DNA of 64,000 nucleotides from contig NC_083409.1 in NCBI RefSeq assembly GCF_020745735.1, positions 11,224,820-11,288,819 on the forward strand, given 5' to 3'. The translations under genes and the position numbers were made by a program. Source of the stretch: Hemiscyllium ocellatum. Taxonomy: Eukaryota. Each line of letters begins with the position of its first letter. Within the stretch, counting starts at the first letter, position 1. Under the pieces are notes generated by a model. It searched no databases and was not told the origin of the DNA. It saw only the letters and a list, made by a program, of their open reading frames with translations. Positions 1-64,000 of this stretch are shown here, one piece after another.

Positions 1-229
1 AATGTGGGGACAGAATTGCACACGGGCTGTGATAGCTCCTGCGGTTGAATATCCTGCTGGCAGGCTTCCGGCCTTCCATATACAAAATGGGGAAGTGGGG
101 GAGGTCGGAATGTACTGCCGGGGTACACGCACTGTCTCTAGCAATGTGTTGACTCTCTAGTGCCCTCTGAAATGGCCGCGCAAGGCTCTCAGTTGTATCA
201 ATTATGACAATGTTCCAACAAAGAAATGA

Positions 230-1780
230 GACCGGACGGACCACAGGCATCGACTAGACACCGAAAAGACAATGACAGAAAACAGCCCTGTCTACCTGCT
301 CATCCTCCTTACTGACATCTGGAGCTAGTGCCAAATTCAGGAAAGCTGTCTCAAGATGACTCAAGCAACAGCCTGACACTGTCATACTCACAGAACATAA
401 GACAATGTCCCAGACACTGCCATCACTGTCCCTGCATGTGTCCTGTCCCACCAGAAAGGCAGACCCAGCAGAGCTGATGACACAGTGGTTCTACAGCCAG
501 AAGGGAGTTACCCTGGAAGTCTCAAAGTTGGCTCTGGACCTCATGACACCAGGTTAAACATGGGCGTGGAAACCTCCTGGTGATTACAAGGTATCTTGCT
601 CCCTCAGCATTGATCAGTCTCTCCTGGAAGTTGAACAACATTTAGAGGAAGCACTGAGGGTGATGACAGCAGAGAGTGTACTCTGGATGGGGGGTTTCAA
701 TGTCCACCACTGAGAGTGGCTCGGCAGCAGCATTACTGATCGAGCTGGTTGGTCCTCATGGATGTAGCTGAGGGACTGGCTGTGCAGCGGAACCAAAAAG
801 ATGGATAAAGATGCTTGACCCCATCCTCACCAATCATGTGGCTGTAGGTGCATCTTTCCTTGACAGTATTGGTAAGAGTGACCAGCACACAGTCCTTGTG
901 AAACAAATGTCTGACCTTCACATTGAGAATCCCCTCCATTTGTGTTGTGTGTACTATCACCGTGCTAAATAGACAGACTCCGAACAGATATTGCAATCAG
1001 GCAAACTTGTAAATGGGGATGATTGCCAAAGATTGCATAATGCTCAGCACTCTTCTCAACCCACAGATACTGAAGCAGTCCACATGCAAATGCACATATC
1101 TGGACAATATCCAGGTTTTGTCTGAGAAGTGACATTTCCCATTGGTGCCATGCAAATGCCAGCCAATCAATCCATCACCAATAAGAGACAAACTTAACAT
1201 CGCCCCTTGACAATCATGCTATTTACCATCCACTGAATCCCACTATCAAATTCTTGAGGTCCATTGACCAGAAACACAACTGGATTCACCAAAGAAACAC
1301 AGTGGTTACAAGAGCAAGTTAGAGGCTAGGAATACTGCATCCAGTAATTCACCTCCTGATCCCCAAAGCCTGTCATCAATCAGAAGTGTGAGCAAATACT
1401 CCCCACTTGCCTGGACAGGTGCAGCTCCAACAACATTCATAGATTGATAGTGTCACTGAGTCATACAGCACAGAAACAACCCTTAAGGCCAAACTTCTAC
1501 ATGCTGACCAGGTTTTCTGAAGTGAAATCATCTTATTTGCCTGCATTTCACACATATCCTTGAAACCTTTCCTATCTATGTCGATTGTATCCTATGTCTT
1601 TCTTATCCACTCAAAAAGCTTGATACCATCCAGAGCAAAGCAAACTCCTTGATTTGGCATCACATTCTCAAAACATCCAAACTCATCACCGTCACTGACA
1701 TCCATAGCAGCAGTGTGTATTATTGATAAAGATGCACTGCAGAAATTCATCACTGATTTCAGATAGCCCCTTCCAAACCA
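230..1780 (+). mobile_element. Decayed APE-type non-LTR element (non-CR1 family), internally deleted
   Basis: Remnants of ILTE, HRQDRPSR and WMGGFNVHH.EWLGS, plus a 3' region CCAGAGCAAAGCA...AGATGCACTGCAG also seen at ~44880-45130 and ~57040-57290. Clade not determined. Confidence 0.65.
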
Positions 1781-1784
1781 TGGA

Positions 1785-1940
1785 CAAAAATAGAAATTGC
1801 AGGAAAGCTTAGCAGGTCTGGCAGCATCTTGGAGAGAAATCAGAATTTACATTTCGGGTTAGCATGAAATATTAACTCTGATTTCTCTTCACAGATGCTG
1901 CAGACCTGCTGAGCTTTTCCAGCACTTTCTATTTTTGTCT
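1785..1940. repeat. Palindromic Penelope-derived hairpin repeat
   Basis: Arms GAAAGCTTAGCAGGTCTGGCAGCATC and GATGCTGCAGACCTGCTGAGCTTTTC are near reverse complements. Related pieces lie at 11346, 12440, 48770, 53455 and 57850. Confidence 0.75.
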
Positions 1941-2529
1941 CAGATTTACAGCATCTGCAGTTCTTTTGGTTTCCCTCCAAACCCACGTTCACTTCCATTA
2001 GAACAAGAGCAGCAGATACATGGAACACTGTGAATGCAAGTTCCCCTCGAAAAAGCTTAGCATCCGGACTTGGAAATATGTCGCTGATTCCCTCAGACTT
2101 GCCTGGTGTTAAAATGCTGGCATTCTCTCCCCAACAGCATTGTGGGTCAACTTACGTCTTGTGACTATAGTCAAAAAGTCAGGTTCCCACCGCCTTCTCC
2201 AGGGCAACTAGCCAGGGTATAAAATTTGGCCCACCGGTGAAGCCCATTCCCACAAGTGAATATGCAAAACCAAATGAAGTGTTCCTCAGGAGGGGAGAGG
2301 GAATGTTCAGGATCCTGAACTCATTTCCCAGCCCAGGCAGTTTTGTCTCCCATGAATGAATGAGATGCAATTTGAAGCCCAGGTTCAGGGCAGTCTCACT
2401 CTGTGGACATGAGGTCTATAAGAGAGAATTGGAGATTGAGCTGTAAAGGAAAGATTTGCTGTTATGGGGAGAGAGAGGGGAGCAGTGGGATTTACTGGGT
2501 CATTCAAAGGCATGATGGGCTGAATTGCC

Positions 2530-3470
2530 TCCTCCTGTGTTGTCAGATTCCAGGGAGTGCAGATAGTTTACAGTTTTCTCCCGTCTCAGTAACAAACACC
2601 CAGCTGCTCCGAGCTCCTTCTTTCACTTCCTCTCTTGGTGAAGTTTCAACCTTACGATCTGACAGTCTTTGCGTTTATTATTATTTTTTACACTGGGGCT
2701 TCCTACTGTGGTCAGAATCTCTAATAATAAGTGTCCAATCAGTGACAATCACAGCAGCTAAGAGCAGTCAGGACTGAGGAGCCAGGCTCACTGGGAAACA
2801 CATTGGCAGAATCAAAGCCATCCTCTTCAGCTCCTGATATAAGCTCCATCCCTCTCCCTGAGTACTATCTGCTGCTCAACCAGACTCTTCACAACTTTGG
2901 CCTCCTCTTTGGGGCTGATTTGAGGCCCAAATCCTACACATCACAATTATCAGCCACTGAAAATCTCAACCATGTTTTTGTGACCATTCCAATGTTGTCC
3001 AGGCCCACATCACAGCCACTGGCTTCCTTAAACATCAGCTCATCCCAAACTCTGCTGTCTGTGTTCAAACTCACACCAAGTCCACCCCATACCCCTGCCC
3101 ACGCCTCCCCACCCCACCATGACCATCACAATCCTCACTGACTGACATAAGCTCCTGGTCCAGCAACACCTCGATATTCAAATTCTCATCCTTGTTCTCA
3201 ATCTGCTCCCTGTTCTTCCACCCTCCCTATCTCTGTGACCTCCTCCAAGCTGCCTCACTCAGTGTGATCAATAATCTTGGATATATGGCCCTCTGTTTCT
3301 TCATCCAAGTCATTGAGAAATATCGTGAAAAGCTGAGGTCCCAGCACAGATCCCTGGGAATACCACTACTCACATCTGGCTCATTGGAACACATGCACAT
3401 TATCCTTCCTCTCTGTCTCCTAGACAGACCCATTCCTGACCCAAGGCAAATGCATTTCTCAAATTCCATC
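2530..3470 (-). repeat. Inverted segmental duplicate of 26810-27712
   Basis: The reverse complement matches 26810-27712 across a unique block, an L2 fragment and a CR1 fragment, including the junctions between them. That points to a duplication rather than independent insertions. Confidence 0.9.
2540..2810. promoter_or_regulatory. Second (inverted) copy of the candidate EICE/E-box/CCAAT block
   Basis: CAGCTG at 2601-2606, TTTCACTTCCTC at 2621-2632, GTCCAATCAG near 2733. Confidence 0.5.
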
Positions 3471-3999
3471 CAATTCCATGATTTGGAGATGCCGGTGTTG
3501 GACTGTCGTGTAAATGTTAAAAATCACAGAACACCAGCTTCTAATGCAACAGGTTTGTTTGGAAGCATTAGCGTTTGGAGCGCTGGTCCTTCATCAGATG
3601 GTTGTGGAGTGTAAGATCTGAATCAATGTTTCTTTTGTGGAACATTCTTAAATGTCTTTTGGAATTCCCTATTGACAATAGCCATCGACATTCCCTTATA
3701 TCCCACATTAGTGAGCTCCTAGCAAAGTGTAACCCGGTTAGTTAAAGATGTCTGAACCTTTGTCAATCCATGCTGATTCTCTCGGACCAGTTCATATTAT
3801 TCCGTTATTCTGTCTCTAAAAACAGACTCAATCACTTCCTGACAACAGACATTCAATGGAGATGTTCATTGTCATTGAGGCTCGTAAACAGCTAGCATTG
3901 ACACGAGGAGCTGAACAGCCTCCTCCTGTGCTGGCACCTCTCTGTCTCCTGGACGGAAATATTTTACAGATTAAAAACTAAAGACCAGCAGCAAATTTT

Positions 4000-6900
4000 A
4001 AAATATAAATTAAAATCTCCTCAAATAATTCCCACATACAGGGCCGGGCAATGTGTAGTAATTGCACGATGGGGAAGGTGGTGGAGCCCATTGTAGCTCA
4101 GAGTGACCACATCTACAGCAAGTGTTGGTTGCTCAAGGCACTCCAGCTCAGAGTTGATGAGCTGGAATCTGAGCTTCAAACACTGCGACACATCAGGAAG
4201 GGGAGAGTTACCTGGACACTGTGTTTGGGGAGACAGTCACACCTTGTAGGTTAAATACTTCAAATTATGGCCAGTGGTCAGGGACAGGAGGGTGTGACCA
4301 AAAGTGAACAGGCCGATGCAGCCTGGATTGGTCTGAATGGCCTGTTTCACACGGTATGGATTCTATGATTCGATGACTCCTACGGGCAGTCATTGCTGGC
4401 TTGGCCAGAGATGTCCATTTCCTATGAATGAACGAAGGAAACCACTGCACCATGGTCCAGGAGACCACTCAGATTGGGGGAGCATAAAGAAAAGAGGGGT
4501 CTTGATAATGAGGGGAACTGATAGCATCCTTTGTGAGCAGGATTGAGAGCCCCACATGGTGTGTTTCCTGCCTGGTTTCAAGGTAAGGGCATCTCGAGCT
4601 GGGCTTTTAAGTATAACAGACATGGGGGGGCGTGAGGGGGGTGCTGGGGGTTGGGGGAGGACACGATGTTGAGGATCCAGTTGTTGTTGTATGTGTTGGG
4701 ACCAACAACATCAACAAAAATCGGCAAAAGGTCCTATTTGGGCAATATCAGGAAAGCTATCAGAAGGATATTGATTAGACAGATGGAGAGAAATAAGAAA
4801 GAGGTGAATACAGCATCAGTGCTGAGGAACAGATTCCAGTGAATGGACCAAATACGAGTCCTACATACGAATGCACGGAGTGTAAGGAATAAATACAATA
4901 ATCTGCAGGCACAAATTCAAATTTAAGATTGTGGTATCGGATCAATTACTGAGCCATAGTTGCAGAATCATTCAGATTGGGAACGATATCTATCGGGTTA
5001 GAAGGTTCACAGGATGGATATAGGGAAATGTCAGAAGAGGTGGAGCAGCTTTATTGATGAGGGAAAAAATGGCTTCAATGGTGAGGGAGGTCATAATGAG
5101 GAGAAAACATTCAGTGGGACTGAGGAGCAGGAAAGGATCTAAAACTGTAGTAGATGTTGGATACAGACCCCCCTGACAGCAGCTCTGAGGTGCTGGATTA
5201 TATAAATGGAGGAACTAGACAAGTGTGTAGCAAAGCCAGTGTATTATTAATGGGGAAGTTTAACTTTAACTTAGATTGGGAGACAGACAAGCCCTCTGTC
5301 AGAAAGGTAGTGAATTGCTGCTGTGTGTCCAGAATAGTTTCCAACAGCAATAGGTCCTGGATACAACAAGGGGACAAGCAATATTGGAATTAGTAATGAA
5401 TAATGAGCCAGATTTAGTTCGTAACTATTTGTGCATGAACAATTATCAAATAGTGATCATAACATGATCGAGTTCAGTCTCGCATTTGAAAGTAAAAAGC
5501 ATGAATCAGCTGCTAGAATTTGAGATTAAGGTAAGGGTCGACTTTAATGAGATGTGACAGAGACTGTCCACAGTAAACTTGGAAAATCTGCTCATGGGTA
5601 AAACAACTGAAGAACAGTGGGGAATATTTAAAGGAACATTCAACACAAAACAAAGTCACTTTATACCTGAGAGGGAAAAGCGAACAAACAACAATGCTCA
5701 ATTAAAGAGATCAGGGAAAGAATAAAATGTTTGAAAAAGGCTGACAGAAAAGCAAAAAATAAGGACAAATTCCGCTGAATGGGAAGGATAAGGATACAAA
5801 AGGGCCCCATATCAGCTTCTAAGAGCTACCAAAAGGGATTCTGAAAGGAAACATGTAAGGGATAACAAAATCAATCAGGAGAAATGTTACAGTTCCATAA
5901 AAGGGAAGCTGGGAGGTCAGGAGCAATGTTGGCCATGAAAGACTGAAAGTGAGGGATATTGTCAGTGACAATGGGGAAATGACAGACATGTTAAATAAAT
6001 ACTTTACCTCAAGATTTGCAGTAGAAAAGGAAGAGGACTTGCCTGAAGTCCAAAAGGAATTAACAGAGGATCTGTGTCAGGGACTGATAAAATTCCCTGC
6101 AGTGTGCAAACATGCCTTTTGGCCCAACCAGTCCACACCGACCCTCCGAAGAGTAACCCACCCAGACCCATTTTCCCTCTGACTAATGCAATTAACATTA
6201 TGGGCAATTTAGTATGGCCAATTCACCTGACCTTTGGATAGTAGGAGGAAACCCATGCAGACAATGTGCAAACTCCACACAGGCAATTGCCCAAGGCTGG
6301 AATTGAACCTGGGACTCTGGTGCTGTGAGGCAGCATTGCTAACTACTGTGACACCTGAATAAAGTTAATGTCAATATAGCATGTGTAATAAGGAGAATAA
6401 TGGAACTAAAGAGTGACAAATCCTCAGGACCTGAGGGTGATAAAGTAATAATAGACCACATTGCAGATATCCTGACTATAATCTTTCAGAGTTACCTGGA
6501 TTCAGGAGTTGTACCTCTGAACTGGAAAATTGCAAATTTCATTTCACATTTAACAAGGATGTTAGAGAAAAGCCAGGGTTACTAAGCCAACGTTTGTGGT
6601 GTGGAAATTGTTGGAGTCTATAATCAAGGATGGGGGTAACTGATGACCTTGAAAATGGTTAGTTAATCAGGGAGAATCAGCATAGATTCATGACAAGTTG
6701 GTCATGGTGAAAAATCTCATTGAACATTTTTTAAGAGGAAACAAAATTACTGGACATAGTAATGTCAATGGATGTTGTTTATGGGGACTTCCAGAAGGCA
6801 TTTGATAAAATCCCATGTAAGAAACTGTCAACTCAGTTAGAAATCCACAGAATTGAGGCTAAAATACTGCCATACCGAAATTGGTTGAATGACAGGTGAC

Positions 6901-7130
6901 AGAAAATAGGGATCATGGCTAAGTGCTGAAATCGGCAGGATGTGACCAGTGGTGTTCAATAGGAATGTGTGTGCACACCTCAATTATTTACATTATTTAT
7001 TAATGCATTGGATAATGGCATAGAAAGTCAGATACTCTAGTTTGCTAATAACACAAAGTTAGACAGCTTTGTGGGTAGAGTTCACAGAGTAAGAGAGTCA
7101 GAATTCATCTAGTGCAATATTTAACTGAAT
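4000..7130 (+). mobile_element. Decayed near-full-length CR1 (ORF1 zinc-finger/coiled-coil/esterase + ORF2)
   Basis: CSNC...YSKC..L..LQLRVDELESELQTLRHI (4051-4254), GDS..RGTD esterase remnant, YTNARSVRNK, MGKFNF and GDFQKAFDKIP. Confidence 0.85.
6090..6352 (-). mobile_element. HE1-like SINE inserted in a CR1
   Basis: Same A-box, B-box and core as 48889-49197, more diverged. Confidence 0.8.
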
Positions 7131-7279
7131 ATAATTTATCTTTTACATAGAACTCCTTGACTCCATCTCACTTTCTCACTCTCTCTCCCCACCCCTCTCT
7201 CACTCAGCTGCCTAGATCTCACTCTGAGTTCCATCCCTCTTTCTCTGTCCAAGCTCTATCCCCTTCTCTTTTAGTGCTC

Positions 7280-7285
7280 CATCTC

Positions 7286-7333
<48 letters not shown>

Positions 7334-7335
7334 CC
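7280..7335. repeat. (TC)n/(TCTA) microsatellite
   Basis: Visible directly in the sequence. Confidence 0.95.
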
Positions 7336-8189
7336 TGTGCTCCATCTCTTGCTCTCTAAGCCGTATCCCACCCTCCATTTCAGCTGCTGGGAGTTCTATC
7401 TGAGCCAATGCCAGTGAATCCCATGGAGAATAATGACGGGATATTTGGAGTGTGAGTTTGATTATGTAAATGTGAACCATTGCAGCAAAGACATTACAGA
7501 TGGTTTGTACAGACAGCAAAGCCCAAACCAGAGCATTGTGTCAATCAACACAGAACTTATGAAAGCTTCAATAAAAACAATTATTAATGTGATTCTCAGA
7601 GATATCATTATTCTAGTTACAAATGGCTATTTCTCAATGAAGATCCATCCTGCTGAATATTAGATACAGCTGGGCTTTGAAGAAATATTGGGCAGATGGA
7701 GTGTAATGTGGGGGAGTGTGACCTTGTTCACTTTCACAATAATCATTCAAATGTGACTGGAGAGTTGTTAAGTCCACAGAGCAAAACTTGCCATTGGGTA
7801 TAATCCATTAGGTGTGATAAATACAGAAACTCGCTTAGTTCTAGTTATCAGTGAGTTCTTGTCAACATTCTTTTAACAAATCAATTTTATACAAGAATGA
7901 TATACTACAAACCCTCTCTATGCAACCTTCTCAGCTGGGAATAGGGAATGAATCTGGTTTTGTGACGAGACTCACATTCCTCGAGTCTACACAGAATTAA
8001 ATTGAACAGTTTGGTTCAGGAGCCAATACTACAGGAGAACTCCAATTACTCTGATATGGTTCAATCAGCTGATTCTCCAACATGGAAGCCCTCTGTTCCA
8101 TTGCCGGTTTCGGTTGGTTTTTGTTTTATTTTGTCTGAATTACCAAATTCATGTTATATTTGTTTCATGTGATAGATCTAAGTGTATCT

Positions 8190-8620
8190 ATACAAGTCCA
8201 CAAGATAAAGGAGCAGAATTGGGCCATTTGGCCCATCATGTCTGGTCATTTACAGTTGATAATGTTTCTCAGCCCCAATCTCTTCCCTTTTCCCTGTAAA
8301 TCTTGATCCCTTGACTAATCAAGAGCCAAACCATCTCTTTCTTAAATACACTCAATGAATTGGCCTCCTAGGCCCTCTGCAGTTCCACAGATTAATGACA
8401 CTCTGGCTGAAGAAATTACTTCTCAACTCAGTTCGAAAGATCGTCTCTTCACTCTGAGACTGTGCCCTCGGATCTCCAAATCTCCTATCATTAGAAACAT
8501 CTCCTCCATGTCCACTCTATCCAGGCTACCCTGTATTCTGTAAGTTTCAATGACATTCCCTCTCATCTTTCTAAACTCCATCAAGCACAGAACCAAAGTC
8601 CTCAACGACTCCTCATACAA
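8190..8620 (-). mobile_element. CR1 3' fragment
   Basis: EFRKMRGNVIETYRI...DRVDMEEMF...RGHSLRVK and the 3' stem-loop. Confidence 0.8.
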
Positions 8621-8639
8621 ACATCTTTGTATTGTCTGA

Positions 8640-10720
8640 GCAGCCTCACTAAATCTACCTGTTGATCTTTCTCCAGATACAAAAATACAGTATCTGAAGT
8701 CTCAAATGTCTCTGCATTTGTTCATCTAATAACAGGAAGATTCCTTTGGGAAGTGTCCAGGTCTTTTTTGATCTCAAGCTTTTTCTGATCCCCTCCTCTA
8801 TTATACTCACTACTTGACAAGCCTGTACATGACGGGATGGTTCCTCAAAAACTGGGAGAAGAATTAAGGATGCTGGTTTTGCATTGAGGTTTACCTATAA
8901 CTTGACAAGGAAGACATGTTTTATAAAACTGCACCACATCTTTATCCAATTGTGGCTCAGTAAAATACCTGTTTCTGGATGCCTGTGTTTTCCAAATCCC
9001 CATGTGACCTGCCATGGGAGTCTCATGTGCCCCTTGTACTATCTCCCTATGATAGCTGGGTGGGACCACTAGCCAATGTCTAACCGACCATTCTTCTGGG
9101 GGTCTATGAGGGGTCTCCACTTCCTCATCAGCGCTCCATTCTGAACATAATCAACACTCTGAAACCCTTCCAGCCTCGACCTCAGTATGAGCTGACTGTG
9201 CTCATTTATTTCATTCAGGATCTGCTTTTTGGATCTGCTGTAATTAGTGACATCATACTAACCACTCCACCTGGATTATCTTCACCCTTTCAGAACGTTT
9301 CAGCGATCCTTTCACTTGCTGTGGTGTCACATCAACCCTTATTGATGGATTTTGTTTAACCATTGCCCTGGTTACCTCACACGAAGGAGAGAGACCAGGA
9401 ACCTGTTCCTGTCATTGTTCTCTTTCTTGGCCCTCCTTTGGACATTTTTAATTATCGGGGAAGCTACTGCCTTTAGTCCTGACAAACCATTCCCCAGAAG
9501 GAAATCGACTCCCTCAACAGGGAATGTTTTCCCATTCCGACAATTACTTCTCCTGATAACAAATCACATTCCAGTTGTACTGTATACAATGGAAGTGGAA
9601 CATATTCTCCACTAATTCCACTGATTAATACCTTAGCTCTCATCGAGCTCTCTGGAGGGAATATCAATTCTTTCTCCAGTAAAAGTGACTGTGTTGCTCC
9701 TGTATCTCTCAGTTTGGTTCTGGGTTTAGCTGAAGAAAATGGAGTCACCATTCCTTTTGATAAAAGTCCTATCCACCTCTCATCTACCTGACAACTTCCT
9801 TTACTAATGACAGAATTCACCTCCGGCCTTTTTGTTATGATTACAGCTACAACCTGCTCCGTGGGATTATCTGTCTGTGTTCCCTTCTCTGACTCATTTT
9901 ACTAACTCCCATAAATCCCATGGGTTTGCCTCAACTTCCAACATTCCAAACATACATGGCCCACCTTATTCCAAGAGAAACATTTCAGCTTCTGATCATC
10001 ACTTCCACTCTCAGCAATTTCCTTCTTAATCTGAGGAGGAGTTCTCGGGCTGTTCCCTCCTGTCCATTCTCTCCCCTGGCTATCTACCTTCCTTAGACTC
10101 TCCCAATTTTTATTTTTCTCCCATTTCTGGGCCTGATGGGAAAAAGGTTCCTGGATCGGTCTCCCATCAGGTGACTTCTCCACCTCCTGATGCTGCTTGG
10201 CTTGTTGTGCTCTTCCAGCCTCCTGTTTGTCTACTTTGGATTCCAGCATCTGCAGGGTTTTGGCTTTAACAAAGTCTATGATCATTAGCCATTCTAGCTG
10301 CTTGTCTTACTGTCGTTCCCCTTTGGTCATCTACATGAATTCTGATTCTGGAAGGGAAGGAAGTTTTAAATTCTTCTCAAAGGATAACTTCTCTGAGAGC
10401 ATTGGAAGTATTCTCAGCTGTTAATGTTCTTATCCACCTGTCAACATTATTTTGTTGAACTCTCTTAAACTCAGTAGAGGTTTGTCCAGGCTGTTTGTGT
10501 AAGTTCTGAAACATCTGTCTGTATGTTTCTGGGGCCAACTCATATGTGCTTAGAATAGCCGTTTTCACCTCCTCATGATCCTGAGAACATTTCTCTGACA
10601 GGGATGTAGAAACCTCTTGTGCTTCCCAAGTTCATTTTTGCATGGACAAGGTCCAACCTGTTTTTCCCACCTCACTTGTGTTGCTATCTTCTGAAACAAC
10701 ATGAAAAATGCTTCCACGTC
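8640..10720 (-). mobile_element. Decayed Gypsy LTR retrotransposon, Gmr1-like order gag-PR-IN
   Basis: gag/SCAN-like YELAPETYRQMFQNLHK (10377-10568), zinc-knuckle remnant KCFSWNKVGHVCLEC (~10000), aspartyl protease RDTGATQSL (9473-9820) and integrase HHCC HETPMAGH...CLPCQ (8845-9120). Confidence 0.85.
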
Positions 10721-10729
10721 CTTCTCTTC

Positions 10730-13550
10730 ATAGTCATAGAGTCATACAACAAACAAACAGGCCCTTCTGTTTGTCGACATGTTGATGCCAATCAGTAATC
10801 ACCAAACTCCATTGACCTGCACTTGGTCCATTGCCTTCCATGCCCTGGCATTTTCTGTGCTCATCTGGATGTTTCTTAAACGTTGTGAGAGGAGCTGCCT
10901 CCACCACCTTCTCAAGCTGCACATTCCATATTTCTACCACCCTCTAGGGGAAAAAAGTCCTCAAAACCCCTCTAAACCACTTTTTCACACGGTAAGCTTA
11001 TTCCCTCTGGTCATAGACATGTCTGACATGGGGAAAAGATTCTCACAATTGACTTTGTCTATGCCTTTCATATTTTTGTATACCTCAATCAGATCTCCCC
11101 CGAGAGAAAACATATACAGTCTATCTGAAAGAAACACAGTCTCTCCTCATAACGAACACTTTCCATCCCAGGGAATAGTCTGGTTAATCTCCTCTGCATC
11201 CTCTCCAGTCCAATCATGTTCTTCCAACAGTGTCATGACCAGAAATGTGCACTATATTCCAGACATGACCTAACCAGTGCTCTCTCAGATAACAACAAGA
11301 ATTTCTACTTCCTATATTCTACACCCTGGCTAATGATGGCAAGCAGTTGAAAATGTGTTGCTGGAAAAGCGCAGCAGGTCAGGCAGCATCCAAGGAACAG
11401 GAAATTCGACATTTCGGGCATAAGCCCTTCTTCAGGAATGGCTCTTTTTCAGCTCTTGAGATAAATGACAACACTACATTTGCTTTCTTAACCATGGATT
11501 CAACCTGCAAGTTAACCTTTAGAGAATCCGGGAACTAGCATTCCTAGATCACTTTGTACTTTGACTTTATGAATTTTCTCACCGTTTAGAAAATTGTCCA
11601 TGCCTGTATTATTTTTTCTAATGATGGCAAGCATCCCATATGCCTTCTTCACCACCCTGTCTAGCTGTGCTGATACCTTCCGGGATTGATGGACTTGTAA
11701 ACCAAGGTCCCTTTGTTCCTCAGTACTCCCAAGGAACATAAGAACATAAGAACTAGGAGCAGGAGTAGGCCAAGTGTCCCTTCAACCCTGCTCTGCCATT
11801 CAATAAGATCATGGCTGATATTTTCATGGACTCAGCTCCACATAAGTCCATAAGACAAAGGAGTGGAAGTAAGGCCATTTGGCCCATCGAGTCCACTTCG
11901 TCATTCAATCATGGGTGATGGGCATTTAACGACAGTTACCCACACTCTCCCTGTAGCCCTTGATTCATTGCAAGATTAAGAATTTATCAATCTCTGCCTT
12001 GAAGACATTTAATATTTCAGCTGCCACTGCGCTCTGTGGCAATGAATTCCAAAGGCCCATCACTCTCTAGCTGAAGAAATGTCTCCTCAGTTCTGTTTTA
12101 AACTGACCCCCTCTAAGTCTAAGGCTGTGCCCACGGGTCCTAGTACCCCCACCTAATGGAAACAATTTCCCAGCATCCACCCTTTCAAAGCCATGCATTA
12201 TCTTGTAAGTTTCTAGTAAATCTCCCCTTCGAAAGTCGAATGAATACAATACCACGATCCTCAGCCGCTCATCATATATTAGGCTTACCATTCCAGGGAT
12301 CATCCGTGTGAATCTCCACTGGACACGGTCCTGTGTCAATATGTCCTTCCTGAGGTGTGGGGCCCAAAACTGGACTAAATGGGGCCTAACCAGAGCAGTC
12401 TCAGTAGCACATCTCATTTTACATTCCAACACTCTTGAAATAAATTAGGAGAAAGTGAGGACTGCAGATGCTGGAGATCAGAGCTGAAACATGTGTTGCT
12501 GGAAAAGCGCAGCAGGTCAGGCAGCATCCAAGGAGCAGGAGAATTGACGTTTCGGGCATAAGCCCTTCTTCATTCCTGCTGTGCATTTTCAGCAACACAT
12601 TTTTCAGCTCTTGAGATGAATGACAACATTACATTTGCTTTCTTAACCACGGATTCAACCTGCAAGTTAACCTTTAGAGAATCCAGGACTAGCATTCCCA
12701 GATCCCGTTGTACTTTGGCTTTATGAATTTTCTCACCGTTTAGAAAATTGTCCATGCCTGTATTATTTTTACTAAAGTGCAAGACCTGGCATTTGCTCTC
12801 ACTGTATCTCTGAATTCCTTTATTGTTAAAAAAAATCTGTCTTAGCTTTAAAACATTTACTGAAGTAGCATCAATTTCTTCATTGAGCAAGGAATTTCAT
12901 AGATTTATGACCCTCTGGGTGAAGAAGTTCCTTCTCAATTCAGTCCTAAATCTGCTCCCCCTAATTTTGAGGTTAAACCCTCTTGTTTTAGTTTCACCTG
13001 CCAGTGAGAACATCCTCTCTACTTCTGTCTTGTCTATTCTCTTTATAATTTTATTTGTTTCTATAAGGTTCCCCTCATTCTTCTCAGTTCCAATGAATAT
13101 ATCCCAGTCTACGCAGTCTCCCTTCATAAGCCAACCCCCTCCACCCCGGTATCAGCCTGGTGAACTTTCTCTGCACCGCTCTCATGCCAGTATTGCCTTT
13201 TCCAAGTGAGGAGACCATTACTGCACGCAGTACTCCAGGAGTGGCCTCACCAGCACCCTGTACAGCTGCAACATAACCTTCCCGCTTTTTAAACTCAATC
13301 CCTTTAGCAATGAAGGACAAAATTCCATTTGCCTTCCTAATTGCTTGTTGTACCTGTAGACCAACCCTCTGTGATTCATGCATAAGGACACTCAAGGCAC
13401 ATGCCTTTCATTGTGTATATCCTTCCATTATTAGACCTTCCAAGTTCGATCACCTCAGAGGTATCAGGATTAAATTCCATCTGCCATTGCTCTGCCCAAT
13501 TTACCAGCTGACCAATATCAGACTGTAGCCTGAGACCCAGTAATCCAAGA
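10730..13550 (-). mobile_element. Stack of CR1 3' fragments with Penelope-derived hairpins
   Basis: Several HL..VQFWAPH, GHSL.(I/L)RG and FFTQRV remnants, with tails near 10730, 11735 and 11845. Confidence 0.85.
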
Positions 13551-14310
13551 TGGCAGCAGAGTAGGACACTTCAGACCGAGTTCATCTGCTCCATCTGTCT
13601 CCTTTTCTTCTTTCTATTCCACTTCTCTTATCCTTTTCTTTTGTGTTTTTCTTTTGTCCTTCTCCTTTATTTCTTCTCCCCGACACGGACTCCCAGCCTC
13701 AGTCGCCAGGCCTCTGACCCAGTGCAGACCTCATGATGTGGCTCCTTGGCTTGGTGTGGCAGGGTCCTGGCCTGGCAGGGAGACCTACCAGCCCGACGAG
13801 GCAGACTCTTGGTCCAACATGATGGCCTCTCAGTTCGATGTGGAGGCCTCTCAGCCCAGCATGCTAGACTGTCAGCCCAGCGTGATGGTCACTCGGCCTA
13901 GTGTAGCGATCTCTGAGTGGCCCAGAGTGGGTGTCTCTCATCCCACATAGTGGTCCTTTCTGTATATGGTGGCCTCTCCACCCGGGAAGGCCTCAGCGTG
14001 GACTTCTGGTCTCGAGGTGATTACTTAAAGTATGATCCCATGGTTGCTGAGTTCTTAAGAAAGGCTCTCATACTTGAACTTTCAGCTTTATTTCTTCATT
14101 TTCTACTTAAAACTAAAAAGATCTGCAACATGTAACTTTGAACTTTATTCTTTCTTTCTACCTTGTTCTTAATGATTCTGTACTGAGGTCCTTGTACATA
14201 AGATGGCGCCTTGTGAGGTGACGTTACATACTTTTCACTGTACTCCAATACTTTTGCACTCGAGTACATGTGACAATAAACTAAAATAAAAATCAAATCA
14301 AGATCAATAA
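13540..14310 (+). mobile_element. Non-autonomous retroelement with CAAGATGGC 5' end and AATAAA/(AATCA)n tail
   Basis: Starts TCCAAGATGGCAGC and ends CATGTGACAATAAACTAAAATAAAAATCAAATCAA. It interrupts CR1 sequence. Family not determined. Confidence 0.55.
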
Positions 14311-14519
14311 CACCACCAATTTATGTGGCCTCTGAAAACTTTCTAATTATACAATCACAGTCAATTTGTTAATGTACATTACAAACAGCAAGGGTCCCAG
14401 CCCCAGTCCCTGTCTTACACCACTGGTCACAGGCTTCCAATCACAAAGACAACCCTCCACCATCACTCTTTGCCTCATATTTGGATCCAATTTGCCAAAA
14501 TGCCTTGGATCCCATGGGC

Positions 14520-17500
14520 TCTTACCATGACTCCACGAAAGGCAAGAGAGGTAGGCAAGTAGTGCAGGAGTCTTCTGTGGCTATTCCCATTTCAAACAAG
14601 TATGCTGTTTTGGAAAATGTAGGGGGTGATGGAAACTCAGGGGTACTTAGCATGAGCAGCCAAGTTTCTGGTATTGACACTGGCTCTAATATAATGGGGG
14701 GTACGTCGGGTTCCAAATGATCGACTGTGTTAGGGGACTCTCTAGCCCAAGGTTCAGACAGACATTTCTGTGGCCAGCAGTGAAAAACCAGAATGTTGTG
14801 TTGCTTCCCTGGTGCCAGGATCAAGGATGTCTCAGGGAGGGTGCAGAATGTTCTTAAGGTGGAGAGGGACCAGCAGGAGGTCATTGTACACTTTGGAACC
14901 AACGACATAGAAGAGAAAATGTTGAGATTCTGAAGGGAGATTGCAGAGAGTTAGGCAGGAATTTAAAAAGGAGGTCCTCAAGAGTCGTAATATCTGAATT
15001 ACTCCTGGTGCTATGAGCTAGTGAGGGCAGGAATAGGAGGATAGAGCAGATGAATGCATGGCTGAGGAGCTGGTGTATGGGAGAAGGATTCACATTTTTG
15101 GATCTTTGGAAGCTGTTTTGAGGTAGAAGTGACCTGTACAAGAAAGACAGATTGCATCTGAATTGGAAGGGGACTAATATACTGGCAGGGAGATTTGCTA
15201 GAGCTGCTCGGGAGGATTTAAACTAGTAAGGTGGGCGGTTGGGTCCCAGGGAGATAGTGAGGAAAGATTTCAACCTGAGATTGGTAAAGTTGAGAACAAA
15301 GGCAGGTCAAACAATCAGGGCAGGCAGGGACAAAGCAGAGAACAAGGTAGGACTGATAAATTAAACTGCATTTATTTCAGTGCAAGAGGCCTAACAGGGA
15401 AGGAAGATGAACATAGGGCGTGGTTAGGAACATGGGACTGGGATATCATAGCAATTACAGAAACATGGCTCAGGGATGGACAGGACTGGCTGTTTAATGT
15501 TCTAGGATACAAATGCTACGGGAAGGACAGAAAGGGAGGCACAAGAGGAGGGAGAGTGGCATTTTTGATGAGGGATAGCATTACAGCTGTACTTAGGGAG
15601 GATATTCCCAGAAATACATCAGGGAAGTTATTTGGATGGAACTGAGAAAAAAGAAGGGGATGATCACCTTGTTGGGATTATATTATAGCCCCCCTCCAGT
15701 AGCTAGCGGGAAATTGAGTATCAAATTTGTAAGGAGATTTCAGCTATCAGTAAGAATAATGGGATGGTTACAGTAGGGGATTTTAACTTTCCAAACATAG
15801 ACTGGGACTGCCATAGTGTTTAGGGTTTAGATGGAGAGGAATTTGTTAAGTGTGTACAAGTTCTAAATTGGAGGAAGGCTAATTTTGCCAGTATCAGGCA
15901 CGGTGGCACAGTGTTTAGCACTGCTGCCTCACAGTGCGAGAGATCTGGGCTCAATTCCCACCTCAGGCAACTGTCTGTGTGGGGTTTGCACATTCTCCCT
16001 GTGTCTGCATGGGTTTCTGTATAGAACAGATCCAGAAGTTGAAGTTCTAAATTTGGAGGAAGGCTAATTTTGCCAGTATCAGGCAAGAACTCTGAAAAGC
16101 TGATTGGGGACAGTTGCTCGCAGGTAAAAGGACAGCTGGAAAATGGGAAGCCTTCAGAAATGAGATAATTTGAGTCCAGAGATAGTATATTCTAGTTACA
16201 GTGAAAGGAAAGGCTGGTAGGTGTAGGGAATATTGGATGGTGAGAGAAGTTGAGGGTTTGGTTGAGAAAAAGAATGAAGCATATGTCAGGGATAGACAGG
16301 ATAGATTTAGTGAATCCTTAGATGCACTGCAAAGGCAGTAGGAGTATACTTAAGAGGGAAATCAGGAGGGCAACAACATGAGATAGCTTTGGCAAATAGA
16401 GTTAAGGAGAATACAGAGGGGTTTTATGAATACATTAAGGACAAGAGGGTAACTAAGGAGAGAATAGGGTCCCTCAAAGATCAGCAAGGCGACCTTTGTG
16501 TGGAGCCGCAGGAGATGGGGCAGATACCAAATGAGTATTTTGCTTCAGTTTAACTGTGAAGAAGGATATTGAATATATAGAATGTAGGGAAATAGATGGT
16601 GATATCTTGAAAAACATTCGTATTTCAGACGAGGAGGTGCTCGATGTCTTGAAATGCATAAAAGTGGATAAATCCCCAGGACCTAATTAGGTGTACCCTA
16701 GAACTCTGTGGGAAGCTAGGGAAGTGATTGCTGGGACTCTTACTGTGATACTTGTATCCTCAATAGTCACAGATGATGTGCCAGAAGACTGGAGGTTCAC
16801 TAATTGGTGCCACTATTTAAGAAAGTTGGTGAGGACAAGCCAGGGAACTGTAGACCAGTGAGCCAGACGTTGGTTGTGAGGAAGTTGTTGGAAGGAATCC
16901 TGAGGGACAGAATTTCCATATATTTGGAAAGGCAAAGACTGATTAGGGATAGTCAGTATGGTTTTGTGCATGGGAAATCATGTCTCACAAACTTGATTGA
17001 GTTTTTTGAAGTAACAGAAAGAATTGATGAAGGCAGAAGGTTAGACAGGATCTGAATGGACTTCAGTAAGGCATTCGACAAGGTTCCCCATGGGAGGCAG
17101 GTTAGCAAGGTTAGATCTCATGGAATACAGGAGAACTAGCCATTTGGATACAGAACTGGCTCAAAGGTAGAAGACAGAGGGTGGTGGTGGAGGGATGTTT
17201 TTTAGACTGGAGGCCTGTAACCAGTGGAGTGTCATAAGGATTGGTCCTGGGTCAACTACTTTTTGTCATTTACATAAATGATTTGGATATGAACATAGGC
17301 AGTAGAGTTAGTAAGTTTGCAAATGACACCAAAATTGGAGATGTAGTGGACAGCGAAGAAGGTTGCCTCAGATTACAACAGGATCTTGATCCGATGGGCC
17401 ATTGGGCTGAGGAATGGCAGATGGAGTTTAATTTAGATAAATGCAAGGTGCTGCATTTGGGAAAGCAAATCTTAGCAGGACTTATACACTTAATGGTAAG

Positions 17501-18220
17501 GTCTTCGGGAGTGTTGCTGAACAAAGAGACTTTGGAGTGCAGGTTCATAGCTCCTTGAAAGTAGAGTTGTAGGTAGATAGGATAATGAAGAAGACATTCG
17601 GTATGCTTTCCTTTAATGGTCAGAGTATTGGGTAGGGGAATTGGGAGGTCACCGAGGACACTTTTGGAGTATTGCATTCAATTCTGGTCTCCTTCCTATC
17701 AGAAAGATATTGTGAAACTTGAAAAGGTTCAGAAAAGATTGACAAGGATGTTACCAGGGTTGAAGGATTTAAGCTATAAGGAGAGGGTAAATAGGCTGGG
17801 GATGTTTTCCCTGGAGTGTCAGAGGCTGAGGAGTGACCTTACAGAGGTTTATAAAATTATGAGGGGCATGGGTAGGGCAAAGAGACCAAGTCTTTTCCCT
17901 GGGCTGATGGAGTCCAGTAATAGAGGGCATGGGTTTAGGGTAAGAGGGGAAAGATATAAAAGGGACTTGAAGAGCAACTTTTTCACGCACAGGGTGGTGC
18001 GAGTGTGGAATGGGCTGCCAGAGGAAATGGTGGAGGCTGGTACAATTGCAACATTTAAAAGGCATCTGGATGGGTATATGAATAGAAAGGGTTTGGAGGA
18101 ATCTGGGCCAGGAGTTGGCAGGTGGGACTAGATTGGGTTGGGATGTCAGGTCAGCATGGACAAGTTGGACCAAAGGGTCTGTTTCCATGCTGTACATCTC
18201 TTTGACTCTGTGACTCTAGG
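14520..18220 (+). mobile_element. Decayed near-full-length CR1
   Basis: IPISNKY esterase-type ORF1, APE domain (AITETWL), RT ORFs at 16804-17055, 17241-17558 and 17616-18131, and a GACTCT tail. Confidence 0.9.
15897..16020 (+). mobile_element. 5' half of an HE1-like SINE inside a CR1, flanked by a 43-bp duplication
   Basis: Starts GGCACGGTGGCACAGTGTTTAGC. 15858-15900 is repeated at 16042-16085. Confidence 0.85.
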
Positions 18221-19054
18221 AGGAGGCTGTTCAGCCCATCATGTCAGTGCTCACTGTTTACTCACCTCACTCACAATGAACATCTCTATTGAATGTCTAT
18301 TGTTGGGAAGTAGTTGAATCTGGTTTTAGAGACAGAATGTCTGACAAATATGAGCAGATCAGAGTAAGTCAGCATGGATTTAAAAAGGGTCAGATATCTT
18401 TAATTAACCTGGTTACATGTTTTAACGAGGTCACTAATGTGTGACATAAGGGAATGTGTTGTTTATATGGACGTCCAGATGACATTCAAGGAAGTTCCAC
18501 ACAAGTGTTATAATGTTATAGTTGGAACAAAGAGATGACAGATAAACATATTCTGGATCTTTCTGCTCAAATGAATTCTCAAATAAATCTCAGACATGTT
18601 GGTGAACTTGGAGTTTTATCAGAGGAAGGAGCGGAAGGAAGTCAGTTGTTGGGGGAAAATGGTTCTGGGAAAACTAAAGTGTGTTAAATCAGCAGGGCCA
18701 AATAATCTATTTTCAGGAGTGCTTCAGGAAGTGGTTGTAAAATATTAGAAACATTGATGGTTATCTGTTTCTCAACTGTGGAATAGATCCTACAGAGTGG
18801 AGGGAGTTAATTTAACAAATTATTGAAAGAGAGAGAGAGAGAGAGGGAAAATAAGAAATTTTAGACCAATTAGCCAGAAATCAGCAGTGGAGAAAATGCC
18901 CAAGTTCATTATAAAATATTTTATAGCTTAGCACTTTGTAAACAGTGACAGAACTGGACAGAGTCAGCATGGATTGTCGAAAGGGAAATCGACTGGAATT
19001 GTGTGAGGATGTAGCAAGTGGATTTGATAAGGGGGGCCCATGGATATGGTTTGT

Positions 19055-22000
19055 TTGGACTTTGTAAGGGGAGTAGATCGGCGGTTCTGTGGTCAAAAAC
19101 GAGACTCACGAATAGCATGTTGCCTCCCAGTTATACGGCTCAGGGATGTCTCAGATCGGCTGCAGGATATTCTGAAGGCAGAGGTGAACAGCTAGCTGTG
19201 ATGGTTCATGTAGGAATGATATTGGTAATAAATGGAATGAGGTCCTACAAACAGAATTTAGGGAGTTAGGAACCATATTAAAATTCCTGAATAAAGGAAG
19301 TCAGGGGTCTGAGTTGAGTATGGTTGCCATTACAAAAGCGATAGTGCTAGAAAAGCTAAAAAGTCTTAAAATTGATAAATCTCCTGGCCCCGATGGGATA
19401 CATCCTAGAGGTCTGAGAGAGGTGGCTGAGGAAATAGAAGAGGCATTGGTTGAGATCTTTTAAGAGTCACTGGAGTCAGGGAAAGTCCCGGATGATTGGA
19501 ATATTGCTGTAGTAACCCACTTGTTCAAGAAAGGATCAAGACAAAAGATGGAAAATTATAGGCCAATTAGCCTTACCTCAGTTGTTGGTAAAATTCTAGA
19601 ATCCATCATTAAGGATGAGGTTTCTAAATTCTTAGAAGAGCAGAGTCTGATTAGAACAAGTCAACGAGGATTCAGTAAGCAGAGGTCATGCCTGACAAAT
19701 CTGTTGGAATTCTTTGAAGAGGAGACAAGTAGGTTAGACCAGGGAAACCCAGTGGATGTGGTCTATCTAGACTTCCAAAAGGCCTTTGATAAGGTGCCAC
19801 ACGAGAGGCTGCTGAGCAAGGTGAGGGCTCATGGTGTTCGAGGTGAGCTACTGGGATGGATTGAGGATTGGCTGTCTGACAGAAGGCAGAGAGTTGGGAT
19901 AAAAGGTTCTTTTTCGGAATGGCAGCCGGTGACAAGCGGTGTCCCATAGGGTTCAGTGTTGGGGCCACAGCTGTTTGCATTATATATATTAATGATCTGG
20001 ATGAAGGGACTGGGGGCATTATAACGAAGTTTGCAGATGATACGAAGTTAGGTGAACAGGCAGATAGTACTGAGGAAGTGGGGAGGCTACAGAAGGATCT
20101 AGACAGTTTGGGAGAGTGGTCCAGGAAATGGCTGATGGAATTCAACATGAGCAAATGCGAGGTCTTGCAGGTTGGCAAAAAAAAGCATAGGCTACTTTCT
20201 AAATGGTGAGAAAATTCGTAAAGCCAAAGTACAAAGGGATCTGGGATTGCTAGTCGAGGATTCTCTAAAGGTAAATATGCAGGTTGAGTCCGTGATTAAG
20301 AAAGTGAATGCAATGTTGTCACTTACCTCAAGAGGGTTGGAATATAAAAACACCGTTGTGCTACTGAGACTTTATAAAGCTCTGGTTAGCCCCATTTGGA
20401 GTACTGTGTCCAGTTTTGGTCCCCACACTTCAGGAAGAACATACTGGCACTGGAACGTGTCCAGTGGAGATTCACACGGATGATCCCTTGAATGGTAGAT
20501 CTAACATATGAGGAACGGCTGAGGATCCTGGGATTGTATTCAGGGGAGATTTAATAGAGACATACAAGATAATACATGGCTTGGAAAGGGTGGAGGCAAG
20601 GAAATTGTTTCCGTTAGGAGAGGAGATTAGGACCCGTGGACACAGCCTTAAAATTAGAGGGGGTAAATTCAGAACAGAAATGCGGAGACATTTCTTCAGC
20701 CAGAGAGTGGTGGGCCTGTGGAATTCATTGCCGCAGAGTGCAGTGGAGGCCGGGACACTAAATGTCTTCAAGGCAGAGATCGATCGATTCTTGTTGTCTC
20801 GAGGAATTAAGGGCTACGGGGAGAATGCGGGTAAGTGGAGTTGAAATGCCCATCCGCCATGATTGAATGGCAGAGTGGACTCGATGGGCTGAATGGCCTT
20901 ACTTCCACTCCTATGTCTTATGGTCTTTTGGTCTTATGGTAGGATCTCAGAGGTAGTAATCTCAGGATTGCTCCCAGTGCCATGTGCTAGTCAGAGTCGA
21001 AATGAAAATATTGGCAGGATGAATGCGTGGCTTGAGAGATGGTGCAGGAGGGAGGGGTTCAGACTTTTGGGACATTGGGACTGGTTCCTGGGGAGGTGGG
21101 ACAATTACAAATCGAGTGGTCTACACCTGGGCAGGACTGGAACCAATGTCCTGAGGGATGTGTTTGATCACACTCTTGGGGAGGGTTCAAAATAGTTTAG
21201 CAGAGGGATGGGAACCAAATGAGGAGGTTAGTGGGCAATAATGAGGGAGTAACTAAAGCCTGTCAGGAACTAGATATTGAAGTCAGCGTGACTAAGGTTA
21301 AGAGTAGGTAGGGAGCAGATGATGAACGCAAAGGAACAAATGGTCTTAGGCACATTTGTTTTAATGTGAGAAGCGTAGTAGGTAAGGCAGAGGAATTTAG
21401 GGCTTGGATTAGTATCTGGGAGTATGATGTTATTGCTATTACTGAGACGTGGTTGAGGGAATGGCAAGATTGGCAACTAAATATCCCAGGATACAGATGT
21501 ATCAGATGGGTTCGAGAGGGAGGTAAAAGGGATGGAGGAGTTGCATTACTGGTCAGAGAGGATAGAGAGGATATCACAGGTGTGCTGAAGGAGGGCACTA
21601 TGGAGGACTCGAGCAGTGGGGCAATATGGGCAGAGCTCAGAAACAGGAAGGGTGCAGTAACAATGTTGGTGCTATCCTACAAGCCTCCTAACAGTGAACG
21701 TGAGATAGAGGTACAAATATGTAAACAGATTATGGAAAGATGTAGGAGTAACAAGGTGGTGGTGATGGAAGATTTTAATTTTCCCAACATTGACTGGGAT
21801 TGACTTAATGTTAGAAGTTAAGATGGAGCAGAATTTGTAAGGAGCATCCAGGAGGATTTTACAGAGTAATGTGGAAATAGTCTAACTCAGGAAGGGGCCA
21901 TACCGGACCTGGTATTGGGGAATGAGCCCGGCCAGGTGGTTGAAATTTCAGTAGGGGATTATTTTGGTAACAGTGACCACAGTTCCATAAGTTTTAGAAT

Positions 22001-24430
22001 GCTCATGGACAAAGACGAGAGCGGTCTGAAAGGAAGGCGGCTAAACTGGGGGAAGGCCAACTATAGAAAAATTTGGCAGGAGCTGGGGAATGTGGATTGG
22101 GAGCAGCTGTTTAAAGGGAAATCCACATTTAGACCATAAACCATAAGACATAGGAGTGGAAGTAAGGCCATTCGGCCCATTGAGTCCATTCCGCCATTCA
22201 ATCGTGGCTGATGGGCATTTCAACTCCACTTACCCACATTCTTCCCATAGCCCTTAATTCCTTGTGACATCAAGAATTTATCAATATCTGCCTTGAAGAC
22301 ATTTAGTGTCCCGGCCTCCACTGCACTCTGCGGCAATGAATTTCACAGGCCCACCACTCTCTGGCTGAAGAAAAGTCTCTGCATTTCTGTTCTGAAATTT
22401 GATATGTGGGAGGCTTTTAAAGAGAGGTTGACTAGAGTCAGGACAGACATGTCAATAAGGGATTGAAATGGCAGGATTAGGAAACGCTGGATGACAGATG
22501 AAATTGTGAGACTAGCTAAGAGGAGAAGGGATGCATACATAAGGTCTAGGTAGCTGAAAACAGACAAAGCTTTGGAAGAATATCGTGAAAGTAGGACCAA
22601 TCTGAAGTGAGGAATTAAAAGGGCTAAAAGGGGTCACAAAATATCATTCACAAACAGGATTAAGGAAAATCCCAAATCCTTTTATTCATATATAAGGAGC
22701 AAGAGAGTGACTAAAGAAAGAGTTGGCCCACTCAAGGACAAAGGAGGAAAGTTATGTGTGGAGTCAGAGAAAATGGATGAAATTCTTAATGAGTGATTTA
22801 CGTTGGTATTCACCAAGGAGAGGGAAATGACAGATGTTGAAATTGGGGATAGATGTTTGATTACTCAGGTTCAAGTCGGTTTAAGGAAGGAGGAAATGTT
22901 GGGTATTTTAAAAGGCATCAAGGTGCACAAGTCCCCAGGTCAGGATGGGATCGATCCCAGCTTACTGAGGGAAGCAAGAGAGGAAATAACTGGGGCCTTA
23001 ATCGATATCTTTGTAGCAACCTTGAACATGGATGAGGTCCCAGAGGACTGGAGAATTACTGATGTTTAAGAAGGGTAGCCAAGATAATCCAGGTATGAAC
23101 CAGTGAGCCTGATGTAGTGGTAGGGAAGCTGCTGGAGAAGATACTGAGGGATAAGATTTATTTACATTTGGACGAAAATTGATTTATCAGTTATAGGGTG
23201 CATGAAGTTGTGCAGGGAATGTCATGTCTTACCAACTTTATAGAATCTTTTGAAAAAGTGATGAAGTTGATTGATGAGGGAAGGGCTGTGGATGTCATAC
23301 ACATGGATTTCAGGAATGTGTTTGATAAAGTTCCCCATGGCAGCCTGATAAAGAAATTTAAGTCGCATGGGGTCCAGAGTGTACTCACTAGATGGATAGA
23401 GAACAGGCTGGGCAACAGGAGACAGACAGTAGTAGTGGAAGGAGTTTCTCAGAATGGAGAACAGGAATCTGTGCTGGTACCGCTCTTGTTTTGATATACA
23501 TAAATGATCTGGAGGAAGGTATAGGTGGTCTGAGTCACAAGTTTGCAGATGACACTAATATTGGTGCAGTAGCAGATAGTGAAGGGGACTGTCAGAGAAT
23601 GTAGCAGAATATAGATAGATTGGACAGTTGGGCAGAGAAACGGACGGATGGAGTTCAAATCAGGCAAATGCGATCTGATGAATTTTGGAAGATCCAAATC
23701 TGGAGTAAACTGTACGGTGAATGGAACACCCTGGGGAAAATTGATGCCCAGAGAGACCTAGGTGTTCAGGTCCATTGTACCCTGGAGGTGACAACACAGG
23801 TCGATAGAGTGGTCAAGAAGGTACATGGCATACCTTCCTTCACCAGACGTGGTATTCAGTACAAGAGTTGGAAGGTCATGTTAGAATTATATCAGACTTT
23901 GGCTTGGCCACATTTGGAATACTGTGTACAGTTCTGGTTGCCACATTACCAGAAAGATGTGGATGCTTTGGAGAGGGTGCAGAGGAGGTTCACCAGGATT
24001 GCCTGGTGTGGAGGGTGCTAGCTATGAAGAGATGCTTAGTAGATTAGGATTATTCTCATTACAAAGTCGAACGTTGAGGGGGGACCTGATTGGGGTCTAC
24101 AAAATCATGAGAGATATAGACAGGGTGGATAGCAAGAAGCTTTTTCCCAGAGTGGGGGACTCAATTACTCTGGGTTATGAGTTCAAAGTGAGAATGGAAA
24201 CATTTAAAGGAGATATGTATGGAAAGTTTTTCACACAGAGGGTGATTGATCCTGGAGCATGTTGCCAGTGGAGGTGGTAGAGGCAGGCACAATAACATCA
24301 TTTAAGATATATCTAGATACAAACATGGATGGGCAGGGAGCAAAGGGAGACAGACCATTGGAAAATTGACGATAGGTTTCAGTGGATGATATGGACCAGT
24401 GCAGGCTAGTAGGGCCAAAGGGCCAGTTCT
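19055..24430 (+). mobile_element. Host CR1 (ORF1 esterase, APE, RT) carrying nested CR1s at 19290-20940 and 22133-22405
   Basis: NAWLERWCRREGFRLLGHWD, YDVIAITETWL, EDFNFPNIDW, GNSDHSSISF, DFRNVFDKVPH and FADD. Confidence 0.88.
19290..20940 (+). mobile_element. 5'-truncated CR1 RT nested in ORF1 of an older CR1
   Basis: ORF 19521-19949 (NYRPISLTSVVGK, DFQKAFDKVPH) and a (TCTTATGG) tail. The host ORF1 reads ...ELGTILK at 19280 and resumes RISEVVISGLLPVP at 20941. Confidence 0.88.
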
Positions 24431-24439
24431 TGTGCTATA

Positions 24440-26800
24440 ATTTTCATTGCTCTTTGTTCTTTGAACTGAGGAAGCTCAAAGGAACAGAGTGATCTTGGGT
24501 GCTTCTCCATTGATCAATGAATGTGGCAAGACAGGTTAACAGAGCAGTTAAGAAGGCATAGGGGACACTTGGCTTTGTCATGTCAGGTATCGGTTATAAA
24601 AGCAGGAGGAGATGTTGCAGTTAAGCAGAACATTGGTGAGGCCACAGCTGGAGCACTGTGTGCAGTTCAGGTCACCACACTGCAGGAAAGATGTGATTGC
24701 ACTGGATGGGGTGCAGAGGGGAATCACCAGGATGTTGTGTGGGATGGAACCTCTCAGTGATGAAGAGAAATTGGATCATCTCGGGTTGTTTTCTTCAGAG
24801 CAGAGAAGGTGGAGGGGCACCTGATCGAAGTGTATAAGGTGATGAGGGGAATGGACAGGGAGGAGAGAAAGCAGCTGTTCTCCTTCTTGGGAGGGTCAAT
24901 AACAAGTTGGTTCACATTCAATGTCAAAGATAGGAGGTTTCAAGATGTTTTGAGGAAAGTGTTTTTGACCCAGAGGATGGTGGGTGGTCTGGAATACACA
25001 GTCTGGGAAAGTAGTTGAGGTGGGAAACCTCACAAACTTTAAAAAGTACTTGGGTGAGCAGTTGAAATATCAGAACATTCAAGCTATGTGCCGCATGTTG
25101 GAAAGTGGGACTGGTGTAGGTTTAGTGTAGTTTGGCTGGTACACAGTTAATGGGCTGAAGGGCCTCTTCTATACTGTGTGATTTTATGATTCTGTCGTGG
25201 GTAGTTTCGGGCTCCTTATCTGAAGAAGGATGTTCTGGCTGTGGAAGGAGGGCAGCGAAGGTTTACCAGACTGATTCCTGGGAGGACAGCATTTAGATCT
25301 GATGAGAAACTGGATTTGTTAGGATTATATTCACTGGAGTTCAGAAATTTGAGAGGAAACACATTGAAACCTGTAAAATCCTAACAGGACAAGACCGGTA
25401 AGCACGGGAATTGTGTTCCTGATGACTGGAAAGTCCAGAACCAGGAATCACATTTTAAAGAAAAGGGAAAGGCCATTTCAGACTGAGATGAGGAGACATT
25501 TCTTTAGCCAGAGAGTGGGAAGCTAGTGGAATATTTTGTCACAGAAAGCAATTGAGCCCAAAATATTAAATGTTTTCAAGAAGGCGAAAGGGATTAAAGG
25601 TTATGGAGAAAAAGTGGGAACAGGAGACTAAGTTGGATGATCAGCCATGGTCATATTGACTGGCAGAGCTGACTTGAAGGGCTGAACGGCCTCCTCCTGC
25701 TCCTAGTTCCTCTGTTTCTATGTTTGAGAGGCTGTTCATAAACATGGAAACATATGGAATTATAGAGTCACAGAGTCATCGAGTCCTACAGCACAGGGAC
25801 AGGCCCTTTGGCCCAAACTGGACCGTGCTGAACAAAATATCCACCCACACTAACCCCATTTCCCTCCACTTGGCCCATTTCCTTCAAATTACATACTATC
25901 TATGTATTTGTCCAAATGCCTTTTAAATGTTGTTAATGTACCAGCCTCAATCACTTCAGCTGGCAGCTCATTCCATACGAGTACCACCCTCTGCGTAAAA
26001 ATGTTGCCCCTCAGGTTCCCGTTTATTCTAACCTTCAACTGATGCCCTCTAGTCCTTGATTCCCAAACCCTGGAACAAAGATTGAGTGCAGTCACCCTAT
26101 CCATGTCTCTGAAGATCTTATACACTTCTAAAAGATTCCCCTTTACTCTCCGACACTCTTCAGAAAAATGTCCTAGCTTGTCCAACCTCTCCCAAAAACT
26201 CAGATGTTGAAACCTGGCAACATCCTTGTAAATTTATTCTGCACTCTTTCCAGTTTAATAATATCCTTCATATAACAAGGTGACCAAAACTGAACACAAT
26301 ACTCCACGTGCAGCCTCACCAGCATCATGTACAATTGAAACATAACTTCCCACCTTCTACACCCAGTGCCCTGACTGATGACGGCCAGTGTGCCAAAAGC
26401 TTTCTTCACTGCCCTGTCTAACTGTGACTCAACTTTCAGGGAACTGTGCACCTGAACTCCGAGATCCCACTGTTCCACTACAGTCCTTATGGCCTTCCCA
26501 TTCACCATGAAACTCCTACCTTGATTTAACTTTCCAAAATGCAAGTCCTCATATTTATCTACATTAAACTCAATTTATCATTCCTTTTCCCACTTCCACA
26601 GCTGATCAAGGTCCTGTTACAATATCTGACAACCTTCCTCATTGTCCACAATACCAGCTAATGGAATGTCTTCTAAATCATTGATATTGATAACAAACAG
26701 TAATGAACCCAGCATCAATCCTGAGGCACTCCACTAGACTCAGGCCTCCAGTCTGACAAGTATCCTTCCACTATGTCCCTCTGCTTTCACCCATTCTCGC
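24440..26800. mobile_element. Three further CR1 3' fragments (24440-25190 +, 25200-25720 +, 25740-26800 -)
   Basis: Repeated LEHCVQF, FFSQRV and GHQLKVR remnants, each with a CR1 3' stem-loop. Confidence 0.8.
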
Positions 26801-26809
26801 CAGTTAGAG

Positions 26810-27712
26810 AAAAGTATTTATCTTTGGTCAGGAATTAGTTTGGAGTTAGGAGACAGAGAGGATGGATAATGTGTGTGCTCTCCAATGACTAAAATGTGGA
26901 TAGTGGTGTCCCCAGGGAACTGGGCCGGAACCTCAGCATTTCACGATATTTCTCAATGACTTGGATGAAAGAATAGACAGCCATATATCCAAGATTGTTG
27001 ACCACACTGAGTGAGGCAGTTTGGAGGAAGTTACAGAGATAGGGAGAGTGGAGGACAGGGAGGGACTTGAGAACAAGGATGAGAATTTGAAAATCGAGGT
27101 GTTGCTGGACCAGGAGCCAATGTAGGCACAGGGTGCAGGGGAATGGAGGAATGGGATTTGATGTGAGTTTGGATATGGGCAGCAGAATTTGGAATGAGCT
27201 GAAGGTTACGGAGGGCAGTGGCTGTGATGTGTGCAAGCACAACATTGGTATGGTCATGTTTGGAGTTCCATACACATGACAGAGATTTTCAGTGGCTGAT
27301 CTTTGTGAGATGGAGGGTATGGTGCTCAGATCGGCCCCAAAGATGAGGCCAAGTTTGTAAAGAGTCTGGTTGAGCAGCAGATAGTGCTCAGGGAGAGGGA
27401 AGGAGTTTCTACCAGGATCTGAAGGGGATGGCTTTGATCTTCCCAATGTGTTTCCCAGTGAGCCTGGCTCCTCAGTCCTGACTGCTCTTAGCTGCTGTGA
27501 TTGTCACTGATTGGACATTTATTATTAGAGGTTCTGACCACAGCAGAAAGCCCCAGTGTAAAAAATAACTGCAAAGACTGTCAGAGCACAAGGTTGAAAC
27601 TTCACCAAAAGAGGAAGTGAAAGAAGGAGCTCGGAGCAGCTGGGTGTTTGTTACTGAGATGGGAGAAAACTGTGAACCATCTGCACTCCCTGGAACCTGA
27701 CAGCACAGGAGG
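26810..27712 (+). repeat. Inverted segmental duplicate of 2530-3470, about 5 kb upstream of V
   Basis: As above. For example, GAGGAAGTGAAAGAAGGAGCTCGGAGCAGCTGGGTGTTTGTTACTGAGA here is the exact reverse complement of sequence at about 2585-2633. Confidence 0.9.
27440..27710. promoter_or_regulatory. Candidate B-cell enhancer/promoter block (EICE + E-box + forkhead-like + CCAAT)
   Basis: GAGGAAGTGAAA at 27611-27622 fits the ETS-IRF composite GGAAnnGAAA. CAGCTG, TGTTTGT and CTGATTGGAC (inverted CCAAT) are also present. All are unchanged in the inverted copy at 2540-2810. Confidence 0.5.
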
Positions 27713-27869
27713 CTGGTTCTGGGATTTTTCTTTTCAGAAACAGCACAGTGATGGGAAAAAGGACAGTCACTCTCTCACAAACACGCACGCCTGTACTCGG
27801 CGATCAGAAACAGAATCCAGCAGCAGCTCTGTCTCCAAGCTGTGAAACCTGCACAGAATTGTTCCTTCA

Positions 27870-28410
27870 TTCAGTTTTTAACTGGCAGGATAGACCAAGC
27901 AGGGGAGGCAACTCAGTGGTGTGTGTAGTCGGAAAGGGATTGCCCTGGGAGTCCTCACCATTAACTATGGAACCCATGAAGCCTCATGACAGCAGGTCAA
28001 ACATGGGGAAGGAAACCTCCTGCTGATTACCACATAGCACCGCCCTCCCCTCCAACCTCAACTGAGCAGTCAGTCCTCCTCCATGTTGAACAACACTTGG
28101 AGGGAGCACTGAGGGAGGGAATGATGCAGGATATACTCTGAGTAAGGGGTTTCAAAGTCCACCATCAAGACCTGCTCAGAAGCATCATTGCTGAGCAAGG
28201 TGGTCACGCTCCACCTAATTCAGCTGCTCGACTGGACCTGGGGCAGGTGGTGAGGGAACCAACAAGAGGGAAAAACATACTCACTATCACCCTCACCAAC
28301 CTGCCTGCTGTTGGTGTATCTGTCCATGACAGTATCAGTAAGGGTGACAACTGCACAGTCCGTGTGGAGACAAAATCCCATCTTCACATTGAGATTACCT
28401 TGCATTTTGT
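27870..28410 (+). mobile_element. Second APE fragment of the same non-LTR family as 230-1000
   Basis: WQDRPSRGG, YRPPL and VVREPTRGKNILTITLTNLP...DSISKGDNCTVRVETK. Confidence 0.7.
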
Positions 28411-29289
28411 TGGACAAAAGATATGGGATGTCAGGAAGAATGTTTTCTTTAGCAGCAATTGGTAATGACTTGGAAGTTAGTGCCCATTCAGGTGAGGCAG
28501 GTGAAGACACTCAGTTATTGCAATGGCAGATTGGATGGGCTCTTGATGGAAATAAACCTGCAAGGCTCTGGGGGTCGAGTCGGGGAGGGGGTGGGACTGA
28601 CTGGATTGCTCCATGAAATGACAGCATTTACACACTTAGTCTCACCTTTACACAAAGACTGGGAGAAACAGGCAAACCAGTTCACAGAAGTGTTTTCTCA
28701 AGCAAAACACTCTTGAACCAACTCAGAGAACACACCAGTCTAGATTTACCAGAATAAATCAGCAAACCAATGGCAAGGGAACAGCGAACCAAAAGTGATG
28801 AAACTGAACAGTATATTCAAGAGCACAAACGACGAGAGAGGGAGGGATGAATGGCAGGAGGGCAGAGAGGATACTCTCGGGGTCTGAAGGCTCTGCTGTC
28901 AATGGTGGGATGGAGGAAGCAGCAATGGGCAGGAGACCAGAGACAGAAGGTGGAATGGGGAGGGAGGGAATGTGAGTCTACAGCAGGACACAGATTGAGG
29001 GAGGAGGGAGGCCATGGAGGCAATTGGCTGGCAGTGAGGTCAGATTCTGGAACAACTGTAGTTGTAAGACAGGGAAGGGACCACTCCACATCAGACAAGT
29101 TGGGGTTTATGGAATGTGGCTTCATGAAGCTGGGAGAGGACATTGAAATCATAGAGTCAGGAGGTGGGATAAGCAGGAATTGGGGTTTCTGTGGTCAAGA
29201 GGCTGAGGTAATGCAGAGACAAACAATGTTGTGCAGATTGAAATAAGAGACCTACGTAATGGACAGGATGTGGTGTTACAGCTCAGGTA

Positions 29290-30870
29290 CTGGACAGTCC
29301 AGTGGGAAGGAGGCCCATGTTTACTGTTTATTGGTCCATGGGAAGGTGCCACATGTTTACATCATCATAGAGCCATAGAGGTTTACAGCATGGCAGCAGG
29401 CCCTTCAGCTCAACTCATCCATGCCGACCAAGTTTCCAAAACTGTACTAGTCCCATTTGCCTGTGTTTGGCCCAACCCTCTCTAAATCCTTCCTATCCAT
29501 GTTCCTGTAAAAATGCCCTTGAAATGTAGTAATTGTACTGACCTCTACCACTACCTCTGGCAGTTCATTGCACATACACACCATCCTCTGTGTGGAAAGG
29601 TTGTCTCTCAGGCCCCTTCTAATTCTTTCCCCTCTCAACTTAAACCTATTCCTTCTCATACTGGACTCTCCTACTCTGGGGAGAAAAAAAAAACTTTGGC
29701 TATTCACCTTATCTATGGCCCTAATGATTCTATAAACCTCTCTAAGGTCACCCCTCAATCTCCTGCATTCACTGGAAAAATCTCTCGGCCTATCCATCCT
29801 CGCCTTATAATTCAAACTCACCAACCTTGGTAACATCCCTGTTAATCTTTCTTTTATTCAAACCACTGTCATAACTTCCTTCCTATAGCAGGGTGAGCAG
29901 GAATGTACACAGTGTCCAAATGTGGCCTTACCAATGCCTTGTACAGCTGTAACATGATGTCCCAGCTCCTGTACTCCCTGCTTTGACCAGTGAAGGTGAG
30001 CGTGCCAAATACCTTCTTCACCATCCTGTCTACCTGTGACACCACTTTCAAGGAACTATGCACCTGTACCCCTCAGTCTCTCTGTTCAACAACACTCCCC
30101 ATGGCTCTACCATTAATTGTGTAATTCCTGCCCTGGTTGGTCTTACCAAAATGCAACTCCTTGCATTTCTCGAAATCAAACTCCATCTGGATTTGTTGAC
30201 CCACTGGTCCAGTTGGTGAAGATGACATTGCAATCTTAGATAACCTTCTTGCCTGTTAACGATGCCAACAAATTTAATGTCAGCCACAAACTTCCTGAAC
30301 CATTCTGCTATTTTCTCATCCAAATTGTTCATGTAAATGATGAACAACAGTGGATCCAGGATCGATTCTTGTGGCAGACGGCTGGTCACTAGCCTCCAGT
30401 CTGAAGAACAACCCTGTCTCACCAGCCTCTGCCTCCTACCATCAGGCCCATTTTATATCCAATTGGTTAGCTCTACCTGGATCCTCTGTGATATAATCTT
30501 ACTAAGCAGTCTACAACGGGGAACCTTGTCTAAGGCCTTGCTAAACTCCATGTCGACGATGTGTACTGATCTATCTTAATCTACCTATTTCTTCAAAAAC
30601 TAAACTATCCACTTGTCTCCATTAGAACGACAAGTGAATAGGAGGCCCACATTTCCTGGTCTTCAGTCAGAAGGAGGTCCATGTTTACTGGTCTCCTTTG
30701 GAGAGTCCATTAGGAAGGAGGCCAACATTTACTGGTCTTTATTGGAGGCTCAAGCAGGAACAATGCCCATGTTTACTGGTCTCTATAGGGAGCTTCAGTG
30801 GGAAGGAGGCCCATGTCTCTCCATGGGGCACTCTTGTGAACTGACATCCATGTTTACTGGACTCTGTTGA
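29290..30870. repeat. Degenerate minisatellite (core GGAAGGAGGCCCATGTTTACTG) split by a CR1
   Basis: About 2 units at 29295-29360 and about 5-6 units at 30635-30870. Confidence 0.75.
29362..30600 (-). mobile_element. CR1 3' portion inserted in a degenerate minisatellite
   Basis: ORFs 29447-29836 and 30048-30422 are RT remnants, with a CATAGAGCCATAGAG tail at the left end. Confidence 0.85.
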
Positions 30871-31369
30871 AGAATCCAATGCATCGTGGACACCATGGTG
30901 GGTGTGGGGTTCAGTTTCTTTCTGTTGTAACTGTGTGATGGACAACCCTCATCCCAGTAAAACACCCTGACTCAGAGACTGATCATGGAAGGGGAAGGAG
31001 AGAGGAAGGGATTGGAACATGATGTGAATGAACAGGATGGGTCAGTGGGTTAGAGCCTGTCCTGCCCCTCCAACTCACACTGATGGCCTGAGGATCTCCT
31101 CTCTCTGCTGGACCTTCGTGGAATGAGGTTTGTGTCCAAACCAGTCCCCAGTGAGAATAGGCCAACAGCACAAAACTGCCTTTCATTTAACAAGAATCTG
31201 TCCATCTTCCTGAGAGATACCAAAACCTGGTCAATGTGGAAATGGACCTTTACTCCAGGAGAAGACATGATTCTGGGGTCAAGGGTTAACATCCATTTGT
31301 GGGACAGAGCAGAGAGAGATTTATCCTGAATTCAACTGTCACCACCTGGGACACTGTGAGAAAGAAAAA

Positions 31370-31690
31370 GAAGCGAGACAGAGAAAGAGAAATAGAGGTC
31401 GAGTGGAATGTGGAGAAGGAGGGAGGGACAGATGGAGAAATAGAGAGGGGTAGATAACATTTGGAGGCTTTCAATTGAAGTGAGAGATGGAGCAAGTGAC
31501 GAAGACAGTGAGAGATGGAGAAAGATTATGAGACGGAGTGAAGAAACGTGAGTGAGTTGGAGAGAGTGGCTATGAGACAGAGTGAGAGAGAGAGAATATG
31601 AGAGAGATTAACAGTGGGAGAGAGAGATAGATGTAGAGAGATCAAAGTAGCAGATGTGAGACAGAAAGGGGAAAAGAGAGAGAGAGAGAA
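31370..31690 (+). repeat. Purine-rich (GA/GAGA) low-complexity tract
   Basis: Strong purine bias over ~320 bp, about 1.1 kb upstream of the V leader. Confidence 0.8.
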
Positions 31691-32620
31691 AGGTCCTGAT
31701 CACCACATTCTGGGAAGGATGTGATTGTACTTGAGAGGGGGCAGAGGAGATTTCCCAGGATGCTGCCTGGGATGAAGGGTCAGCTATGAGGAAAGATTGG
31801 AAAGGTTGGGGCAGTTTTCCTTGGAGCATTGAAGGTTGAGAGGGACCTGATAGAGAGGTATAAGATAATTGTTGGCAGTGATGTGTTGCATAGGAAGGCA
31901 CTTTATACAAGAATAAAGGACTCAATAACCAGGGACAGAGATTGAAGGTAACACAGACATGGACACATAGAAACTTGGAGCAGGAGCAGGCCATTTGGCC
32001 CTTTGAGTCTTGTGTGTCATTCAGTATGATCATGGCTGATCCTCTCTCTCAATGCTGTGTTGCTGCTTTCTCCCTATTTCCTTCATGCTGTTAAAATGCA
32101 AAACAACTCTTTTCTTTTTCTTGAATATATTCAGTTCCTTGTCCTCCACAGCCGTTTGTGGTAGAGAATTCATCAGGTTGACCATCCTCTGAGTGAAGAA
32201 ATGTTTCCTCATCTCAGTCCAAAATGGTCTACCCCGTATCTCCCTGAGACTGTGTCCCCTGGTTCCAGATTCCCCAACCAGGGGAACCTCCTCCCTGCCT
32301 GGGCATGTTAGAATTTTATACATTTCAATCAGATCCCCTCTCATCCATCTAAACTCGAGTGAATCCAGGCCCAGTTGAGTTGCAGAGTGAGAGGAGAATT
32401 GAGGAGAAATGTTTTCAACCAGAGGGTGGGGGGAGTCTGGAACTCACTGCCTGAAAGGCTGGTTGAATCACAAACTCTTGTGACATTGGAGCAGTGTTTA
32501 GATATTCCCTTGTGTTGCTGTAACCTCCAGGGTAATGGGCCAAGAGCTGGAGGATGGGATTAGTGTCATCAGATCTTTGTTTACTAGCACAAACACAATG
32601 GGCCAAATGGCCTCATTCAG
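31690..32620. mobile_element. Three short CR1 3' fragments upstream of the V promoter
   Basis: RGDLIEMYK, RGHSLRE and FNQRVGGVWNSLPE remnants on both strands. Confidence 0.75.
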
Positions 32621-32675
32621 TGCTGTTCACATCAATCACTCTCTGAGACAAAGAGAGTGAGATAGAGAGAGAGAA

Positions 32676-32772
32676 GAGGAAGTGTGAGGGGCTGACGTGG
32701 CTCTCTCTGCCTGATGCCATTTACATACTGAGGAACACCCAGTCAGACTCTCACAGGCTGCAGCTTTATAAA
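32676..32772 (+). promoter_or_regulatory. Ig light-chain V promoter: PU-box, CRE-like half site, variant octamer, TATA
   Basis: GAGGAAGT at 32676-32683, TGACGT at 32693-32698, ATTTACAT at 32719-32726 (one mismatch to the Ig octamer ATTTGCAT) and TATAAA at 32767-32772, all 60-160 bp upstream of the leader ATG. This layout is typical of Ig light-chain promoters. Function is inferred. Confidence 0.7.
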
Positions 32773-32832
32773 GCAGAGCCCAGTGAAGGGAGAGTTTATC
32801 AGGAACCAGGCACAGGGACAGGAGCACACACC

Positions 32833-32881
32833 ATGATTTCACACATCCAGCTGATCTGGCCCCTGGCATTCTGTGTCGCAG
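32833..32881 (+). CDS. IGKV: Ig kappa-type light chain leader exon (L1), MISHIQLIWPLAFCVA(G)
   Basis: ATG in a CACCATG context, 16 mostly hydrophobic codons plus 1 nt, then a GT donor at 32882 (G|GTACAA). The phase-1 intron ends at CCCTCAG (33067) and joins in frame to [10 protein letters not shown]. Confidence 0.92.
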
Positions 32882-33067
32882 GTACAAATCTCTCTCCTTC
32901 CACCTTGAATCTTTAGCTGCTCTCCATTTCACTCCAATTCCACTGACTTGTGATTGAAGGGAAAATGCTGAAACCAGAGGAATGCTCAGTGTCTCCAACA
33001 ATCTCTCATTTGACAGGCTCTTTCTGTGACAGTTCTGACTTCACTGTGTTTCTCTCTGACCCCTCAG

Positions 33068-33364
33068 GTATCAGTGGGGACATCATCATGACCCAGTCTC
33101 CCCCGGTGCTGTCAGTGGGACTGGGCCAGACCGCAACACTCACCTGTACGGCCAGTCAATATGTTAGCAATGAGCTTTCCTGGTACCAGCAGCGAGAAGG
33201 TCAGAAACCCTCTCTCCTGATCTATGCTGCAACAAATCGATTCACAGGAGTCTCCGAGCGATTCACCGGCAGTGGATCAGGGACCAGTTTCACCCTGACA
33301 ATCAGCAATGTTCAGAATGAGGATGTCGCTGACTATTACTGTATGCAGGATTACAGCTGGCCTT
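33068..33364 (+). CDS. IGKV: Ig kappa-type (shark NS4/type III-like) V exon, germline unrearranged, open frame
   Basis: Translates (G)[98 protein letters not shown]. Both canonical Cys, the WYQQ and DYYC motifs, a kappa-length CDR2 and a 12-RSS are present. The isotype call rests on recalled similarity to shark NS4. Confidence 0.97.
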
Positions 33365-33392
33365 CACAGTGATACAGAGCCGTACAAAAACC
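33365..33392 (+). other. Recombination signal sequence, 12-bp spacer
   Basis: CACAGTG (33365-33371) + ATACAGAGCCGT (12 nt) + ACAAAAACC (33384-33392). Heptamer and nonamer both match consensus exactly. A V with a 12-RSS is the kappa configuration. Confidence 0.98.
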
Positions 33393-35459
33393 TCAAAGCA
33401 CACAGAATCACCTCCTGCACTGACACATGCACGGTTATATAAAATGCATAATAATGGACACACAGCCCCACTGCCTGAACTGTCATATCCCACAGTTAGA
33501 TCTAAATGAAACTGCACAAATTACCCCATGCTGGGATTGTCACTGTCCACGATACACTCCAGTCCCTGTGGTGTCTCAACGCTCACTAAAGGCCTCAAGC
33601 TTCCCTCTTCCACTCCATGGCCACATGTGAAGAACAGCTGCAAGATTTAACAATGAAAAATAAAGTTCACAACCTCGAGGCAGAGATTGTTGAAGGTGTT
33701 AGTGGGAAGCTGCAGTGAATGAAATGGTTGATTGAGGAGCACTGTGTCTCAAAGGGTGTCCAGCTGTATCTCTTTAGTTCCATTGCCCCCTTTAAGCAGC
33801 AAGATAAAAGTCAGTAAGTTTTACTCACCGTGTGGAGGAGCTCTGTCCATTTGCAGCCTGTGGTCCCATTCCTACAGCATGGAGTGAAATCAGTGAGTAG
33901 CCTCCTGCCAGTCTCAGGGTGACATTTGATCTCCTTACTGATCAAGAACCTATCTGTCTCTGTTTTAAATACTCTCAACATCTTGGCATCCATAGAGCTC
34001 TGTGACAATGAATTCCGCAGATTCACCACCATGTGGCTGAAGAAATGCCTCCTTATCTCAGTTCTGACGGATCACTCTGAGGCTGTGCCTTCAGGCCCGA
34101 GTTTCTTCTATTCGTGGAAACACCTTCTCCATGTTCTCCAGGCCTCTCAATATTCTGTAGTTTCAATAAGATTCCCCCCTCATCTTTCTAAACACAATTG
34201 CATACAGATCCAGAATCCTCAACCACTCTTTATATGACACCCCCTTCATTCCCAGGATCATTCTTATTCTTTCTCACTTTTTCCTCTGGACCCTCTCCAA
34301 TGACAGCACATCCTTCCTTAATAAGGAGACCAAAATTCCAAATGTGGTCTGATCAAAGACTTATACAAACGCAGCAGTACACCTCTGACGTTAAAGTTAA
34401 TGCTAACATTGTAACTGCCTTTCAAACAGCCAATGATGAACCTGCACGTTAACCTTCAGAGAAACCTGAGCAAGGACTCCCAATTCTCTTTGTGCTTCAG
34501 ATTTCTGAAATCTTTCCTCACTTAGAAAAGTCTGTGCCTCTATTCTTCCCACCAAAGTATCTAGCCTCACAAGTCCCCGCACTGTACTCCACCTGCCACT
34601 TCTTTGCACATTCTCCCAGCCTGACCAAGTCCTTCTGCAATCTCCCCCACTTCCTCAACTCCACCTGTCCTTTCACCAATTTTTGTGTCATCTACAAACA
34701 TATGAACAATATCTTCAGTTCCTTATCCAGATTGTTAATGGATAATGTGAATAGTTGTGGTCCCAACACAGATCCCTGCGGATCGCCACAAAGCACCACC
34801 AGCCATCCAGAAAAAAAATCCCTTTGTCCCTACTCTCGCCTTTGTGCCGGGCAGCCAATCCTCTACAATTCGCAGTGCCTTGCTCCTGACAGCATGGGCT
34901 CTGATTTGACTTAGCAGTCTCCTTTAATGTACCCTGTCAAAGGCCTGGTGGAAATCCAAATGGATCACATCCACTGGCTCTCCTTTGTCTAACTCACTTG
35001 TTACCTCCTCAAAGATTTCTAACAGATTTATCAGGCATGCCTCCCTTTGATGAAGCTGTGCTAACTCAGCCCAATTTTACCAGGCTGCAATTTTACCAGG
35101 CTTACAGGTGAGATTCCAAATACCTGCAATCTCACCCTTAAGTAGACCTCTAAAATCTTACCAATGACTGAGGTCAGGCTAACCAGCTTATAATGTCCCA
35201 TCTCTGCCTCCCTCCTTTCTTAAACAGGGATGTTACATTCACTATTTTCCAGTCTTCTGGGACCACCCCAACTCCAGTGATTTCTGAAAGATCACAGCCA
35301 ATGGCCCTACAATTACCTTAGCTATCTCCATCAGAACTCTGGCGTGTAGTCCATCGGGTCTGAATGATTTATCCACCTTCAGACCTTTCAGCTGCCTCAA
35401 CCCCTCCACCTTAGTGATGCCCTCTCCACTCGCTTCTGCTCCCAACTCTCTTGAAGGTC

Positions 35460-36890
35460 AGGTGTACTGGCTGATATTTAAGCATCATGGTTAGCCACAG
35501 GTGAGGTGCCTGAAGACTGGAGGATAGCGAAGACTGTGCCATTGTTCAAAAAGGGCTGAAAAACAAAAGCCTGGGAATTATAAGCCTAACATTTGTGGTG
35601 GGTAAGTTGTTTGATAAGATTAGATACACATGCATTTGGAAAGAGTGGATTTGATTAGGAGTTGTCAGCATGACTTTGTGAGTGGGAGAATATGCCTCAC
35701 ATAATTAAGTTACTTTGATGAATTTACCAGGAAGGTTGATGAGGGCAGGATGGTAGACATGGTCTATATGGATTTCAATGAGGCCTTTGATAAGGTTCCA
35801 CAGGGTAGTCTGTTGTGGAAGGTTAGATTGCATGGTATCCAAGGTGACCTGGCAAATTGGATACATGATTGGCTTGATGGTAGAAAGTACAGGGTAATAG
35901 GGGAAGTATCCTTATTGTACTGGGGGCCTGTGACTAGTGGAGTGCCTCAGTGGTCAGTGCTGAGCCCATTGCTGTTTGTTATCTATAACAATGTTTTGGA
36001 TGAGAATGTACAAGGCATGGTTAGTGAGTTTGCTGATGACACTCAAATAAGCAGCATCGTGGACAGTGCGGACAGTTATCAGAAATTGCAGCAGGACCTT
36101 GCTCAGCTGGGGAAGTGGGCCGAGAAATGACAAATAGAGTTTAATATAGATAAATGTGAGGTCTTGTATTTTGGAAATTTAAAGCAAGGTAGGAGTTTGA
36201 GGGTGAATGATAGGGCCTTAAGGAATATAATGGAACAGAGGGTCCTTAGAATTCAGGTAAGCAGTTCTCTGAAAATGGAGTCACAGTAAATAGAGCAGAG
36301 AAGAGAGCTTTTTCTGTAGTGCCCTTCATCAGTCAGGGCATTGACTACAGATGTTGAGAAGTTATATTGCAGTTATACAGGACACTGGTGAAGCCACACT
36401 TGGAATATTGTGTTCCGTTTTGGTCACCTTGTTCCAGGAAGGATGTTATTAAACTGGAAAGAGTGCAGAAGAAATTTGCCAGCATTCAATCGTTTGGGTT
36501 AAAGGGAGAGTACTTTTTTCTTGAGAGTGTAGGAGACTGAGGGAGGACCTCATAAGATCATGAGAGGCATGGATAGGGTGAATCACTCGGTCTTTTTCCC
36601 TAAGGTTTGTGAATATGAACTAGAGCGCATCAGTTAAGGCGAGAGGGGAAAGAATAAAAGGGAACCTGAGGGGCAACCTTTTTACACAGAGGGTTGTTTG
36701 CATATGGAATGAGCTGCCAGTGGAAGTGGTTGAGGTGGGTACATTAATAACATTTAAAAGGCATTTGGACAAATACAGCAAAGGAAAGGATTCAGAAGGA
36801 TATGGGCCAAGTGCAGGATTAGCGTAAATGGACATTTTGGTTGGCATGGACCAGTTTGGTCCAAATGGCCTGTCTCCATGCTGTAGGACT
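35460..36890 (+). mobile_element. Decayed CR1 RT and 3' end nested in the 33925-38830 element
   Basis: ORF 35750-36130 contains DFNEAFDKVPQ, GVPQWSVLSP and FADD. It ends in a GGCC...TGTCTCCATGCTGTAGGACTCT tail. Confidence 0.85.
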
Positions 36891-36891
36891 C

Positions 36892-48888: not shown

Positions 48889-49197
48889 AGATTAGATTAG
48901 ATTACTTACAGTGTGGAAACAGGCCCTTCGGCCCAACAAGTCCACACCGACCCGCCGAAGCGCAACCCACCCATACCCCTACATTTACCCCTTACCTAAC
49001 ACTACGGGCAATTTAGCACTGCCAATTCACCTGACCCGCACAGCTTTGGACTGTGGGAGGAAACCGGAGCACCCGGAGGAAACCCACGCAGACACGGGGA
49101 GAACGTGCAAACTCCACACAGTCAGTCGCCTGAGGTGGGAATTGAACCCGGGTCTCAGGCGCTGTGAGACAGCAGTGCTAACCACTGTGCCACCGTG
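48889..49197 (-). mobile_element. Full-length young tRNA-derived SINE (HE1-like) with CR1-derived tail
   Basis: A-box GTGGCACAGTGGTTAGC, B-box GGTTCAATTCC, core GTTTGCACGTTCTCCCCGTGTCTGCGTGGGTTTCC, GGGCCGAAGGGCC stem and (TAATC)n tail. Confidence 0.9.
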
Positions 49198-51216
49198 GTG
49201 GGGACGCATCGCTGCAAGTGCTGTACTCTGCAGTTTGGTGACCCACTTTGATAGCTGTTTGTTCAATCTTTGAGTGCAATTCATTTTTTTGCTGATCCCA
49301 GCGTCAATCCAAAGGACTCTCCACCTTTCAGTCTGACAAACCAGGTTCACCCATGTCATGGCTCTGTTTCTGACCGAGAGTCCAGTCTTTCAAAGAGATG
49401 AATTCAAGCCTCACCAGTTTGATCATTTTAATTTTACATCATTTCTCCTGATTTCTCCCGGGATGGGGCGGGCGTTGACGTGTTGGTTATTGGTTGCCTT
49501 CCCCTAATTGTCCTGGAGAGGGCGGTGGTGAGCCATGTAATATCTGGAAAGGAAGGCGCTGGAATTTGTACAAAAAAAGACATGAAATTCAATGTGATGT
49601 TCACAAATGTTCTTTTGGCGAGGGTGCCTGGTCTGTGACTCCTGCCCCACTGTGACATGATCCATTTTTAATGACCCCATGATCTGGCTCAGCAAAGAAC
49701 TTCGTCCAAGCAACTGGGGGTGGGCAATATTTATGAAGCTTGCCAATGATGAAGCAGAAATAATAATGAGAAGGAATAATGCAGCTCCTTGCTCTCTGCC
49801 TTTTAGCCTCTGAGCCAGCACACTCTCACCGTTCTGGGTTTCTAATCCTCTAACATTAATTCATTAAAGTGTGGGAATATAGGAAGAGGTTTTATTTTGA
49901 ACTATAAGGTCTCTTTTCTCCGTGACTCTCTCCTTTTCAACCCCCTACAATCCTGTCACCAGATGCTTGTGCTGACAGCCTTGTTGTGCAGAGTGAAAGC
50001 TCTCGGTGTTCTCTGAGGCCTCACTGCCTTGTGTCTGTCTCCACTGCAACATAAGGCAAATGACGTGTTTCTGAAACCCTGTTGAAATTAAAAGCCAGCA
50101 AAGAAAATGACTGCAACTAGAATTGAGTTGGTCTTGTTCAAAAAAATAATTTTCATTTTAAAATTACATTTTTGTCAGTGAGTGACAAAGGAAAGATGGG
50201 GGTCCAGAATTGCTGCAGCCTCTGTCAGAACATAGGGCCCAGGAGCAGGAGCAGGCCTTTTGGGAGCTGCTGTGCCAATGAAGAAGATCACTACTCATCT
50301 GGTTATAGTCTCGCCCGTACTTTCTGCTTCCCCACCCCCTCCCATTATCCTTAATTGCCTTGTTCATCAAAAAGTCTGTCGACTGTAACCTTGTGCCAAC
50401 TCCATGAGTGAACCTCCATCCCCATGTAGAGAAGAGAATTCCACAGACTATCAATCCTCAGCAAGAAAACCCCTCCTTCCCTTTAAACTGGAGACTGGTT
50501 TGTGTTAAACCGGCCCTCCAGTCCTCGTCTGCCCGATAACAGGATCCACCCTCTCAGTATCCAGCCTGTGATATCACCTTCAGATCAGAAACTGGTAATG
50601 AGAAAGAACAGGTTACATCAGTGAGACTTTTCCCCAGAGGTGATGAACAGTGTTGATGTAAATTGTTTTTTCCAGTCCCAGAGTCCAGAACAAGAGGGTT
50701 GTTAAAATTGTAATTCAGACGATTTCAGGAAAATTTCTTTCTGACAGAGTGATGGAAATCTGGAACCCTCAATCCAAAATAAAAAGCTGTTGAGGTTGGG
50801 TTTCAATATCCATTTACTCAGGGCAGTACGGTTTACAGGACAAAGGGAGAATGTATTCCAGGTCAGCCATGGCCTGATTAACTGGGGAACTAGGTCAAAG
50901 CAACTGATTGGTCATTCCCACTGGAATCCACTGGAATGACTACTGGTGTGTTTGCAGCTAATGGAAGGAGTCATTACCCATAGTCTTCAGCAGCTGTGCA
51001 AGTCCTCCATAGTAACTAGAAAGCAGCTGTTTCACTGTGCCTGAACAATACAAAGTCAGAGGACACACTACACCAGGTTCTAGCCCAACTGATTCATTTG
51101 AAATCACAAGCTTCTGAAGCGCTGCTCCTTTATCAGGTGTACCCCAGTCCACCATCGACATTTCCACATTACTGAACAGTCCAAATAAACTGGGGCTCTG
51201 TGAGGATCGAACCAGC

Positions 51217-51347
51217 NNNNNNNNNNNNNNNNNNNNNNNNNNNNNNNNNNNNNNNNNNNNNNNNNNNNNNNNNNNNNNNNNNNNNNNNNNNNNNNNNNNN
51301 NNNNNNNNNNNNNNNNNNNNNNNNNNNNNNNNNNNNNNNNNNNNNNN
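51217..51347. other. Assembly gap (131 N)
   Basis: Run of n in the sequence. Confidence 1.
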
Positions 51348-51438
51348 GGATACCTAATTGCACCACAATAAAAATGCTCTGCATGCTGTGATATATCAAA
51401 AATAAGCACTTTGGTGTAACTTTTGATTGTCCTCACAG

Positions 51439-52880
51439 TGTGCTATTTTATTCATGATGTGATACACGGAGACTATGTCAACGTTGGGTGGCAAAAAGTA
51501 TATTTTCTCCACTAATCCCTTTCCAAAAAGCGCTCTCCATCTTGCTTTAATCCTTATTGACTCTTCTACAATTGCCTCTATTTCCTCACTCCTTTCCGGT
51601 CCCAAAGGAACATATGGACAGACGTCATGACCCCACTCTGTCTTAAATTTCATGTGTAGTGTATTGGAGCTTGGGCCCCTCCCTCAGGCCCAGGTGTAGG
51701 GGCCTGTTCAACAATCTGCACATTGTCCTATGTCTCTTTCTGAATGAACTGGATCAAGTTGCAGTAACGATCTGGCAACAAGGTGTCTTGTCTAAAATGT
51801 TCCCAGCATTGGATACAGAACTGGCTGTGTCAGAGGAGACAGAGGGTAGTGATGGAAGGATGGATTTCAGAATGGAGGGCTGTGTCTTGTGGGGTTTCAC
51901 AGGGATCAATGATGGTACCTTTGCTGTCCATGGTCTCCATAAGTGATTTGGACGAAAACATGGCTAGTCTAATTCATGAGTTTGTGGATGCCACAAAGAT
52001 TGCTGGAGTTGCAGTTAATGATCAGATTATCAGAGGATACAGCAGGACATAGATCAATTGGACGCATGGATAGAAAATGGCAGATGAAGTTTAATCCAAA
52101 TAAATGTGAAATGATGCATTTTGAAAGATGAAGCACGTGGCAGAATACCTGCACAGTGAATGGCAGAATCCATTGGAGTATTGAAATGCAGAGGGATCTG
52201 GGTGTACATGTTCACAGATCACTGATGGTGGCAGCACCTAAGGTAGTAAAAAAGGCAATGGCAGGCTTGGCTACATTGGGAGGAGCACTGAGTATTAGGA
52301 TAGACAAGTTATACTGCAACTTTACTGAACTTTAGTTTGGCCATACTTGGAATATTGCATATGGTTCTGGTCACCATGACCAGAAGGATGTGGATGCTTT
52401 GGAGAGGGTACTGAAAAAATGTACCAAGAATGCTGTCTGATATGAGGGATTTTCCCAGGGTAGAGGGGTCAGTTACTAGGGGACACAGGTACAAGGTGTG
52501 GGAGGGGGTGGGTGGGTGCAGTGGGGAATTAAAACAGATGTGTGAGGTAAGTATTTCACACAAACGGTGGTGAGGGCTGGAACACGCTGCCAGTGGAAGT
52601 GGTGGAAGCAGACACAATAGCAGCATTCAAGAAATACCTGGATGAATACACGGAAAAGAAGGGAATAGAGGGATATGAATCCTGTAGGTGAATACAGTTT
52701 CGGTGAGGAAGGGCAAAATGTGTCAACACAGGCTGGGAGGGCCGAAGGGCCTGTTCCTGTGCTGTATAGTTCCTTGTTCTTTGGTGCCTGCTGTTGAATT
52801 GGATTCAAACCAACAATGCAGGAAGACACATGATGAAGTGGGTGTTTGTTTGATTTCTCACTTGTGTTAATACAGTTTTA
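51439..52880 (+). repeat. Left arm, part 2, of the quasi-palindrome
   Basis: Matches the reverse complement of about 54650-56430, with shared unique/CR1 junctions. The right arm reads straight through the 45762/51439 junction (CAGCCACATTACTGGAGTGCTGTTTTGTACA on the - strand). Confidence 0.85.
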
Positions 52881-53749
52881 AATGTGTCTGCGTACTTTCC
52901 CCTCTCTCTCTGTGGAGGGTGTCACTGTCATTGTCTCCATCCGACCTTTCCACTCTCATAGTGATAGCAGTTTTTGCATTCCTTCTGTTCGGGGGAGCTG
53001 TCATTCCCCCGCCCATATTACAACAATGACTAGACTTTGGAATTTCTCCATTAGCTGTAAAACATCTTTGAACATCCTGAGCTCATGAACAGTGTAACAG
53101 AAGTGCAATTCTCTCTCCTTTTTGTTTCCTCTCCATGCCTTCCCATCTGTCTCCCCACAACATCCCTCCCTTGTTTAAAATCTGGAATGAATTATGAATC
53201 TCTGGGAGAATTTAATCTGTGGCAACATTGAAACTAACAATAACCACCTCCTTGGTGGGCTTTGAGTGTGAAGGTCAATAACACTCTCACTGGGACTTGA
53301 TCTGGGTTGTCTCCAGTCAGTCAGTGTTATTGTTCTGGGGCCAGACATTACTGACCCACCTTAGACCCTGTGCTCCGATTGAGATGACGGATGACCTGCA
53401 CTGGGCTTTAACACACTGTTACCACAGCACAGAATGAAATCATGTAGCGCTGGTTAGGCAGAATCCCTGGAGCAGGAGAGTCGACATTTTGAGCATAAGC
53501 TCTTCATCAGGAATGGAGAGGAGGGAGTGAGGAGTCGGAGAGATAAATGGGAGGGAATTGGGGCTGGCGAAAATGTAATGAAGATTGCAATAGGTACGTG
53601 GAGGTGGGGGGGTGACAGTGATAGGTCAGAGTGAAGGATGGAGTGGATAGGTGGGAAGGAAGATGGACAGGTAGGACAGTTCAAAAGGGTGGTGCCGAGT
53701 TGGAGGGTTGGACCTGGGATAAGCTGGGGGAGTGGAGATGAGGAAACAA

Positions 53750-54380
53750 GTAACATCAACATTCAGAGTATTGAGTACAGGAGTTGGGAGGTCATGTTGC
53801 GGCTGTACAGGACATTGGTTAGGCTACTGCTGGAATATTGCATCCAATTCTGGTCTCCTTCCTATTGGAAAGATGTTGTGAAACTTGAAAGGGTTCAGAA
53901 AAGATTTACAAGGACGTTGCCAGGGTTGGAAGATCGGAGCTACAGGGAGAGGCTGAACAGGCTGGTGCTGTTTCCCTGGAGCATCAGAGGCAGAGTGATA
54001 ACCTGATAGAGTTTTACAAAATTACGAAGGGCATGATTAGGATAAATAGACAACATCTTTTCCCAGTGGTTGGGGAGTCCAGAACTAGAGGGCATAGGTT
54101 TAGGGTGAGAGGAGAAAGATACAAAAGAGACCTAAGGGGCAACCTTTTCATGCAGAGGGTGGTATGTGTATGGAATGAGCTGCCAGAAGATGTGGTGGAG
54201 GCTGGTGCAATTGCAACATTTAAGAGGCATTTGAATGGGTATATGAATAGGAAGGGTTTGGAGGGAGATGGGCCGGGTGCTGGCAGGTGGGACTAGATTG
54301 GATTGGGATATCTGGTCGGCATGGATGGGTTGGACTGAGGGTCTATTTCCATGCTGTACATCTCTATGACTCTATGACTC
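53750..54380 (+). mobile_element. CR1 3' fragment in the palindrome spacer
   Basis: LEYCIQFWSP, GHRFRVRGERYKRDLRGN and a (CTATGACT) tail. Confidence 0.85.
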
Positions 54381-54649
54381 TATAACATTCATTCCTTGTC
54401 ATTGGAGGGTCTCAAGGTGGAAGATGTGGTGTTCTTCCTCCAGTTGTTAGATGGCTTCAATTTGGCGGTGGAGTAGGCCTAGGGACTTGCATATCCTTAG
54501 CAGGTGGATGGGGAGTTGAAATGGTCGGCCACAGGATGGTGGGGTTGTTTAGTGTGTGTGTCCTGAAGATATCATCTTCCAATCCTCCAATGAAGATGCA
54601 CTGTCCTCACCAAAACATGTTGGCAAATCTCTTCGTAACACATAAAGGG

Positions 54650-57600
54650 AGAGAAACATTGAAAACTGTATTATCATGAGTGAGAGTCCACTTGAAACAA
54701 GGACTATGATGTTAAATGCTCCCAGCCGTAAAGAACACTGATGTATTGATGTCATTATCTTATTAAACAATATTAAAACCTCAGCCAAACATTTTCCTGC
54801 AGACAGTGTATTTAAAATATCAAGAGGCTTTCCCCATTGTTGGTTTGATCAGTGACGTAACAAGGAAGCAGCAGCTGCCCCATGAACTCCAACAAAAGAA
54901 TGAGAACAGGCTCTTCATATGGAGCTGGCTCCCGAGAATCCAATTCAACAGCAGGGATCAAAGAACAAGGGACAATACAGCACAGGAACAGGCCCTTCGG
55001 CCCTCCAAGCCTGTGCTGATACATTTTGCCCTTCTATACTGAAACTATCTTCATCGACAGGATTCATATCCCTCTATTCCCTTCCTATTCATGCATTAGT
55101 GCAGGAATTTCTTGAATACTTCTATTGTGTCTGCTTTCACCCCCTCCTCTGGCTGTGTGTTCCAGGTAGTCAACTTCCTCTGTGTGAAATACTTGGTTTG
55201 TACACCTCTTTACAATGAATTCCCCCAAACCCCTGCACCTTGAACATGCGTCCCCTAGTATTTGACCCCCTCCACCCTGGGAAAAAGTCTCATTATTTCC
55301 ACTCTGCCTATCCCATTCACAACTCTGTAAACTTCTATAAGGACGCACCTCATTTTCCTGCATTTCAGTGAAAACAAACTCAGTCTCTCCAACCTTTCTT
55401 CAGATCTACAATCCCCCCATACCAGACAATATCCTGGTAAACATTTTCTGCACCGTCTTCAAAACATCCACATCCTTCTTTTTGGACTGTGTGCAGTTCG
55501 ATGCGACCAGAACTGTGTGCACTATTCCAAGTGTGGCCGAACTAAAGTTCTATAAAGCTGCAGCATAACTTGTCTATCCTTACACTCAATGCCCCTTCCA
55601 ATGAAGGCAACCAGGCCATCAGCCTTTTTTACTGCCTTACCTCCCTGTGCTGGCACCTTCAGTGATCTGTGGACATACACACCCAGATCCCTCTGCATAT
55701 CAATACTCCAAAGGATTCTGTCATTCACTGTATAATTCCCACCTGTACATCACCTTCCAAAATGCATCACCTCACATTTGTCTGGATTAAACTACACCTG
55801 CCATTTTTCTGTCCAAGCATCTCTATCCTGCCATATCCTAGATAATCCTTCTCATTCTCTGCACTTCTACCAATCTTTGTATCAATTGTAAACTTACTAA
55901 TTAGACCAGCTACGCTTTCCTCCAAATCATTTATGTAGACCATATACAGCAGAGTTCCCTGTGGAACACCACGAGTCACAGCCCTCCATTCTGAAAACCA
56001 TCCCCCCATCACTGCCCTCTGTCTCCTCCTACTCAGCCAGTTCTGTGCCCAATGCTGGAAACATTTTAGACAAGACACCTTGTCGCCAGCTCGTTACTGC
56101 AACTTGATCCAGTTCATTCAGAAAGAGGAAAAGGACAATGTGCAGATTGTTGAACAGGCCCCAACACCTGGTCCTGAGGCAGGAGCCCAATCTCCAACAC
56201 ACTGGCCTCACTTCACACCAACCTTCACACAGTGCGGGGTCATGAACTCCGGCCATCAATCCCTCTGAGACCGGGATGGAGTAGGGGAACAGGGACAATT
56301 GTAGAAGAGTCAATAAGGAGTAAAGAAAGATGGAGAGAGTGTGTTGGAAAGTGTTCAATGGAGGGAACATACCTTGCGATACCCAATACTGACAGAGTCT
56401 CCATGTATCACAGAATGTACAAAACAGCACTCCAGTAATGTGGCTGACCCTTACCTGCCATTTAAAAGGCTAAAGAAGCCACTCAGTTTCAGGACAGGTA
56501 GGGATGGGGAACAAATGCTGGTCTTGCCAGTGACTCCCACATCCCAGAAAAGAATAGATGGGTTCAGTGATAACACCGTCACCTGAACCTGCAGGTTTCA
56601 AGCCCCACTCCAGACACTGGAGCACTGTCCTGAGGCTGGCAAAGGCAAAGATGCCATCTGCTGGATGATCGGTTAAACCACTGCCCTCTCTGGTCGATGT
56701 GAATATAAGGGCTTTGTGACCATCTCAGGGAAAATCTCCCCAGTGTGCTGACCAATGCTTCTCTTATAACCAATGGCATTAAAACAGATACATAAACAAA
56801 ATACTGCAAATCTCAAATAGAAGCACGATGCTGGAGAAAGGGAACAGGTGCAGCCTCTGTGGGAGAGGAGGTTTAACTTTTTGGGTTCAGTGATGTTTTA
56901 TCAAAAAGGCAGCAAAATTATATTTTATTTAATTTTATGCTGTTTTATATTATTTTATTTAAATTTTGTTGAAAACAAGTTTACCCGCTTGATTGGAACC
57001 ACATTCACACACATGCATTCCCCCCACACTGACGCTCAGTAACAGCTCTGTGTACTATTTACAAGATGCACTGCAGAGATTCACCAAAGATCCTGAGACA
57101 ACAGCTTCCAAACCCATGACCACTTATATTTGGACAAGGACAGCAGGTACACGGGACCATCACCCCAGCAAGTTCCTCTCCAAGTCATTCACCAGTTTGA
57201 CTTGGAAATATGAAGCAGTTCCTACATCATCACTGGGTCACAATCCTGGAATTCCCCTCCTATGACATTGTGGGTCTACCAACAGCAGACTGACTGCAGG
57301 GGTTCAAGATGGGAGCTAATCACCACCAGGTCCAGGGCAATTAGAGATGGACAGTAAAAAGCCTGGTACAAGAGAGTGTAAACGTGCTTAAGGACCAGAA
57401 AGTGAGACTGCGATGTTTCAGTTATTCCTGGACATTGGTGTGACCACATCTCAAATACTGAGGGTAGTTTTGGTCTCCTTATTGAAGGAAGAATATAAAT
57501 GCATCGGAGGTGGTTCGCAGGAATTTTACCCGATTGATCCCTGGAATGAGTGGGCTGTGATGAGGAAAGATTGGAAAAGGAGATAAAGGGAATGGGGCGG

Positions 57601-60600
57601 AGCAGGGTGTTGAGGTAGGGATAGGTTGAGAATGGTAGAGAATATGACCTGATTAGTCGATGGGAGAGTAATTTGTATTCATCCCTCCCATCAACCAATC
57701 CTCTACCTACCTTCACCTATCCCCATCTCACCACCCTGCCCCCCACTACTCCCTTTATCTGCAGCTCCCCCATCATTCCCCCACCTCCCAACCCACCCCC
57801 ATTCCTGAAGAAGGATTACAGCCAAAACATTGATTTCTCCACCTCCTGATGCTGCCTGGCTTGCTGTGTTCTCCCAGCCTCCTGCTTGTCAACCTTGGAT
57901 TCCAGCATTTGCACTTTCTTTTGTCTCTAATCTCTTCAGGGGCCTGGATGAGAGTGAGGGAATTGGGTTTTGATGGAGCTACCCACAGACTCAAGTCAAA
58001 AGAAGCAAAGCAAGAAAGGCAAGTGGATCGAATACAAGAGACCAAATTGTGAGCAAAAACCAATTATTACCAGTTTAGCAATTGCAAAGCAGAGAGTGAC
58101 AACATTGAATTGCTTCTGGTGTCATCCTCTGTGCCCTAACATTTCACATTGCCAGCTCCACATCCTTCCATTGGCTTTGTCATTGAGAGGCAACAGTTCC
58201 CTTCCCACAGCATAGAACATAGAACATAGAAAAATACAGCGCAGTACAGGCCCTTCGGCCCTCAATGTTGCGCCGACCGAATCCTACCTAACCTACACTA
58301 GCCCAATAACTTCCAAATGCCTATCCAATGCCCGCTTAAATGACCATAAAGAGGGAGAGTTCACCACTGCTACTGGCAGGGCATTCCATGAACTCACAAC
58401 CCGCTGTGTAAAGAATCTACCCCTAACATCTGTCCTATACCTTCCATCCCTTAATTTAAAGCTGTGTCCCCTTGTAACAGCTGACTCCATTAGCGGTAAA
58501 AGGTTTTCAGTGTCTACCCTATCTAAACCCCTAATCATCTTGTACACCTCTATCAAATCTCCCCTAAACCTTCTTTTCTCCAATGAGAACAGCCCCAAGT
58601 GCCTCAGTCTTTCCTCATACGATTTTCCTACCATACCAGGCAACATCCTGGTAAACCTCCTCTGCACTCGTTCCAATGCCTCCACATCCTTCCTATAGTA
58701 TGGCGACCAAAACTGCACACAATACTCCAGATGCGGCCGCACCAGAGTCTTATACAACTGCAACATGACCTCAGGACTCCGGAACTCAATTCCTCTGCCA
58801 ATAAAGCCCAGTACACCATATGCCTTCCTCACAGCACTATTTACCTGGGTGGCAACTTTCAGAGATCTGTGTACATGGACACCAAGATCCCTCTGCTCAT
58901 CCACACTACCAAGTAGCCTACCATTAGCCCAGTAATCCATCTTCTTGTTACTCCTACCAAAGTGAATGACTTCACACTTAGCTACATTGAATTCCATTTG
59001 CCACATTTCTGCCCAGCTTTGCAACTTGTCTATATCCCGCTGTAACCTGCCACATCCTTCCTCACTATCCACAACTCCACCGACTTTTGTGTCATCCGCA
59101 AACTTACTCACCCAGCTTTCAAGCCCCTCCTCTAGATCATTTATAAAGATAACAAAAAGCAATTGTCCCAAAACAGATCCTTGAGGTACACCGCTAGTAA
59201 CTGCACTCCAAGATGAACATATACCATCAACTACTACCCTCTGTCTCCTTCCAGCCAGCCAATTTCTAATCCAAACCTCTAATGCACCCTCAATGCCATA
59301 CCTCCGTAGTTTTTGCATTAGCCTACCATGGGGTACCTTATCGAACGCCTTACTAAAATCCACATACACAACATCTACTGCTTTACCCTCGTCCACCTCC
59401 TTAGTCACCTTCTCAAAGAACTCAATAAGGTTTGTGAGGCACGACCTGCCCTTCACAAAACCATGCTGACTATCCTTGATCACGTTATTCCTATCCAGAT
59501 GTTCATAAATCTTATCCCTTATAATTCTCTCTAAGACTTTGCCCACCACAGAAGTCAGACTCACTGGCCTATAGTTACTCGGGCTATCCCTACTCCCCTT
59601 CTTGAACAAGGGGACCACATTCGCCATCCTCCAGTCTTCTGGTACTATTCCCGTTGACAATGACAACATAAAAATCCAGGCCAATGGCTCTGCTATCTCC
59701 TCCCTAGCTTCCCAGAGGATCCTAGGATAAATGCCATTAGGCCCAGGAGACTTATCTATTTTCATCCTTTCCAGTATTCCCAAAACCTCTTCCCTACATA
59801 CTTCAATGCCATCCATTCTAAAATGCACTTTTTAATATGTCCTGTCCCAGGGAATCACTGACAAAGAAAATATTTCACCATTTCTGGGAAAGTTGGAGAA
59901 ATGTTAGATGTCAAGGAGCTGTTTCTCAGCCTTCAGGGTCTGACAGAAGGATGTGTGTAGGCTGTGGATTCTGGAGACAGATCACTGAGATATTCCTCAC
60001 TCCCATCAACACCTGACTTTATTCTGACATCAGTTTCTATTCTTCATTATAAAGTACCCCCACCAGTTTCAGACGAGACATTTCACACCCAGCCCCCATT
60101 TCCTCACATTGGAATCAAGAACCAAACTTGCCCCATCTCAGGATTGCCCTCTGAATGTGGTGTCAGTGTGCTAATGCTGTGTTTGAATGAAAGAGCCACA
60201 GTGGAATCTGGGACTGAATCCAAGGGGTTTCTGATCCACCAGCAGCCTCCTTGCTGTGTGAGATTCTGTTTGGATAAGATTTCAGCCCCATGGTTCCCAC
60301 TGATACGAGAACCATGGAGTGAGATTGCTGGAGCCACATGTGGACTGAGGAACACAACAGTCAGGACAATGAGCTGCTCTGGAATCCACCCTGAGCCCTG
60401 GATGGTTGTCACTGAGATAGCCCAGGGGCTACAGAATATGACAGCAGAAAGTGGAACCAGTTTATCATTGACTGTCCTCCCCAGCCATGACTCCCAGACT
60501 CCCCCGGACTGAACATTCTCAATCTGACTCCAGGGACACACGGGGCAATTCCATCTCATTTGAAGAGTAAAGAAAACCCAGGTCTAATTTATGGAATATT

Positions 60601-60810
60601 TATTTCCCAAATTGTTCTTATGCAATTGTTATTCTGAGTAACAAGGTCCTGCTGGTCATATTCATCAATTTCGGGTTCCCAGTGGCTCTGGCTCCCAAAC
60701 AGTTGATTTGAATTTCTTGGCTTTTGATCTTGCTGTGCCTAAGGGATGGGTGAGCGTTGATGGGGAATTTGCATCAGATTATTGTGTTCCCCATTGTCCC
60801 CTCCTGATCA
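54650..60810 (-). repeat. Right arm of the quasi-palindrome (inverted copy of the C 3' flank)
   Basis: Colinear inverted homology to 42105-43640, 44880-45762 and 51439-52880. 57290-57930 is non-homologous repeat sequence and 58213-59824 is a later CR1 insertion. Confidence 0.88.
58213..59824 (-). mobile_element. Young 5'-truncated CR1-clade LINE with uninterrupted RT reading frame
   Basis: The 511-codon frame (58293-59828) contains KSPGPNGIYPRIL, YRPVSLTSVVGK, DFSKAFDKVPH, GVPQGSVLG, FADD and HLEYCVQFWSP. It has a short 3' UTR and a (TTCTATG)n tail, GCA on both sides (58210-58212, 59825-59827), and the empty site is visible in the paralog near 43370. Confidence 0.95.
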
Positions 60811-60839
60811 TGATCCTGATTACAGCCTGGAGACCTGGA

Positions 60840-63800
60840 CATAACTTTCATCAGATTCTTTATTTCTTGCAGTTCCTCAACTCTACCCACCCAGATTCTA
60901 CTTCTGACTCTATATCACTTCTTGCTATTGATTTAATTTCATTTCTTACTAACAAGGCAACTCTTGCCCCTCTGCCCATCTGCCTGTCCTTTTGATAGGA
61001 CATATATCCTTGGATATTTAGTTCCCAGCCCAGAGCCCCTGACAGCCATATCTCTGTGATACCCACAACATCATACCTGCCAGATTCAATCTGCACTACA
61101 AGTTCATTCCTGCATTGACTGCACTTCTTCCCATCATTGTCCTCTTATCTCTTGTGTTTGATGTTCAACTCTTGATCCTTTCCGTACTCTCTGTCCTATT
61201 ATATCTTCCAGAAACCTGAATAACTTCTCCTGAGCCCTCCTCCACTTTAACTAGTTTAAATCCCTTGGAAACTCAATTTACCTCAATTTGTGGCATCACT
61301 TTGTCTCCCGTACTCGGAATGGTTCATGCATTTAGATAAAACCTCTTTAAGTTTGTTCTATTATTGATTTTCCCTGCACATGGTTCCTTTGATATTCAAA
61401 AATTCTGCCCCTTCCTTTTATTTTCTGGTAACAATCAATCCCATCACTATTCACCAACCTACCTGCTCCTTTCCACTCTATTTCCTCATTTTCCATCCAA
61501 CTGAACCCAATTATTGGGTCTTTGAGTTGAGTTCAGGACAATATTTATCTTTGAACCAGCATCATTAACAGTGGTCTTTGATCTCATTGCTTTTCATGGG
61601 ATCTTGCTGAGTAGAAACTGGCTGCCACTTTCCCGACATTGTAACAGTGACTGGTTTTCAAACAAAACTGTCTATAAATGTCTTTGGGAGAGTCTGAGGT
61701 GTTAAGGGTTCAATTGAACTTCAGTTAGAGTCAGAGATTTGTACAGCACGGAAACCAACCCTTCAATCCAACTCATCAATGCTGACCAGATATCCGAAAT
61801 TAATCTAGTCCCCTTTGCCAGCATTTAGCCCATATCCCTCTGAACTCTTCCTATTCATATACCCATCCAGATGCCTTTTAAATGCTGTAATTCTACCAGC
61901 CTCCACCACTTCTTCTGGCAGCTTATTTCATACATGTACCACCCTCCACATGAAAAGGTTGGCCCTTAGGTCCCTTTTAAATCTTTCCACTGTCACCTTC
62001 AACCTATGCCTTCTAGTTTTCAACAGCCCCACTCTGGAGAAAAGATCTTCTCTATTCACCCTATCTATGCCCCTCATGATTTTATGAACCATTATATTGT
62101 CACCCCTCAGCCTCCAAAGTTGCAGGGACAATAGCCTCAGCCTATTCAGCCTTTCCAGATAGCTCAAACCCTCCGACCCTGGCAACATCTTTGTAAATCT
62201 TTTCTGAAGCATTTTAAGATTCACAACATTATTCCTGTAGCAGGGAGACCAGAATTGCACACAGTATTCCAAAAGTGCCCTAACCAATGTCCTGTACAGC
62301 CGCAACAGCTCCCAACTCCAATACTCAATGCACTGCCCAATAAAGGAAAGCATACTGAACAACATCTTCACCACACTATCGACCTGCAACTCCACTTTGA
62401 AGGAACTATACTTTTTTTTTGAATGAACTGTGAATCCTTCAGTTGTGAAAGATGCCATTCCATGTCACCATTGGAGGAAGAGCAGGCAGTTCCCCCAGTG
62501 CCCTGGTTAATACTTATACCCCAATCAAAATCAATAAAAATCTATTTCCCTGCTAATTATCATAATGTGTTTGGGATCTTACTGTGCACACTCTGCTGGA
62601 AAGAGCCATTGGGGCATCCTGAGTTGGGGACAGGTGCCACACAAATTCAAGTCTTTCTTTAAAGTTGGAGCTTCCTGATCCTGACCCTCACCCATTGTCC
62701 GTGCACTCTCACCTTCCAGGGGTCATTGAGTCATTAGGAGAAGTGACCTTGTCTGACCCTGGGGCAGTGAGAATCTTTGTAGCCTCACCCTTGACCTCAG
62801 CCCATTGGTGTGCAGCAAGGTTTGAAATGTAATCTGGAACCTTCCACATGGACACCCAATGAAGTGTGTGGATCCAAGTCTGCTCCAATGTTCTCAGATA
62901 AAGTTCTCCTGATCTGTGGGTGATAGCAGGTTTGTTAAAGATGTATTGAGCTCCATCCTACTTTCCAGCTTTTCTCCATAGCTCTGGAGGTTTCGCTGTT
63001 TCAAGTGAATATTCAAGTGTTTTTTCAATGTGATGATGGTTTTGGCCTCTCCCACCCTTTCAGTCAGCAAGTCCCAGATCTCACCAGCCTCTGGGTGGAA
63101 ACAGTTACTCCTCAACTCCCCTCAAACCCTGCCCCAATTCATTTCAATCTCTCCCCATGGCTATTGCTTCTCTGCTGATGGAAATCAGTCCTTCCTACCC
63201 ACTCTGTCCAGGGCCCTTATCATTTTACACATCTCGAATGCTCCACCCTTCAATACAATCACAGCCGATCATCCAACACAATCCCCTGTTCCTCCTTTCT
63301 CCCCACATTCTTTGATCCCTTTAATCCTAAGAACAATATTTAATTCCTTCTTGAACACATACCACATCTAATTCCCTCATACTGGAAGAATGGATGAGAA
63401 TTATTGGGTTGTTATTTTTTGACCAGTATGGACACAATGGGCTGATGGGCCTTTTGGGTCTCTATGATTCTATGATTGTATATTATGAATAACTGGGTAC
63501 CAAGGACTGACCCCTGTAGTATGACAATTGGTAACTACCTGCCATTCAGAAAAAGACTTGTTGTTTCTGTCCTGTCTGCCGACCAGTTCCCAATCCATGT
63601 CAGTACATGACCTCAATCCTCTTGTTCGTTGGGATTTTCCTGATTCAGTTGGACATATTTCATCCTGTCAGTTCTTTGCCTTCCTCAGGTCCTGTTCAAT
63701 GTCACCCCTGCATTTTCTATCCTCCTCTCAGCTTTCTGCAGGTTTGATCTCCAGATAACCAACATCACCATCCCTGTTTGGTCTTCCCTACTCTGCTGCC

Positions 63801-64000
63801 TTTTGACATTCCAGGCTGAGAGTCTATATTTGGGAGTCTCACCCTTACTCATTGTGGGAACAGATTCTGAACAATCTCTGTCTCATCCTTCGAGGTCTCC
63901 TGCTGCCCTGACACTGATTTTTCATCATGTACTTGATTTCAGTCCACTTTGCTAAATCACCGCACAGTTTAGTAAAATAGTTCATTCCCAAATGAAAACT
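60840..64000 (+). repeat. Same-strand paralog of the pre-C intron (38400-40743)
   Basis: Ordered blocks: 60860-61560 ~ 38400-39130, 62590-63230 ~ 39450-40110, 63820-64000 ~ 40560-40743. They share the CR1/unique junction CCTCAATTTGTGGCATCACT. Identity is roughly 70-80% by eye. Confidence 0.85.
61720..62420 (-). mobile_element. CR1 3' fragment present in the paralogous intron but not at 39130-39420
   Basis: ORF 61928-62458 contains LLEYCVQFWSPCY. Confidence 0.8.

Follow-up and report, generated by a model that had tools for sequence, protein, structure and literature searches.

Kappa light-chain cluster of the window

The stretch of DNA studied here (64 kb, hereafter the window) carries an immunoglobulin (Ig) light-chain cluster of the kappa type, represented by a V gene and by the open-frame part of a C-kappa exon on the same strand (Table 1). 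Identity of the V domain is 92% with a V-set protein of Chiloscyllium punctatum, 87% with Hemiscyllium, and 86% with the nurse shark, which points to an orectolobiform, bamboo-shark-like genome. Pattern search detected no J segment in this cluster. Upstream of the V gene, at a distance given as about 5 kb in a preliminary description of this DNA and measured here as 5.1 kb (from 27712 to the leader at 32833), is found a non-coding block (copy A), of which self-comparison reveals one further, inverted copy in the 64-kb window (copy B). The two copies form a head-to-head pair, 24.6 kb apart. Copy B faces the left end of the window, beyond which any V gene for it would lie, and no second V or C that could pair with it is present in the window. 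Since the cluster downstream of copy A lacks a J segment, copy A may be left without a functional gene to serve.

The V promoter carries an octamer variant, ATTTACAT (32719-32726), and a TATAAA sequence (32767-32772). Perfect ATTTGCAT sequences are found three times in the window, at 1084, 1150, and 60767, that is, at chance frequency and away from the V promoter. The two perfect octamers at 1084-1157 (minus strand) were set aside, being situated in repeat-like DNA away from any V gene. A protein of 89 aa deposited as a hypothetical protein of Salmonella enterica (P0015, from a 299-bp contig) is 76% identical to the V domain of the window; it probably corresponds to vertebrate DNA contaminating a bacterial assembly.

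Two other non-coding islands of the cluster are as well conserved as the block when compared with L001, one of the C. punctatum contigs described below. The first one (30980-31263), located 1.6-1.85 kb 5' of the V leader, is 90.5% identical to L001:8367-8651 and about 75% identical to contigs L002 and L003. The second one (33688-33924) is 92-93% identical to L001:11303-11539 and L002:3992-4151, and 84% identical to L003:10652-10882. It starts just 3' of the missing J, at the start of the J-C intron. In mammals, the kappa intronic enhancer sits at the start of the J-C intron.

Table 1. Features of the window and copies of the conserved block in C. punctatum contigs (positions with the prefix L001 or L003 refer to these contigs; EICE, PU.1(Spi)/IRF composite element).
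Feature	Position	Strand	Remarks
Kappa-type V gene	32833..33392	+	Leader 32833-32881, V exon 33068-33364, perfect 12-spacer RSS 33365-33392
C-kappa exon (open-frame part), same cluster	41195..41443	+	82% identical to L003:14034-14961
Conserved block, copy A	27447..27712	+	266 bp, non-coding; V gene 5.1 kb downstream, on this strand
Conserved block, copy B (inverted)	2531..2802	-	Self-comparison and alignment; EICE at 2621-2630
Deeply conserved core of the block	27518..27659	+	Identity with L003a 86-88% (LINE part, 73%; p = 0.0008-0.003)
CCAAT/NF-Y-like CTGATTGGAC	27507..27516	-	Inside the 75-bp perfect run; copies A, B, and L001 only
MEF2-like TTATTATTAG	27519..27528	+	A, B, and L001 exact; L003a and L003b 9/10
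RUNX-type core (ACCACA on the plus strand)	27537..27542	-	4/5 copies
EICE GAGGAAGTGAAA, preceded by an A-tract (AAAAGAGGAAGTGAAAG)	27611..27622	+	Pattern match; intact in 4/5 copies
E-box CAGCTG	27637..27642		14 bp after the EICE; 5/5 copies
TGTTTGT (forkhead-like), within conserved GTTTGTTACTGAGA	27645..27651	+	Exact in 4/5 copies; GTTTCTT in L003b
Decayed LINE (CR1/L2-type) ORF2 C-terminal remnant abutting copy A	26804..27446	-	185-aa ORF, LHWL..Q..DF.IL...K.....PYL motif
Same LINE remnant beside copy B	2803..3463	+	80-81% identical to 26804-27446
Older right flank of the block	27713..27951	+	Common to L003b; replaced by transposon-like insertions in B/L003a and L001 (alignment A2)
True transposons flanking the block region	26400-26787 and 27952-28436		Used in the word-depth comparison
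Block copy L001	L001:3356-3615	+	92.5-93% identical to A; 6.4 kb 5' of a same-strand V gene
Block copy L003a	L003:4939-5296	+	77-80% identical to A; complete V-C gene model 4.7 kb downstream
Block copy L003b	L003:1362-991	-	Head to head with L003a, 3.6 kb away

Copies of the block outside the window

Contigs of C. punctatum were found by using the V exon as a protein query and then the coding loci of its homologues, and the block was located on them by BLAST. Matches were obtained at three places, one on contig L001 and two on contig L003 (copies L003a and L003b); contigs L002 and L004 have too little upstream DNA and stayed outside the upstream comparison. A same-strand kappa V leader lies 4.7-6.4 kb downstream of the block in the three copies for which this can be tested (A, 5.1 kb; L001, 6.4 kb; L003a, 4.7 kb), and all five copies seen have a kappa-cluster context. 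The distance between block and V differs from one cluster to another through transposon insertions. The idea that the block would be found beside Ig clusters is therefore borne out in three of three testable copies, within a small sample of copies that were picked through V genes.

The block was also searched for in sequencing runs of coded organisms. Runs of organisms A, B, and C contain 31-52% of its sampled 31-mers, and those of organisms D, E, and F contain 7-17%. Contigs bearing the block, placed at a threshold of 80% likeness or more, come from three to four coded organisms, a cross-species distribution that rests mainly on the run labels, and the window species and C. punctatum may be one species or very close to each other. 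In organism D, a 319-nt contig crosses the boundary between the block and its left neighbor with 90.7% identity. A scan of metagenomes with a 32-mer of the invariant run gave no match, as expected for shark DNA.

A decayed LINE as a neutral yardstick

On its left side, the block adjoins a decayed retrotransposon. The LHWL..Q..DF.IL motif carried by this remnant (26804-27446) is presumably the C-terminus of ORF2 of a CR1/L2-type LINE. An exhaustive protein search returned a single weak match (E = 5.5e-4), to a repeat protein having the same motif; no Pfam family was assigned and a length-limited protein search gave no match. The frame of 185 codons (26889-27446, minus strand) is open in copy A and broken in copy B, and its persistence in a decayed remnant is probably a chance survival. 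Because this frame points away from the block, the end of the dead LINE insertion that borders the block is the 5'-truncated one. This LINE/block junction is also found beside copy B, in L001, in both L003 copies, and in one contig of organism D. Hence, the association of remnant and block predates the split of these copies, and a local neutral rate can be read from the remnant.

The two copies of the window were aligned using MAFFT (26804-27712, plus strand, against the reverse complement of 2531-3463). Their homology covers about 0.9 kb, made up of the LINE remnant and the block, and ends at 27712/2531 and at 26804/3463; copies A and B are thus not whole inverted duplicates of a cluster. In the block, 251 of 266 positions match (94.4%), with one indel of 6 bp at 27569 and perfect runs at 27443-27517 (75 bp) and 27610-27659 (50 bp). 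In the LINE part (26804-27446), 510 of 629 positions match (81.1%; 80.3% in the five-copy alignment presented below). The preliminary description had estimated by eye a block of about 270 bp at 90% identity or more, perfect runs of about 50 and 75 bp, and an adjoining repeat-derived part at about 80%. The alignment agrees with these estimates and confirms the excess of identity inside the block as compared to outside (94.4% vs. 80-81%; Fisher p about 3e-8 to 6e-8).

The contrast persists when only well-aligned LINE segments are used (divergence of 15.4% in the LINE vs. 5.6% in the block, p = 8e-5), and CpG content fails to account for it. At the LINE rate, a perfect run of at least 71 bp in 266 sites has a probability of about 1.5e-5; given 16 events, the probability of two runs of at least 71 and at least 50 bp is about 0.011. 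Finally, the ratio of transitions to transversions between A and B is 14:1 in the block vs. 39:26 in the LINE part (p = 0.015), the effect being weaker in the other two close pairs. A deficit of transversions is expected for factor-binding DNA (PMC5438547); that of the block would fit such DNA, for which it is only suggestive.

Conservation among five copies

Copies A, B, L001, L003a, and L003b were gathered in one alignment (A1), giving ten pairwise comparisons of the LINE part with the block. In all ten pairs, the block is more conserved than the LINE. Within the close trio, the margin is 11-14 points, with LINE and block identities of 80.3% and 94.4% for A-B, 81.8% and 92.5% for A-L001, and 80.8% and 92.8% for B-L001. 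When A, B, or L001 is compared with either L003 copy, the LINE part is at 0.71-0.73 and the block at 0.78-0.80 (L003a) or 0.77-0.78 (L003b); the whole-block excess in these deep comparisons is small, 5-7 points (p = 0.06-0.18). For the pair L003a-L003b, the values are 0.69 and 0.71. The block-LINE difference reaches significance in each of the three close pairs and also against L003a when positions 27518-27659 are considered.

This segment is the only stretch above the neutral level in the comparison with L003a (Table 1). Conservation over the five copies is maximal at 27520-27569 and 27600-27669, and the 50-bp run containing the EICE and the E-box remains at 0.90-0.92 identity with L003a. The 75-bp run, which includes the CCAAT motif, is at 0.67-0.73 in the deep comparisons, a neutral level, and is conserved only in the A/B/L001 subfamily. 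L003b is the most decayed of the five copies and is decayed throughout; judged from its sequence, it is a naturally broken copy, in other words a natural mutant. In the L003 comparison, the V exon (85%) and the C exon (82%) are better kept than the block (77-80%).

Such a pattern may arise with no function at all, if gene conversion among kappa clusters, or a low local mutation rate, preserved the uniformity of the block, its motifs being coincidental. The kappa clusters presumably form a large family, which makes conversion plausible. The excess is large only within A, B, and L001 and small between subfamilies, the raised identity begins about 90 bp inside the LINE remnant (27350-27446 is at 85-90% among A, B, and L001), and the high share of transitions could also denote young differences. 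In addition, should the species compared be very close, homogenisation of the family towards a consensus could be taken for cross-species conservation. However, A, B, and L001 are equidistant both in the LINE part and in the block, and the within-genome pair A-B is barely closer than the pairs formed with C. punctatum, which speaks against recent conversion between A and B as the source of their identity. The boundaries are the same in all three close pairs, and, with homology on both sides of the LINE junction, conversion would not be expected to halt there. Moreover, the part retained in L003a coincides with the cluster of sites described below, with EICE and E-box exact, and insertions are frequent at the edges of the block but excluded from its interior. 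We therefore find an origin by conversion or local mutation rate improbable. The earlier view of a selected or converted cis-element stands insofar as the block has diverged less than the neutral LINE; selection is not cleanly separable from concerted evolution.

Edges and copy number of the block

The right edge of the block is a hot spot for insertions (window 2500-2531, minus strand; L003:5297 onward; L001:3616 onward). Immediately after ...CACAGGAGG, copies B and L003a have one transposon-like insertion in common; at the same point, the insertion of L001 is a different one. The insertion shared by B and L003a indicates that this cluster sub-lineage is older than the copies themselves. Copy A and L003b retain the older flank, and their homology reaches rightward to 28631 (27072-28631 vs. 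L003:1644-71, 72%, BLAST). Altogether, three separate insertions, including the LINE on the left, are located at the edges of the block and none inside, a distribution that would fit a constrained interior.

The size of 266 bp and the sharp ends of the A/B comparison are also those that a dispersed short repeat would have, either a SINE- or MITE-like element or the end of a composite transposon caught in the kappa duplication unit. Summed over the block, word depth reaches 10-17 thousand in organism A, 20-38 thousand in organism B, and 10-21 thousand in organism C, that is, 2-10 times the value of both flanks in three organisms, which could mean extra copies elsewhere; these contig-based depths, which are not copy numbers, fit a block family of some hundreds of copies. 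Yet the true flanking transposons exceed the block 10-100 times in depth, and the block occurs just twice in 64 kb, a length in which genuine transposon families are present five times or more. Later insertions account for the sharp right end, as A and L003b are homologous on to 28631. Had the block been a neutral repeat, duplicated along with the LINE remnant, its decay should have equalled that of the remnant, which is not the case, and the context is a kappa cluster in five of the five copies seen. A dispersed repeat is thus highly improbable, and the description of the block as non-repeat, or at least low-copy, DNA is supported by its two copies in the window.

Neither a tRNA-like head nor terminal inverted repeats, a poly(A), or a LINE tail was found in the block itself. 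It has no match in Rfam at E <= 1, and its folding energy gives no signal relative to shuffled sequences (z = -0.02 for the plus strand and +0.21 for the minus strand). It contains no ORF of note and shows no similarity at the protein level. On these negative searches, an RNA gene, a tRNA-derived SINE, an inverted-repeat element, and a coding exon were rejected.

Compared with the preliminary description, it is new to take the adjoining LINE remnant as a neutral control within the sequence and to assign the durable part to 27518-27659 rather than to the CCAAT run. The naturally broken copy L003b and the pattern of insertions at the edges are also new.

Candidate binding sites in the block

All the motifs that had been named in the invariant runs are present in copies A and B. 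The ETS-IRF composite element GGAANNGAAA is matched by the EICE of copy A and, in copy B, at 2621-2630 (minus strand). In copy A, this EICE corresponds to an A-tract-flanked GGAA with GAAA two bases on. The sequence GAGGAAGTGAAAG is exact in four of the five copies, and L003b has GTGGAAATGAAGG at the EICE position. The spacing of 14 bp between EICE and E-box is fixed, without any indel, in all five. EICE, E-box, and RUNX core are intact in L003a, whose cluster has an intact V-C gene model. L003b is devoid of EICE, RUNX core, and CCAAT box, and ATTGG is gone from both L003 copies. The emphasis initially put on the CCAAT and forkhead-like motifs has to be reduced: both do occur in A and B, but CCAAT is kept only in A, B, and L001, and the "forkhead-like" motif is a mere 7-mer.

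Motif matches in the block are post hoc, and the EICE pattern occurs in the window at chance frequency (4 found for 4.05 expected). No kB-type site was found in the block with either strict or loose patterns, and motif searches of the block found neither an octamer nor a CTCF-type core.

Some of these features may also point to a cis-element of another nature, for example the promoter of an upstream germline or sterile transcript, a boundary or tether of head-to-head clusters, a silencer, or an element acting mainly on the targeting of somatic hypermutation and less on transcription. Conservation and linkage argue for such an element as much as for an enhancer, the blocks are arranged in head-to-head pairs (24.6 kb apart in the window and 3.6 kb apart in L003), and an NF-Y-type CCAAT box is typical of promoters. 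In DT40 cells, Ig enhancers having such motifs target hypermutation with little effect on transcription (PMC3972084). Against a promoter or a boundary, neither TATA, initiator, splice donor, nor CTCF-type core was found at the block, and CCAAT is lost in the divergent copies while EICE and E-box remain. As far as RNA is concerned, none of the runs on record as RNA contains the block (run screen); one contig labelled "RNA?" (X15) spans the LINE part and the block equally and gives no evidence of specific transcription. Among the contigs, to which this observation is restricted, no RNA contig starts or ends at the block, which also argues against a promoter. These other cis-elements, taken together, keep a small but real share of probability.

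A putative enhancer of kappa miniloci

The reading that we favor, with moderate confidence, is that the block would be a cluster-autonomous cis-regulatory element, most likely a B-cell enhancer. Counted for this reading are the excess of conservation over the LINE, the linkage to V in the three testable copies, the insertions confined to the edges, the likeness to Ig lambda enhancer sites, and the occurrence of the block in contigs of three DNA organisms and one further organism, with a summed word depth above that of both flanks. Loss of the EICE in L003b, a copy decayed throughout, and the intact sites of L003a beside an intact gene model are also counted for it. Counted against it are the presence of a block copy at a V cluster lacking J, the post hoc choice of motifs, the chance-level frequency of the EICE pattern, and the lack of kB site and octamer, as well as the equal conservation of the other islands and the better preservation of the V and C exons. 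The small excess of the whole block and the neutral level of the CCAAT run in deep comparisons, and the possible closeness of the species compared, are counted on the same side.

In this model, the block would be a module of each kappa V-(J)-C minilocus, located about 5 kb upstream of the V promoter. An ETS factor of the Spi family (PU.1/Spi-B type) would bind AAAGAGGAAGTG and recruit IRF4/8 to the adjoining GAAA, an E-protein (E2A/HEB) would occupy CAGCTG, 14 bp further on, and RUNX- and MEF2-type sites 70-95 bp upstream would join the complex. This complex would open the cluster and drive transcription from the V promoter, first germline and later at a high level, thereby licensing V-J joining in the cluster. 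The excess conservation of the block, its linkage and orientation with respect to V in three clusters, and the retention and fixed spacing of EICE and E-box are observed; binding of the factors, enhancer activity, and the link with recombination are what we infer from them.

Shark antibody genes are organized as many self-contained V-J-C clusters that rearrange autonomously. With a candidate of 140-270 bp containing two key sites that can be mutated, the accessibility of a cluster to the recombinase becomes testable. So do the choice of one cluster among very many (isotype or "cluster" exclusion) and the question of whether the control of light chains by PU.1/IRF4 and E2A is as old as the antibody system. 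The candidate block would also be of use in expression constructs, for shark or across species, as a small B-cell-specific control element. A broader proposal can be made, in which every kappa minilocus would have its own copy of an ancestral enhancer, the grammar of bird and mammalian Ig lambda enhancers would predate the split between cartilaginous and bony vertebrates, and each copy would serve both as a stochastic choice point, by which one cluster is rearranged and expressed and the others remain silent, and as an element directing somatic hypermutation to its cluster. Taken jointly, these propositions are speculative and we hold them to be doubtful.

Relationships with known light-chain enhancers

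The usual position of a light-chain enhancer is in the J-C intron or 3' of C; the shark block is upstream of V. In the mouse, the Ig kappa 3' enhancer is characterized by a PU.1/IRF4 composite element and the kappa intronic enhancer by E2A boxes. Like these enhancers, the shark block associates an ETS-IRF composite site with an E-protein box, next to a gene of the kappa type. It differs from them by its location upstream of V, by a composite site of the lambdaB type, and by the lack of a kB site.

No described Ig enhancer of any cartilaginous fish was found in the literature searched, which does not include many subscription papers. A review of fish immunoglobulins places promoters at V segments only and leaves enhancers unmentioned (PMC5192425). 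PU.1-family factors are known from a skate, according to a passage of this review (Anderson et al., 2001, cited in PMC5192425).

A close likeness in sites is with Ig lambda enhancers, those of the mouse (E-lambda2-4 and E-lambda3-1) comprising a PU.1-IRF4 site (lambdaB), a MEF2 site (lambdaA), and E-boxes, with homologous enhancers in human and chicken. In chicken, mouse, and human, these enhancers have conserved and mutation-sensitive E-box, NF-kB, MEF2, and PU.1-IRF4 sites, with, in mammals, a further E-box downstream of PU.1 (PMC3972084). The shark block presents, in this order, a MEF2-like site, a RUNX core, a PU.1/IRF composite site, and a downstream E-box, and its MEF2, PU.1/IRF, and E-box sites match the set reported as conserved in the three species (PMC3972084). 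The shark GGAAGTGAAA core, which follows an A-tract, is identical to lambdaB, as the PU.1 site is named in the Ig lambda2-4 enhancer of the mouse (PMC4872103). In both cases, the module is short (less than 300 bp in the shark) and linked to a light chain. In contrast, Ig lambda enhancers are 3' of C and the shark block is 5' of V. An NF-kB site was not found in the shark block, which does have a MEF2-like site, and the spacings are different (about 85 bp from MEF2-like site to EICE and 14 bp from EICE to E-box). Finally, there are one or two Ig lambda enhancers per locus but one shark block per V-J-C minilocus, and the likeness is in the sites, not in an aligned sequence.

Atlantic cod offers a parallel in terms of organization. 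Bengten et al. are said to have described, in 2000, cluster-type light-chain loci of this fish having enhancers in the intergenic DNA from C to V, reportedly active in reporter assays. Cod and shark belong to different lineages and the isotypes differ; the cod elements are active according to these reporter assays, whereas the shark block is a putative enhancer. Nevertheless, in both cases, the enhancer, a candidate in the shark, is that of a repeated V-J-C cluster and is located in the intergenic DNA between clusters.
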